64,000 bases of DNA from a virus: IMG/VR virus record IMGVR_UViG_3300027909_000018; one strand, given 5' to 3'. Of the stretch, positions 1-64,000 are shown piece after piece; position 1 is the stretch's first letter; every line of letters starts with the position of its first letter. Below the pieces are notes generated by a model. That model was not told the origin of the DNA and made no database searches. It saw only the letters and a list, made by a program, of their open reading frames with translations. A program made the position numbers and the translations under genes.

Positions 1-229
1 GTCCCTCGGCGTCGGGGGTAAACCGAACCGTGTCGCCACTCGTGGCGCTAAGGTTTGACCGCGCGCCGGACCCCGACGGTTTCGAGATAGCCCACGCATA
101 CGTTGTGCCCGTCGGGCTCGTGTTGAGGATAATCTCCTCGGACACGAGATAAGCGGAGACCGTCTTGTTGACCGCCGTGTCGGCGTCAACCATGGTCTTC
201 GTTATCGAGTTGGCTTTTATGCCGGCCAC
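1..229 (-). CDS. Partial tail-fibre-associated protein (runs off window edge), paralog of 5983..6438
   Basis: Hand translation from GTG 229 (overlaps TAG of next gene): MAGIKANSITKTMVDADTAVNKTVSAYLVSEEIIL..., near-identical start to 5983..6438 (MAGIKANSASKTMVDGDTAVDKSVSGYITSEAIIL). Confidence 0.8.
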   Translation of the reverse strand, partial: MAGIKANSITKTMVDADTAVNKTVSAYLVSEEIILNTSPTGTTYAWAISKPSGSGARSNLSATSGDTVRFTPDAEG

Positions 230-2064
230 TAGACGGTCACTTCAATGTTTACGGTTGGCGTGTGGAAAACGGTCATGTGGACCGGGTAGTTGATTAGCTC
301 CGGCTCGAGGGCGACGACCGGATACGAGAGGACGACGAGCTCGACGGGGGGTATGGGGTGGTAGTCCGGGTCCCCGGTGTCCAACGTCAGGGTCGCGTCG
401 GGCGCGGCGACCGAGAAAGCTCCGGCTTGCGCCGCTACACGCCGCCCCGTCTCAAGGCTCGCCGCCTGCCCCGCAAAGAGAATTGCTCCGGCCGCGGCGG
501 CGAGAGTGAACCCGCGCCCAAGGGCGGCGGATTGTCCGGTGTGGGTATAGGGACCGGAGTTGGCGCCAATCTTCCTAGCCGCCCGCAGCCCGGCCGTCTG
601 TCCGGTGTGGACATACGACCCGGACGAAACCGGCAACGTAACGCGCGGGGTTACCGCCTGTCCCGAAGCCGAATACGAGCCCGCAGAGGCGTCTACCTTG
701 CGGCCTACCCTAAGCCCCGCCGTCTGTCCGGAAAGCGCGTAGGAGCCGGCATTCGCGGCCAGCGTATGGCCGATATTGAGGTTTACCGCCTGACCCGTGT
801 GGGTATAGGCGCCGGCCGTTGCGGAAAGCTTCCGGGCAACCCTTAGCCCGGCGTCCTGACCCGTCTCCGTGTAGGAACCCGAGTCGGGCGTTAGCGTCCG
901 GCCCCGCGTCAGGTTCGCGGCCTGGCCGGTAAACGAATAGGAGCCCGAAGCCGCGGAGAGGCGACGGGCAACCGGAAGTCCCGCGGACTGTCCGGTGAAT
1001 GAGTAAGACCCGGACGCGACCGGGAGGGTAAGCCCGAGGGTTACCGCCTGTCCGGTCTCGCTATACGAGCCGGAGACCGCGGTAACGAACCGCGTTGCCC
1101 GAAGCCCGGCGGTCTGACCGGTGAATGTATACGAACCCGAGGCAACGGGTAGCGTCAGCCCAAGCGTCGCCGCTTGCCCAGTCTCTGTGTAGGTCCCGGA
1201 GTCGGCTACGAGCTTGCGCGCCGCCTTGAGGGCCGCGGTCTGACCGGTCTCGGTGTAGGAACCGGAGTCGGCGGAAAGTGTGTAGGCGGCCGGTCCGCTT
1301 ACGACGTACTCGTCGTCGAACCAAGCGGTTGGGTAGGTCTCCGGGTCGAACCAGGCACGCGGCACCAGCTCGGCGTCGAAGTTCTCGGTTCGACTCGTCC
1401 ACCAGATCGGATGGCTACCGGCGTCGTCGGTCGGCGTACCGTTCTTCGTGAAGTTGCCGCCCGTACCGGACTCGTCGACGTTGCAGTCGCTTGCGCTCTG
1501 CATGTCGTTGGCGAACGTGAGGCCGGAGGTTTTCTGCGGGGTACTGTAGTACTTTTCTTTTTGCGCCTCGGACTCCGTCAGTGTGACGTTCCAGATCCGA
1601 AGCTCAGCCATATCGAACTGGCTGTTAGCGTCCCCCGCGAACTTGAACTCGGAGCCGACCGCCATGTAGTCATGGGCGCCCGCCGTCGAGGCTATGTCGG
1701 TAGTCTTGCTCCAGTTCCCGCCCGGCCTCTGGAAGTAGGCCCGGATACCAGTGGCGTTACCGGTAATGCAGATGAACGCCCACCCCGTATAGCTATCGGT
1801 CCAAAGGTTGACCGACGTCCCGCCGTTGTCTTCGAAAAGGTAGAGTGAGCCTCCCGCGTTTCCTTCTAGATAAAAGTTTCGGGTAGTGGTGACCGTGTGC
1901 TCAAGCGCAAAGATATGTGCCCAGTCCTCATACGTGTCGATCCTAAGCCAGAAGCTGACCGAGAAGCTTTCGCAATCCGGGACGTTCGTTGCTCGAGTAA
2001 GCGACGGCGTACCGGGCGTGACGCCGCTGGTGCCGGGGGAGACGTTGAACTGTACGGAAGCCAC
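229..2064 (-). CDS. Tail fibre/receptor-binding protein: N-terminal LamG/concanavalin-like domain plus ~14 repeats of 20-22 aa
   Basis: LamG-like motifs FSVSFWLR and MAELRIWNVTLTESE; repeats xxSGSY(T/S)xTGQxAxL; tail module position. Confidence 0.65.
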   Translation of the reverse strand: MASVQFNVSPGTSGVTPGTPSLTRATNVPDCESFSVSFWLRIDTYEDWAHIFALEHTVTTTRNFYLEGNAGGSLYLFEDNGGTSVNLWTDSYTGWAFICITGNATGIRAYFQRPGGNWSKTTDIASTAGAHDYMAVGSEFKFAGDANSQFDMAELRIWNVTLTESEAQKEKYYSTPQKTSGLTFANDMQSASDCNVDESGTGGNFTKNGTPTDDAGSHPIWWTSRTENFDAELVPRAWFDPETYPTAWFDDEYVVSGPAAYTLSADSGSYTETGQTAALKAARKLVADSGTYTETGQAATLGLTLPVASGSYTFTGQTAGLRATRFVTAVSGSYSETGQAVTLGLTLPVASGSYSFTGQSAGLPVARRLSAASGSYSFTGQAANLTRGRTLTPDSGSYTETGQDAGLRVARKLSATAGAYTHTGQAVNLNIGHTLAANAGSYALSGQTAGLRVGRKVDASAGSYSASGQAVTPRVTLPVSSGSYVHTGQTAGLRAARKIGANSGPYTHTGQSAALGRGFTLAAAAGAILFAGQAASLETGRRVAAQAGAFSVAAPDATLTLDTGDPDYHPIPPVELVVLSYPVVALEPELINYPVHMTVFHTPTVNIEVTV

Positions 2065-2067
2065 ATA

Positions 2068-2613
2068 TCAGCCGAGGAGCGGAGACCACTTGAGCTTGAG
2101 TTCGTCGGTCGTGCGGCAGCCATCGACGTCGAGTGTCGCCGGCAGGTCCCGGAGCTCCTGCCGGTCGGCCTCGATACGGTTGGCGTCGTCGAGGTCGCCG
2201 CGACCAACGGCGCGCATCCAGTCGCGGTCGAGTTGGTCGAGCCTGGAAAGCCGCGCGCGTCTAATTCGGTCGAGATGAATCTTACGGGCTTGGCCGATGT
2301 CGTGGCCGATGGACTCGCCGTCGTCTCGCCACGCGCCGCGGTATGTCCGGTCGGGGGGCACCTCGGCGTCACGGATCCGTCGAAACCTTACCGGCTGCGG
2401 TCGTGGCTCTCCGTCCAAGTCCTTCTCGGGGAATGCTCTCGAGAGTTCGTCCAGTATCACGGCGTCGGTTAGCTTTCGGCACCACCAACCCTCGGTTCGG
2501 TCGACCCATTGCGCCATGGCCGGTAGCTTGTCGCCGTGGCCAACGGTCAAGATCGACATGATCGTTAGCTCGCCGTTGTCGAGAGTAACCGCGATCTTCT
2601 CTTGTGCGAGCAT
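2068..2613 (-). CDS. Tail fibre assembly/chaperone-like protein
   Basis: ATG at 2613 in TAATG overlap; C-terminal ARKIHLDRIRRAR...DRQELRDLPA typical of fibre-assembly proteins. Confidence 0.55.
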   Translation of the reverse strand: MLAQEKIAVTLDNGELTIMSILTVGHGDKLPAMAQWVDRTEGWWCRKLTDAVILDELSRAFPEKDLDGEPRPQPVRFRRIRDAEVPPDRTYRGAWRDDGESIGHDIGQARKIHLDRIRRARLSRLDQLDRDWMRAVGRGDLDDANRIEADRQELRDLPATLDVDGCRTTDELKLKWSPLLG

Positions 2614-3383
2614 TAGTGATCCCCGAATCCGCAAACGTGCCAACGGGTAGGGTCTTGAATGACCGGTGTCGCCTGGCCGTCGATACAGAAGACAATGATC
2701 GAGCCGGCCGCGATGCTGCGCGTTGTAGCCAAGCGTGCGTTTGCCACGGCGCTAGAGGTCGTCCCCTCGCCGGTCGCCATGCAACACCAGTTGGCCGACG
2801 AGAAGTCGGTAGCGATCGTTACAGTCGCTTCCGTCGTGCCGTCCGAAATGGACGTCATGTTGTACGAGGCTAGGATCGTTGTTGAGTTGCCAGTGAACAC
2901 AACCCAGAACTTGGCGGCGCTGGGGTGGAAATGCTGGCGCCCGGGAGTCACGAAAACCGACGTGGACGAGCCGGCCTCCATCTCGGCTTGGCTCGCGACG
3001 GGACCGGGAGTTAAGTACTCGGCCCCGTTGACGTCGTAGTGATGCCAGCGCCCCTCCTCGTCGAGTGTTAGCGTCTCGCCGATAAGAAGGTTGCAACCGT
3101 AAAGCTCGTGCTCGAGTGTGCCGTCGCTATGGTTTACCTGGACGTTGCAAGAGACCGAGGCGTGGTTGTTTCGGAGGTTGAGTAGCTTTACGTTTCTTTG
3201 CGTCGACGAAGCTGGAGACCCAACGACCGTTGTGGTTGTCGCGCTGGTTATGCTTGTCGTGTTGGTCCGCCCGGGCGTAACCGTCCCGGAGTTCAGGTCA
3301 ATCCACGAGGCGTGAACCTCGATGTCCGAGCTTGCGTCAGTAACAACCCTGACGAGGTCGCCGGTTCCGGTAAGTAGCAACAA
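2613..3383 (-). CDS. Tail fibre-related structural protein (256 aa)
   Basis: Thr/Ser-rich beta-type ORF, coupled to neighbours; C-terminal SISDGTTEATVTIATDFSSANW resembles fibre C-terminal domains. Confidence 0.55.
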   Translation of the reverse strand: MLLLTGTGDLVRVVTDASSDIEVHASWIDLNSGTVTPGRTNTTSITSATTTTVVGSPASSTQRNVKLLNLRNNHASVSCNVQVNHSDGTLEHELYGCNLLIGETLTLDEEGRWHHYDVNGAEYLTPGPVASQAEMEAGSSTSVFVTPGRQHFHPSAAKFWVVFTGNSTTILASYNMTSISDGTTEATVTIATDFSSANWCCMATGEGTTSSAVANARLATTRSIAAGSIIVFCIDGQATPVIQDPTRWHVCGFGDH

Positions 3384-3397
3384 TTCGGTTTACCTAA

Positions 3398-3820
3398 TTA
3401 GGCCAGCGTGAGAATCGACGACCCGAAGTCGACCGTAAACGTCTCGCCGTCGTTGACGGAGATAGCCGAGCCGTAGTCCCACCAACCAATCAGGGGGTCC
3501 GCTGGGCTGGTCGGAGTGTCGTTGTAAAGCACGGCATATTGGAACGGTCCAAACGAACCGCCGGACGCCGTAAACACAACGTCGTTGCCAACCAAGCTGT
3601 ACGTACCGCCCGACTGGGCGGAGCTTGTGATGGTGATGGCGGTTCCGCCGGACGGGTAGCCGTTCTGCGCCGTAATCTCGGCCATGTCGGCCTTGACGCT
3701 GTCACCGGAAGCCGACGGGGCCGCGTTGCTAAGGTAGATTTTGATAGCGTCGGCGCCGAGGTTGTGGACCTTCTCTGCGAGGTTCTCGACGAAGACCTGA
3801 AACTTGTTAAACGATGCCAA
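3398..3820 (-). CDS. Conserved phage virion protein (140 aa)
   Basis: MASFNKF...IKIYLSNAAP...GPFQYAVLYNDT...LIGWWDYG pattern recurrent in phage tail regions. Confidence 0.7.
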   Translation of the reverse strand: MASFNKFQVFVENLAEKVHNLGADAIKIYLSNAAPSASGDSVKADMAEITAQNGYPSGGTAITITSSAQSGGTYSLVGNDVVFTASGGSFGPFQYAVLYNDTPTSPADPLIGWWDYGSAISVNDGETFTVDFGSSILTLA

Positions 3821-3831
3821 TGTGTTTCTCC

Positions 3832-4137
3832 CTAAGCCACTATCAACTCAAACGGATTGCAGCGTATGACGCCGCCCGGAACCGCGAGACGCGCGGAAAC
3901 CGTAAACCTACCCTTGACGTCCACGTCCCCCGCGGTGAACACGTGACGACCCTCAATCTCGGCGGACGACTGCGCCGATAGCGTCGTCGTCCAATCGGTA
4001 TACGTGTCGGTTGCGGACCGGACACGTAGTGTTACCGTGGTAACAGTAGACAGATCCAGCCCACTCTCCCCGGGCGAGATGGTGAACGGCAGCTCTTCCG
4101 GCGCCACGGCTCCTGCGTAAACTGTGACCTTAATCAC
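3832..4137 (-). CDS. Small beta-rich tail protein (BppU-N-like, tentative)
   Basis: ORF packing; DLSTVTTVTLRV...HVFTAGDVDVKGRFTV. Confidence 0.5.
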   Translation of the reverse strand: MIKVTVYAGAVAPEELPFTISPGESGLDLSTVTTVTLRVRSATDTYTDWTTTLSAQSSAEIEGRHVFTAGDVDVKGRFTVSARLAVPGGVIRCNPFELIVA

Positions 4138-4292
4138 TTCTCGGCTAGAGCTTTCTCTAGCTCCTCAACCTTGAGCTTGAGTTGGTCGCGTTCGACCTTA
4201 ATCGCGTCGCGCTCTTCGCACGCCTCGACCAAGAGCTGCTCCTGAACTCCGTTCATGCTTTTCATTAGGTTGTGTACGGCTTCGAATCGCAT
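4134..4292 (-). CDS. 52-aa coiled-coil protein (not in ORF track)
   Basis: Hand translation MRFEAVHNLMKSMNGVQEQLLVEACEERDAIKVERDQLKLKVEELEKALAEK; GGAGG RBS; GTGA overlap with next gene. Confidence 0.7.
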   Translation of the reverse strand: MRFEAVHNLMKSMNGVQEQLLVEACEERDAIKVERDQLKLKVEELEKALAEK

Positions 4293-4309
4293 ACGCTCCT
4301 CCTATGCGG

Positions 4310-5983
4310 TTACTGGAACAGGCCGATTGCAATCAGGTCCGTGATGATCGTGCCAACAACCGCGGCAAGCTCCGGCGTCCCAACCGTGCTCACGTCAAAC
4401 GCGCGGTCGGTAGACGGGTTCGTAACGGTGTAGTCGGGAATAGCGACCGGGGCTTGTCCGTTGAACCCTGTTCCGGTCGAGTTGCATCGGACCTTGTAAC
4501 CGCCGGACACCAAAAGCGCGCTTTCCGATCCGCCGTTTACCCATGCGTTAGTTGAGACGCTGTCTCCAAAAATTACCGTCCCGGTGCTGGACGTCCAACT
4601 CATCAGCGGGACGTTTCCGGAATCCGCGTTGTTTCGCGCTTGGATGCTCGGCGTGCCGTTCGGCAAACGAATCTCACCCGCACTCGCCGCGCTACCCGCG
4701 CCGCTGCCGGCGACCAACCCCAAGCGCAGGATTGGCGATCCAATGTTGACCTGGATCTGTCCGGTCGTTACGATGTTGTTGCTTTGCGCGTCCACCGTCG
4801 TCGAGTTGATCTCGAGCTCGGGGGTTCCGTTGATTCGGACGGAGTGTAAGCCGCTTGTCTTTACGTCGTAGACGGCGTTCGCGACCCCGTTCGTGCCGCT
4901 TGCGCCGAAGTACAGCGCGTCGGACCCGTCGGTCGTGAGCGCTCGCATGTCGGCGCTGTTGCCGGCGTTGCGGACCCTAATCTCCGCGGCACTCTCGAGA
5001 CGAAACGCACCGGTCGTAGAGGGGGTGCCGCCAATCGAGAGAAACTCGTTACCGACCTGGATACACTGGGCAACGTCCTCGAAAACCTTGAACGTGCCTC
5101 CGGTCGGCAGGATAACCAGCACCCCGTTGGTCCCCGGGTTCGTACTGTTGCCGATCGTGATGCCGTCAGAGGCGTTCTTTCCAATACCGATTACGTCGCC
5201 GGTACCGGCGTTGTTGCGAAAGTTTAGACCGCCGCCGGTTTCAAGTCGCAGCGCACCCGATGCCGCTGGCGTATTTCCAACCGAGATGAACTCGGAGGCG
5301 ATCCGCACAACTTCGGTACCGTTGACCTGGAACGCATAAACGCCGCTAGTCTGAACATCGAATATCGTATTGACGGGACGACCAGTAGCGCGGCCGATTA
5401 GAAGCTGCTCAGACGTGTCGACGGCCATACCGATAACATCGGTACCCGCGGGGCTTGCCTCCCACGCGATATCGTCGTCGTTAGAAAGCCTGATCCGCCC
5501 AGCGTCGGCTGGGTCCGCACCCATGGAAAGGGTCCCAGTAAGCGCAAGGCTCCCGCCGGCAACGGCGGCAAGATTGAGAACCGAGTTGATATCGTCGGTC
5601 CACCCATGAGTCGCCTGCCTGGCAAGCTCCTCCCCCGCTGCAAACGGCATGCGACCCTGGGAGTTGACGGTGCCAACGATGCCGTACGCCGACAGGGCCC
5701 TCCCTTTGGTGTCCGAGACGAGACACTTGACCAGGAACGAACGGCCTAGCCCGTCTCCCGGGTCCGCGGGTAGAGCAAACGTAGCCGTCGCACCCGACGG
5801 AACACCCGCGGGAGTAATCGTCGGCGCGGTCTGCGTGCTCTTGCTTGTCCCCGGAATCGACCACTGAACGGTATGGACGTCTGACAGTGATGTCAGGGCA
5901 AGCGTAACCGTAGACGTGTAGGCCGCGGAAACGGAGGCCGGGACGGCGGTTCCGTTAATGGTAAAGGCTGCGGATAAAGTCAT
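4310..5983 (-). CDS. Tail fibre protein (557 aa)
   Basis: Gly/Ser/Thr-rich with internal repeats (F.V.GTEVVRI...EF.S.G.TP...GA.RLE). Confidence 0.7.
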   Translation of the reverse strand: MTLSAAFTINGTAVPASVSAAYTSTVTLALTSLSDVHTVQWSIPGTSKSTQTAPTITPAGVPSGATATFALPADPGDGLGRSFLVKCLVSDTKGRALSAYGIVGTVNSQGRMPFAAGEELARQATHGWTDDINSVLNLAAVAGGSLALTGTLSMGADPADAGRIRLSNDDDIAWEASPAGTDVIGMAVDTSEQLLIGRATGRPVNTIFDVQTSGVYAFQVNGTEVVRIASEFISVGNTPAASGALRLETGGGLNFRNNAGTGDVIGIGKNASDGITIGNSTNPGTNGVLVILPTGGTFKVFEDVAQCIQVGNEFLSIGGTPSTTGAFRLESAAEIRVRNAGNSADMRALTTDGSDALYFGASGTNGVANAVYDVKTSGLHSVRINGTPELEINSTTVDAQSNNIVTTGQIQVNIGSPILRLGLVAGSGAGSAASAGEIRLPNGTPSIQARNNADSGNVPLMSWTSSTGTVIFGDSVSTNAWVNGGSESALLVSGGYKVRCNSTGTGFNGQAPVAIPDYTVTNPSTDRAFDVSTVGTPELAAVVGTIITDLIAIGLFQ

Positions 5984-6438
5984 TATGACTGTGTAATCGT
6001 GTGCACGGTGCCGTCGGTTCTCTTAACCGCCAACGTCCCGGCGTCGCTTGAGAAGAACAGCGTTTGACCCGACGCCGGTGTCGGAACCTGCGAGTTTGCG
6101 ATCGGAAGGAACCTGATGGCGCCAAGGAACGAAACGGCTCCGATGTTGACGCACGAGATGCGAATCACGTAACTCGTCACACCGTCGACAGTGACGTTTA
6201 CGAGAAAGATTCCCTCGACGTCGGGGACGAACGAGATGCTCGCCTCGTCGGTGTCGCTGAGGTCCGCCCTAGCCGAAGAGCCCGTCGGCTTGGACAGCGA
6301 CCAGGCAAACGTCGATGGCGAACCGGTGACCGTTAGAATTATCGCTTCGGACGTGATGTAACCCGAGACCGACTTGTCAACGGCGGTGTCGCCGTCGACC
6401 ATGGTCTTGCTGGCACTGTTGGCTTTGATGCCCGCCAT
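5983..6438 (-). CDS. Tail-fibre-associated protein (151 aa)
   Basis: ORF coupled on both sides; paralog of 1..229. Confidence 0.7.
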   Translation of the reverse strand: MAGIKANSASKTMVDGDTAVDKSVSGYITSEAIILTVTGSPSTFAWSLSKPTGSSARADLSDTDEASISFVPDVEGIFLVNVTVDGVTSYVIRISCVNIGAVSFLGAIRFLPIANSQVPTPASGQTLFFSSDAGTLAVKRTDGTVHTITQS

Positions 6439-7319
6439 TAGCTGCCGATCCCCTGGAACGACAGCTCAATCACGCGCCACGTCCCGCCGATGCGCATTAG
6501 CTTTACGGCGAACGGAGACGTCGCTGCGTTGCGACTGATAGTTGCAACCGTTGTGGGCCCCGGGATGCGGACCACGGCGGCAACTCCGCCCGTTGCCTCT
6601 TCACACACAACGCGGAGCTCGTCGCCGTTTGCGCAGCTCGTGTCGTCGATTGTGAAGTTGCGGTTGACGCTTAGGACGCCGTCTGGAATGAAGTAAACGT
6701 CGGCTGTCTGCGGGGTAATGCTGGCGTCGGCGTCGGAGCTAACGCTGCTCGTCCGGTACCTGATGCGCCCGCTGCTAGCGAAACCGATGATCGAGCTTCC
6801 GCCAACCGTCAGCGTTCCGGTAAGCGAGTGCGTGTCCCCGGAGCCGTTGCCGATATTGCAATCCCCGTTGCCGTTCAGTGTGCCGGTGACGGTAATTGAG
6901 CTATTGCAAACAACCGCACCGCCGAATGTGCAGGTGTTGACCTGCATGTCGCAATCAACGTCGACGCTGCACGTGCCCGCAATGCTAAGGAGTGTGGTAC
7001 CGCTAAGCGCTACCGTACCGGTTCCGGCAACGGATAGCGTGCCGTTGGTTGTGGCAAGCGTTCCGTTCCACTGGTGGACGTCGGCGACGTCGTTGCCGAG
7101 TGTGCAGTTGCCGGTTGATGCAAACGTGTTGCACGAGAAGCCGGAGCCGCCAACCTGGAGACCGGAACCGTTGATAACGAGTGCCGACGACGGCGCAAAC
7201 GTGCCGCCCGCGTTACCGTCTAGAGCTCGACTGTGGTCGAGATCAAGCTGGTTCATCTCCGTAGAGAGCAGCTTCTGATTTGTCGCCCAACCGGTGGGCT
7301 GAATGCGTGAGAACGTCAA
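6438..7319 (-). CDS. Tail fibre/baseplate-attachment protein (293 aa)
   Basis: N-terminus MTFSRIQPTGWATNQKLLSTEMNQLD typical of fibre N-termini; beta-helix-like middle. Confidence 0.65.
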   Translation of the reverse strand: MTFSRIQPTGWATNQKLLSTEMNQLDLDHSRALDGNAGGTFAPSSALVINGSGLQVGGSGFSCNTFASTGNCTLGNDVADVHQWNGTLATTNGTLSVAGTGTVALSGTTLLSIAGTCSVDVDCDMQVNTCTFGGAVVCNSSITVTGTLNGNGDCNIGNGSGDTHSLTGTLTVGGSSIIGFASSGRIRYRTSSVSSDADASITPQTADVYFIPDGVLSVNRNFTIDDTSCANGDELRVVCEEATGGVAAVVRIPGPTTVATISRNAATSPFAVKLMRIGGTWRVIELSFQGIGS

Positions 7320-7444
7320 TTCAATCCCTCTACGTCAAGTCGCGATACGTCCAAGCGGAACCCGTCTTCCTCACCTCCGTCAAACACGGGTCCGCATCCG
7401 GCAACCATCATCATGATGAGTGCCTCTCGTCTTGTTAGAATCAC
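7316..7444 (-). CDS. 42-aa putative lipopeptide (not in ORF track)
   Basis: MILTRREALIMMMVAGCGPVFDGGEEDGFRLDVSRLDVEGLN; start overlaps upstream stop (GTGA) and stop overlaps downstream start (TTGA), exactly filling the gap. Confidence 0.55.
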   Translation of the reverse strand: MILTRREALIMMMVAGCGPVFDGGEEDGFRLDVSRLDVEGLN

Positions 7445-8214
7445 GACGGTGTTAGCCCCTCAAGGTCCAGCGAAGACAGGTCAAGTAAGAACCCATCGTT
7501 TTCAACAACCCACTCCCAAGACGCCCAAACCGGAAGCATCCGATCTAGAAGCGTGTAGAGCTGTATGTCCATAAGGTTCAGGAACTCGTCCAGTGTCACA
7601 CCGGACGGTTGCTGAACGACAACAACAAGCCGGCACCGTTCCGAGAGCCACGCGCCGCCGCCGAGGTCATATGCGGGGGGACCGGGGTTGACGGTAGGCC
7701 AGAACGTCTGTGTGGGAGGCGTTGCCAGATCGGTTCCGGTGATTAGCTGCAACTCAATAAACGCCTCGCCGAGCAGATCGCTGACCGCCGCCTCGACCTC
7801 GGTAAATATGTTTCCCTTGCTCGACCGGTAGTGAGCCGCGCAACGCTGGCGCTTCTGCCACTTCTGGTCGTCCGGTGCCGTCGGGATATTGAGGAACTCG
7901 ACCCAGTAGTCGAGCTTTTCGTCCGACCTACCAGGGACCGAGTTGGCTCTAACTTTCTCGGGGATTCTTGAGCATGTCGCGGAAAAGAACCTTGCGAGCG
8001 CTAGGTTTTCGGCGTGCACCAGAGTCCCAAGCTTCTGCGCGAACCCGGAGCCGCGCATTGCTTGGAGCTCGCGATACCAGCCGCCCGCGTAAGGCGTGGT
8101 CCCCTCGAGCTCCGAGCCCTCCTTGTCGAGGTCCCCGCCGTAGTCGCCGATCTGTGCGCGCCGAGCCCACGCCGGATACCCGGTCGGCACGCACGTCGCT
8201 TGCTTGAGTGCCAC
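7441..8214 (-). CDS. Baseplate wedge protein (Mu gp48/gpI-like)
   Basis: Downstream of baseplate J; LDYWVEFLNIP...QRCAAH and LDRMLPVWASW motifs. Confidence 0.6.
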   Translation of the reverse strand: MALKQATCVPTGYPAWARRAQIGDYGGDLDKEGSELEGTTPYAGGWYRELQAMRGSGFAQKLGTLVHAENLALARFFSATCSRIPEKVRANSVPGRSDEKLDYWVEFLNIPTAPDDQKWQKRQRCAAHYRSSKGNIFTEVEAAVSDLLGEAFIELQLITGTDLATPPTQTFWPTVNPGPPAYDLGGGAWLSERCRLVVVVQQPSGVTLDEFLNLMDIQLYTLLDRMLPVWASWEWVVENDGFLLDLSSLDLEGLTPS

Positions 8215-8660
8215 TAGTTGATCCTGACGGTAACCTTGCCGTCAACCGCGGCTCCGGCCGCGTCGAAGCTACGGACACGGAACCCGTCGGCCTGAGTGAC
8301 AACCGTCACGATCATAGCCGTCGCACCGTGTCCGGAGCCCTGCGCTTGACGCACGGCTAGCGGATAGTCAATCTCGTACGGGTCGAGCCACTGCCGCGCG
8401 GTCCACGTAAAGGTGACATCGCCGGTGCCATTGACGACACGCGAGTTGGGCGCGTAAGCGGAACCGACACCATGCATGCCATGAAAGGCGTCGATGGTGA
8501 CCGTCGCGCCGCTCTTCGTGTAGGTAAGCAAGCACAGCGGAGCCGTGCGATTTACGGCTGCCTGGTCGGCGCAGAGACGTGCATGTGTCTCGGGAGACCA
8601 GCCCTCTTCCGCACTACCGCCTAGCCGAATCGGCATCGGCGCAAAGGCACCGAACGGCAT
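8214..8660 (-). CDS. Baseplate/tail protein, paralog of 8660..9196
   Basis: Shared NGTGDVTFT...DPY...VR.FDAAGA..DG. Confidence 0.6.
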   Translation of the reverse strand: MPFGAFAPMPIRLGGSAEEGWSPETHARLCADQAAVNRTAPLCLLTYTKSGATVTIDAFHGMHGVGSAYAPNSRVVNGTGDVTFTWTARQWLDPYEIDYPLAVRQAQGSGHGATAMIVTVVTQADGFRVRSFDAAGAAVDGKVTVRIN

Positions 8661-9196
8661 CAGAGAACCGATAGGGAATAGCGGCCGTCGCCCAGTGGCG
8701 CGCCCGCCGCATCAAACGCGCGCACTCGAACGGTCTGACCGCTGATTACGCATGTGGCGATCGCGGCAACTGTCGTATTAGGAGTGGCATGGGCGTGTGC
8801 CGGCGTGTATGCGCCAGAAACACCGTACGGGTCAGAGTAACTAGAAGCAAATGTGAACGTTACATCGCCAGTACCGTTGCGTGCCGCGCTTGGAAACCCG
8901 GTAGGCGGCGCGTCTCCGGCGTAGCTGGTAAGTCTGACACCGGTCATCATATGCACGAACTCGACCGTGGGCGCCGCCGGGACCGAGTCGTTACATAGGT
9001 AGCGAATCTCGGCGAACGAGGCCGTGCGCGCGTAGGCCTCGGCGTCGGCCGCAAGTCGGGCTAGCTCTTCAGCTCCGACGTCGGTAAGGGCGTCGATAAC
9101 ACCCTGGGACAAATAGTTGCGCTTGGACGGGTGGCCCCCGTAGTCAAGGTGGCTGACGGTGCGGACCCAGGCCGGAGCCCCTGCGGGTGTTACCAT
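8660..9196 (-). CDS. Baseplate/tail protein, paralog of 8214..8660
   Basis: Shared NGTGDVTFT...DPY...VRAFDAAGAPLGDG. Confidence 0.6.
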   Translation of the reverse strand: MVTPAGAPAWVRTVSHLDYGGHPSKRNYLSQGVIDALTDVGAEELARLAADAEAYARTASFAEIRYLCNDSVPAAPTVEFVHMMTGVRLTSYAGDAPPTGFPSAARNGTGDVTFTFASSYSDPYGVSGAYTPAHAHATPNTTVAAIATCVISGQTVRVRAFDAAGAPLGDGRYSLSVL

Positions 9197-10713
9197 TAGA
9201 GCCTGTACACTCCGAACCGACGAGGCACTAAGACGTTAGGCGCCGTGTTGACGCTAGCCGGAACCGTCGGCGTCGTTACCGGTGAGTAGCTCAAGGAAAT
9301 ATTCGTTATCTCGGGATGCTGAGACTTGAACTCGAGCAGCGTCGCGTTGTTGATGTCGGCCGGGTCCTCGTCCGTAACGAACGGGTGGCGCTTGGCTCGG
9401 GGCAACCGGTACACATCGGTCGTGTTCTCGCCGGGCCCGAGCTTCCGAAACACGTTGACCCACGACGTTCCGTACTTGCCGAGGTTCAGGGCCGCGGGAG
9501 AGATGTAGTCGCCCGCCTGGGGCACGCCGCCGTTCTTACCCACTAGCGGCCGTTCGAGTGTCAGCGACCAAGCCCCCGTGCCGCCCGAGACGGCGGTCAC
9601 GAGAGCCGTGTAGAACTTGCGGTCTACCGAGCTCCACCAGGCGATATGGGTCTGTCCAGCGATCGGAGACGTCGCCGTCACGGCGTCGACCACAACCAGG
9701 GGCGTCGCGGCCGTGTAGGACGTGACCGCAACCTGCCCGCTGTCTCCGCCCTCGAGTGGCGGCCACGGCGTTACGTCGGTCCAGCCAAGACCGTTGCCGC
9801 CGTTCTGGGACGACTCGGGGATCGTAACCTTGACCGTGAAGTCGGCCGACTCGTTCGCGACCGCCTGGACCACGTTCTCTAGCGGTATGCCGAGCTCGCC
9901 GTGGATGATGCCGCGGACCGTGTTGAGCATCGCGCTGGTACAAGCGCGGCTGAAATCGTTGTTGTCCGGATCGAAGTCTTTGATCGGTACCGACTTGCTC
10001 GAGCCGGGCCCGCCGAGTGCCGGGTACTCGTAGATATCTTGGATGCTACCGAGCCCGTCGAGAACCTCTTTGCGAACGTGTGACCAGTTGCCGCCCGCCG
10101 GCTTGTTCCGGCGTGTGTTCAGAATCCGGTCGCGCTTCCGGTCGTCCGTCTCGGCGTCCGTGCCGCCCGTGAGAGGCGCGCCGTGCGAGACGATTGCCGA
10201 CTTGGCTACGTTGGTCGGCTCGGAAACGAACTGTACCTCGGTACCTCCCGCCGCGTTCGTCGCCGTACCCGTGTCGACCGCAACAACGTCGAGCTCGTCG
10301 CCGTCGGTTGGGTTGACGTAGGTTCCGACAACCTTGATGCGGAGCCCGTTCGGTAGCTGTATCTCCGAGTCGTTGAGAATCGTCGTCGACCCTAGAATGG
10401 TCGGGCGAATCTTGCCGCTTGAGCCGGACGGCGTTACCTCGGGTAGCCCCTCCGCCTCGCGGATCTGGTCTAACGCGGCGCCGGTGGCGTTGAGTACGTT
10501 GGAGTCGTCGTCCGCGATAGACGTGTTGGCAAGGCCAATGAGGGCAATATTTGCAACCGCGGTTCCGAGCAGAAACCAGTCGGAGCCAGGCTGAGTCGGT
10601 GGCTCGTCGGTAATACCGGTGTCAATGGCTGCCAAACGAACATCACGCAAAAACTGATCGCGTAACTCATCCGCGTTCTTCGGTATGAAGATTTTTTCGC
10701 TAGTCGAAGCCAT
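9196..10713 (-). CDS. Baseplate J-like wedge protein
   Basis: GAALDQIREAEGL, VAVDTGTATN, GGTDAETDDRKRDRIL motifs. Confidence 0.85.
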   Translation of the reverse strand: MASTSEKIFIPKNADELRDQFLRDVRLAAIDTGITDEPPTQPGSDWFLLGTAVANIALIGLANTSIADDDSNVLNATGAALDQIREAEGLPEVTPSGSSGKIRPTILGSTTILNDSEIQLPNGLRIKVVGTYVNPTDGDELDVVAVDTGTATNAAGGTEVQFVSEPTNVAKSAIVSHGAPLTGGTDAETDDRKRDRILNTRRNKPAGGNWSHVRKEVLDGLGSIQDIYEYPALGGPGSSKSVPIKDFDPDNNDFSRACTSAMLNTVRGIIHGELGIPLENVVQAVANESADFTVKVTIPESSQNGGNGLGWTDVTPWPPLEGGDSGQVAVTSYTAATPLVVVDAVTATSPIAGQTHIAWWSSVDRKFYTALVTAVSGGTGAWSLTLERPLVGKNGGVPQAGDYISPAALNLGKYGTSWVNVFRKLGPGENTTDVYRLPRAKRHPFVTDEDPADINNATLLEFKSQHPEITNISLSYSPVTTPTVPASVNTAPNVLVPRRFGVYRL

Positions 10714-11156
10714 CAGACTGTTACCGGCGGTTCCTCTTCGTCCGTCTCGAGGTTGCGATACGAAACGGTGATTAGTGACCGTCCGCCGCTACCCTTGACA
10801 ACGTCGATCCGCTGAATCTCAATCAACTGCTCGACCTCGGTGAGTTGTCGCAGCGCAGCCGTCACCGCTACGCGACACTGCGCCTCAAACCGGTCGCCCA
10901 TCTTGCGCGGCAGGCGGATACCAAACGTCGGTAGAACCGAAGAGCTACCGACGAGAGTGATCAGCGCCAGCAACACACGCTGCCGAACCGGCGGCATCTG
11001 GGCGAGCTGCTTGGTCGTCGAGTCGACCTCGAAGTCGCGCGTTGCTGGGTTGATCCAGCGCGAGCCGGCGGGGCCGTTGGGCGGCGCCTCGCCCGAGACG
11101 GGGGCGCCGAGGCCGAAAGCGCCCGTACCGACGCCGATGGAGCCGAAACCGGCCAC
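10713..11156 (-). CDS. Baseplate wedge gp25/W/Mu gp46-like protein
   Basis: RQRVLLALIT..GS...PTFG...ALRQL...IEI pattern; precedes baseplate J. Confidence 0.65.
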   Translation of the reverse strand: MAGFGSIGVGTGAFGLGAPVSGEAPPNGPAGSRWINPATRDFEVDSTTKQLAQMPPVRQRVLLALITLVGSSSVLPTFGIRLPRKMGDRFEAQCRVAVTAALRQLTEVEQLIEIQRIDVVKGSGGRSLITVSYRNLETDEEEPPVTV

Positions 11157-11172
11157 GGGTCAGGCTGAACGC

Positions 11173-11379
11173 ATGATCACTAGACCCGCGACTTTTCCGG
11201 CCGTAAGTTCCGAGATCATGACTAAGGGTGTGTGGAAGTTTTGGTCGATAACCGCAACGGTTGTGCTGGTTCTGGAAACGCTGCTATTCGCCGCCGTGGT
11301 CCATGACGTACGGGAACAGCGGGAGAGCCGCGAAAAGCTGCTCGAAAGCTGCCGCACGCTGCTTACAAGCAGTCGCTAG
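11173..11379 (+). CDS. Small single-pass membrane protein antisense to tail operon
   Basis: MTKGVWKFWSITATVVLVLETLLFAAVV then charged helical tail; sits in a gap of the minus-strand operon; alternative start 11218. Confidence 0.4.
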   Translation: MITRPATFPAVSSEIMTKGVWKFWSITATVVLVLETLLFAAVVHDVREQRESREKLLESCRTLLTSSR

Positions 11380-11576
11380 CTAGCCTTCGGATCCGTCCGA
11401 GTCCGCACGTACTCGCCGAGGTCGTCGATCGACCAGCTAATCTCGCGTACGCGGTTTGCTAGAATCTTATCGTGAGGCTCGAGCTCGTCGGCGACGTCCT
11501 CGACTACCTCCGCCCATTGCGTCAGGACTTGCGGCGTCGCGTCTTGAATCAACGTCTTGAACTCTTCTCGTGTCAT
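11376..11576 (-). CDS. Hypothetical helical protein (66 aa)
   Basis: AGGT RBS, ATG, protein-like composition. Confidence 0.65.
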   Translation of the reverse strand: MTREEFKTLIQDATPQVLTQWAEVVEDVADELEPHDKILANRVREISWSIDDLGEYVRTRTDPKAS

Positions 11577-11585
11577 TTGGTTACC

Positions 11586-11885
11586 TCACTCGAACGGGCA
11601 CGGGATTTCGAAGCTAGGAATCTTCGGAAGGCTCGGAAGCGTCAGGCTCGGTATCGGAATCGACAGCCGCGGCAGCTTCGGTAGCTTTAGGTCGAGGTCG
11701 AGAGAGAACGTCGGGAGCTTGGGTAGAGACGGTAGCGTTAGACTGGGGATCGGAATCGATAGAGTCGGCAGCTTCGGAAGCTTGAGCTCGAGGTCCAACG
11801 AGAACGTCGGGAGCTTCGGAAGCGCGGGGAGTGTCAGCGACGGGATCGGGATCGATAGCGTCGGGAGGCGGAACGAGCAGCTCAC
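11586..11885 (-). CDS. Pro/Leu-rich repeat protein (99 aa, three 32-aa units)
   Basis: GTG at 11885 overlaps spike stop; units LPKLPTLSIPIPSLTLPSLPKLPTFSLDLDLK; terminal Cys. Confidence 0.7.
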   Translation of the reverse strand: MSCSFRLPTLSIPIPSLTLPALPKLPTFSLDLELKLPKLPTLSIPIPSLTLPSLPKLPTFSLDLDLKLPKLPRLSIPIPSLTLPSLPKIPSFEIPCPFE

Positions 11886-12520
11886 GAGCCCATGAACGCG
11901 CCGGGCACCGGCACCGGAACCGTCGGCGCCGCCGGGTTGACGGCGGCAAGCGGGAATAGCGGGGTTATGCCGCCAACAACAACGGTACCAATCAGGTTGA
12001 TAACCCCATTGCGAACCATGATGCTTCCGCGACCGCTTGCATCCGTCAGAGTGAACCCACCGTCCGCAATCTCGAACATGCACCCGTTGACCGCGATCTG
12101 AAGTTTCTCCGCGGCCCCGTCGAGGACGATAGCCTGTGTCTCGTCGCGCTTGTTTTTGGTAGCAAGCACAACCTGTCGCTTGCTCTCCTTGCACATCACA
12201 AGCGCCGATTGACTCGGACCCGTGCTGTGTAGGACGGTGTCGCCCGGCTTGAGTGTGCCGGCGAGCTTTGCTACTCGCGTGTCGCGGCCGCCCAGCGCTA
12301 CGGCCGGCAACCCGCCAACGCCCTCTTCAACCAAGCCCTCCGCGTGACCCTTTTCGTCGGCCGCGGCCGGGTTTGCCATGACGCCTAGGCACTGGATGGC
12401 GTCTATCTCTCCGAGTGAGTCGACGTCGTTAACTCCGTCCGTAATCGGAGAGACCGCTTGCCACAGCGGAGCCCCGGTCTCTTTCGAAACCGTAGACGCG
12501 CCAAGCTTTACTAGCCTCAC
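11882..12520 (-). CDS. Baseplate central spike (Mu gp45/gpV-like)
   Basis: LKPGDTVLHST motif and beta-strand repeats; follows hub. Confidence 0.7.
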   Translation of the reverse strand: MRLVKLGASTVSKETGAPLWQAVSPITDGVNDVDSLGEIDAIQCLGVMANPAAADEKGHAEGLVEEGVGGLPAVALGGRDTRVAKLAGTLKPGDTVLHSTGPSQSALVMCKESKRQVVLATKNKRDETQAIVLDGAAEKLQIAVNGCMFEIADGGFTLTDASGRGSIMVRNGVINLIGTVVVGGITPLFPLAAVNPAAPTVPVPVPGAFMGS

Positions 12521-13839
12521 TCTTCACTCCCAATCTGAAAACTACCGGGCCGCCAGGCGACAATCTCGGTCGTCGCGCCGTCCTGTGGGCTGAACCGCAG
12601 CGTGCGTTCCGCAATCCACAGCGGCTCTTGAACGTTACAGATTGCGTCGGAGACGTTGACGATCGTGTCCACCGACCAGATTGCGCCGCTTGCCGGGTCA
12701 ACGTGACCTTTCAGCGTCGCCCTATACTCAAGCGTGTCCTTGAGTCGTTCGGCGATAGCTCGAGCCGCACCCTGAAAGAGTTGCTCTTCGTCCTTGGCGT
12801 CGGCGTCCCGGTGGAACAGCAACCGGTAGAGCTTTCCGACGTCGAAGCTAGACCCGCCCGAGGCCGGAGGCTTGCGCCGTCCACGATGTATCGACGACTC
12901 GAGAATCGCGGCTATCTCTGGCGCCTGAGTCTTTGCAAAGTCGACCCCGTCAAGCGTCTTGTTCAGGCTCTTGTCGCCGGAGCCTACGCCGGAGGAATTG
13001 ATTATGAGGGCGCTCGGCCGAAAGTTACCAAGCCCGAACCCGGTTACCATCTGCAACGTGTCAACCGTCGTCGTGACGACCGGCGCCGTGACACCGGCTT
13101 TCGCCTGGTGCCCCGACAGCATCGTGAACGTCGGGAACCGTGAGTAGTCCCGCGCGCACGTGGCTGAGATAACGTTGTTGGATTGGCCGACCGTCGGGTC
13201 GTCGTAACGCGAGATTGTGTAAAGCGGATCCTGATCGAAGTTCGGTTGCGCCAGCGTCACCGCACGGCGCCGGTCCGACGGCTGGATCGTGCAGCCCTGC
13301 CGCGCCGCTATCTTGTTGCAGAACTCGTAGATGCCCTGACCCGGCTCGGGCTTGATGTCCGCTTGCGAAAGCTTGCGGCGTTTGCGTTTCTTCTTCTTGG
13401 CGCCGACCGTCTTGCCGGACCGGACGTTGCGCAACCCGACGTCCGCGTCGTCTACGACCTCGTAGATACCGACCGGACCCATGGCGAGCAGGAACGCATC
13501 GAACAAGTTCATGCCGGCGGTAATCTTCAGAGCCGGGTCGACGTTGCACTCGACAATGTCGGCGATGTAGTCGCGGCCGCTAAACGTGTAGGCGCTACCG
13601 TTGTCGCCAACCCGAGAGACGTCGATGCGTCCGATAAGCTGCGACGCCTCGTGTATGAGTAGCTCGACCGGCTGGCACTCGAGGTTCTGGAGCTTCGACC
13701 GGTCCGGGTCGAACGCTGAAAACTCGAACCCGTCCGTCGACGTGAGGTAGTTCGAGCTTATCGAGTAGCCGGTGACCCTTTCGATTGTCCTTTTCAGCGC
13801 CGGCAGCTTGACGACGAGATGCGAATCACTTGCGGACAA
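12517..13839 (-). CDS. Baseplate hub (Mu gp44/gpD-like)
   Basis: ERVTGYSISSNYLTSTDGFEF, FSGRDYIADIVEC, GAIWSVDTIVNVSD. Confidence 0.8.
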   Translation of the reverse strand: MSASDSHLVVKLPALKRTIERVTGYSISSNYLTSTDGFEFSAFDPDRSKLQNLECQPVELLIHEASQLIGRIDVSRVGDNGSAYTFSGRDYIADIVECNVDPALKITAGMNLFDAFLLAMGPVGIYEVVDDADVGLRNVRSGKTVGAKKKKRKRRKLSQADIKPEPGQGIYEFCNKIAARQGCTIQPSDRRRAVTLAQPNFDQDPLYTISRYDDPTVGQSNNVISATCARDYSRFPTFTMLSGHQAKAGVTAPVVTTTVDTLQMVTGFGLGNFRPSALIINSSGVGSGDKSLNKTLDGVDFAKTQAPEIAAILESSIHRGRRKPPASGGSSFDVGKLYRLLFHRDADAKDEEQLFQGAARAIAERLKDTLEYRATLKGHVDPASGAIWSVDTIVNVSDAICNVQEPLWIAERTLRFSPQDGATTEIVAWRPGSFQIGSEE

Positions 13840-14716
13840 TACGGATCACGGTTCCGGGTAGAATGAGTGGGGACGTGGCTAGCGACGGGTTGAGTTTGAG
13901 TAGCTCTTGCACCGTCATGCCGTCTTTGGCGGCCTCGGCGGTAACCGTGGTTTGAAACCTTCGGATAACCGTTATGATCCGTTCGGCCGGGTTCTCGCCG
14001 CGTTTCTTTAGGCGGATCGCGTCTTCTCTGACCCGCCTAGCCGACCGCCTGACCTGCCAGTTCTGCGGGTTCTCGAGCTTGTCGGCTTGCTTTTCGATCT
14101 TCTCGGCTCGGAACGCGACGTCGTCGAGTCCGGCCGCAACCTTGTTTTGCTGCCGATCGATCTGTGCGCCGACCCCGGCAATCGCCGATAGCACGTCGGT
14201 CTCGGCGTTCTCGGCTATGAATTGCTCAAAACCGGGCGCCGCCTTGAGGTCCTCGTCGAGCTGCCCCGCTTCGGTCTTGATACCGCTAAGCGAGACAACC
14301 TCGGGCTCTAGCTCTTCCTCGTCGAACTCGGGGGCGTGCTCAAATTCAACCCGGATATCGGTACCGTCGCGCCTGTTTACGTCGGACTCGTCGTTGTACG
14401 TTTGCGGTACGCAGGTAAGCTCGCCGTAGATTGGGTCTAGCAGCTTACCTGGTTCTCGGTTTCGGCAGTCGCGAAAGAGGACCGGCAATCCCTCGGTAAA
14501 GAGGTTCTTGTACGGACCCTTTGCGATGTCCTGACGCATCGGAAACGTGTAGGACAGGACGAGGTTCTCGGCGCCGGTCGGCTCAACAAAGCGACCATTA
14601 CGATACTGGATCGGGTGCTTCGCCGCGGCATGCGCAAACGATACCGACCTAGACGAAATGGGGTACTGCCGCCCGCGCCATTCGAAGCGCGCGAGAGCTC
14701 GAAGGACATCGGTCAA
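13826..14716 (-). CDS. Mu gp43-like DNA circularisation/tube initiator protein with C-terminal LysM
   Basis: FEWRG.QYP...VSFAH...H and LLDPIYG motifs; LysM-like TVQELLKLNPSL...ILPGTVIRI. Confidence 0.75.
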   Translation of the reverse strand: MTDVLRALARFEWRGRQYPISSRSVSFAHAAAKHPIQYRNGRFVEPTGAENLVLSYTFPMRQDIAKGPYKNLFTEGLPVLFRDCRNREPGKLLDPIYGELTCVPQTYNDESDVNRRDGTDIRVEFEHAPEFDEEELEPEVVSLSGIKTEAGQLDEDLKAAPGFEQFIAENAETDVLSAIAGVGAQIDRQQNKVAAGLDDVAFRAEKIEKQADKLENPQNWQVRRSARRVREDAIRLKKRGENPAERIITVIRRFQTTVTAEAAKDGMTVQELLKLNPSLATSPLILPGTVIRIVRK

Positions 14717-15864
14717 AGTGGAGATTCCTCGAAACCAACGCCCAGGGCCTTAGCCACGCCATCGTTCTCGGTCGGTACCGACGGACTCAGCGTTGCCAAC
14801 GCTTGGAAGATTCGGACGTGAAGCTGTAGCAACAGCGGCAACGACCCGAATGCGGTTAGCGCGTTCGTGTTGTCGGCTGCGGTGTGGTAGTCCGTGTCAA
14901 TCCGGTGCGCCTCGTGTGCGCGCCAGATGTCTCCGAGTGCGGCGTAGGCTTCGCCCGGCGTCCCGACCGACTGGACTAGCGCGGCGTTCTCGAGGTCGGC
15001 CTTGTTCAGTCCGCTACCCGGGTTCTCGTGGTAGTCGCCCGAGCCCACTCCGGAAACCGTCCCGCCCTCGACCGCGTCGTTCGTGCGGTGCTGCCGCATG
15101 AGCTTTAGCAACAGGTTTACGCCGGCAACCAAGTCGGCCCCGGAGGCGGCCGTGTTCCACGCAATTGCCATGTCGTTATCGCCGTCGTTGTTGGCGTGGA
15201 CTCCGGCTTGCGTGAGGTGCGCGTTGATAGGCGCGCGGAACTCGGAAAAGAGTAGTTGCGGGTTGGCGCTAATAACCGTATCCCAGGGTTGCCCGGCCGC
15301 CGTTGACGCAAGCGCGTCCACCGCGGTCCGCACCGCCGCCGTCTCGGCGAGTGTCCGCATGCGGTCCGAGGTTGGGTCTTTGATTACCGGAGACTCCTCC
15401 CCGTGCGTCGCAAGCGTTGTCGGTCTTACGAAACCGAAGTTAGACCATACAACAAGCGTCGCCCGGTCCGGTCCCGTACCAAGCGGAAACGTGAGCCGCT
15501 TCATTACCTGAAGCGTTACCGTCGACTCGTCGCCGTTCTTGGTCTCGGTTGGGTAAGATGCCGGCGCGCCCTCGTAGCCGCCACCGTAAGCCGCTGCACC
15601 CTTTATATACTCTTGGTTTACAAATGTGTAGGCGCCACCGAGGTCGAGCTGTGTCAACCACGGGTTGTTGTCGCCGCCGTCTCCGGCGTGAACCTCGACC
15701 CGGTTCTGTGTGCTGTCGTCGATCTTTTTGCGGAGCTCGCTACCGGGCGGCGCATTGGTGCACCAGACGCGCACGAAGTTACTACCCGCGCCAAGCAGCG
15801 TGAACACCACGCGCAAATCACGGTTCGGTACCGGTAGCGTCGGGAGGGTGGAGAGGGTGGCCAC
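14713..15864 (-). CDS. Uncharacterised virion protein (383 aa)
   Basis: Long ORF coupled between tape measure and circularisation genes. Confidence 0.6.
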   Translation of the reverse strand: MATLSTLPTLPVPNRDLRVVFTLLGAGSNFVRVWCTNAPPGSELRKKIDDSTQNRVEVHAGDGGDNNPWLTQLDLGGAYTFVNQEYIKGAAAYGGGYEGAPASYPTETKNGDESTVTLQVMKRLTFPLGTGPDRATLVVWSNFGFVRPTTLATHGEESPVIKDPTSDRMRTLAETAAVRTAVDALASTAAGQPWDTVISANPQLLFSEFRAPINAHLTQAGVHANNDGDNDMAIAWNTAASGADLVAGVNLLLKLMRQHRTNDAVEGGTVSGVGSGDYHENPGSGLNKADLENAALVQSVGTPGEAYAALGDIWRAHEAHRIDTDYHTAADNTNALTAFGSLPLLLQLHVRIFQALATLSPSVPTENDGVAKALGVGFEESPL

Positions 15865-15867
15865 GGG

Positions 15868-18006
15868 TTAGCCCTTGATGGGGCTCGGCGCGTTGCCGCG
15901 GTTGGGGGCGGCTAGTCCCAGCTTTACAGCGGCGTCCGAGAGCTGTTTCGCTGCCGACTCCTGAGATACTCCGGCTTTAGCAAGCTGCTCGCCAAACTTT
16001 TCCAGTGCCTCCAGTTTCGCAAGCCTGGACTCGAGCCGCCTAGCAAACTCTTCTTGGGTCGCTATAGCCGACGTGTCTCTAGCGGTCGTGAACTCCGCGG
16101 CCTCTCTGCCGAACACGCCTTCAACGAGTCCGGGCTTGCTAACCGTCTCTACCGCTCTTCTCTGCTCAACCAGCGCAGCCCTAACCTCATCCTTGTCCAT
16201 CGACTGCTCGGCGCGCAAAACCCTATGTCCAGCCGCCGTGGTTTCGGCCTCGTTCTTCTCGAAGTTGACGATACCAGCGGTGAGGATGACGGTTGCCGCC
16301 GTCAAACCAATTTGAGCACCGAGACCGGCCGCTCCGCCCATTCCGCCACCCACACCGCCACCGACGCCGCCAACCTTAGCAAACAACGCCGTCATACCCT
16401 TGGTGATGACGGAACTTATATTCGCCATCGCAATATCGGCCGCCAGCTTGAGAGCAATCAACTTGCCAATCCCGGCAACCGGGTTGTCGATAAAGCCCTG
16501 GACGAACTTAGCGAATAGGACCGCGGCTCTCTCGACGTACGGGAGCAGCTTGGCAAACTCGGGGATGAGACGGGTCAGTGTCGGGAGCAGGCTCGTCCCA
16601 AGGATGGTGTTGAATTGCTTCAACGCCTCTTTGAACTGGATATCGGCATCGTCCAGCCGACTGGCGACCCGCGCCTGAACATCCGCTGGGTTGAGTTTGG
16701 CACCGGCAAACCGGTTGAACTCGGCCATCGCCGCGGCTCGACCGCTGCCCTTTTGCTTTTTCTCCGCCTCTCCGAACACGGCGCCTACGCCGCGAAACAC
16801 CTTGTCGGCACGCTCCCCAAACAGAGGTGCCGTCTTGAGCACGTCGCCGCCCGTCTTCTCGAGGGCGTCGAGCATGATCTCGACCGGGTTACGTAGCTTG
16901 GTCGGGTCGGTCGACGACTTGATGTTGACGCCGAGTCCGGCGAAGTCTTTGCGGTGCTCGGCGATGTCGCCCGACATGCGCATAACGGCCGTTGCCGCTT
17001 CCGCCGCGTCGGGGGCGCCGCCTCGCTTGACCGCCATCTGACCGAGTGCGCCGGCCATGCGGAGGAGCTCCGGCGCGCCGCCCTCGAAGGCTCGGGTTGC
17101 GGCTCCGAGCTTTCCGAACTCCTGGGCTAGGTCTTTGATCTCAACCGCACCCATGGCGCCCTGCTGAGCCAAGACGCCCATGATCTCGTTCATCTGGTTC
17201 ATGAGCTCGACCGGATCCTTGATTTGATCCGAGAGCACGTTGAACACGTGGCCGGCCGTGTTGCCGAGGTCGTCGAGGTTGGCACCGGTAGCTAGCGACA
17301 GGTCCGCTAGCGGCTGAATCATCTTCCGCGCCATGTCGAGGTCGCCCGTCTTGGCGACGAAACCCGACATGGCGTTGAGTGCCTCCTCTCCCGTGAACCC
17401 GCGGACCCCGCGAGACTCGGCGAGAAGTTGCCCCTTCATGCCCGGCCGTCCCGCCTGGTTGGCGAGCTGGCTGGCGAGGGCTTGTTCCCGGGACTGAGTC
17501 TGCAGCGCACCCGCGACAGCGAAGCCGCCGGCCAAAGACAGAGCCCCACCGGCGAGCATTCCGGCCCCGCGAATTGTGTCTCCGGCGCTACGACCAATGC
17601 GGCCACTCGTGGCCACGGCAAAGCGCGCTCGGGCTCTCGCCTCGGACTTTGCGGCCCTTAGCGACGCTTGGTGTCTCTGCCGTTCCGCCGCTTGAGCCGC
17701 CCGGGCAATTTCTCCCCAACCCCTGAGATACGCCGCCTCCTCGCGGCGCTGGTGCGCCATGCGGTCGCGGTGAACCTTGAGGTCGGCCGCCCTAGCGGCA
17801 CGGCCAATCTGCTCGTATTGGCGGCCAATGTTCCGATCGATTGTCGCCTTGGCTACACCCGGGGTCCGCTTGGAGGTTGTCGGACTGGTCCCAAGCTGCC
17901 TAGACAGGCGCTGATTATGTGTAACGATTCTCCGTTCAACGCCGGATAGCGCCTTGTCGACAACGTTGGCGCCAACTACACGGAAATCATATTCAAGAAT
18001 CGCCAC
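15868..18006 (-). CDS. Tape measure protein
   Basis: 712 aa, Ala/Gly-rich helical, follows chaperone, TMP-core-like LADLSLATGANLDDL. Confidence 0.85.
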   Translation of the reverse strand: MAILEYDFRVVGANVVDKALSGVERRIVTHNQRLSRQLGTSPTTSKRTPGVAKATIDRNIGRQYEQIGRAARAADLKVHRDRMAHQRREEAAYLRGWGEIARAAQAAERQRHQASLRAAKSEARARARFAVATSGRIGRSAGDTIRGAGMLAGGALSLAGGFAVAGALQTQSREQALASQLANQAGRPGMKGQLLAESRGVRGFTGEEALNAMSGFVAKTGDLDMARKMIQPLADLSLATGANLDDLGNTAGHVFNVLSDQIKDPVELMNQMNEIMGVLAQQGAMGAVEIKDLAQEFGKLGAATRAFEGGAPELLRMAGALGQMAVKRGGAPDAAEAATAVMRMSGDIAEHRKDFAGLGVNIKSSTDPTKLRNPVEIMLDALEKTGGDVLKTAPLFGERADKVFRGVGAVFGEAEKKQKGSGRAAAMAEFNRFAGAKLNPADVQARVASRLDDADIQFKEALKQFNTILGTSLLPTLTRLIPEFAKLLPYVERAAVLFAKFVQGFIDNPVAGIGKLIALKLAADIAMANISSVITKGMTALFAKVGGVGGGVGGGMGGAAGLGAQIGLTAATVILTAGIVNFEKNEAETTAAGHRVLRAEQSMDKDEVRAALVEQRRAVETVSKPGLVEGVFGREAAEFTTARDTSAIATQEEFARRLESRLAKLEALEKFGEQLAKAGVSQESAAKQLSDAAVKLGLAAPNRGNAPSPIKG

Positions 18007-18010
18007 TTAG

Positions 18011-18811
18011 TTACTTACGCTCTCGCGCCAACGCCATCGCATCTTCAGCCGACAGCGTCTCTCCGGGCATCAGGTCGATCATGTCGTCGAAGTTCTCAGA
18101 GCTTCCCGAAGAGGGTTCCGCGGTGGTACTCGCGGCAGGCGAGCCATAAAAGTCGGTGTCCAAAGAGTAGTCCTTGAGGTCGGACTTCAAAGAATCGGGC
18201 AAGGTCGACCACAGGGACGCCAGGGTGCGGGATAGCAAATAGGTCCTTGCCCCCAACGACGACGCTAACTCCGCCAATGCTGGCAAGGTGAAGAGATGTA
18301 AAGGGCTTACGGAAGCGGCTCCCTCCCCGAGCCGCTTGATCCAGGCGTTCAGCTCTTCCGGCGTCGAGATCAAGTGCTCGAGTGGACCGTACTTGTGCTG
18401 AATAATCATGTACGCATTGAACAGCGCCGCAACCTCGTCGGCCGGGAGCTTCTCAACGTCGTCCGCGTTGCGAAACACGCGCCCCGACAGCGCGCCGTCT
18501 TCGCCCTCCGTCATGCACGCCATGGCTAAGATTTCCTTAGCCGCGGCGTCCCCAAGAACCTCTTTGATGAGCTCGGCGCTCATGTCCTCGGTGGCGATAC
18601 CGAGGCGCTTGACGCGCTTGTGTGCCTCGACCCGCGCCCGGTCGTGGTCGAGCATCGACAGGACGCGAATCCGGATTCTGCCTACCGGATTTCCTTCCTT
18701 GTCGCGGCGCGGGAGGTCAACAATCTCCGACGGAGCCGGAGACTCCATCAACTTTAGAAACAGCTCGCTAGCAGGGACGTCCTTGGGCGGGAGATACGGT
18801 TGTTTCTGCAC
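18011..18811 (-). CDS. Tail assembly chaperone (single ORF)
   Basis: Between tube and TMP; likely start GTG 18811 after AAGGGTGAG. Confidence 0.7.
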   Translation of the reverse strand: MQKQPYLPPKDVPASELFLKLMESPAPSEIVDLPRRDKEGNPVGRIRIRVLSMLDHDRARVEAHKRVKRLGIATEDMSAELIKEVLGDAAAKEILAMACMTEGEDGALSGRVFRNADDVEKLPADEVAALFNAYMIIQHKYGPLEHLISTPEELNAWIKRLGEGAASVSPLHLFTLPALAELASSLGARTYLLSRTLASLWSTLPDSLKSDLKDYSLDTDFYGSPAASTTAEPSSGSSENFDDMIDLMPGETLSAEDAMALARERK

Positions 18812-18824
18812 TTGCTCACCCTTC

Positions 18825-18875
18825 AAAAAGCAAAACCCCCGTCACGGCTCGGGGTGAGTCGAGCGCGCACGGGGG
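18825..18875 (-). terminator. Intrinsic terminator after tail tube
   Basis: Minus strand CCCCCGTGCGCGCTC-loop-GAGCCGTGACGGGGG followed by TTTTGCTTTTT. Confidence 0.7.
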
Positions 18876-18960
18876 CCTGCAAGTCTAGCGGTGCGCCTCT
18901 ACTGCCGTTGGCGACTCACCCGTCGCGCGGCGACCGCCGTTAAGTTGTTTTCGTTTTAGG

Positions 18961-19332
18961 TTATTCGAGTGGCGCGAGCTCGCCGATCCAGTTCAGGGTG
19001 CCCTCGAGGGTGCCGTTAACGCTTTGCTGAAACGACACGGTCTCGAGCTTGCCGGTTCCGATGTAGTCCTTGCTACCGATCGGAATCTGCATCTTCACGA
19101 ATGCGCGGTTAGCGCAGTCCTGTTGAAACTCTTCTTCCGTGCCGCCCGCGGGGACAACGAAACCAACCTCGATCGAGCACTCGCCGCTACCGGGAGTGAA
19201 GCCGCCGAGACCCTCGTTCAGAAGGTCGACGCGCTGGTTACCGGAGGTCGTAGTGTGATTGATACTCGTAACCTGAGTGAGCAGGGAGTCATTGTAGAAG
19301 ACCCCGAGTCTGCCATAATCCTGCATAGCCAC
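18961..19332 (-). CDS. Tail tube protein
   Basis: 123 aa directly after sheath; GFTPGSGECSIEVGFVVP. Confidence 0.8.
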   Translation of the reverse strand: MAMQDYGRLGVFYNDSLLTQVTSINHTTTSGNQRVDLLNEGLGGFTPGSGECSIEVGFVVPAGGTEEEFQQDCANRAFVKMQIPIGSKDYIGTGKLETVSFQQSVNGTLEGTLNWIGELAPLE

Positions 19333-19348
19333 TTGGAATCAATCTCCC

Positions 19349-20893
19349 TTAACCGGTGGAAACTTCCGCGGCTCTCAATGTGAGTTGATGCGCGTGATCG
19401 ATCGCCCGGATGTCCAACCCCGCCTCGAGCCGCCCGCTGTTCACGGGGCTCTTAACAACGCGGACACTAGCCTTCGAGGCTTCCGCCTCTTGCAGCTTCT
19501 CGGCGTCGACGAAATCCTGAATGCGCTTTTTGAGTGTCGGCGCGTAGCTCGAGGGAGTGATCACGCCACGGCGCAAACGCTGGACCGGGTTGACCTGTCC
19601 GTTCGCCAACCGCTCGTCGTCGGAGAGTTTCTTTTGCGCGTGGTTGAGCGCCCAGTCGATCAGCGTCTCGTCAACGAACTCGTCGGCAACGGACACGCGG
19701 TGTGTCTCGGTCGCGCGGAAGTCGTCAACCGTACCGGTCGAGTTCTTCGAACGGGTGTTGACCGACATGACCACGTAAGCCGTGGTGTCGTTGGTCGCAA
19801 CCACGGTAACGCCATCATTGATGGCGTCGCTCTGCTCGTCGGGGTCGGGCCAGTCGGCGGGGTTGAACGCTCGCTTAAGCATGGGCCCGGTCGTCGAGTC
19901 GAAGTTCTTCGCCGTGTCGACGCCCTCGCCCTCTTGACGCTTGGCGGCCCACCAACCGGCGAGCTCGGCACAGTCGTGGTCCGAGTTGGCTTGGTTGATG
20001 AGGTTCAGCCGTTCGTAGTTCCGGCCCGTCGCCAGCGTTACCGCGGCGGCTTGCGTGCCTACGTAGGCCACGATACCGATCGACCGATAGCCACGCTTAG
20101 GCGCCGACTTGGTCGTGATGTGCGTCTGGAGGTTCGTGTAGTACGTGGCGGTGTTGCCACTAGAAACGATGTAGTACTTACGTACCGAGTCGATCGTCGA
20201 AAGAGCCGTCAGGAACGAGGCGGGCTCGGTCGTTGTTCCGTCGGCCCCGGCAACCACCGCGCCGAGGTGTGTCGAAACCGTGAGGGTCGTGCCCACACCC
20301 GCCGTGATGCTGCCGCGGGTACCAATTACTCGTACAGTCGCCGTGCCCTGGCTCGCGCCGAGCAGCTTGGCGGTAAGGGTTACCGTTCCCGTGACGTTGG
20401 CGGCCGTGACCGGCAGCCAGGTTTTGCCGTTGATTGCCTCGACGAGTCCGTCGCCGATGTTAGTCGGGGTCTCGCCACTCTCGAACGTGTAGGAGCAGTC
20501 TTCGCCACAGATGGTCACCGTAGCGATGCCGGTTCCCGTAGCGGTCGTGGCCAGCACGGCCGTTGCGGTTGCCGCTACCGGCGAGCCGCCGGAAGTTTCA
20601 GCAACGGGCAGCGCCCAAACCTTGGCGTCCTTGTTCTCCTGGAGAAAGATGCGTGCGGCTCGGTGCAACGGCGAACCGTTGCCGGCGCCCGCGGAAACCT
20701 CGGCCTCGTTTGCGATCGGACCGTAGAGAGTCGCCGCCGTCCAGCTGCCCGAGCTGAGCTTGGGCATAACGAACACGACCTCGCGAGTGCCGGCCGCGGC
20801 GGAGGCGGGACCCTGTGCGAATACGATCTCTGCGTATGCGCCGGGGGTTTTGAAATCCGGCCCGATGCCGGTGATCGGGATTAATGCGCCCAT
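19349..20893 (-). CDS. Tail sheath protein (Mu gpL-like)
   Basis: KTPGAYAEIVF, GAGNGSPLHRAAR motifs; 514 aa. Confidence 0.9.
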   Translation of the reverse strand: MGALIPITGIGPDFKTPGAYAEIVFAQGPASAAAGTREVVFVMPKLSSGSWTAATLYGPIANEAEVSAGAGNGSPLHRAARIFLQENKDAKVWALPVAETSGGSPVAATATAVLATTATGTGIATVTICGEDCSYTFESGETPTNIGDGLVEAINGKTWLPVTAANVTGTVTLTAKLLGASQGTATVRVIGTRGSITAGVGTTLTVSTHLGAVVAGADGTTTEPASFLTALSTIDSVRKYYIVSSGNTATYYTNLQTHITTKSAPKRGYRSIGIVAYVGTQAAAVTLATGRNYERLNLINQANSDHDCAELAGWWAAKRQEGEGVDTAKNFDSTTGPMLKRAFNPADWPDPDEQSDAINDGVTVVATNDTTAYVVMSVNTRSKNSTGTVDDFRATETHRVSVADEFVDETLIDWALNHAQKKLSDDERLANGQVNPVQRLRRGVITPSSYAPTLKKRIQDFVDAEKLQEAEASKASVRVVKSPVNSGRLEAGLDIRAIDHAHQLTLRAAEVSTG

Positions 20894-20896
20894 GTG

Positions 20897-21301
20897 TTAA
20901 GCGGATTCCTTCGGCCAGGCTTTGGCCATGTCGCGGATCTCTTTCGCGCCGCGCTTGCCCTGCTCGACAATCACGGCAACCGGAGCCCGCTCACCCCAGG
21001 CGCCGTCCTTCAATTCGATATCTACGAAATCAACTTGGCAGTACTCGGCCGTCTCGCGGTCGGCGGCGTACAGAACGCCACGACGACACTGCTTTGCGAG
21101 TGCACACGCGGCGGGACTGTCCGCCTCACACTCGTGCGGCTCTTTAGTTGCCGGGTAAGACGCGGGCTCAATCACGACGCCCTTAGCGTCTTTCTTAGCC
21201 GGAATGAACTTGCGACCGACACGCCGAACCGGCTGGCCCTTTGAGGGCAAGACGCCGGGGACGTTGACTAAGAGGTCGGCCTTAGCGTGGAACTTAAGCA
21301 T
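20897..21301 (-). CDS. Hypothetical protein preceding sheath
   Basis: ATG with AAGGGTGAG RBS; operon packing. Confidence 0.65.
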   Translation of the reverse strand: MLKFHAKADLLVNVPGVLPSKGQPVRRVGRKFIPAKKDAKGVVIEPASYPATKEPHECEADSPAACALAKQCRRGVLYAADRETAEYCQVDFVDIELKDGAWGERAPVAVIVEQGKRGAKEIRDMAKAWPKESA

Positions 21302-21319
21302 GTGGACTCACCCTTGAAC

Positions 21320-21393
21320 TGGTAGCGGACCCGAGAATTGCACTCGGAATAACGGGTTATGAGCCCGTTGTGATGCTGTTTCACTAATCCGCA
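21320..21393 (-). tRNA. Atypical initiator-like tRNA-Met (CAT)
   Basis: Hand-folded cloverleaf: acceptor TGCGGAT/GTCCGCT (1:72 mismatch), D stem GTGA/TCAC, anticodon arm ACGGG-CTCATAA-CCCGT, T arm CCGAG-TGCAATT-CTCGG, 3' ACCA. Confidence 0.75.
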
Positions 21394-21397
21394 ACAG

Positions 21398-21473
21398 TGG
21401 CTGCGGGGGCTGGACTCGAACCAGCGCAAACGCGGTTAACAGCCGCGGACTCTGCCAACTGAGCTACCCCGCA
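21398..21473 (-). tRNA. trnN: tRNA-Asn (GTT)
   Basis: TGCGGGGTAGCTCAGTTGGCAGAGT...CTGTTAA...GGTTCGAGTCC...CCCCGCAGCCA; canonical loops, U1-A72, G73, encoded CCA. Confidence 0.95.
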
Positions 21474-21489
21474 TTGTGATTTGGGGTAT

Positions 21490-21939
21490 TCATTTAAAAG
21501 CCTTAGCCGCGCGAGCCATTCCACTCTCGAGATTGGCGCCGGCTACACGCGCCGCGGCTTGCGTTGCGCGGTAGAGAAACCGGTAAGGTCGGTTTCCGGG
21601 ATGCTGCACCGTCTTACGGAACATGAGCTTTCCGCCGACGATAAAGCGTAGGTTCTTGGCTCGCCGCGCCGTGATGGTGTGTGGCTTAGCCCCGAGGTCG
21701 ATGGCGGCGGCGTACTTGCGTGCGTTAGACAGCCGGACACGGAACCCGCCTTTGGATGTGCGGATTACCTGTCCCTTAGTGGACTTCTCTAGCTTGTGTG
21801 TCCGGTGTGTGAAGGTCGCGTGCTTACCGGGGTGAGCCTCGCCAACCTTAGCGGCGGCCTCGAGCTCCGTCCGCACCATAGCGTTATGTGCGTTAAGGAA
21901 CCGCTTATGCGACGCCTTGACCTTGCCGAGGTTGATCAT
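21490..21939 (-). CDS. HK97 gp10/Mu gpG-like neck/tail completion protein
   Basis: T..LEKS...KYAAAIDLG..PH...VQHPG..PYRFL pattern. Confidence 0.7.
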   Translation of the reverse strand: MINLGKVKASHKRFLNAHNAMVRTELEAAAKVGEAHPGKHATFTHRTHKLEKSTKGQVIRTSKGGFRVRLSNARKYAAAIDLGAKPHTITARRAKNLRFIVGGKLMFRKTVQHPGNRPYRFLYRATQAAARVAGANLESGMARAAKAFK

Positions 21940-22087
21940 CGCGCTCTTCGAGCTTTGCCCTTAGCTTGAACACCTCGGACTGCAGGCGTTCGGACCTGGT
22001 GCTGGGGCTAAGCCATTTGGTCTCGAACCGCTCAAGCAACCGCGTGCGCTTGGCTTCCATGTCGTCCATGGTCTCGCCAACGACCAA
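21905..22087 (-). CDS. Small hypothetical protein
   Basis: Short helical ORF in operon gap. Confidence 0.4.
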   Translation of the reverse strand: MVVGETMDDMEAKRTRLLERFETKWLSPSTRSERLQSEVFKLRAKLEERDDQPRQGQGVA

Positions 22088-22126
22088 TTGGCAGGTTATG
22101 AAAGCCCTCGTCTGCCCGTCGATAAT

Positions 22127-22285
22127 TCAGATTCGAATGTTGTATGCGTTGGCGCTGAACTCTTGCAGCGCAGCGTCAGCGAATGCTCCGTAATCGACCT
22201 TAACGGCGTTCTTACCGGAACTCGGAAAGTCACGCGGTGTGATGTCTACGACTACGGGAAACTTTTGGTACTCGCGAATGCGCAT
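22127..22285 (-). CDS. 52-aa hypothetical protein (not in ORF track)
   Basis: Hand translation MRIREYQKFPVVVDITPRDFPSSGKNAVKVDYGAFADAALQEFSANAYNIRI, starting 3 nt after upstream stop. Confidence 0.5.
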   Translation of the reverse strand: MRIREYQKFPVVVDITPRDFPSSGKNAVKVDYGAFADAALQEFSANAYNIRI

Positions 22286-22288
22286 CTC

Positions 22289-23065
22289 TCACCCATACTG
22301 ATACGGGTCCGCTTCCGAATCGCCCTGGATAAGCGAGGGCAGAATCTCGTCTTGGCTCCCCACGCCCACGTCGATCTCGAGCCCCTTGCCCTCTTCGAAT
22401 TGATCCGTCTTGTCCGTGCAGCGCTCGACGGTCTCGAGGGTCAGCGTGATCGCGTAGTAGACGGGGCCGCCCTCGCCCGCGAATTGAGCTTGGCCCGGAC
22501 CCTCTTGGCTCTTGAGCTCAATGCTCGCGATTGAGGTTGTATCGTCGAAAAACTGCAGCGCGCCGGACTGGTAAGCCCGATGCCCGCGGTCCCGGATGAC
22601 CATCCGGATAATCTTCGCCGCGGCCGTCAAGGCGTCGACGAACTTGCGGGCGTCGCCCACGTCCAAGCCCGGGGCCAGGATGTAGTGAACGAGCCACTGT
22701 TGCGTGAGCCGCTCTTCCTGCAGCGTGACCTGCTCGTAAGTCCCGGTCCCGGTGCGGTGCACAACGAGTAGCGGCCAATCGGCCTTCCACTCCTTGATTA
22801 CCGTCGGGGACGGCTCAAGCTCTAGCGTCGACTCGACCGGCTCGGTATCCTTGAGAATGTGGTCGGCAACCAGGCCGGCCCCGTTCGTCAAGCCGACCAG
22901 CTTGTCCCAAACCTCGCCGAGTTCGGCGTTGATGGCGGCTTTGAAGAGCTCGGTTAGCGTGTGCTTCGCCGGGTCTAACGGCGAAAGCCCGTCGGTAAAG
23001 TCGTCCGGGTTTAGCGGTAGGTCGAGAGCCCCGAACTTCTGGTAAGCCGAGTTAGCAAGTGTCAC
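22289..23065 (-). CDS. Tail terminator/neck protein
   Basis: WPLLVVHRTG...WLVHYIL...YAITLTLETVE; neck-module position. Confidence 0.55.
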   Translation of the reverse strand: MTLANSAYQKFGALDLPLNPDDFTDGLSPLDPAKHTLTELFKAAINAELGEVWDKLVGLTNGAGLVADHILKDTEPVESTLELEPSPTVIKEWKADWPLLVVHRTGTGTYEQVTLQEERLTQQWLVHYILAPGLDVGDARKFVDALTAAAKIIRMVIRDRGHRAYQSGALQFFDDTTSIASIELKSQEGPGQAQFAGEGGPVYYAITLTLETVERCTDKTDQFEEGKGLEIDVGVGSQDEILPSLIQGDSEADPYQYG

Positions 23066-23502
23066 TTATCGGCGATCGGGGAGAGTGTGAGTGTGTAGTG
23101 CAGGGCCCGGTCACTCGTTGCGGAAACGAGCTGGTAACGCGCGCCCGTCGGAAACTCAGGGCCCGTCACGATGTAGAGCAACGTCGAGCCGTCCTGCGCG
23201 CCCTGTTGGGTCAGCGTCGAGAACGGGGAGCCGGCCGGGTCGGGAGTGATAGGCCCGACCGTGAGGGAGCCTCGGACCAAACCGCCTAGCGCCGTCTGTT
23301 CCTCGTTCAGGAACCGGACCTTGGGGTTTTGCCCGTTGGCCTCGAGTATCGGCGTCACCGTGACGGTTTCGACGCCGTCGCCGACGTGGTCGCCGGCCCA
23401 GGTGGAGAGGCGGATGGAGACGGAATATGGTCTGATGCCGAGTTGACCCGGTATTGCCCGCGCATTGTAAGCGAGGGTTTTGAGCGAGTCGGCGAAACTC
23501 AT
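23062..23502 (-). CDS. Head closure/stopper-like protein
   Basis: Neck-module position, beta-rich 146 aa. Confidence 0.5.
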   Translation of the reverse strand: MSFADSLKTLAYNARAIPGQLGIRPYSVSIRLSTWAGDHVGDGVETVTVTPILEANGQNPKVRFLNEEQTALGGLVRGSLTVGPITPDPAGSPFSTLTQQGAQDGSTLLYIVTGPEFPTGARYQLVSATSDRALHYTLTLSPIADK

Positions 23503-24095
23503 CAGTAGACGGCTAGTCGTGCTCCGCCGCGGCTAGCCCACATGTTAGGAATACCAAGCGCGGAAGCGAGCTCGTTGCGCCAGTGCGTGAGTTGGTCGCC
23601 TAGCATGCCGAACTGGGTGCTAGCGCCGGACTGGTACCACTCGATCTCATCGACCTTCTTGAGTGCGCCCGTACCAAACACCGTCGAGAGCTGCGTTTTG
23701 ACCTCTCGAATCCGGTTGAGAATCTCCCGGACGATCGACTCACCACCCTCGACGAGAACCGGGTAGGTGCCCGTATGGGCTTTGCTCAGAACGAGTGTGA
23801 TCGTCGATCCCGAGACGGCTCGGATCGTCGAAATCTCCTGGAACGAGTCGACGTCGACAACCGCGCGGTCGAATGCGGAGAACCCGGCGGCGCTTGCAAG
23901 CGTGATCGTGACAACCGCGGGCGTTGTCGACGCTACTACCGCCGTCGAGCTGGTTGTGGAAGCGCCCGACTCTAGAAACGGCTGGATAATCTGCTCAAAC
24001 GCTTGGGTTACGCCTATCCAGTAGGCGGCGTCGGCGTTAAGGAGATTAAATCCGAGCTCGTACCTTATCCGCAGAACCTCACTGTCGGTTAGCAC
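23502..24095 (-). CDS. Head-tail adaptor protein
   Basis: MLTDSEVLRIRYELG... and LKKVDEIEWY motifs. Confidence 0.6.
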   Translation of the reverse strand: MLTDSEVLRIRYELGFNLLNADAAYWIGVTQAFEQIIQPFLESGASTTSSTAVVASTTPAVVTITLASAAGFSAFDRAVVDVDSFQEISTIRAVSGSTITLVLSKAHTGTYPVLVEGGESIVREILNRIREVKTQLSTVFGTGALKKVDEIEWYQSGASTQFGMLGDQLTHWRNELASALGIPNMWASRGGARLAVY

Positions 24096-24101
24096 GGCGG
24101 G

Positions 24102-24965
24102 TTACTCCCGCCCGCCACCTGCGTCAACCTGCCGGTAGCTGTAAGCGATTGAGTACGTATCGTTATCGGTACCCGTCACAACGCCAATCACAATCGAGCA
24201 ACGCGCGTAGCGGTATCCGTAAGCGCTCGGCGGAGCCGGAATCGCCTTGGTAACCGCCGCGTCGGAGCCCGACGTTCCCGTAGCAAGCGCAACGCCGGCC
24301 GGGTTCTGGGGCTCGTGCGCCAAGTCAAACCAAGTCGACTTGTCGTCCGAGCCTTGCCACTTTGCCGTCGTTGTGATCGTGTCGGTTTCGGCGTCAACCG
24401 TAACCAGCGCGGAGACGAAGGTTACTTTCTGGTTGATCCCGCCCATGAACAGGGCGTTACCGTTGACCTGTCCGGCGGGCGCGACGCCCGTTGCGGTACC
24501 CGTGAGCAGGTGCTTGGCAAACTGGACGTGACCGTCCGTGCTCTCGCCCTTGTCGAGCTGGCGATAGTTGTATGCGATCGAATAAGTGTCGTTGTTGGTT
24601 CCGGTCACGACGCCGACCGTAACGGCGGCGCGCGCGAACCGGTAGCCGTAGATCGCCTCGGGAGCCGGGATGGTTTTGGTAACCGCGGCGTCGGCGCCCG
24701 CGGTACCGGTAGCCAACACAACCGCGGCCGGGTTCTGCGGCGCATGCGCGACGTCGAACCAGGTCCCGATCTTGTCGGCTACCTGCCACTTTGCTGCCAG
24801 CGTGATCGTATTTGTCTCGGCGTCAACCGTGACGAGCGCCGACGCATGCTCCTTGTCGAGCCAGGACGGGCCGATGAACAGCGCATTGCCGTTGACCTGC
24901 CCGCCGGGGGCAACCCCGGTAGCGTTTCCGGAAGCAGCGTGAGCGTTAAACCTAAGGTAACCCAA
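24102..24965 (-). CDS. Putative capsid decoration protein with two tandem ~130-aa domains
   Basis: Internal duplication (ATGVAP.GQVNGNALF...VTVDAET.TIT..AKWQ...YSIAY.YRQ); immediately after MCP. Confidence 0.6.
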   Translation of the reverse strand: MGYLRFNAHAASGNATGVAPGGQVNGNALFIGPSWLDKEHASALVTVDAETNTITLAAKWQVADKIGTWFDVAHAPQNPAAVVLATGTAGADAAVTKTIPAPEAIYGYRFARAAVTVGVVTGTNNDTYSIAYNYRQLDKGESTDGHVQFAKHLLTGTATGVAPAGQVNGNALFMGGINQKVTFVSALVTVDAETDTITTTAKWQGSDDKSTWFDLAHEPQNPAGVALATGTSGSDAAVTKAIPAPPSAYGYRYARCSIVIGVVTGTDNDTYSIAYSYRQVDAGGGRE

Positions 24966-24998
24966 GACGATAGCCCTTTCGGGTAATAAAGGCGCTAA

Positions 24999-26090
24999 TT
25001 AGGCGCTGGACGAGACGAGGCGGACGAACGTGTTGTTAGCAAGACCGAACGCGAGGTCGGCGAGCCAGATGGTCAAGCACGTTTCGCCGTAGTTATCGTT
25101 AGTGTTCGGCGCGATGCGCGGCCGACGACCCATGCCGGCGAGCAATGCGCCCGGGGCAATAGCGTGTCCGCGGTAGATCGTAACGCTCGAGGAGTTCGAC
25201 GCCGTTGTGAGAGTCGTGCTCTTGAAGATGTGGAACTTGTTGACGCTCGCCACGTAGCCCGGGAACAGGATCGAGTACTGCGGAAACACCTGCGCGGCGC
25301 GTTGGTATTGCCGATCGTTCTTGAGCTGCGCGAGCTGCGTCGGATGCAGCACGAGGACGCGGAAGCCGTCCGCCAGGGTCGGCAGGTTGGCGTCGTCCAT
25401 GTTCTTCTCGACACGAACCATCTGCTCGTAGGTGAACGGGAACGAGCCGGCCGCCGTCGCGTCGTTATCCGCCGACATGCCTTCGGGGTAGTCGGTAGCG
25501 GAGGCGAGGTTCAGGAGGTCGCGCGGAACCGCGTCGCAGAAAGCGTGGAAGTCGCGCTTGTGATGCGTGCCGACAATCGACGCGGCGCGATGAACGCCGG
25601 TCTGCGCGTCGAACGCCTCGATCGCGAACGGAGCCACGCGGCTGTTGGCCGAGTCGTACGGGCCGCCGTAACGGAACAGCGTGAGGTTAGTCTGCGCGCC
25701 GCTCGGCGTGATACCGGTCGTCGAGATGGTCGACCCGCTCGGAATGCGTCGCGAAAGCTCGGTGTAGGTCGTGTTCGTGAAGACGGGCCGGTTGATTCGG
25801 ACCGTGTTACCGGGCTTGCCGGAGAAGTCGACCTTAGCCGCGACGAGCTCGCCGGGAAGGCTCGAGCCCTGCAGCATGAGCCGATCGCGCTCGGGCTGCG
25901 CGTACTGTGCGCCCGCGCCGCCGACGCCACGTCCGGGCAAGCCCAGCTCGCCGGGAACGGAGAGGCTCAGCGACAGCGCGCCAAGGAAGAAATCGGCATA
26001 CAGAAACTGCGGCTCCGGGGCCGTCAAGAGCATGTCGCTCGTGATGTCGTAGAAATTGGACGGGTAGTCGGCGCGGCTAAAAGCGGGCAT
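24999..26090 (-). CDS. Major capsid protein
   Basis: 363 aa after scaffold; GKPGNTVRINRP and FRVLVLHPTQLAQLKND HK97-fold features. Confidence 0.85.
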   Translation of the reverse strand: MPAFSRADYPSNFYDITSDMLLTAPEPQFLYADFFLGALSLSLSVPGELGLPGRGVGGAGAQYAQPERDRLMLQGSSLPGELVAAKVDFSGKPGNTVRINRPVFTNTTYTELSRRIPSGSTISTTGITPSGAQTNLTLFRYGGPYDSANSRVAPFAIEAFDAQTGVHRAASIVGTHHKRDFHAFCDAVPRDLLNLASATDYPEGMSADNDATAAGSFPFTYEQMVRVEKNMDDANLPTLADGFRVLVLHPTQLAQLKNDRQYQRAAQVFPQYSILFPGYVASVNKFHIFKSTTLTTASNSSSVTIYRGHAIAPGALLAGMGRRPRIAPNTNDNYGETCLTIWLADLAFGLANNTFVRLVSSSA

Positions 26091-26130
26091 TGATTATCCT
26101 TGACGTTTGCGCTCCGACTAGTTTCCGGAG

Positions 26131-26784
26131 CTACTGCTTGATTTCGTAGGCCGCCGGGTTGGCTTGGCCGTAAGCGGCTGCTGCAAACGGATTTTTCTCC
26201 GCTAGCGCCGTGTAGTTGGTTCGATGGTCCGGCGGTGCGCCGGGAGAGGTTGCGGGGGGAGCTGTGGGCGGGGGCGCCGTGTTGGCGGGAGGGGCCGCGG
26301 CCGCCGCGATCTTCGCTAGCTCCGCTTCGTCCTTGGCCCACGTCGGGGCGAGGACCGTGATCGCCTGGAGCTGTGCCCCCGGGTCGTCGCCGGCAATCTT
26401 CTTAACCGCGGCTTGCTGGGCTTCCGTGAGCCCAACCATCATGCGCGCGGCGTACTCGGTCGTGATTGCGCTAAGCCGCTCGACCTGTTTCTTTGCGCTC
26501 TTGGCTTCGGCGGCGGCTTCGGCGGCTTTCTCGGCTACCGTTTTCGCCTCGTCCTCGGCCTTTTTAGCGGCGGCGATTGCCGCTTTCGCTTTGCTCGCGT
26601 CGTCGACGCCGAGCTCTTGGAGGACCTTGGCCCTCTCGGCTTCCGCGGCTCGGGCGAGTCGTTCGGGGAGCCATGCGGGGCTAGCTTCGTCCGCCCTGGC
26701 TTGCGCCGGCGGTGCGACAACTGGAGCTGGTACTGCAGGCGTCGCGGTAACAGCAGGGGTAACGGTCCCTTCAGCTTCGGGCAT
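26131..26784 (-). CDS. Capsid scaffolding protein
   Basis: Ala/Glu/Lys coiled coil with Pro-rich tail; AAGGAG RBS before ATG 26784. Confidence 0.75.
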   Translation of the reverse strand: MPEAEGTVTPAVTATPAVPAPVVAPPAQARADEASPAWLPERLARAAEAERAKVLQELGVDDASKAKAAIAAAKKAEDEAKTVAEKAAEAAAEAKSAKKQVERLSAITTEYAARMMVGLTEAQQAAVKKIAGDDPGAQLQAITVLAPTWAKDEAELAKIAAAAAPPANTAPPPTAPPATSPGAPPDHRTNYTALAEKNPFAAAAYGQANPAAYEIKQ

Positions 26785-26842
26785 GTTGCTCTCCTTCAAC
26801 CGTGTTTTTGCCGTCCCGTCGGACGTGTAGGAGTGCTCTGAC

Positions 26843-27787
26843 CTATGTTCTCGGACTCATCCCCAGCGCCGCGGTCAGATTGGCGGTGACTGGGTCGTAG
26901 ATTTTTCGAGTGGCGTAGAGGACGAGGGCGTCGACCACTAACCAGCAGAGGAGCCAGACGACGCGAGCGTCGACGGCGTAGTGCAGCGCTTGAGCTCTAA
27001 CGAAAACGTCGAGAGCTAGGACCGTGCGGATATTGTTGACCGGAGCAAGCCCGTGGAAGACGAGCAGGGCCAGGAGCGTGAACAGCACGTCAGGCCAAAC
27101 CATCGGCACAACGGACAGGAAACAAGCGACCGGCGATAACAACACCAGGTCAACTAGCAACCGGTGTGCGCCGCCACTCTGATGCTGCCGCGTGTACTCG
27201 GTAGCGTGCCCGCCGGAGGCGGCTCGCATCACGCGAAACCACTTGGGACCGACAACCAACCGGCAACCGATTAAGTACGCCACGCTTGCAAAAGCTAGCG
27301 AGGCGCCCAGCGGTAACAGCGCGTGCCCACCCAATAACCACGCAACCGCGAGCGCCGGGACCGCAAGCGCCGAAGCCTCGCGTAAAGCGAGTGCCCCGAA
27401 CACGCAAGCGGCTAAGCCCGTAGGCTCCCCACGAGAGGCGAACCCGAGACCCAGGATAGTGAGCAACGCGACCGGCGCGTCAACCCACACTCGGCGAGCC
27501 GTAATCCAGAGAAGCGGCGAAGAGACGAGAAGCGGAAGCGACCACCACGGCAGGCCAAACGCCCACCACGCGGCCGGCGCAATCGCTAGCGCCGAGGCTA
27601 CCGGAACCGCAAGCGGAGCCCGTAGCGTGAGCCGCAACGCGAGCAACCACAGCCAACGAATCGGCGACGGGTAGTGTCTAGCGTCGGCGTTTTCGAGAAA
27701 CCGGTCGGCGTTAAGCCGAAACCCGCGACCGATACCGTGTTGCGCAAGTGCTCGAGCATGTCCGAGGTAGACGCGCTCGTCAGTCAC
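26843..27787 (-). CDS. Polytopic membrane protein, GT-C (ArnT/PMT-like) glycosyltransferase candidate
   Basis: Many hydrophobic segments; N-terminal DE dyad (TDERVY); ARRVWVDAPVA. Confidence 0.5.
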   Translation of the reverse strand: MTDERVYLGHARALAQHGIGRGFRLNADRFLENADARHYPSPIRWLWLLALRLTLRAPLAVPVASALAIAPAAWWAFGLPWWSLPLLVSSPLLWITARRVWVDAPVALLTILGLGFASRGEPTGLAACVFGALALREASALAVPALAVAWLLGGHALLPLGASLAFASVAYLIGCRLVVGPKWFRVMRAASGGHATEYTRQHQSGGAHRLLVDLVLLSPVACFLSVVPMVWPDVLFTLLALLVFHGLAPVNNIRTVLALDVFVRAQALHYAVDARVVWLLCWLVVDALVLYATRKIYDPVTANLTAALGMSPRT

Positions 27788-28382
27788 GGCGAAACACTCC
27801 GAGTGTCATAGTCTCGGGGTTCGTCTTGTCGCCCGGGAGACGGGCGAACGGTAGCGACTCGTCGCGCCAGCCCTTGGCTAGCAGGTACCCGCAACAGAGC
27901 TCGGGTACCGAAAAGTCGCGATCGTCGAATATGAAAAGCTTGGTTCGGGGCGAGGCGTCGACTAGGCGCGTAAAGCGCATCTGCTCGCCGCCGTGGTCGC
28001 CGTCGTAGAATACGACGTCGTAGCCGTCGACGCTTGTGAACGTCTCGCTACGCGCAAACAGCGGCGTTACGCGGGGGTCGTCGAAGTGCTCCGCCATGTT
28101 GCGGAGAAAGTCTTGCGGTTCGGTCTTGCCCACCCACTGGTCGGCGCAATGCGCGTCTAGCGTGTCGAGGAGCCAGTCGCCGCACCCGCCCTGCAGCGCG
28201 TGAACAATCCCACACGTAGACAGACCGTGGTAGTGGCCGATTTCTAGAACTCTTAGCGTACCGCTGGCGTCGGCGTAAGCGAGAAAGACGAGCCGCATCA
28301 GCTCGTCGAGCTCAGCCACACTGAGCAGCCCATGCTGGCCGCCCCAGATGGCGCCGAGCTTCTTGATCTGCGCGGCGTTCAC
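27780..28382 (-). CDS. Class I SAM-dependent methyltransferase (Methyltransf_24-like)
   Basis: LRVLEIGHYHGLST motif I; YDVVFYDGDH. Confidence 0.8.
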   Translation of the reverse strand: MNAAQIKKLGAIWGGQHGLLSVAELDELMRLVFLAYADASGTLRVLEIGHYHGLSTCGIVHALQGGCGDWLLDTLDAHCADQWVGKTEPQDFLRNMAEHFDDPRVTPLFARSETFTSVDGYDVVFYDGDHGGEQMRFTRLVDASPRTKLFIFDDRDFSVPELCCGYLLAKGWRDESLPFARLPGDKTNPETMTLGVFRRD

Positions 28383-37583: not shown

Positions 37584-38062
37584 GCTACGCCATGCTGTGC
37601 TTTTCTGTTCTTTGCTTCACAACGCCGCGCTGCGCGTGGCTACGCTTGCTTGGCTTCTCTTGACATCGCTTCGCTATGGTCGGCTAAGCTACGCTTGCTC
37701 GGCTGCACATCACTAGACTTTTCTAAGCTGCTCTATGCGTCGCTTGCTACGCTACGCTTCACTTAGCTGCACATCGCCGTGCCTAATTTTGCTTGCTATG
37801 CTCTACTGGACCGCGATCAACCGCGCTATGCCTCGCTGTGCTTGCTGTGCTTGGCACGTCTAGTCTGGACAGCGCTGGGCCGAGCTACGCCGAGCTACGC
37901 TTCGCTTGCTTCGCTGCTCTGCACTTCGCTTTTCTGCACTGGTCTAGGCATCGCTTGCTTTGCTTTGCTACGCTGAGCTTAGCTGGGCTACACATGGCCC
38001 GGCTTGCTTTGCTAAGCCGCAATTGGCTCCACTGCACTGTTCTGCGCTCCGCTTGCTCTGTC
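37584..38062 (-). ncRNA. Segmented (NN-AGC)n pentamer array, candidate guide-RNA array
   Basis: 87 pentamers hand-parsed: 43 end in AGC and 83 have G at the central constant position. Delimiter AAGC at 38051, 38002, 37953, 37904, 37840, 37791, 37742, 37693, 37644 (spacing 49,49,49,64,49,49,49,49). Confidence 0.8.
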
Positions 38063-38743
38063 CTACTCCGCCGCCTGGGCAACGGCGCTTTCATCAATCT
38101 CGAACGTTCCCCAGCCTTGCCCAACGCTTGCCTTTGAAAACGGACGGCCTGCGCCTACGCCGATGCTGATTCCGGAGTAGACAACCAGAGAGGCGATTGC
38201 TCGAGGCGTGAACGCCTTCGCGAGATACTTAACCCTAAGCAAACAGCTCCACTGGTCAAACTCGCCGGCCGAAACGATGCCAGACTTGCGCTGCCAGATA
38301 ACCGGTCGCTGGCGAATTGCCGGACCCGATCCGTGGATTCGAACCATACCGTTACAGTCCTGGTCCTCACCGTCTGGCAAGATGAACAGGCATTGCTTGG
38401 CGTGCGTCATGTCGATCCCCTCGGCGTAGCAAGCCCGCACCAGCGCGGCCCTAAACGCCATAGTCGGGATTCCGTGCCAGCCGTCTTTTGACGTGTGCAG
38501 CGAGTCGCGGCCGATTGCTTCGAAGTCGCGTGCCGGCTTTGCCTTGCTACGCTTCTTGGCTTTTGCCTCGACCTCGCCGATTGCCTGGTCCGTGATGATG
38601 GTCCCTTTGCTTACGTCCGAGAACCGATTGCTGACGTACTTAGCGGTCCCAACAATTGGGATCTCGATGACGTTGAACTGCGGGCGGGCAATGTCGATGA
38701 TCTTGGTTTCTGCTCTCTCTTCGTCTGTCTTGGGTTTTGCCAT
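38063..38743 (-). CDS. Stand-alone RAMP/Cas7-like protein (226 aa)
   Basis: Beta1 IEIPIVGTAKYVSN, GIPTMAFRAALVRAC (cf. IPGSSLKGALR) and C-terminal Gly-rich loop GVGAGRP...GQGWGTF; GGAGG RBS. Confidence 0.75.
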   Translation of the reverse strand: MAKPKTDEERAETKIIDIARPQFNVIEIPIVGTAKYVSNRFSDVSKGTIITDQAIGEVEAKAKKRSKAKPARDFEAIGRDSLHTSKDGWHGIPTMAFRAALVRACYAEGIDMTHAKQCLFILPDGEDQDCNGMVRIHGSGPAIRQRPVIWQRKSGIVSAGEFDQWSCLLRVKYLAKAFTPRAIASLVVYSGISIGVGAGRPFSKASVGQGWGTFEIDESAVAQAAE

Positions 38744-38769
38744 TGTGCTCCTCCTGAGCTACGCCCACT

Positions 38770-39643
38770 CTAATTCGTTTTACCTAAAAGGCAAGCCTCA
38801 AGTCGTTTCGCCGCTTCGATTGTCCGGTCTAGCTCTCGGCTTAGGCTCTCGAGCTGCCGGACGAGGGCTTGCCAGATGGCGAGGTCTGCTTTGCTCATCA
38901 CCACGTCGTATAATTCGTCAAATCCAACCCCTCCCCACACCGCCAGCAGTAGCAGAGCTCGGTTCTACCGATGCCACTCCCGTCGTGAAACTGGTACGCA
39001 ACGCTCTCGCCGTCGCATCGCGGGCTCCAGAGTTTCCGGTGCTCATGGTGCCAGAGGTCGGCCCGCGTGACCTGGTCTCGGGTGAGGGTGAAGCGCGCCA
39101 CGTCGTCCGCCTCCGTCATCTTCCAGTTGCGGAACTCCTCTCCGAAGTCGACGTAGAAGACGCGCTCATTCATCGCCGCTCTCCACCCTCGGACTCTCCA
39201 CGTACTTCGCACTCGGCGTCGCCCATATTTCGTCGTCGTTCCAGAGGGCTTCGGAAGCAATGCCCATCCATGACAGATTGGACAATCCGCACCCTACGAG
39301 TGATATCTTGCTCAAAGCCTCACGCAACAGCCGAATGCGTATGCCGGTCTTGACCAAGCGTGCCTCGCACTTGTCGCAGTCGCCCACTACCGCCACCCAA
39401 CCACCACCCACCCCACCGCAACCACGACGACGGCGGTGAGGGCGACACTCTCTAGAAAGTTTCTCACGTCACCCACTCCCCGACGAAGCGTGCGATGCGC
39501 GGCACGCCTTTGCACCATCCGTCGTTGAGTAGATACTTAACGTAATTCTGAGCTTCCCTTAGCGTCGGGTACTGCTCAATCGTCTCGTTACCCCATGCGT
39601 CGTGGGCTTTCCAGTACACAGCGTAAAACTCGGGCTTGTCCAT
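38770..39643 (-). other. Four small coupled hypothetical ORFs (38770..38898, 38898..39173, 39166..39411, 39464..39643)
   Basis: Hand translation; ATGA/TGATG overlaps. Confidence 0.55.
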
Positions 39644-40467
39644 CAGAGACTCACCTTCCGCTTCGGCGGGTGATAGCCGCGGTCCCTCGCCCTCTCGACG
39701 TAGCCGGCCGCGAGGTCGCTACAGAACGTGTCGAGTTCCTCCTCGAGCCAGCAGTTACCGTGCCCGAACTCGTTGTCTTGGCACCACTCGAACACGCCGA
39801 GCTCTTGGCCCGAAGCGGAGACAACGAAACAGAGGTAGCACGCCGCGTGTGAGCTCGGTTTGCTACCACATGCGTCGAACACGAGCCGCGCGCCAGGCGG
39901 GAGGCGGTCCTCGATGTAGGCGGCAACGGCGGTTTGGAAGTCGGCGAGGGTGGGTTGCGGCTCTGGCTCTACCGGCACACGCAGCGATATGCCCATCGGG
40001 TGCAGTGGCGCCGGCGCCGGTATCGTGTCCGCTATCGGCTTGTTGATAGAAACCTTGCCGTTGTCGAATCTGCCGATCTCTTTGCCGTTAAGGGTTATCG
40101 TACCCGTTATGTTTGACTTCGAGAAAGACGGCAATCCATAGTCAGGAAGCTCCGCCGCAATCGGCCTGCTCCCCGGGTCGTTGTACCAGACGCCGCCCTT
40201 GCTCCGGATTGGCGCCGAGTTGCTGATGCGCAGCTCTCCCGTGCTGCCGTCCGAGCCGAGGGCTACCCCCTCTCGCTCCACAATTCTCCACTTGGTTTCT
40301 GTGGATGTCGTGCCTAAAAACTCGTCTCGCTGCCACGCATACTCTCCATCTATCGCATCGACACGCATCCTACGCAGTGTCAAAATGTTCTCTATCGTAT
40401 CACCAACACGAATCTCGGTCCCGTTCACGTCTCGCATTGTCATCTCAATTCGCCTCTCCTCCCGCAC
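39643..40467 (-). CDS. Hypothetical protein, YopX-like N-terminus (tentative)
   Basis: RDVNGTEIRVGDTI motif. Confidence 0.5.
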   Translation of the reverse strand: MREERRIEMTMRDVNGTEIRVGDTIENILTLRRMRVDAIDGEYAWQRDEFLGTTSTETKWRIVEREGVALGSDGSTGELRISNSAPIRSKGGVWYNDPGSRPIAAELPDYGLPSFSKSNITGTITLNGKEIGRFDNGKVSINKPIADTIPAPAPLHPMGISLRVPVEPEPQPTLADFQTAVAAYIEDRLPPGARLVFDACGSKPSSHAACYLCFVVSASGQELGVFEWCQDNEFGHGNCWLEEELDTFCSDLAAGYVERARDRGYHPPKRKVSL

Positions 40468-40813
40468 CCCTAGCCGCCTCGTGTACCGTCATGTCGCGGT
40501 CCTCGCATTCGAACTGGTTACACACGCTCGCGTGACAGAGCAGACCAAGCGGCACCGCGAGATACGCCCAGTCGTCTTCGGTCTCTTCCTCGCAAGGACC
40601 CTTCCAGGCGATCATGTGCGCCGCCCGCAAGAGCACCGCAATCTGTCCGCTACGGTGTAGCTCAAGCCCTTTAGCGATCTTTGCCAAGACGTCGTCGAGC
40701 ATAGCGTGGGCTTCGTCCTCGGTCATGGGCTTGGCGTTGGCGTCGTCTACCACGGCACACACTCGTTTCCGGTCTGACAAGTCATTTGCCCGTGCCTTGC
40801 GTAGCACCGCCAC
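40445..40813 (-). CDS. Hypothetical protein
   Basis: Operon packing. Confidence 0.5.
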   Translation of the reverse strand: MAVLRKARANDLSDRKRVCAVVDDANAKPMTEDEAHAMLDDVLAKIAKGLELHRSGQIAVLLRAAHMIAWKGPCEEETEDDWAYLAVPLGLLCHASVCNQFECEDRDMTVHEAARGAGGEAN

Positions 40814-42420
40814 GCGCTATGGTACCGACGCGGGCACCCGTGCATCCGGTCGACGTAGATTTCGCAGAGCTCGGGGAACCCGCCGCGGGCGCGCTCGAGG
40901 TATGGGGTGTTGGGAAACGCTATGAACGGAAACGCTATCAATGCCGCTAGCCCAAGCAGAGCAATGAGACTGGCGATGGGGCTGCTAGCGTCGCTCATCT
41001 CCCCACCAAATACGCAGCCGCCACAACGCAAGCCATCGCCGAGAGCACAACGAGCCAGCCTATGCGGTTACTATTCACGCTTTCCTCCCAATCGCCCATC
41101 CCCACTGCAAGAGCTCGTGTCGGCTAATGTGCCCCGTCTGGTAAGCCCGCTTGAGCAGCTCGAGCCGCGAGTCGACGCCCCGGAGAGCCATCAGTGCCCC
41201 GTAGATTGTGGCTCGGTCCCAGGCGGTGCGGGTGAGGAGTCTCCATGCTCTCAGCGCTAACAGTCTCACTTCCTATCCTCCAGAGCTCGGGCTATTCGGT
41301 TTAGCTTGGCGTCGATGAACGGGAGCACGATCGCTACCGTGAACAGGGCAAAGGCGGTCACGGCACCCTCCTAACCTCAACCCCGCCGTCCGTCCCAGCA
41401 CACGCCGCATACTCGACACCGTCCGCCGCGAAGCACGCTGGCGCCCTTCGTTCTCCACACGCCGCCTCACACAGTTTGAGTCTGTGTTGCCCAGACCGGT
41501 AATCGCTGTACCCCTTAACGATGTTGAGGACGGTCAAAGCTCCCAGCCCAAGCAACAGGAGAACCACTCCGACGTCTCCCCACATCGACCGAGTCACCTC
41601 GGCCCCGCAATCAACGCCCCGGCGAACAACACGAGGGCAAACCCGAAACCGAATAGGAAGCCGGCGAGGAAGGTCATACGGTCACCGTGTGGGGCTCGAA
41701 CTTGACGCGAATTGCCATTATGCGGTGCATAGGAAACCAAACCGTCGAGTCTTCGTTTCCGACGCCAACCAGTCCCTCGGTTCCAACGGTCATCCTCCAT
41801 AGCGCAAACATCTGCCGTGCCGTTCGAACGCTAAGAAACCCGCTACCCGAAATTGTCGCGCTTGAATCAACCCACTTCGCCGTACCCTCAAACGCCGTCT
41901 CATGAATCTTCCCGTCGTCCGTCTCGACTTCGATTAACCCCTTTCCCACATCAATGTTCCGGGGCTCTCTTGGCTTGCGCTTTAACCAGCCGAACATCAC
42001 CTGTTCCTCCCGAACCTAATCAGATCGCTAAGGACCGTGTATCCGAATAGGAAGCACACCATGCCGTTGATGATGTCTTGAAAGCTCATCTCCCAAACTC
42101 CCACCAGCACGTCCGGTCGTCACACGCGAACCGTGCGGGTCGACCTCCCACAATCGCCTCGCAGCCGGTTATCGAGAACGAGACGTGCCGACACACAACC
42201 GTCGTCGCCCCCGTCTCCCTCGCGAACCGCTGCCGGTTAGCCTCGACGGTTTCCCAGTTGGTGCAGCCGACAAGCGCCAGCCCGAGGAGTAGCGACAGTT
42301 TCACAGCCCGCCCTTTTTAGGAGGCGACGCTAGCCGCACCACAACCAGCAACAGCTGCCACCCGGCGAACCAGACGAGGGGACAGAGAATCCACCACCAG
42401 AAGAATTGCCAGAAGGTCAC
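40747..42420 (-). other. Cluster of tiny membrane/secreted/lipoprotein ORFs (40747..40998, 41358..41597, 41997..42089, 42086..42304, 42301..42420) with soluble ORFs 41075..41269 and 41674..42000
   Basis: Hydrophobic N-termini; lipobox LALVGC in 42086..42304; Cys-rich C-termini. Confidence 0.55.
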
Positions 42421-42842
42421 GCCGCCCTCCCGTTCAGCCCCAGCCGCTTCCTGGAGTCCTCGTCAACACCAAACCGAATCAGATGCTCAAGGTCGTCGCT
42501 AATGGTCGCGCTACCGCCGCTCTGACAGTCCCAGCCCGTGTAATCGCAGCCGGCCTCGAGAAAGGCATAGAGCCCGTTCTTGATTTTGAACACTCCGATC
42601 CAAGACGGACCGTCATTCTCGCCCTCGGCACATGCAATGATCTCGACCACGTCGGCGCGAGTAAACTCGGGTGCGTCACCCTCATAACCGATGCACTTGC
42701 GCACGTCCGGCTCGTTGTATTGTCTGTAGGCTAAGTGAGCGTCGTCTTCGTAGCTCTTCGCAACCGGCTCGACTCCGCAACACTGGAAGGCATACGCCCA
42801 GTCACCGCCCCGCAGCTTCTCCGGGATATCTTCAAGCTTCAT
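42417..42842 (-). CDS. Conserved phage hypothetical protein (141 aa)
   Basis: GGAGG RBS; GENDGPSWIGVF...GCDYTGWDCQ. Confidence 0.65.
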   Translation of the reverse strand: MKLEDIPEKLRGGDWAYAFQCCGVEPVAKSYEDDAHLAYRQYNEPDVRKCIGYEGDAPEFTRADVVEIIACAEGENDGPSWIGVFKIKNGLYAFLEAGCDYTGWDCQSGGSATISDDLEHLIRFGVDEDSRKRLGLNGRAA

Positions 42843-42880
42843 ACCTGAGCCTCCATTTCGTTTTACCTATAACACAGACG

Positions 42881-43255
42881 CTAAGACGATGCCAAACGCG
42901 GCGGCACAATTCGGACGGGGATGCGGGCTTTGACACACCGGGTCACCATGTCGAGCAGGTCCGAGTGCTCGTCGGCTTCGCTTGCGGCGTCCCAAAACAT
43001 GAGACACATACGGGCGCCGCGGTCGACCTTATCGCGGTTGTTGACCATGCCCATGTTGGGACCGGCGTCCCGACGGGCAACCACCTCCGGCCCCCGCTTG
43101 GTGTTGAGTATGGCCCACTCGTCCGCCGCCTTGTCCGCCCCCGTGGGACAGCCGCCGTGGACGATGACCAAGCCCTCGCGGGGGAGCTTGGCGAGCCATT
43201 CCCATACGAGCTCGCGGTCGGTCCAGTCCCTGCACCCTGTTACGATTACCCGCAT
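42881..43255 (-). CDS. SLOG-family (DUF2493/YspA-like) protein
   Basis: RVIVTGCRDW, IVHGGCPTGAD motifs. Confidence 0.8.
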   Translation of the reverse strand: MRVIVTGCRDWTDRELVWEWLAKLPREGLVIVHGGCPTGADKAADEWAILNTKRGPEVVARRDAGPNMGMVNNRDKVDRGARMCLMFWDAASEADEHSDLLDMVTRCVKARIPVRIVPPRLASS

Positions 43256-43560
43256 TGTCTTGCCTCCATTCGCCAGCGGTTGATTACGTCGACCGTTTCC
43301 GCGGCACTACGCACAACAGCAACACGGTGCCCCTTGTTCACGAGCTCCGCATGGCGCCGCTTCTGCGCCTCGCTTAGCTTGCCCTCGTCGGTCTTCGTTT
43401 CGAGAAACCCGAGCTCGGTCCATCGGTCCGGGTAACCCTCGGGGGCGAAGTGCATCCACCCGCCGCGGACCTTGACGCGACCGCATTGGATTCGGAAGTG
43501 CATGACGCCGAGCACGTTGAGGGCGTCGGAGATTGAGGCGGATATTTGGGTTTCGCTCAC
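43246..43560 (-). CDS. VRR-NUC domain nuclease
   Basis: GYPD...FLETKTDEGKLSEAQ. Confidence 0.8.
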   Translation of the reverse strand: MSETQISASISDALNVLGVMHFRIQCGRVKVRGGWMHFAPEGYPDRWTELGFLETKTDEGKLSEAQKRRHAELVNKGHRVAVVRSAAETVDVINRWRMEARQCG

Positions 43561-44566
43561 AGGTCCTCGAAGTTGTCGGAGAGGTCGTCGACTAGCGCAC
43601 GGGTTGCCGCCGCTTCCGGGTCCTCAATCGCGTCGAAGCATGCGGAGTGTTCGTCCCATTTCATTGGTAGCAATGCCCCGCGGGGACCGTCTTTCACCTT
43701 GTCGGCGAACAAGCACCGCTCCCCGGCTTGAATCATCCCCCACTTATCCGAATCGATCGGCTTCTCCGGTGTGAACCCCAGAGAATCACCTCGGCCGCGT
43801 GTGACACATCGCGCGAATCACGGATCGAGTTCTTGTCCGGGTGTAGTTTTTTCTCGTTCTCTGTGAGCTGGCTGAACAGGATCCCGGCGATGCCGCCCGG
43901 CACTGCCGTCTTGGTAATGTCCGTCAGCACGCGGGCGATATAGCTAACCTGGTTCCGCCGGTCCTGTTGTGCCTTCTGGTTATCGAAAGCTTGCAGGTAG
44001 TCGAACGCGACCACGTCGATCGCGTGCTCGACGATGAGCCGCTTGACCCGGGGCGCTAGCCACTCCACGCCGCGTCCCCGGGCGTCGAGGAAAACCGGGG
44101 AGTCTTCGGCGCGCTTGGCTACGCCGATCGCCGCTTCGCGTTCCTCCGGTGTGAGCCGTTTCATGCGTAGATTATTGGCACTGATACGAGCTCGTCGAAG
44201 TAGCAGGCGGTCCCCGTAGATTTGCTCGGAGTCCTCGCTCGAGACGATAAGCACCCGCTTACCGCGCTTGATGTTCTCGTCGGCAATCATGACCAGCAGG
44301 CTCGACTTGCCCCAGCTCGTAGCCGCCCCGATGGTCCACACGAACCCGGGCTTGAGTCCGCCGGTGATCTGGTCCAGGCGGTAGTTCCCGGTCGTGCACG
44401 TGTGCCGCCGAGCTCGGTCGCTTGATCGCTTCACGGCGCCGTTGGTCAGGTCTCGGACGGTTAGCACCCGCGGGACATCGTCGGACACCACAACGGCATC
44501 GGCTGCCGGGTCGTCGGGTAGTGTTCCGGCTTGCAGGCGGTCGTTCTCGTCAAGCGGCATCGGCAC
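43557..44566 (-). CDS. dnaB: DnaB-like replicative helicase, split by a frameshift (43733..44566 plus 43557..43736)
   Basis: Walker A GAATSWGKS, VAFDYLQ, LFSQL, IRDS; final strands CLFADKVKDGPRG lie in another frame. Confidence 0.8.
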
Positions 44567-45581
44567 TCCTCCGGACCACGGCCCGGTCGCGGGTTGTCTT
44601 GACTATCTCGGCGGCGTAGCGTTCTCCGGCGTCGTCGTGGTGGGTTCGGACGATGAGCTCGCTCCCATACGGGATGCGGTCGGCGAAGTCTTGGGACCAG
44701 CTCCCGGACACAATCCCGAGCACCGGCATCCACGGAGCCTTGAGGCTCCAGCTAAAGAAATCTGGTTCCCCTTCGGCAACCACAACCCGGCAAGGGCTTC
44801 CGCGGTCGCTAGCCAGCATGTCCAGTGCCACGCGGTTAGCCATGACCAACCCCGAGGCGCGGTGTCCGGCTGGTGGCAATCGCTTTGGTCCGTCGCCAGC
44901 CTTAACACGCCAGGCACGGACCGATCGCATGGTCCCGGAGGCGTCGAAGACTGGGACTACAATCCTGAACCCCAACGCTGGCCACTCAGAGCCCCTGTAG
45001 CGAGCCCAGCTCGGGAGGGTACTCGCGCCTACCCCGGACCCCAAAGCGCGTCCTAACCCCATACGCGCGGCAGCACGGGGGTCTATTCCCCTACCCTCGA
45101 GGAGCCACTTGCTATCCTCGTCCTCGTCCAGAGGTCCGGAAGCATTCCAAAGTGACTCAACCTGAGACAGGTCCGGGTAGTCCCGGTCGGGTTCCGCCGG
45201 CGGCGCTACCGGCAGCGGTCTCGGCTCGTAAGCCTTTCCGTTCCGGAGCTCGTCGACGATGGCGTGCAAGCCGGCAATGCTAGCCGCCTCGACCATGACA
45301 TCGCGGAACCGGTTTTTGATGTCCATCCCGTGGACGGCGGCAACGAGGGTCAGGGCGTCCCCGGTCCAGCCACAGGAAAAGCAGCGAGCCCTGATGGTCC
45401 CATCCGGTCCCCGAGTTACCGAGCAGCTTGGGTTCCGGTCGTCGTGTGCGGGGCAGCGCACGATCCAACCCGATGCCTGCCGCTGTGCACCCTGAGACAG
45501 GCCGAGCCGCTCACACATCCGTCCGGGATCGGTGAGGGTTCGCCGTATCTCGGCGGCGTAGTCTGGGCCTACTCTGCCCAA
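44550..45581 (-). CDS. DNA primase (CHC2 zinc finger + TOPRIM)
   Basis: CPAHDDRNPSC...CFSC; VVVAEGEPDF; HHDDAG. Confidence 0.9.
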   Translation of the reverse strand: MGRVGPDYAAEIRRTLTDPGRMCERLGLSQGAQRQASGWIVRCPAHDDRNPSCSVTRGPDGTIRARCFSCGWTGDALTLVAAVHGMDIKNRFRDVMVEAASIAGLHAIVDELRNGKAYEPRPLPVAPPAEPDRDYPDLSQVESLWNASGPLDEDEDSKWLLEGRGIDPRAAARMGLGRALGSGVGASTLPSWARYRGSEWPALGFRIVVPVFDASGTMRSVRAWRVKAGDGPKRLPPAGHRASGLVMANRVALDMLASDRGSPCRVVVAEGEPDFFSWSLKAPWMPVLGIVSGSWSQDFADRIPYGSELIVRTHHDDAGERYAAEIVKTTRDRAVVRRSADAA

Positions 45582-46312
45582 CGAATCGCCCCCTGTGCGG
45601 TCTCTTGCTGTCCCGTCCGGGGACCAGCGTAGAGCTCTTCGGTCTTGGCCATCTGTCCAACACGGTTGCTAAATGTTTGCTGCCAACCTTTCTCGCTTCG
45701 GCGCTTTCCGGAACCCTTGCCGTGTATCCAGTACCACCTGAACTCGGGCACAATCTGGCGTATCCGTCCGGGATCGACGCCGTGTTTTGCCGTGAGAGCC
45801 TCGACGAGCTCGGGGGTGGGTTGCCAGTTCGCGTCCAGCGGCACCGGCTTGTTTGATGTCGAACCCGCGCGCTTTGGCGACGCGGGTCGGTCGTGGTCCT
45901 GGTCCTGGTCTAGGTCCTGGTCAGGCGCGAGACTGTCGGGAACTTTCGCGAGAGTCTCGGGAACTTTCTCGAAGAGATTGTCCGGAGGGCCAGGAACCCT
46001 AGGCTTTCCGGGCTTGTCCACACGCTGGTGCTTGTCCCAATTCCTGATTGAGAAGTAACTTTGACCGTCCGCGTTATAAATTCCGGCGTACCTTATCCGG
46101 ACGAGCTCGCCGAGTGCCTTGTCAAGTGTGTCCAGGGATTCGCTCAACGGAAAGACGCGCCCCGACAACTGGACACGTCCGGCGCGCCCGTTGCCGTAGT
46201 CGTCGGCCAAAAGGATTAGGGCCACTGAAAGCGTGCGCGCGTCGGACGAGCACATAACTAGCAGCTCGTCCTCTAGCCACTCCGGCTTGAGACTGCGGAT
46301 GCGACCGATCAA
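45569..46312 (-). CDS. Phage replication initiator
   Basis: RIRSLKPEW..DE, LILLADDYG N-terminus; DnaT-like C-terminus (FRWYW...WQQTF.N). Confidence 0.8.
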   Translation of the reverse strand: MIGRIRSLKPEWLEDELLVMCSSDARTLSVALILLADDYGNGRAGRVQLSGRVFPLSESLDTLDKALGELVRIRYAGIYNADGQSYFSIRNWDKHQRVDKPGKPRVPGPPDNLFEKVPETLAKVPDSLAPDQDLDQDQDHDRPASPKRAGSTSNKPVPLDANWQPTPELVEALTAKHGVDPGRIRQIVPEFRWYWIHGKGSGKRRSEKGWQQTFSNRVGQMAKTEELYAGPRTGQQETAQGAIRWAE

Positions 46313-46323
46313 ATCGTCCTCCT

Positions 46324-47508
46324 TTGAGACATTGCGGCAAGCGAGGAAGGCATTACATTCAAAAAGTGAAGCTCATTGCTCAAGTCCAGCTTGTCACCAG
46401 TAGTGAACAGACCGCCGATCTCAAGCGGACGCTTCGCCGAGCCCATGCGGCTTGTAATTGGATTTCTGAGCAGGCGTGGAAATCGGGAGCATTTCGCCGG
46501 TTTCCGCTTCATAAACTCGCTTACTACGCTGCCCGTAAGAAATTCCCCGACCTCTCCTCCCAGGTCATTGTCCGAGCTATTGCTAAGGTTGCCGATGCCT
46601 ACAGGGCGCGAAGAGAAAATATCGCCACGTTTCGACCGACCGGATCGTTTGCTTACGATAGCCACATGCTTTCCTGGGTATCCGACAACGAAAGCGTGAG
46701 CATCTGGACCATATCTGGTCGGCAGAGAATCGCCTTCCTGTGCGGCCCGAAGCAACGTGCGCTTCTCCGATTCAATAGGAGAGAGGCGCTGCTTGTGTTT
46801 CGTTCTGGCAAACTCTACCTGCATGTTAGCGTCGAATTTCCTGTTGGCGACGCGCGCAAAATCTCCGACTGGCTTGGTGTTGATCTCGGGATCGTAAACA
46901 TTGCAACAACAAGCGATGGAGATAATTTTTCTGGTAGCCACCTCAACAACCTGAGAGCTCGGGCATCTAGAATCAGAAGTAAACTCCAAAAGAAAGGGAC
47001 CAAATCCGCAAAGCGCTTGCTTAAGAAGCGTCGTGATCGGGAGAACGGGTTCTCTCGACATGTCAATCACTGCATATCGAAGCAGATTGTCGCCGTATCC
47101 GAACGCACCGGGCGAGGAATTGCCCTCGAGAATCTCGAGGGAATCAACGAACGGATCTGGGCTAGCAGGAAACAGCGACGCAGGCTGCGCTCTTGGGCTT
47201 TCAGCGACTTGCAAAGCAAGATTGCCTATAAAGCTTTGCGCTCTGGTCTGCCCGTCTGCTACGTCGACCCAAGGAATTCTTCTAGGGAGTGCCACGTGTG
47301 CGGGCACACCGAAAAGGGGAACAGGAAAACGCGAGACTTGTTTGTCTGTTGCTCCTGTGGACATTCTGAGTGTGCCGACGTTAACGCTGCTCGAGTAATT
47401 TCGAGCAGGGCTCCGGTAATCGCGCCGAACGTGGTCAGTGTTGAAGGGGTGCACGTAGACCCTGGAGCTGAACTACAAAACCAAGCCAACTGAGGCTTGG
47501 TTGATTAC
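46324..47508 (+). mobile_element. tnpB: Non-autonomous IS200/IS605-family element carrying tnpB (CDS to 47493; likely start GTG ~46366)
   Basis: RuvC residues GVDLG, ALENL, ADVNAA; zinc finger CHVC...CCSC; right-end hairpin AACCAAGCC-AACTGA-GGCTTGGTT (47479-47502); no tnpA. Confidence 0.9.
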
Positions 47509-47523
47509 TATCAGATGCAGGTT

Positions 47524-47967
47524 TCACGGCTCTTCGCCTCTTCTAACGCGAGCCTTCATAACTTGAAGTTGATAATGCATCGTCCCGTCCACACACTCGT
47601 CGTAAGTGTCCCTCTCCCTCTCTCTGGTATCAGTCCGCGGGTCGAACGGTCCATACTTTCGGTACGCCCTCAGCGTCCTCTCGACGTTGTCACCAAACAC
47701 ACGGATAGCGGCGAGCTGCTCGTACTCGTTGAGCTTGGTTAAGAGATCGAGAGCCGACGCGAGCTCCATCATGGCTTGGGGCCCGAGGCTCCGAGTGCGC
47801 GCGTAGAGCTGACTCCAAAACTCATACCGCCGGTCCGTCACAGCCGGCGGAGTCCGCGGCGGCGGGACGATGACTGCCATCACGCTAGGGTCGTTGTCCG
47901 GGGGCGCCGGCAGCGTCTCCGCCTTGGCTCTCTCGGTCCGGTCGTCATTTGCTTGCGTCATTCCCAC
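47524..47967 (-). CDS. Helical protein, possible MazG-like nucleotide pyrophosphohydrolase
   Basis: RKYG...DTYDECVDGTMHY pattern. Confidence 0.35.
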   Translation of the reverse strand: MGMTQANDDRTERAKAETLPAPPDNDPSVMAVIVPPPRTPPAVTDRRYEFWSQLYARTRSLGPQAMMELASALDLLTKLNEYEQLAAIRVFGDNVERTLRAYRKYGPFDPRTDTRERERDTYDECVDGTMHYQLQVMKARVRRGEEP

Positions 47968-48363
47968 TCCACGAGTTCGTCAAGCGCCAAGGCAATCTCA
48001 TTATCAATGTGATCTTGCAGCAGCTCGTCACTCGGACGGTCGTGGTCCGCTGAGTATTTCCGAGCCCGAGCTATCCCCATCGTCACGGCTCGCTCGAGCC
48101 GATCCGAGAGTAAGGCGTAAGCCTTGAGCTTGACCGTCGTCTTAACCTTGATGGGCAAGCGCTTAGGTTTCATTTTCCAACTCATCCCACGCCGCCGCCA
48201 CCTCGTTTCCAATCTCGTTTAGCAACGCCTCGTCACTCGGTCGCTGCGAGTCCGTGGCGTGCAGCCGCGCCTTGGTGATACCGCGTGCAATAGCGACGTC
48301 GAACCGATCCACGTAGCGCTTGGCACGGGCGAAGTCTTTGGGCTGTAGGGTTTTGGGTTTCAT
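47958..48363 (-). other. Tandem paralogous small ORFs (47958..48173 and 48163..48363)
   Basis: Both begin MKPK and share RPSDE.L...I.NE.A.A.DEL. Confidence 0.65.
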
Positions 48364-48725
48364 CTCACAACCTCTCTCCCGGCGGCGTGGTCGTCGCAGA
48401 GTGTGGTCCACCAACCGCCGCCACGGATATGACCCGGCTTCCCGCACGACTCGCACGTGCGCACCGATACCGACTCGGCCGCGTCGATCAAGTCATCAAT
48501 CTCGGCGTTGGTTTGGGAGAGGTAGAAACGCAGCCCGCCAAACTTCTGTTTGACCTGTTCGACGACCGGTCTCTGCTCCTCCGGCAGAGCAACCACAATC
48601 GCCTCGAGCTTGAGACACAACTCAACCAACAATGGAACCCAGCCCTCGCCAACGTATGCGCCGCCGGTAACGCGCTTTCGAAACAGCGTCGGCGCTACCG
48701 CGCGGAGTCTTTCCTCGATGTGCAT
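48360..48725 (-). CDS. Conserved phage hypothetical protein
   Basis: GEGWVPLL...QVKQKFGGLRFY...CESCGKPG. Confidence 0.7.
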   Translation of the reverse strand: MHIEERLRAVAPTLFRKRVTGGAYVGEGWVPLLVELCLKLEAIVVALPEEQRPVVEQVKQKFGGLRFYLSQTNAEIDDLIDAAESVSVRTCESCGKPGHIRGGGWWTTLCDDHAAGREVVR

Positions 48726-49063
48726 TACGACGCCTCCCGCCACTTGCCCGTGAAGTCCTCTTCCGTGCTTATCCCAAGCTTTGCAAACCCCGCCCGGAGC
48801 TTGCGGATCGCCGACTCGTACTCTTGCCGTGCGAGCTCGCGAGAGATTCCGAGCTCGTGTCCAATGCTCGAGAACGACCGGAGCTCGGAGGAGTCGCAAG
48901 CGTGGTCGTTCTCCCCAACCCACTTGACGCCCAACGCGCAGGCTCGTTTCGATATGGCGTTACGAGTCCGGTCGAACAGCGCGGCACACCCGGCCGGACC
49001 GAGCACGGGATACGAGGCGCGCAACACGGTGTCTTCCTCGGCGGTCCACTTGCGTGTAAACAT
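48725..49063 (-). CDS. Myb-like HTH fused to sigma-70 region-4-like HTH
   Basis: KWTAEEDTVLR...; SFSSIGHELGISRELARQEYESAIRKLR. Confidence 0.65.
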   Translation of the reverse strand: MFTRKWTAEEDTVLRASYPVLGPAGCAALFDRTRNAISKRACALGVKWVGENDHACDSSELRSFSSIGHELGISRELARQEYESAIRKLRAGFAKLGISTEEDFTGKWREAS

Positions 49064-49069
49064 TTTGTT

Positions 49070-49729
49070 TTACCTAATTGGGTTTGCGGACAAAACTTGG
49101 TCGATGGTTTCTGTTGGAATGCGCCATGTGCACCCGGGTCCAGGTTGTGGCGGGATGTCCGCGCCGCTGGCCGCGGCCTTCTTTAGCCGTCTCCACAACG
49201 AGTTCACGGACACCCCTCGCCGCCCGGCAGCCGACCGCACACTCTCAAGCGAAAGCCAGCGCGCAATCGCTTCGTCGAGCTTGAACGAGTCTACGCAGGT
49301 CGATCGCCACAGCTTGCTTCTGGGCCTGGATTTGGGAACAATCGGACGGATACCCGACCACTTCAATATGGCTCGGATCTGTGTGGAGTGGAACCCGGTA
49401 CGCTTAGCAGCGTCCCAGATAAACTCACAACCGCGCGGTACGCCCATCGGCAATCCGAGAAACTTGCCACGTTCGTAAACCTTCCGTTCGGTTGTGCTCA
49501 TCATGTTGGCGATTCGCGCTATCTCGTGACACTCCCATAGCAGACGCAGCCGGTCGTCGAGCTCTTGGTTCCATTTGAAGTACTTCCTAACCCCCAGCCT
49601 CTCGGCGCGCTTGGAGATGGCGCGCAGGGAACGAGAGAGGACACCCACGAGACCAGCGGCACCGTCGGTCGCGTACCTGGCACGCAGCACAGCGTCCTCA
49701 CCCTCCGTCCACGGCCTGCCGGTGATCAC
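49070..49729 (-). CDS. Multi-HTH (Myb-like repeat) DNA-binding protein
   Basis: RPWTEGEDAVLR... and FKWNQELDDRLR... repeats. Confidence 0.65.
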   Translation of the reverse strand: MITGRPWTEGEDAVLRARYATDGAAGLVGVLSRSLRAISKRAERLGVRKYFKWNQELDDRLRLLWECHEIARIANMMSTTERKVYERGKFLGLPMGVPRGCEFIWDAAKRTGFHSTQIRAILKWSGIRPIVPKSRPRSKLWRSTCVDSFKLDEAIARWLSLESVRSAAGRRGVSVNSLWRRLKKAAASGADIPPQPGPGCTWRIPTETIDQVLSANPIR

Positions 49730-50042
49730 GGAACCCCCGTCTCGAAGAGGTCGCGTTGCACGCCGGCTTTGGCGTGTCTCGAGATGCGGGCGCGAGCAAT
49801 CGTCACGTAGGGTTCCTCCGCGGTGTCGTTGAGCTCGATGCCGATAAAGCGCCGGTCCTCGAGCAGTGCGGCTATGCCGGTCGTGCCGCTTCCCGTGAAC
49901 GGGTCGAGCACGATGCCGTCGGCGGGCGTCACGAGACGGACGAGCCAGCGCATGAGTTCGATGGGTTTAATGGTGGGATCGGCGTCGCCTCCTTCTCCAG
50001 AGCCTCAAGCGCGGCGAGGTCGGGTGCGGTAAGGTTAGGCAT
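49726..50042 (-). pseudogene. Truncated N6/N4 DNA methyltransferase (C-terminal fragment joined to an unrelated N-terminus)
   Basis: PTIKPIELMRWLVRLVTP..GIVLDPFTGSGTTG present; no DPPY half; frame closed by TGA shortly upstream. Confidence 0.7.
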
Positions 50043-50123
50043 TTTCTTACCTCAAAACGACCCAGGCGACGAAACATGAGCCCGCAATCAGCGCTACGAA
50101 TTCAATTGTTTTGCCCCAATCCA

Positions 50124-50810
50124 TCACTTGCCTCGTTTCCCTACGCGCGCCGCCCTGGGGGTGCGCCACCTGCCGCCAAACTCATGAGTCGCGCCACAAA
50201 CATCACACCTGTCGAACCAAAGCCGACCGGGAATCCACTTGGCCGTCCGGATAGTGTGCCGACACCGCCGCTTGCGAGGGGCAGCCATCACCAATCCCCC
50301 GCGATGTAGTGTTCGGCGCTTGCGTACGCGATCATCTGCGCGCCGCAGTCTGGACACTTGCCCCAGAACCGCGGATAGAGCTGGCGCACCGCATGCGCAC
50401 TCATGCCGCGCACTACGTCGGGGTCGAACTCGACAGGGCAGTTCGTGTGCTTGCACTCCACGCCGTCGAACCTCTTGCCATGCTGGTCGAGTATCGCCAC
50501 GTGATCACCCACCCCTTCCGGCGCGTGGCTGGCTCTCGTGGTATGGGCAGTCGTCCTTGCACCACGAGTGGCGCCAGTCACCACGGGGCGCGGCGTGTGG
50601 CAGAACCTTGGAGCATCGAACCGAGTCCGCCGTCAGCACACGTTCACGAAAGTTGGCCAGGGCGGCCAGAGCGTCGCGAATGAAGTGCTCCCGCGCTGCC
50701 GGGTTGACGTAGCGATCAGCCAGCCCGACGACGAACCTACGGGCGGCGAACTCCGGATCGCGACGCATCCGGCGCTTGATGTACTGGCGGCGCTCGGGAG
50801 TGATCCGCAT
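50124..50810 (-). other. Small Cys-containing hypothetical ORFs (~50124..50288, 50288..50584, 50505..50810)
   Basis: CxxC motifs; starts are approximate. Confidence 0.45.
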
Positions 50811-51328
50811 CACACCCTCCCCGCCATCTCGCGCGGTGCGGCTGCGGTCCACTCGCCCCACGCATCCGAGACGGCCCCGGACCCCGGGTAGAGGTCGACA
50901 AGGTCGTCTCCCGGCAGCGCGTTGAGCACCGAGAACAGCCAGAAGCAGAACTCCCTCGGCTTAGCTCCGGCGCAACCCTTCTTAAGCAAGATGTTTGCGC
51001 TTACGAAATCGCGCACCGTAGTCTCGAACCGGGCCCGTTTCCGTCCGCCACGAACAATGGCAGGCTCCCACGCATAGGCTGGGTTGACGTTCGGCTTGAA
51101 CGAGCAGAACGGCTTGACCCAGGCCATCACCCGAACGTCCTCGGGGCAGAGGGGCAGCAATGAACGGAGCGAGCCGGAGTTCGTTGATAGCGCCCAGCCG
51201 TCCGGATACTCCGAGACGAGCCTCGAGATGAGCTCCGCATGGTCGACCTCGGCGCACAGCGGGTCGGACTTGTAGAGGCCGCGCCTCGTGTGGCCGGGGT
51301 ACGGCGGGTCGGCGTATGCGAACCTCAC
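50810..51328 (-). CDS. Small solitary DNA adenine methyltransferase (172 aa)
   Basis: YADPPYPG catalytic motif; VDLYPGSGAV SAM-binding motif; GAGGGGG RBS. Confidence 0.8.
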   Translation of the reverse strand: MRFAYADPPYPGHTRRGLYKSDPLCAEVDHAELISRLVSEYPDGWALSTNSGSLRSLLPLCPEDVRVMAWVKPFCSFKPNVNPAYAWEPAIVRGGRKRARFETTVRDFVSANILLKKGCAGAKPREFCFWLFSVLNALPGDDLVDLYPGSGAVSDAWGEWTAAAPREMAGRV

Positions 51329-51539
51329 AGCGCCCCCTCGCGCGGTGTGGTGGTGGGGGCACCCACCGTATCTTTTCTCCGCGGAATGGAGTGGGCTCGA
51401 TTCGCGGTAGTCCCACGAAACTCCCAATCCCACCCGATATCGCCGCGTCTTTCGAGCCTCCCCGCCGTCTCGTCCCGTCGCAAATACCCGCGACGTAATG
51501 TTGACCTCTTAAGTTGCGCCAGAGCTCGCCGGAGCCCGC

Positions 51540-52631
51540 CTAGCCCGCCGTTCGCCCTTGCCCCTTGGCGGTCCCGCGATACTCCCGCGATACTGCCAAG
51601 ACGTTCTCCGCCGCCCGAAACGAGGGCTTGATGTACCGGCTCGTGGTCCGGGCGTTCGTGTGTAGCGCCAGCTGCTGTATCCCGGGCAAGTTCCCCGACT
51701 GCTCGCCCCAGTGAGTGAGGCGCATCCGGCGTAGGTCGTACGGCGTAATCCTGGAGCCACGGTCCCCGATTACGCGCTTGGCGGCTCGCCTCAGTGCTCC
51801 CCGGTGACTCATAGGGCCAGGGAAGATCAGGCCACGCTGCGGGGCCACGGCGGCCAGGGCAGCCGCCGCCGGCTCCGTAATCGGCAACCGCCGCGAGACC
51901 TTCGCTTTGTTGATCCGCGGCGTGATGTTCAGCGCCCGTTGCCCGGGTCGCCAGTGCTCCGGAACCGACAGCCGCCGAACCGTAGCCGGCCGTAGTGCGG
52001 TTTCGTAGATTGTCGTGAACCAGGCATGGACCAGCGGGTCCCCGTCGAGCTCGAGCTGCCGCAATATCTCCCGAGCCTCCTCGGGACTCAGCTCCACGAA
52101 TGCCTGGGGCTCGTTGTGCGGCGTTCCGTGCGCGTTCGGGACCGCCGGCAGGGTTGACGCCGCTTGGGACCCGTAGACACTCCGTACCACACCGCGCAGA
52201 ACCGTCATCTCGATCAGCAGCGTCCCGCGCGTCACACGCCCGAGCTCCGCCGCGATGAACGCCTCCGTCGACTCCGGCGTGACGTCGATTGCCGACCGGA
52301 AGTGACTGGCCAGAACTTGCAGCGCGTCCCCGTAGGAGAGCAGCGTCCGGGGCGCTAGCGTCGAGGCTCGTGAGTCTAGCCACGTGCGCCCCTGCTTCTC
52401 AAAGCTATCACCTCGCCGTGCCCGCTTTCGGGTGGGGCGCTGTAGCTCTTGCGAATAGATGCGCGCAGCTTCCTTTGCTGCCCGCGTAGCGTCTCGCTGG
52501 CCCGTCGAAAGCTCTCGGCGGCGTCCGTCGACAGTGAAGCTGACGTATCCGATCCGTCCGGCCCCGGGCTTGGCGTGCCAGCCGTCGGGGCCGTGCCATC
52601 GAAGGTGGATACCGGTTGCCGGTCGACCCAT
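51540..52631 (-). CDS. int: Tyrosine integrase
   Basis: TALRPA (R), YDLRR, LALHTN (H), TSRY (Y); arm-binding-like N-terminus. Confidence 0.85.
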   Translation of the reverse strand: MGRPATGIHLRWHGPDGWHAKPGAGRIGYVSFTVDGRRRELSTGQRDATRAAKEAARIYSQELQRPTRKRARRGDSFEKQGRTWLDSRASTLAPRTLLSYGDALQVLASHFRSAIDVTPESTEAFIAAELGRVTRGTLLIEMTVLRGVVRSVYGSQAASTLPAVPNAHGTPHNEPQAFVELSPEEAREILRQLELDGDPLVHAWFTTIYETALRPATVRRLSVPEHWRPGQRALNITPRINKAKVSRRLPITEPAAAALAAVAPQRGLIFPGPMSHRGALRRAAKRVIGDRGSRITPYDLRRMRLTHWGEQSGNLPGIQQLALHTNARTTSRYIKPSFRAAENVLAVSREYRGTAKGQGRTAG

Positions 52632-52780
52632 GCCCGTAGGTCCTCCGGGCGCCACCGTGGTCCGAAGGGGGTTTGGATGCAAGGCACATCGGGTCGGACG
52701 CGGGCGTCGAAGGTTGACGGGCTGGCGCCTACCGAGGCGGCCGCGGCACAGCGGCGGAGGAGGAGGGCGGTCACGGCCAA
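52376..52780 (-). CDS. xis: Excisionase-like winged HTH overlapping int
   Basis: LLRR..AA..VG.S.STFD..VRP...GPRWRPEDLRAW. Confidence 0.6.
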   Translation of the reverse strand: MAVTALLLRRCAAAASVGASPSTFDARVRPDVPCIQTPFGPRWRPEDLRAWVDRQPVSTFDGTAPTAGTPSPGPDGSDTSASLSTDAAESFRRASETLRGQQRKLRASIRKSYSAPPESGHGEVIALRSRGARG

Positions 52781-52799
52781 ACCCCCACCCAGCTAGCCA

Positions 52800-53616
52800 C
52801 GCACCCGGCCGTCACGATCGCGGGCATCCCGAACACGATCGCAAACGCCGCCCACTCGAGAGCTCGCAACTTGGTCATATCAATTCGACCTCGACGGCGC
52901 CGGGCTCCTCGCCCAGAAGCACCGCACCCTTTTGCCTCGCGAAGTATGCGGTTTGAGCCAACACCTGCACGTGTCGCGCCGGGTTAGCGATTACGTAGAC
53001 ACGCCACGAGACGTCCATAGCGGGCGGGTATCCGAGTTCAACGGCCACGACGTTTCCTCCTGATAGCTTTCAACGCATTCCGTGCCTTGCGGTAGTCTTC
53101 GTCGGTCTCGCAGGGTTGTTTCCCTAGCGGGTGCTTGTGTCCCGTCGTCTTAGCCTTACGCTGTGACACTAGATCATCCTCTCCCTCGCCTCGCGAGCAC
53201 ACTCGGGACACGGCTTGTCGGCGAAGGTATGTGTGTTGTGCTGCTCACACCGGTTCTCGCGGAGCAGCACGAGTGCGACGACCTCAATGGGTGCGGGCTT
53301 TTTAGGTTTTCGTGGGTTACGCGGCATAGGTTATTTGGCGGTAGCTATGGTCGCAGCGAGTGCATGACACCCTGACGATTCCCTCTCGACTGCAGTCGCA
53401 CCCGAGCCGGTCTTGCAAATGCCGCCCCTCGAGAAACTGGAGCTTGCGAGGGCGCCGCTGACAGTTAGAGCACTGGAGCAAAGCACCACATGCGGAGCAG
53501 CGAGCCGGGTACTCGGCGAATAGAGCCTTGGGGCGCCACGTGGGGTTCAGGAGCTCGTGTTCGTGCTCGAGACGGCGGCGGAGTTGGTATTGCTCGCGGG
53601 TTTCGGGGCGCCGCAT
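52800..53616 (-). other. Small early leftward ORFs, including Zn-finger 53317..53616
   Basis: Hand translation of coupled 43-99 aa ORFs with CxxC motifs. Confidence 0.5.
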
Positions 53617-53720
53617 AATTCGTTTTACCTAATAACCCATTCGCGCGGGCGTGGCAAGGCGAAACGGTGCGGAAAATTACTGCCCCCGCCTGCCACAAAC
53701 CCCTACACGCATGCCCAGTA

Positions 53721-53749
53721 TTGCAATTACCTATAAGAGTCGCTAATTT
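53721..53749 (+). promoter_or_regulatory. Sigma70-type promoter for repressor (probably leaderless)
   Basis: TTGCAA-17 nt-TAATTT ending 8 nt before ATG 53758; no SD. Confidence 0.55.
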
Positions 53750-53757
53750 GCGTAGGC

Positions 53758-54303
53758 ATGGCACGCGCCCAAGGTGTAGAAAATCCCGAGGTCACCGAGT
53801 ATTTCCGGTACTGCATGAAGCGGTACCAGAAAAAAACCGGCAAGAACGACTCACAAGCCGCGGCAGAGCTCGAGACGAGCGCGCCGCACTACAACAACAT
53901 CATGAAGGGGATAGCCGGCGTCGGAGGTCGGCTGATGCAGCGCTTCGCCGAGAAGCACGCGGGTGGCTCGATGGACCAACTTTTAACTATTTCTAAAAAC
54001 CACATTTCTCGCATAGGCTACGCACCCGGAGAAAGCGGTTTGGTCTCGTTCTCGCTCCGGTTCGGCTGGGCCGACTGTCTAGCCAAGGCGCGCAAGCTCG
54101 CGCCGCAGTACAGCGACGAGACGTGGGAGGAGGTTGGCAGGATGGCGTGGCCCGAAGGCCCGATGTCTCCGCGCGCCCTGGCATCGCTAGCCCGCGCAGT
54201 CGCCGAGAACTGGGACGCGATCGAGACCGAGGGACGCAAGCAAGAAGAGCGCCCGTCTCATAGCGGGAAACATCCCGTAAAAGTACGTAGAAAGCCAAAA
54301 TAG
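53758..54303 (+). CDS. CI-like XRE repressor
   Basis: Divergent from early leftward genes; HTH DSQAAAELETSAPHYNNIMKG. Confidence 0.7.
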   Translation: MARAQGVENPEVTEYFRYCMKRYQKKTGKNDSQAAAELETSAPHYNNIMKGIAGVGGRLMQRFAEKHAGGSMDQLLTISKNHISRIGYAPGESGLVSFSLRFGWADCLAKARKLAPQYSDETWEEVGRMAWPEGPMSPRALASLARAVAENWDAIETEGRKQEERPSHSGKHPVKVRRKPK

Positions 54304-54342
54304 CGGTTGCCGATTGCGTTGCGAAAGATTACCATGTGACAA

Positions 54343-54834
54343 ATGGTAACATGGGGCGACGAGGCGGCAGTTAGGAGTTTGATTCGGGGACGCGGGCCGA
54401 TTGAGCAGCCTATGCTCTGTCCGGATCAACGGACCGAGATAGTTAACGTGCTCCACGATCACCACGCGCCGGGAGAGCCCGTTGTGCTTGCGCGCTGCAT
54501 GGGGATCAAGCTGCTACCGTTCGACTCGGGCGGCGAGGGCTTCCCGTGGGCCTACCACGCCAACGGACTAGCCTTCTATGACGACTCGCGGATAGGTAGG
54601 CTGGCGGCGTGGTACGCGTTCGCCGCGTGTCTACTGTTCCGGGCCTGGCCGGCCGGAGAGTTTACCGGAGGCGACGTAGCACTATGTGGGATAGATCTGA
54701 CGTGTCCCCCCGGCGCCCTCCGCGGCAACATTGACGACGTGTGTCGCCGCCAGCCGAACGCGCCGCGGTGGCTCCACGAGCTCCGCCGCGGTCAGATCGG
54801 CGTTGGCAGCGGGCAGATCGCCCGGGTAGGCTAG
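54343..54834 (+). CDS. ImmA/IrrE-like protein lacking HExxH
   Basis: Follows repressor; PVVLARCMGI...YDD...LL...A..L..P layout. Confidence 0.4.
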   Translation: MVTWGDEAAVRSLIRGRGPIEQPMLCPDQRTEIVNVLHDHHAPGEPVVLARCMGIKLLPFDSGGEGFPWAYHANGLAFYDDSRIGRLAAWYAFAACLLFRAWPAGEFTGGDVALCGIDLTCPPGALRGNIDDVCRRQPNAPRWLHELRRGQIGVGSGQIARVG

Positions 54835-54836
54835 GG

Positions 54837-54864
54837 TTGACATACGACGGCCGGGACATAGATT
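54837..54864 (+). promoter_or_regulatory. Sigma70-type early promoter
   Basis: TTGACA-16 nt-TAGATT upstream of ATG 54911. Confidence 0.55.
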
Positions 54865-54910
54865 GCCGACCGGCCGCAATTACCTATTACGGCTACGAAA
54901 GGTAAGACCA

Positions 54911-55084
54911 ATGACAACCGCCGCCGAAGAGGCCCGGACGCGCTCGATCGACGCCCTGTGGGACCTCTGGCAGAAAGTCCACCCGGGGACGCCACGGGAG
55001 CACGTAGAGGCTCTCGTTGACGACCTGACGGTGCATATCGTCGACACGGCGCTCGCGCTGGCGGGGACGAAGCAGGGGCCGTGA
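54911..55084 (+). CDS. Hypothetical protein (57 aa)
   Basis: AAAGGT RBS. Confidence 0.6.
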   Translation: MTTAAEEARTRSIDALWDLWQKVHPGTPREHVEALVDDLTVHIVDTALALAGTKQGP

Positions 55085-55284
55085 CCAGACTAGCCGCCCT
55101 GATGCGCCTCGACCCGGGAAAGGCTCGAGAGGAGATTCGGCTAGCTATTGCCAGGAACCTCGGCTGTTACACGTGGGCTGCTCAGGAACTTGGTGTCACC
55201 TACCGAACGCTACTCCGGTACCGACAAGCACTGAACATGGATACAGCGAAATCGTTGCGTAGTCCGCAAATCGACGCAGAGTGA
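55081..55284 (+). CDS. Fis-like HTH protein
   Basis: AIARNLGCYTWAAQELGVTYRTLLRY. Confidence 0.75.
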   Translation: MTRLAALMRLDPGKAREEIRLAIARNLGCYTWAAQELGVTYRTLLRYRQALNMDTAKSLRSPQIDAE

Positions 55285-55422
55285 GCCATGTATTCGTTTT
55301 ACCTAATTAAACTGCCTCTCATGTTTCGGAGCACCGCAGCCGCTTGCGTAGCTCTCTTGGCGTCAATTTCAATTACCTACGACAAAACCGAATTGGCACG
55401 GCGCGTGCACCACGTCTATGCC

Positions 55423-55608
55423 ATGAACGACACAATCCCCGCCCCCCGCCAACAGAAACAGACCAGCGGATTCGCTTGCATGGAGTGCGGCCACAAGTTC
55501 CGCACCGTCAAAGCCGCCGAGCGCGCCGCGTTCGGCGAGAACGGCTGCCCCAAGTGCGGCGGCTCGGACATCGACCTGTCCTCCCCGGCCGCCAAGGTGT
55601 CGTCGTGA
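55423..55608 (+). CDS. Zinc-ribbon protein (FmdB-like)
   Basis: FACMECGHKF...CPKCGGSDID. Confidence 0.7.
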   Translation: MNDTIPAPRQQKQTSGFACMECGHKFRTVKAAERAAFGENGCPKCGGSDIDLSSPAAKVSS

Positions 55609-56583
55609 ACCGTCGCCGCCGCAACGCCATCAACCAGGTCGCAGAGTACTACGCCCTCGCCAGCCGCGAGCCCGAGGTTACCCGCAAGCCGCGCGCTAGC
55701 AACCCCCACGAGGACCTAGCCCGCCGCGCCAAGGTCGAACGGCTGCTCCGCGCGATCGACGAGTCCGTCGGCTCCGACCCGTCCGAAGCCGAGCTCGTCG
55801 CCGTCTACGTCGAGAACCTAGCCCCCGAGGGTTGGGAAGCGCTTGCCGGTTACGCGCGCTGTCGCATGCCCTCGCCGACGACCCGCGCGATGGTTGTCTC
55901 GGCTATCCGGTCGCGGGCTCGGAGGTCAGCATGATGCCGCTTCCGATCTGGCCCCCCGGCTTCCTCGGCCACGGCGTCACCCTGAGCCAAGACGTCGAAC
56001 TCCGCACCTCATTCCAACTCCCCGGCGGCCGCATGGTCCACGTGCCCCTCTCCGAGGTCGAGTCAATCGAAGCCGGTTTCCGTGCCGGCGAGGTCGACCG
56101 CGACGGAGAGTGGCGCCAATACGTAGTCTCCGCGTTCGGCAAGCGCGTCGACGTGGAAATTGGTTGGGGCCATGACTCATACGCGGTGTGTACACGCCCC
56201 AACGGTCTGACTCCGGACCAAGAGTCGGTAGTTGAGGCCGTGATCAAGCGCCTGGCCGACGAGGCTTTCGACTCCGCCTGCGAGGTAGAGCCATGACCCG
56301 CCGCAACACCCCACCATTCGGCGTCCCCTCGAGGCCCGCCGGCAACGTGACCCCCGCCCCGTTCGGAATCCCTCCACGCCCCCAGACGGTCGCACCCGTA
56401 GACCGCGAACGCCTCCGCCTCGCCGTCCAGTCCGTCCGAGACTGTGTCCGCACGGGCGACATCACCCTGACCATATACCGCGAGCTCCTCTGGGCCGCGT
56501 ACGCCGTGTGTAACCCGGACGTCGACAGCCCACTTGAGTGGGTCAACGCGCCGGCTAGTGAGGTGGCGAATGACCAAGCCTAG
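55605..56583 (+). other. Three early hypothetical ORFs (55605..55934, 55931..56296, 56293..56583)
   Basis: Coupled starts/stops. Confidence 0.55.
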
Positions 56584-56872
56584 TGATGTTCTTCGGATGG
56601 CGAGGGGTTTGATTGAGAACCCCGAGAATTGGGCTAAGGGGGGAGAACAAGTCCGTGGAGGCCGCCACTGTGTAGAGAGCGCCTGTTACGCCAGCGCCGA
56701 TCCATATAGGGCAGAGTTCGCCCTCAGGCTTTTTGAGCTAGCCAACGCCACTACCCGTTTCGGTCGACCCTGCCCGGCGTGTCACTGGAACGACGACCCC
56801 GAACGCACTCACGTTGAGGTCCTCTCGGCCTTCGATAAAGCCATTGAACTGGCAAAGCAAGAGGAGGGGTGA
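56570..56872 (+). CDS. DUF6197-like protein, paralog of 60704..61009
   Basis: MT.PSD.LR.ARGLI..P..WA.G...WND.PERTH.EVL.AFD.AI.LA. Confidence 0.7.
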   Translation: MTKPSDVLRMARGLIENPENWAKGGEQVRGGRHCVESACYASADPYRAEFALRLFELANATTRFGRPCPACHWNDDPERTHVEVLSAFDKAIELAKQEEG

Positions 56873-58350
56873 TGCCCACCCGCGCCACCGACAGGCGGAA
56901 CGACGAGTGCAGGGTGGATCCTGAACTTGAGGAATGCGGCTGCGGAAACGACTGTGGTGGCAGCTATTGCTGCGAGGTGTGTGCGCGGGCCGCGGTACTG
57001 AGCCCAGAGGAGCGCGCGCTTCTAATTGACGAGGTGGACGGTGACCAACTCTAAGACCTACAACCGCGGAAACCCTCTCTCCCCGGTGCAGCGCCGGAAG
57101 CGGAAGCGCGCGGAAGCCGAGGCGCGCAACGCGGTCTACGCGAAGCTCGCCTACGTGGACAAGCTCGCGCTCATCGCGGCGCGTCCGGGCGAATCGAAGC
57201 GGGAGAAGCGGCGGATCAATGGTCGGGGGGTGGGGTGATGGAACGGCGCGCCTTTAAGCTCGTGGAACTAGAAGTTGCGGAGGTGTTTCCGGGACAACAC
57301 CAGGCGTGGGTTGTTCTGTTCAGTGCCACCGGCAACGGCAAGGTTTGGACTGTCCGCGACGACTGGCCACCGACGCGAATCTTGACCAGCATCGATGAGG
57401 CGCGTCACCTGGGACATTTCCTGTACCAGATTGTTGACGTGCAGTTTGAGACCGACGTCAAGCTTACCCTGGCGGAGCCATGACCGGCACACGCAACTAC
57501 GAACCCAACTCCGGCCCAGTCTGCTACCGATGCTGGCAAGAGGTCTGCGAATGCCACTGGTGCGACGGGTGCGGCGTGCCCATGCACCCGCTTGACGGCT
57601 GTGTGTGTGATGACTGTTTGCCGGGGGGAGAGACTTCGGGCACGCGCCAACGGCGGGAGCACCCCCGCATTACCCGACCGTTGCCGGAAAGCCAGTCCGA
57701 GCCCAGCCGGACGCCCGAGACGCTGGGCAACTTTTACGTGGAGGAGAAGTGATGAGCAACGAATCCAAAGCAGACGCAATCGCGGCCCTTACACAAATCT
57801 TCGACAAGACGTGCTCGGAGCTCGAGGCGACCCTTGCTCTTGAAAAGATAACGCATCACTTGTGCAAAACCATTTCTCCCAAAATCCAGGCCGACATTAG
57901 GCAGTGGAACGAAAACCAGACGGCGATGCAGGGAATTCTGCAGTCAATGGTTGCACATCAACAGTCCGATACCGATCTGAGGGACCGGTTCGCGATGGCC
58001 GCAATGATGCGGTGGGTGGACGATCCGATGCTTACCGACGAGTCTAGGGATGCGGCTGCCCGTGTTGCCTATGCATGTGCTGACGCGATGCTAAGGGCAC
58101 GGGGGGGCACATGACCGACCTAATCCTGTCCTGGCGCCCCGACGGAACCGGTGCGTATGTGTGGTCCAGGTGGCTCGCCCGGAAGTACCCCGCCAGCAAG
58201 AAGAGTGCTGAGGGATGGCGGCTTTATGAAAACGGAGAATTTCGCCTCTCTGCAGCCACGCCGGGAGAGCTCGAGATCTACGTGCTGGGCAGGATGGAAG
58301 CGGAGCACCGGAAGAACCGCGAGAGGTTCTCGAAAGGCGCGGCCGAATGA
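56869..58350 (+). other. Run of small early hypothetical ORFs
   Basis: Seven coupled ORFs of 60-120 aa. Confidence 0.55.
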
Positions 58351-59972
58351 GACGGATGACCGCGTCCCGCATGGACCTGTACATGCTGTGCTTGCACAGC
58401 TTGACCGTCGAAGATTTGCCCCGCGACCTCCCCAACCCAGCGGGCATGCTCGGTACCGAGTTCCACTCCGCGGCCCTCGGGACCGGGCGCCACAACGTCC
58501 TAGACCCCGACAGCGAGGCGGCTTTGTCGGTGATGCTCCCGACGTGGGAACGGAACGGCCGGAAACTGCTCCCGAGCCCTCGACGGGTCGAGGTGGCCTA
58601 TGCCATTGGCTGCGACGGCTCCGTACGCGAGCTCGGCGAGAACATCGAGCGGCGCTACGACCAGCATGGGGCGCGCCCGGACGACGTGACGCTGACCCTC
58701 GACGCGCTAGGCACCGCGGAACCACGCACGGCGGACATCAAGACCGGCCGCAAGAAGCTCCCCGCTTCCGAGGCGTGGCAGCTCCGAGCCGCAGCCGCGG
58801 CAGCCCTGCCCAATGGGGGCCGGGTCGAGTTTCACTATGTGGCCCGCAATGGGCGGACAACGGTGGACGGGGCGGACGTCTCGGCCGACGAGTCGCGCGT
58901 CTACCTCGCCCAGATCGTCGACCGCGCCAACCAACTCAAAGACGGCGACACCGCCCCTAACCCGGGCATGCACTGCACCGAGTTCTGGTGCCCGGCGCGG
59001 ACCGTCTGCGGCGCCTATCAGACGGCGATAGGCCGAGGATTCGTAATAGAGCAACAACAACAGAAGCAACAACAGGAGAACAAGCCAATGGCACGGATGA
59101 GCATTCAGAATATAACCAAGGGTCTGATAGAGGAACCTTACCGGGTTTTGCTCTACGGTGTGGAAGGTGTTGGAAAGAGCACGTTCGGGGCGCAGGCCCC
59201 GCGACCCGTGTTCATCTCAAGCGAACGCGGCACGTCACACCTGGACGTGGCTCGCTTCCCGGAAGCCGAAAGCTGGAACGACGTGTTCGACGCCGTCATC
59301 GATCTTCGCAGCAACAACCACGACCATAAAACCCTGGTGATCGACACACTGGACTGGCTCGAACCGCTGAACTTCAAGTATGTTTGCGCCCAGAAGGAGT
59401 GGGAAAGCGTGGACAAGCCGGCGTATGGCGCCGGGTACAACGCGGCCCGAGACGAGTGGGTGAGTCTGCTCATCGAGCTCGACGCGCTACAGCAGAAGCG
59501 CCGGGACATGGGAATCGTCATGCTCGCCCACGCGAACGTCCGGAAGCACAAGCACCCGGAACTCGACGAGTTTGACCGTTTCGAAATGGCTCTCAATCGG
59601 GCTTCCGCCAAGCGCATCCGCGAATGGTGCCGCGACGTGCTCTTTGCGGATTACGAGGTGCTTACCTTCAAAGAGGGCCAGCGCATGCGCACTATCGGCG
59701 ACGGGGCCCGGTTCATTCACACCAACTGGAAGCCGGCCTTTGACGCAAAGAACCGTCACAACCTTCCGGACAAGTTGCCGCTGTCGTGGGCTGACTTCGA
59801 CGCCGCATGTCGCGGCGTGGACCGTGGGGCCGACATGCGGACCGAGATCGAATCCCTGCTCGCCTCTGCCGACCCCGACTACCGGGCCAAGGTGGAGCCG
59901 TTTCTCAAGGACGCCGACGCAACCAAACTCGCCCAGATTCTCAACAAGGTAAAAGCCAAACTCGCAGCGTGA
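58347..59972 (+). CDS. PD-(D/E)XK exonuclease fused to Sak4-like AAA_24 ATPase
   Basis: LTLD...TADIKTG and HCTEFWCPARTVC; LYGVEGVGKST, LVIDTLDWLE, AFDAKNR. Confidence 0.85.
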   Translation: MRRMTASRMDLYMLCLHSLTVEDLPRDLPNPAGMLGTEFHSAALGTGRHNVLDPDSEAALSVMLPTWERNGRKLLPSPRRVEVAYAIGCDGSVRELGENIERRYDQHGARPDDVTLTLDALGTAEPRTADIKTGRKKLPASEAWQLRAAAAAALPNGGRVEFHYVARNGRTTVDGADVSADESRVYLAQIVDRANQLKDGDTAPNPGMHCTEFWCPARTVCGAYQTAIGRGFVIEQQQQKQQQENKPMARMSIQNITKGLIEEPYRVLLYGVEGVGKSTFGAQAPRPVFISSERGTSHLDVARFPEAESWNDVFDAVIDLRSNNHDHKTLVIDTLDWLEPLNFKYVCAQKEWESVDKPAYGAGYNAARDEWVSLLIELDALQQKRRDMGIVMLAHANVRKHKHPELDEFDRFEMALNRASAKRIREWCRDVLFADYEVLTFKEGQRMRTIGDGARFIHTNWKPAFDAKNRHNLPDKLPLSWADFDAACRGVDRGADMRTEIESLLASADPDYRAKVEPFLKDADATKLAQILNKVKAKLAA

Positions 59973-59985
59973 AAGGAACAGAACA

Positions 59986-60471
59986 ATGACCGACAACAAC
60001 AACATGATCGCAGAGGGACAGTACAGAGCACGCGCCATGACCGGCGAGCTCGGGGAGACGCAGAAGGGCAACGCGCAAGCCGTTGTGACTTTCCGGCTCG
60101 ATGGCGGAGAAATCCGCACCTGGTACGGCTCGTTCAGCAACACCACTCTCAAGGACGGCCGCACCGTTGCCGAGTCGACGCTGCGGAGTCTCCGCCACGC
60201 CGGCTGGGACGGGAAGGAAATCACCGACCTGTCCATGCTCGGCGGGACCGAAGAGAAGCCCGTCTACTGCATGGTCACCATCGGCCACGAAAAGGACCTG
60301 AACGGCGCGGTGCGGGACCGCATCCGCTGGGTCAACGGTCTCGGCGGTACAGCCAAGCCACTCGGCAACGACGCGAAGAAAGCCCTCCAGGCGCAACTGA
60401 GAGGGCAGATTGCCAAGGTCAACAGCGAGTACAAGGCGCCCGCGGCGGATGGGGACGATCTCCCTTTCTAA
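59986..60471 (+). CDS. Single-stranded DNA-binding protein (DUF669-like)
   Basis: EGQYRA...GETQKG...acidic tail DGDDLPF; follows Sak4. Confidence 0.75.
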   Translation: MTDNNNMIAEGQYRARAMTGELGETQKGNAQAVVTFRLDGGEIRTWYGSFSNTTLKDGRTVAESTLRSLRHAGWDGKEITDLSMLGGTEEKPVYCMVTIGHEKDLNGAVRDRIRWVNGLGGTAKPLGNDAKKALQAQLRGQIAKVNSEYKAPAADGDDLPF

Positions 60472-60703
60472 TCTGAAACCCCCACACCGGCCTGTATGCT
60501 TGGCGGCTGCAGGCCGGGAGAGGAGCACCCCACGTGACCCACCAACAACTCAATCACCTCCACTTGCTAGCCGATTGGCTCGCCGAACTCGCCGAGACCT
60601 CACGTGTCGCTCCGGCGGTGCCGATCGGCAGGTTCGCCGGGCGGCTACCGTTCGAGGCGGAGAGGCTGCGGGAGATTGTGGCGCAGGCTGAGGAGGAGAA
60701 GCC

Positions 60704-61009
60704 GTGACCCGCCCCTCTGACATCCTGCGGGCGGCGAGGGGGTTGATTGCGGAGCCTGGACACTGGGCACAGGGCGCATCTCGTGTTGGCGTAGCGGTGT
60801 GCGCCGCGGAAGCTATCGATAGCTCTGTTGGCAGAGACTACGACGCCATTGACGTGGCGTATCGGTATCTCAAGCGCATCATCGGTGCAGACCCTGGAGT
60901 AGAAGGGTTCATCTCTTCTTGGAACGACGCCCCCGAGCGCACCCACGCCGAGGTGCTCGCAGCCTTCGACGCCGCCATCGCCCTAGCCGAACGCGAGGAG
61001 AAGCCATGA
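60704..61009 (+). CDS. DUF6197-like protein, paralog of 56570..56872
   Basis: Shared N- and C-terminal motifs. Confidence 0.7.
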   Translation: MTRPSDILRAARGLIAEPGHWAQGASRVGVAVCAAEAIDSSVGRDYDAIDVAYRYLKRIIGADPGVEGFISSWNDAPERTHAEVLAAFDAAIALAEREEKP

Positions 61010-62503
61010 CCCGCCAGCCGAAGCGACCGCCGCGCACCGTCTATGTTGTGGCCTGGCACGGAGTCGGGCGCGGGCAATCGTTCACGAACCGCCGGTACGC
61101 CCAGGAGCGCTTCGACGAGTTGAGCCAGAACCAGTTCACCGCGGACATGTCGCTGATGCTGAACCGCTACGAGCTCTCCGCCCCCAAGCCAAAAAGAAAG
61201 GCCAAGCGATGACCCGGTACCAATACACGTCAGAGATGCAAGAGATCAGCGGCTTCGGCGGTGGCTACGAAGACATGTGCCGTCAGATGGTGGTCGCCGG
61301 CTGCGTGTGGCTCGATGCGCATCCGGAAGCCGACCCCAAGTTCCACGGGTTCAAAGGAATCTACGGCATCATCGATGAGGACAACGAAGACGCTAAGGAG
61401 CTAACGAAGGCCATCGTCGCGCCGTGCAATGGCGACTGCACCGGCGCCATGCACCAAGCGGCAGTCTCTCACGTTCTGTTCATCCGCAAAAACGGTTGGG
61501 ACAAGTACGTCGAAGAGATGAGTGAGAAGCGATGACCCAGCCGATGAGCAGAAAGTAAGGTTAGAGATGGGCGAGTATTGGAAGCCGATAAACGTCACGA
61601 AAAAAGAGTATGTTCACCCGCACGACCTGGACTGTGGTCTCAAGCTCGGTGAGTGGCACTACCCCGGGTCACCTGTACACAAGCGAATTGATGAGCTCAT
61701 TGAGCACCGCGAGTGGTCAGAAGATGATCTGATTGTTATTGCCAGCGACTACGGCGGCCTCATGCCGATGCACGGCACCGGTGAGGCTCCCGAAGAGCTC
61801 TACGAACTCGCGACTGAGACATACCGCAATGTGTCCTGACACCCGGCCGATGAGCGAGGGGGAGTTGGCGGAGCTTGAAGACTGGGGCCGCGGCATGTTC
61901 CGCGCGGCTAGGCTGGTCACCGAAGTCCGCCGCCTCCAAGCCGAGCGCGACCGGCTGCTCACCTACAACGCAGAGCTAGCATCCGCCCTGAGCAGGCACA
62001 CGGAGTGCTCCTGGGTGGGGTGTGATGGCGGCTGCCCAGGTTGTCAGGCGGCGGCACTGCTAGCCCGCGCCGCCGTCGCTGCTGCCGAGGGGGAGAAGTG
62101 ACCAGTCCCTATCGGACGCCAACACCCGACCCGGGACCGCCTCTCCCCTCCTTTGAATCAGCGGACACCTGCATCAAGTGCCGCCGCAAGTGGAGCCATC
62201 CGAGCAAGTTCTGTAAGGGCACGTTCAAGTTTAGTGACAAGCCCTGCCGCTTTTCAAGCCAGGAGCACATGCACGTTGAGTGCACCTGTGGCTACACATG
62301 GGCCGTGAGATGTCTCGATGCCTGACGAACCCCTCCTCTCCCTCCGCGCCCGCTACTCCCGCCCCGTCCCCGCGGTAGGCCACGCTTGGGAGCCGGGCCT
62401 CCCCGCCGCGGAGACCCACTGCGTCAACTGCGGCGAGCCGTACAGTCCCGACGTCGCGCCGTGCCCGGAAAGCAATTGGGGGAAGGAGAGCGGTGATGGG
62501 TGA
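61006..62503 (+). other. Run of small early hypothetical ORFs (61006..61212, 61209..61535, ~61532..61839, ~61829..62101, ~62098..62325, 62318..62503)
   Basis: Coupled overlaps with GGAG-type RBSs. Confidence 0.55.
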
Positions 62504-63869
62504 CCTAGTAGTGCTGTGCCCGATATTCTGCTGCGCGCGAACGGGAAACCCGTGCGGCACCGACACCATGGTTGTCGGCGGCGAGTGCGACTGTATTCCG
62601 TGTCGTCAGGAGCGCTACGTGCGAGCTGCCGAGCAAGCCAACAAGCGCGTCGCGCAAGCCCTGCGCTCAGCCCGATCCGAGTGCAACGAGCTTCGCGGCG
62701 AGTTGAGTGTGGCGCAGCATCTGCTTCGCGAGTGCCTACCGTACGTGGAACAGCTCACGCCTGGCATGTCGGTAGTAACCGGCAAGCAGTCGCTCACGCT
62801 GAGCCAAGCGATCCGCGCCGCAGCCCGCGCCACCCGGGGGCAGACCGAGCCCAAGCCCACCCCGCAGCCGTCTCCGCAGCTCTACTCCTGCTTTTGGTGC
62901 GGCACGGAGGGAGTGCCGGAGAGCGGCGCTGGTCACACGTGTCAGGGCACGCTGGCGCACGGTCCCGAGCTTCGCGCGAAAACACAGCAGCCGTCCGAGC
63001 GCAAGCGGCGCTGCGAGCATGGTTACTTCGATTGCGCCGGGTGCAATTGGGTAGACGGCCGGCCCGGCAAAGCACAGCAGCCGGACGCGGGGCCGTGGGA
63101 GTTTGAAGGCGTCAGCAAAAAAGGCGAGCACGACGATCGCATTGACGCATTCATGCGCGACGACGGGTGCATTGCCGTAGCCGTACGCCAAGATGGCAGG
63201 CTGTCAGGGGTGGCTCTCGAGAGGACGGCCGCGCGACGCTTGCGCGATTGCTTGTCCACGCTGATAGCCGACGAGCCCGCCTCCCCCCGGGCAGCGGAAG
63301 CCCGGCCGGTCGAGTCTGCCAAGCAGCTACGTGAGCGCCTGGGATTCCCGGAGCTGTCCGAAGAGCAGCAGCAGGCCAATCTCCGGGCAGCGGAAGGCGC
63401 GGGGGGGTGGGGGCGCGCCGCCATCGGCACAGTCGATGATCTGCGCCATTGCTGTGCCGAAGCAATCGGGACGCCGGTAGAAACTGCACCGGGACTTGAT
63501 GCATGTGTCTACGCCGTGTGTGCACACCTGCGATCAGAGAGAATCCGCGCAGAGGCGGCGGAGGCGAGGGTTCGGAGCTGGGAGCCGATTATCGCCGTCA
63601 GCCTCGAGATCATGTCCAAGGCCGCCGACGACGGCACGCTGGCGTTCGCGCGCAAAGAAGACGTGAACGAGCTCTCGATGCGCTGGCAAGAGCTGGTGCG
63701 CGGGCTGCCGCGCGAGCAGCGGCCCGAGCGTAAGGCCCACACCTGCAACGCGATTATTGACGACGGCGGAAGGTTTTGCGGCGAACCCGCTACTTGGTGG
63801 AATCAGCGCTTTGCGCGTTGTGAGTTGCATAGGAATGCTCGGCTAGAGCAGCGGCCGGGGGACACATGA
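62493..63869 (+). CDS. Mosaic hypothetical protein with several Cys-rich modules (458 aa)
   Basis: CxxC/CxH modules separated by coiled coils. Confidence 0.55.
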   Translation: MMGDLVVLCPIFCCARTGNPCGTDTMVVGGECDCIPCRQERYVRAAEQANKRVAQALRSARSECNELRGELSVAQHLLRECLPYVEQLTPGMSVVTGKQSLTLSQAIRAAARATRGQTEPKPTPQPSPQLYSCFWCGTEGVPESGAGHTCQGTLAHGPELRAKTQQPSERKRRCEHGYFDCAGCNWVDGRPGKAQQPDAGPWEFEGVSKKGEHDDRIDAFMRDDGCIAVAVRQDGRLSGVALERTAARRLRDCLSTLIADEPASPRAAEARPVESAKQLRERLGFPELSEEQQQANLRAAEGAGGWGRAAIGTVDDLRHCCAEAIGTPVETAPGLDACVYAVCAHLRSERIRAEAAEARVRSWEPIIAVSLEIMSKAADDGTLAFARKEDVNELSMRWQELVRGLPREQRPERKAHTCNAIIDDGGRFCGEPATWWNQRFARCELHRNARLEQRPGDT

Positions 63870-64000
63870 TCGACGTCACTCGCTGCATGATGGTCAACGC
63901 GACTTGCAAGGTAACGCACTATCGCGATTACTGGGTGTGGTTCATGGGCGCCAACTTTTATACCGTCTGGTTCTTAGAGCAGCGGCCGGGCGGCGGGTGA

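What the first reader, a model, noticed from the sequence alone, without database searches (positions are those of the whole stretch)
37584..38050. Variable dinucleotides may spell gapped targets (NN.NN.NN) that skip the codon wobble base
Seen, NN strings 5'->3' on the minus strand: U1 GG GC AC GC GG CA GC TT AA; U2 CG CA GT CC TA TC GT AA AA; U3 GA CT CC GC AA GA GC GC GA; U4 GA GT TC GT TC CC GC CC CT CG CA AC; U5 AC GA AT GC TG GC CC AG AT; U6 AA TA AC GA GC TA GA GT GT; U7 GA AT GC TT AA CT GA GC CG; U8 GT TT CG AT GA GA CA GA CA; U9 GT CA GC GC GT GA AA AC AA AC AT GT. GA+GC make up 27 of 87, as expected for codon positions 1-2 (Asp/Glu, Ala). Read as codon boxes they give protein-like peptides, e.g. 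U3 [DE]LPA[KN][DE]AA[DE], U7 [DE][IM]A[FL][KN]L[DE]AR, U9 V[HQ]AAV[DE][KN]T[KN]T[IM]V. Inference: each guide reads 18+ nt of a ~27-nt target, ignoring every third base, so targets in rival phage genes could not escape by synonymous mutation. I found no perfect self-target by eye, but that scan was not exhaustive.
Basis: inference. Interest (0 to 1): 0.85.

Follow-up and report, generated by a model that had tools for sequence, protein, structure and literature searches.

The report
Phage VIPR guide-RNA array

Summary
On the minus strand, 38057-37598 holds nine units, eight of 49 nt and one of 64. Each is a run of 9-12 pentamers (constant A-G-Y triplet plus variable NN) closed by a 4-nt step, AGCA|AGC.

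The array lies between a 226-aa gene and a 151-aa gene in an uncultivated rhizosphere phage. The 226-aa protein is a Vipr: its model matches Cas7-type RAMPs, and its five best AlphaFold-cluster matches are the five founding Vipr entries of the VIPR preprint. A profile of its family also hits the tested SUSP1 vipr gene. The same gene trio recurs in Gordonia phages, a cyanophage and many metagenomic phages.

It is supported here by family membership and by weak codon-like NN composition, not by a target. I found no convincing natural target.

New detail: loss of a thumb arginine tracks the G-to-A change at scaffold base 1, in two separate lineages.

This scan had already noted VIPR systems 61 times, in at least 55 other genomes. 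Verdict: new member of a known kind.

The parts
38063..38743 (-). vipr gene (P0001, 226 aa): a small Cas7-like RAMP protein that should coat the guide RNA, one protomer per pentamer.
   Evidence: AlphaFold model with pLDDT 85.7. The top PDB Foldseek hits are all Cas7-type RAMPs: Cmr4, Csm3, Cas7-11 and type VII Cas7. The top five AFDB clusters are the five founding Vipr entries of the preprint. A family profile hits SUSP1 vipr. The C-terminal glycine-rich loop reads GVGAGRP...GQGWGTF.
37598..38062 (-). vrRNA array: nine guide units of (A-G-Y + NN) pentamers. It starts 3 nt after the vipr stop codon and ends about 35 nt before the start of the next gene.
   Evidence: No sigma-70-like promoter or terminator lies between the genes, so it is probably co-transcribed with vipr (inference).
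38005..38053 (-). Unit U1 (9 pentamers + AGCA): NN = GG GC AC GC GG CA GC TT AA.
37956..38004 (-). Unit U2: CG CA GT CC TA TC GT AA AA.
37907..37955 (-). Unit U3: GA CT CC GC AA GA GC GC GA.
37843..37906 (-). Unit U4 (12 pentamers, 64 nt; contains the tandem GTAGCTCGGC x2): GA GT TC GT TC CC GC CC CT CG CA AC.
37794..37842 (-). Unit U5: AC GA AT GC TG GC CC AG AT.
37745..37793 (-). Unit U6: AA TA AC GA GC TA GA GT GT.
37696..37744 (-). Unit U7: GA AT GC TT AA CT GA GC CG.
37647..37695 (-). Unit U8: GT TT CG AT GA GA CA GA CA.
37598..37646 (-). Unit U9, read as 9 pentamers + AGCA: GT CA GC GC GT GA AA AC AA. 37563-37597 is trailer plus the ribosome-binding site of the next gene.
   Evidence: the boundary is my inference from the AGCA that closes every other unit.
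37107..37562 (-). Accessory (vap-like) gene (P0002, 151 aa): an N-terminal winged-helix-like domain plus a C-terminal helical hairpin.
   Evidence: A homologue is present in all six loci compared, in the order vipr-array-vap or vipr-vap-array. The family has 5,528 representative clusters. Model pLDDT is 90.5. Nearly all of the top 50 structural matches are winged-helix domains, at modest Z of 5-6.4.

Best explanation
This is a VIPR (Viral Interference Programmable Repeat) system of an uncultivated rhizosphere phage. It has three parts: vipr (38743-38063), a tail-less 'staggered' array of nine guide RNAs (38062-37598), and a winged-helix-like accessory gene (37562-37107).

By homology with the characterised systems, the array is transcribed with vipr and divided at the AGCA|AGC junctions into RNAs of about 49 nt. 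One Vipr protomer binds each pentamer. The thumb of the protein flips the constant A-G-Y triplet out of the helix. The two variable bases of each unit then pair with double-stranded DNA in which every third base is skipped. A 9-unit guide therefore reads 18 bases of a 26-nt site, typically codon positions 1-2 of a gene of a competing phage or satellite. Binding represses transcription rather than cutting; no nuclease is encoded here.

Shown here: the anatomy, the family membership, the conserved three-part synteny, the codon-like composition of NN, and the absence of a self-target. Inferred: transcription and processing, the 1-nt skip in this clade, repression as the output, and the identity of the targets.
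For: 1. Structure. The P0001 model matches Cas7-family RAMPs only. Its five best AFDB clusters (A0A0F9A1L0, X1U2U4, A0A661D0E2, A0A1F4YLN4, A0A2D6XG06; E from 1.5e-12 to 2e-6) are exactly the five entries from which the VIPR family was defined (Methods read).

2. Sequence. The family profile finds the vipr ORF of phage SUSP1 (E 2.4e-6 in that genome; hhalign probability 88% over thumb to G-loop). The SUSP1 locus shows the published YNNGG vrRNAs.

3. Array. It has 87 pentamers with a near-invariant G and hypervariable NN, in units of 9-12. The published range is 9-16, and the preprint lists YNNNG as an alternative consensus and describes staggered arrays whose vrRNAs overlap by 1 nt.

4. Synteny. 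Vipr homologue, pentamer array and P0002 homologue occur together in Cyanophage Cy-LDV1, Gordonia phages ODay and UmaThurman, and metagenomic phages.

5. NN composition. It fits codon positions 1-2, sense strand, best: -332.8 bits against -347.5 for background. A 3-nt step is favoured by about 6 bits over the other steps.

6. No self-target, as reported for other VIPR systems.

Against: No natural target was found.

- Exact 1-nt-skip scans of IMG/VR for seven guides gave 0, 15, 0, 3, 0, 0, 0 hits. Scans of JGI metagenomes for two guides gave 0 and 11 hits.
- The hits fall in unrelated proteins and track the chance probability of each pattern.
- No locus is hit by a second guide.
- A related phage contig without VIPR (G001:C119) is not targeted.
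- Relatives' vipr and vap genes are not targeted.

The scaffold is A-G-Y, not the tested G-G-Y, and the units have no 3' tail, so the processing and the skip length are extrapolated.

The 6-bit preference for the 3-nt step comes from overall composition, not from the order of the NNs: permuted guides give 4.7 +/- 1.7 bits. G is depleted at the second N (8 of 87 observed, about 20 expected), which points to constraints other than target codons.

No RNA data exist for this phage.
Confidence: 0.9

Rival explanations
1. It is a VIPR-type ribonucleoprotein, but this A-G-Y, tail-less clade uses a different rule from type II: another skip length, or RNA rather than DNA targets.
For: The scaffold base 1 and the thumb residues differ from SUSP1. 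P0001 lacks both arginines of the family's D-x-R-x-R thumb motif, and the second of these aligns with SUSP1 R138, which is essential there. No 1-nt-skip target was found. Vipr can also pair its guide with RNA in vitro.
Against: NN composition fits one constant codon phase (positions 1-2) in every unit, which needs a step that is a multiple of 3. The preprint reports the same code for all seven types and found 1-nt-skip targets for types III and V. The pocket that takes a single skipped base is formed by the thumb and helical bundle, and both are present in the model.
Confidence: 0.06
2. The array is only a binding platform or decoy. In this reading a phased row of A-G-Y triplets is wrapped by an oligomeric protein (TRAP-like logic), or it soaks up a rival's Vipr, and NN are unconstrained spacers with no target.
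For: My first reading before the literature search was this: NAG triplets spaced by 2 nt, in runs of 9-12, resemble the TRAP binding site (my own knowledge). No target was found. The third preprint shows that vrRNAs can act as decoys and redirectors.
Against: The adjacent protein is a Vipr, not a ring-forming RNA-binding protein. NN is hypervariable between relatives while the scaffold is kept. NN composition is codon-like rather than background-like. Even decoy vrRNAs in the literature work through NN-coded targeting.
Confidence: 0.03
3. The region is protein-coding or a chance low-complexity repeat.
For: ORFs of 65-114 aa overlap it, and the equivalent array of Gordonia phage UmaThurman is annotated as a CDS, gp40.
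Against: A 5-nt period is incompatible with a reading frame. TAG recurs in the array on the strand of the flanking genes. The period and the 4-nt steps are conserved beside homologous genes in unrelated phages, whereas the sequence is not.
Confidence: 0.01

Closest known systems
VIPR systems, type II (Escherichia phage SUSP1 and a Pseudomonas fulva prophage): Vipr + vap1 + vrRNAs (bioRxiv 10.64898/2026.04.26.720920, 10.64898/2026.04.26.720927, 10.64898/2026.10.15.759431)
   Same: It has a small Cas7-like RAMP with G-loop and thumb, guide RNAs made of 5-nt units (constant triplet + variable NN) with 9-12 units per guide, a two-gene operon with a small DNA-binding-type accessory protein, a phage location and no self-target.
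   Different: The scaffold is A-G-Y (A in 76% of units) instead of G-G-Y. There is no conserved 3' tail or pseudoknot. The nine guides abut in one array between vipr and the accessory gene. The accessory protein has no detectable sequence similarity to SUSP1 vap1. P0001 lacks the thumb arginine that aligns with SUSP1 R138. Targets are unknown.
'Staggered' VIPR arrays and alternative repeat consensus (YNNNG, NNNGG, NNNNG) described for other VIPR types in the same preprint (figs S17, S18; legends only were readable)
   Same: Units follow one another with a 4-nt step (AGCA|AGC), meaning the last and first pentamers overlap by 1 nt, as the legend describes. C-NN-A-G fits YNNNG.
   Different: I could not see the figures or the type table, so I cannot say which of types I-VII this is. 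Staggered arrays were not among the architectures that the preprint confirmed by RNA sequencing.
Class 1 CRISPR-Cas backbone (Cas7/Csm3/Cmr4 filaments on crRNA)
   Same: It has the same fold and the same logic: one RAMP per repeat length of guide, with a thumb that breaks the guide-target duplex periodically.
   Different: The period is 5 nt, with 3 guide bases and 1 target base flipped out, instead of 6 nt with 1 and 1. There is no repeat-spacer array. There is only one RAMP in the three-gene module. No nuclease domain was detected in the five neighbouring genes I screened. It is encoded by a phage.
TRAP (trp RNA-binding attenuation protein) binding sites: 11 (G/U)AG triplets spaced by 2-3 nt (my own knowledge)
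   Same: It shows phased NAG triplets with 2-nt spacers in runs of 9-12.
   Different: There is no TRAP-like protein and the neighbour is a RAMP. The spacers carry information in the VIPR family. This is a resemblance of pattern only.

Membership tests
VIPR system | Vipr protein: a single-RRM RAMP with a glycine-rich loop and a thumb, of about 20-25 kDa | tested here: met
   The 226-aa model has pLDDT 85.7, a beta-hairpin thumb at about 142-174 and a G-loop at 195-214. All of the 50 listed PDB matches are type III, VII or III-E Cas7-family RAMPs.
VIPR system | Closer to the founding Vipr entries than to CRISPR RAMPs | tested here: met
   AFDB-cluster ranks 1-5 are the five UniProt entries named in the preprint's Methods. 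CRISPR Cmr6/Csm3 entries follow with weaker scores.
VIPR system | Sequence relationship to an experimentally tested Vipr | tested here: met
   Profile A1 hits the SUSP1 vipr ORF with E 2.4e-6. hhalign gives probability 88% and E 2.9e-6, but over only 45 columns, from thumb to G-loop.
VIPR system | Tandem pentamers next to vipr, on the same strand, with a conserved triplet and a hypervariable NN | tested here: met
   Between relatives the NNs share nothing, while the register and scaffold persist.
VIPR system | Scaffold consensus GGY (YNNGG) | tested here: not met
   The scaffold here is A-G-Y: A 66, G 11, T 8, C 2 of 87 at base 1. The preprint allows 'a related consensus' (YNNNG, NNNGG, NNNNG), so this does not exclude membership.
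VIPR system | 9-16 repeats per vrRNA | tested here: met
   Eight units of 9 pentamers and one of 12.
VIPR system | Accessory vap gene in the operon, predicted to interact with DNA | tested here: met
   A conserved partner is present in all six loci compared, with a winged-helix-like N-terminal domain at modest Z of 5-6.4. Which of vap1-6 it is could not be determined. It has no similarity to SUSP1 vap1.
VIPR system | Encoded by a virus or provirus, outside a CRISPR locus | tested here: met
   terS and terL lie 1.3-3 kb downstream. Identical copies occur on 38-74 kb metagenomic contigs. Homologues occur in isolated Gordonia phages and a cyanophage. I did not screen the whole window for cas genes.
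VIPR system | vrRNAs are expressed, processed and bound by Vipr | not testable with these tools
   Only DNA runs (rhizosphere metagenomes) hold this sequence.
VIPR system | Natural targets obey the 1-nt skip rule, with the skip on the wobble base | tested here: inconclusive
   No target stands above chance in the window, a related phage, IMG/VR (7 guides, exact), JGI metagenomes (2 guides, exact) or 151 Steroidobacteraceae-family genomes (U4, up to 3 mismatches: 2 hits against 0 for the reversed control). Composition gives weak support.
VIPR system | No self-targeting | tested here: met
CRISPR-Cas (class 1) | Repeat-spacer array with contiguous spacers of about 30 nt | tested here: not met
   The only repeats present are 5-nt units grouped into 49-nt modules.

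The most novel reading that the evidence does not exclude
The constant triplet of the guide may be 're-coded' in step with the protein.

In this Vipr clade the thumb motif D-[ILV]-R-x-R is kept in at least 90% of members. The four Viprs examined that lack the first arginine (P0001, P0003, P0014, P0033) have arrays with A at scaffold base 1, with A/(A+G) of 0.78-0.87. The six that keep it have 0.00-0.61. The loss occurred in two separate lineages.

The window's system is the most derived: both arginines are gone, and it is the only array whose unit-initial pentamer is also AGC.

If this arginine reads scaffold base 1, the A-G-Y systems would be private scaffolds. Rival phages' G-G-Y solo guides, which are known to hijack Vipr, could not load them, and the reverse would also hold. 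That would be an orthogonality switch in the phage-phage arms race, and a handle for engineering orthogonal VIPR tools.
Probability: 0.3. Interest if true: 0.5.

Novelty: new member of a known kind. Interest (0 to 1): 0.3.

Why it matters

The locus still adds three things:
- It extends VIPR to an uncultivated soil phage. A related phage contig sits in a Steroidobacteraceae bin, which is only a weak hint of the host.
- It is a clean example of the tail-less, staggered array type, which has not been characterised experimentally.
- It gives a testable residue-to-base covariation (thumb arginine against G or A at scaffold base 1). That could explain how scaffold specificity diverges and whether VIPR systems can be made orthogonal.

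Its nine guides are also a ready set of probes for finding this phage's competitors, once suitable metagenomes can be searched with mismatches allowed.

Tried and rejected
1. TRAP-like or ring-protein binding site. This was my first reading. I dropped it once the neighbouring protein proved to be a Vipr.

2. Rfam. No family matched.

3. Pfam, NCBIfam and PADLOC. Nothing was found for P0001. P0002 had no Pfam or NCBIfam match and only a marginal PADLOC hit (JetA, E 0.0056). PHROGs returned families of unknown function only.

4. DNA similarity to isolated phages. None was found.

5. Variation among near-identical copies. All six metagenomic copies of the array are identical, so they say nothing about NN turnover.

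6. Self-targets and targets in a related phage, at gaps 0-3 against 200 shuffles. No signal. Isolated low-probability cases (U3 at gap 3 in the window, 0.03; U1 at gap 2 in C119, 0.01) are what 72 tests would give by chance.

7. Exact 1-nt-skip scans.
- U3's 15 IMG/VR hits include the peptide DLPAKEAAE in two unrelated large phage proteins, but U3 has by far the highest chance probability (5e-10 per codon).
- U6's 3 hits and U5's 11 hits are in unrelated proteins.
- No second guide converges on any hit locus.

8. Guides against relatives' Vipr and Vap proteins. No match above shuffles.

9. U4 against 151 genomes of the Steroidobacteraceae family. Two 3-mismatch hits against 0 for the control. 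I did not pursue this, because the host assignment is weak.

10. Expression. No RNA runs exist, so no reads were laid.

11. The skip-rule likelihood test. It favours a 3-nt step, but permuted guides do so as well, so it measures composition only.

Full report
**What is there**

On the minus strand, a non-coding stretch lies between a 226-aa ORF (38743-38063) and a 151-aa ORF (37562-37107). It keeps a strict 5-nt register. The heptamer AGCAAGC occurs nine times, with spacings of 49, 49, 49, 64, 49, 49, 49 and 49 nt.

Each unit is a run of pentamers made of a constant triplet and a variable dinucleotide. Eight units have 9 pentamers and U4 has 12. Each unit closes with a 4-nt step, AGCA|AGC.

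GC (14) plus GA (13) gives 27 of 87, as stated. The triplet is A-G-Y: the G is present in 83 of 87 units, the A in 66 of 87, and the third base is C in 58 of 87 and never G.

U9 is best read as an ordinary 9-pentamer unit, because its 10th pentamer starts with the closing AGCA.

Such phased runs do not arise in shuffles of the window. The array starts 3 nt after the stop codon of the upstream gene. No promoter-like or terminator-like site separates the three parts. The small and large terminase genes lie just downstream, so this is a phage.

**Comparative evidence**

The 226-aa protein (P0001) has no Pfam, NCBIfam or PADLOC match, and its only PHROG match is a family of unknown function. It does have homologues at 27-33% identity in Cyanophage Cy-LDV1 and in Gordonia phages ODay, Ecliptus, UmaThurman and Pipp, and about 70 clusters of metagenomic homologues.

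In nine of the ten further loci I inspected, an array of the same build lies just after the homologue or after its partner gene. It has pentamers with a conserved triplet (GGC in most, AGY in some), variable NN, and units of about 7-13 separated by 4-nt steps.

The 151-aa protein (P0002) has a homologue in all six loci compared, placed either after the array or between the gene and the array. The module is therefore a conserved trio.

**Identification**

[quoted passage not shown] It describes VIPR systems:
- A roughly 20-kDa ancestral RAMP protein (Vipr) binds vrRNAs made of 9-16 YNNGG pentamers.
- Only the NN dinucleotides pair with double-stranded DNA.
- One target base is skipped per unit, and that base usually falls on the codon wobble position.
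- Natural targets are competing phages and satellites, and the output is transcriptional repression.
- Accessory vap genes accompany vipr.
- Seven types are defined, with alternative repeat consensus (NNNGG, YNNNG, NNNNG) and 'staggered' arrays whose vrRNAs overlap by 1 nt.

A companion cryo-EM paper (10.64898/2026.04.26.720927) shows one protomer per pentamer. The thumb flips out the GGY triplet and the single skipped target base, and the complex forms an R-loop triplex. A third paper (10.64898/2026.10.15.759431) shows the phage-satellite arms race and decoy vrRNAs.

**Membership tests run here**

- The AlphaFold model of P0001 (pLDDT 85.7) matches only Cas7-family RAMPs in the PDB.
- Against AlphaFold-DB clusters, its five best matches are the five UniProt entries from which the authors defined the Vipr family. 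CRISPR Cmr6/Csm3 entries rank below them (against the Methods).
- A profile of the P0001 family finds the vipr ORF of phage SUSP1, and that locus shows the published vrRNAs.
- P0002 folds (pLDDT 90.5) into a winged-helix-like domain plus a helical hairpin. The Z-scores are modest at 5-6.4, but nearly all of the top 50 matches are winged-helix domains. This fits the DNA-binding Vap proteins the preprint describes. P0002 is not similar in sequence to SUSP1 vap1.
- The one defining feature not met literally is the GGY scaffold. C-NN-A-G falls under the preprint's YNNNG class.

The proposed code (NN.NN.NN, third base ignored, synonymous escape blocked) is the published 1-nt skip rule. At this locus I could test it only indirectly.

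Composition. The 87 NNs fit the window's own codon position 1-2 statistics on the sense strand better than any other phase, strand or the background: -332.8 bits against -347.5 for background and -348 for uniform. Because every unit shows the same phase, a step of 3 nt is favoured by about 6 bits over steps of 2, 4 or 5. That preference comes from overall composition, since permuted guides behave alike. G is also under-represented at the second N. I therefore rate this as weak support.

Targets. No guide has a self-target, or a target in a related VIPR-less phage contig, at any gap from 0 to 3.
- Exact 1-nt-skip scans of IMG/VR for seven guides gave hits for U3 (15) and U6 (3) only.
- Scans of JGI metagenomes gave 0 hits for U4 and 11 for U5.
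- The hits lie in unrelated proteins, match the chance probability of each pattern, and are never joined by a second guide.
- Guides do not match relatives' vipr or vap genes.

The host is unknown. The nearest terminase (64% identity) is on a phage-like contig binned with a Steroidobacteraceae MAG. This part is therefore inconclusive rather than negative. No RNA data exist.

**A small new point**

In this Vipr clade the thumb carries a D-[ILV]-R-x-R motif that is conserved in at least 90% of members. By hhalign, the second arginine aligns with SUSP1 R138, which contacts the scaffold and is essential there.

| Vipr | Thumb motif | A/(A+G) at scaffold base 1 |
|---|---|---|
| P0001 (this window) | GIVSA | 0.87 |
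| P0003 | DIKAA | 0.84 |
| P0014 | NISAR | 0.79 |
| P0033 | DLACR | 0.78 |
| P0006, P0005 | DIRAR (first arginine kept) | 0.61, 0.55 |
| P0071, Cy-LDV1, ODay, UmaThurman | first arginine kept | 0.00-0.06 |

On a maximum-likelihood tree, the arginine-less proteins fall in two places separated by a 100/96-supported branch, so the change happened at least twice.

The window's protein is the most derived. It has lost both arginines and the aspartate, and it sits on a long branch. Its array is the only one in which even the first pentamer after each junction is AGC rather than GGY (8 of 8).

This rests on ten loci and two events, so it is a lead rather than a result.

**Verdict**

The locus is a new, uncharacterised member of the VIPR family: tail-less staggered array, A-G-Y scaffold, winged-helix-like accessory gene. 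Its targets remain unknown. This scan had already recorded VIPR systems 61 times in at least 55 genomes.

Noticed in passing
L003:3628-3951 (Gordonia phage UmaThurman NC_031249, gp40): The annotated 'hypothetical protein' gp40 lies entirely on the GGY-NN pentamer array downstream of the Vipr homologue gp39. It is probably a mis-called CDS over a vrRNA array.
   Followed up: partly
window 37598-38053 (-): Every one of the nine units contains a pentamer whose scaffold starts with T or AT (TGT, TGC, ATT or ATC; U4 has two). It is often preceded by GA, giving GATGT, and its position within the unit varies. Ten such pentamers landing in all nine units has a probability of about 0.005 if they were placed at random (my arithmetic). 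In the closest relative (L004) only 3 of 6 full units have one. This is unexplained.
   Followed up: partly
window 37598-38053 (-): G is depleted at the second variable base: 8 of 87 observed, against about 20 expected from codon position 2 of this phage. GG, AG and TG together occur only 4 times. The G-G-Y arrays of relatives do not show this. It may avoid creating out-of-register xG-AG scaffolds.
   Followed up: no
L004, L054, L055, L056, L058, L001-L003, L006 against the window: In all relatives' arrays, including the A-dominant ones, the first pentamer after each 4-nt step nearly always starts with G (junction AGCA|GGC). Only the window has AGCA|AGC (8 of 8). The unit-initial pentamer may have a special role, such as a 5' handle or nucleation site.
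   Followed up: partly
window 50008-50042 (+): A run of seven phased R-G-Y+NN pentamers lies on the plus strand, over the start of a minus-strand gene. It is longer than any run in 20 shuffles (maximum 5). It may be coincidence within coding sequence or a short solo guide-like tract.
   Followed up: partly
L016, L017, L020, L025-L028 (IMG/VR contigs): The U3 pattern matches, in codon phase, the peptide DLPAKEAAE near the C-terminus of two unrelated families of 700-850-aa phage proteins that have no Pfam or PHROG match. The wobble bases differ between contigs. I cannot distinguish this from chance for this very common pattern, but it is the only candidate target family I saw.
   Followed up: partly
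L058:1810-2490 and L055:3225-4075: Two relatives carry very long (0.7-0.9 kb), partly degenerate pentamer arrays with 10-19 junctions, much larger than the array in the window.
   Followed up: no
G001:C119 (69-kb contig binned with a Steroidobacteraceae MAG; L031, L033-L037): This is a related phage: terL is 64-67% identical and the structural genes are about 65-70% identical at the DNA level. No Vipr homologue was found in the incomplete MAG (G001) that holds this contig, and none of the nine guides targets the contig.
   Followed up: yes
window 36163-36588 (-) and 36588-37103 (-): Two tightly coupled genes (171 aa with no match; 141 aa with a weak HTH_17 match) lie between the accessory gene and terS. 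They are not conserved next to Vipr in the other loci, so I did not count them as part of the system.
   Followed up: partly
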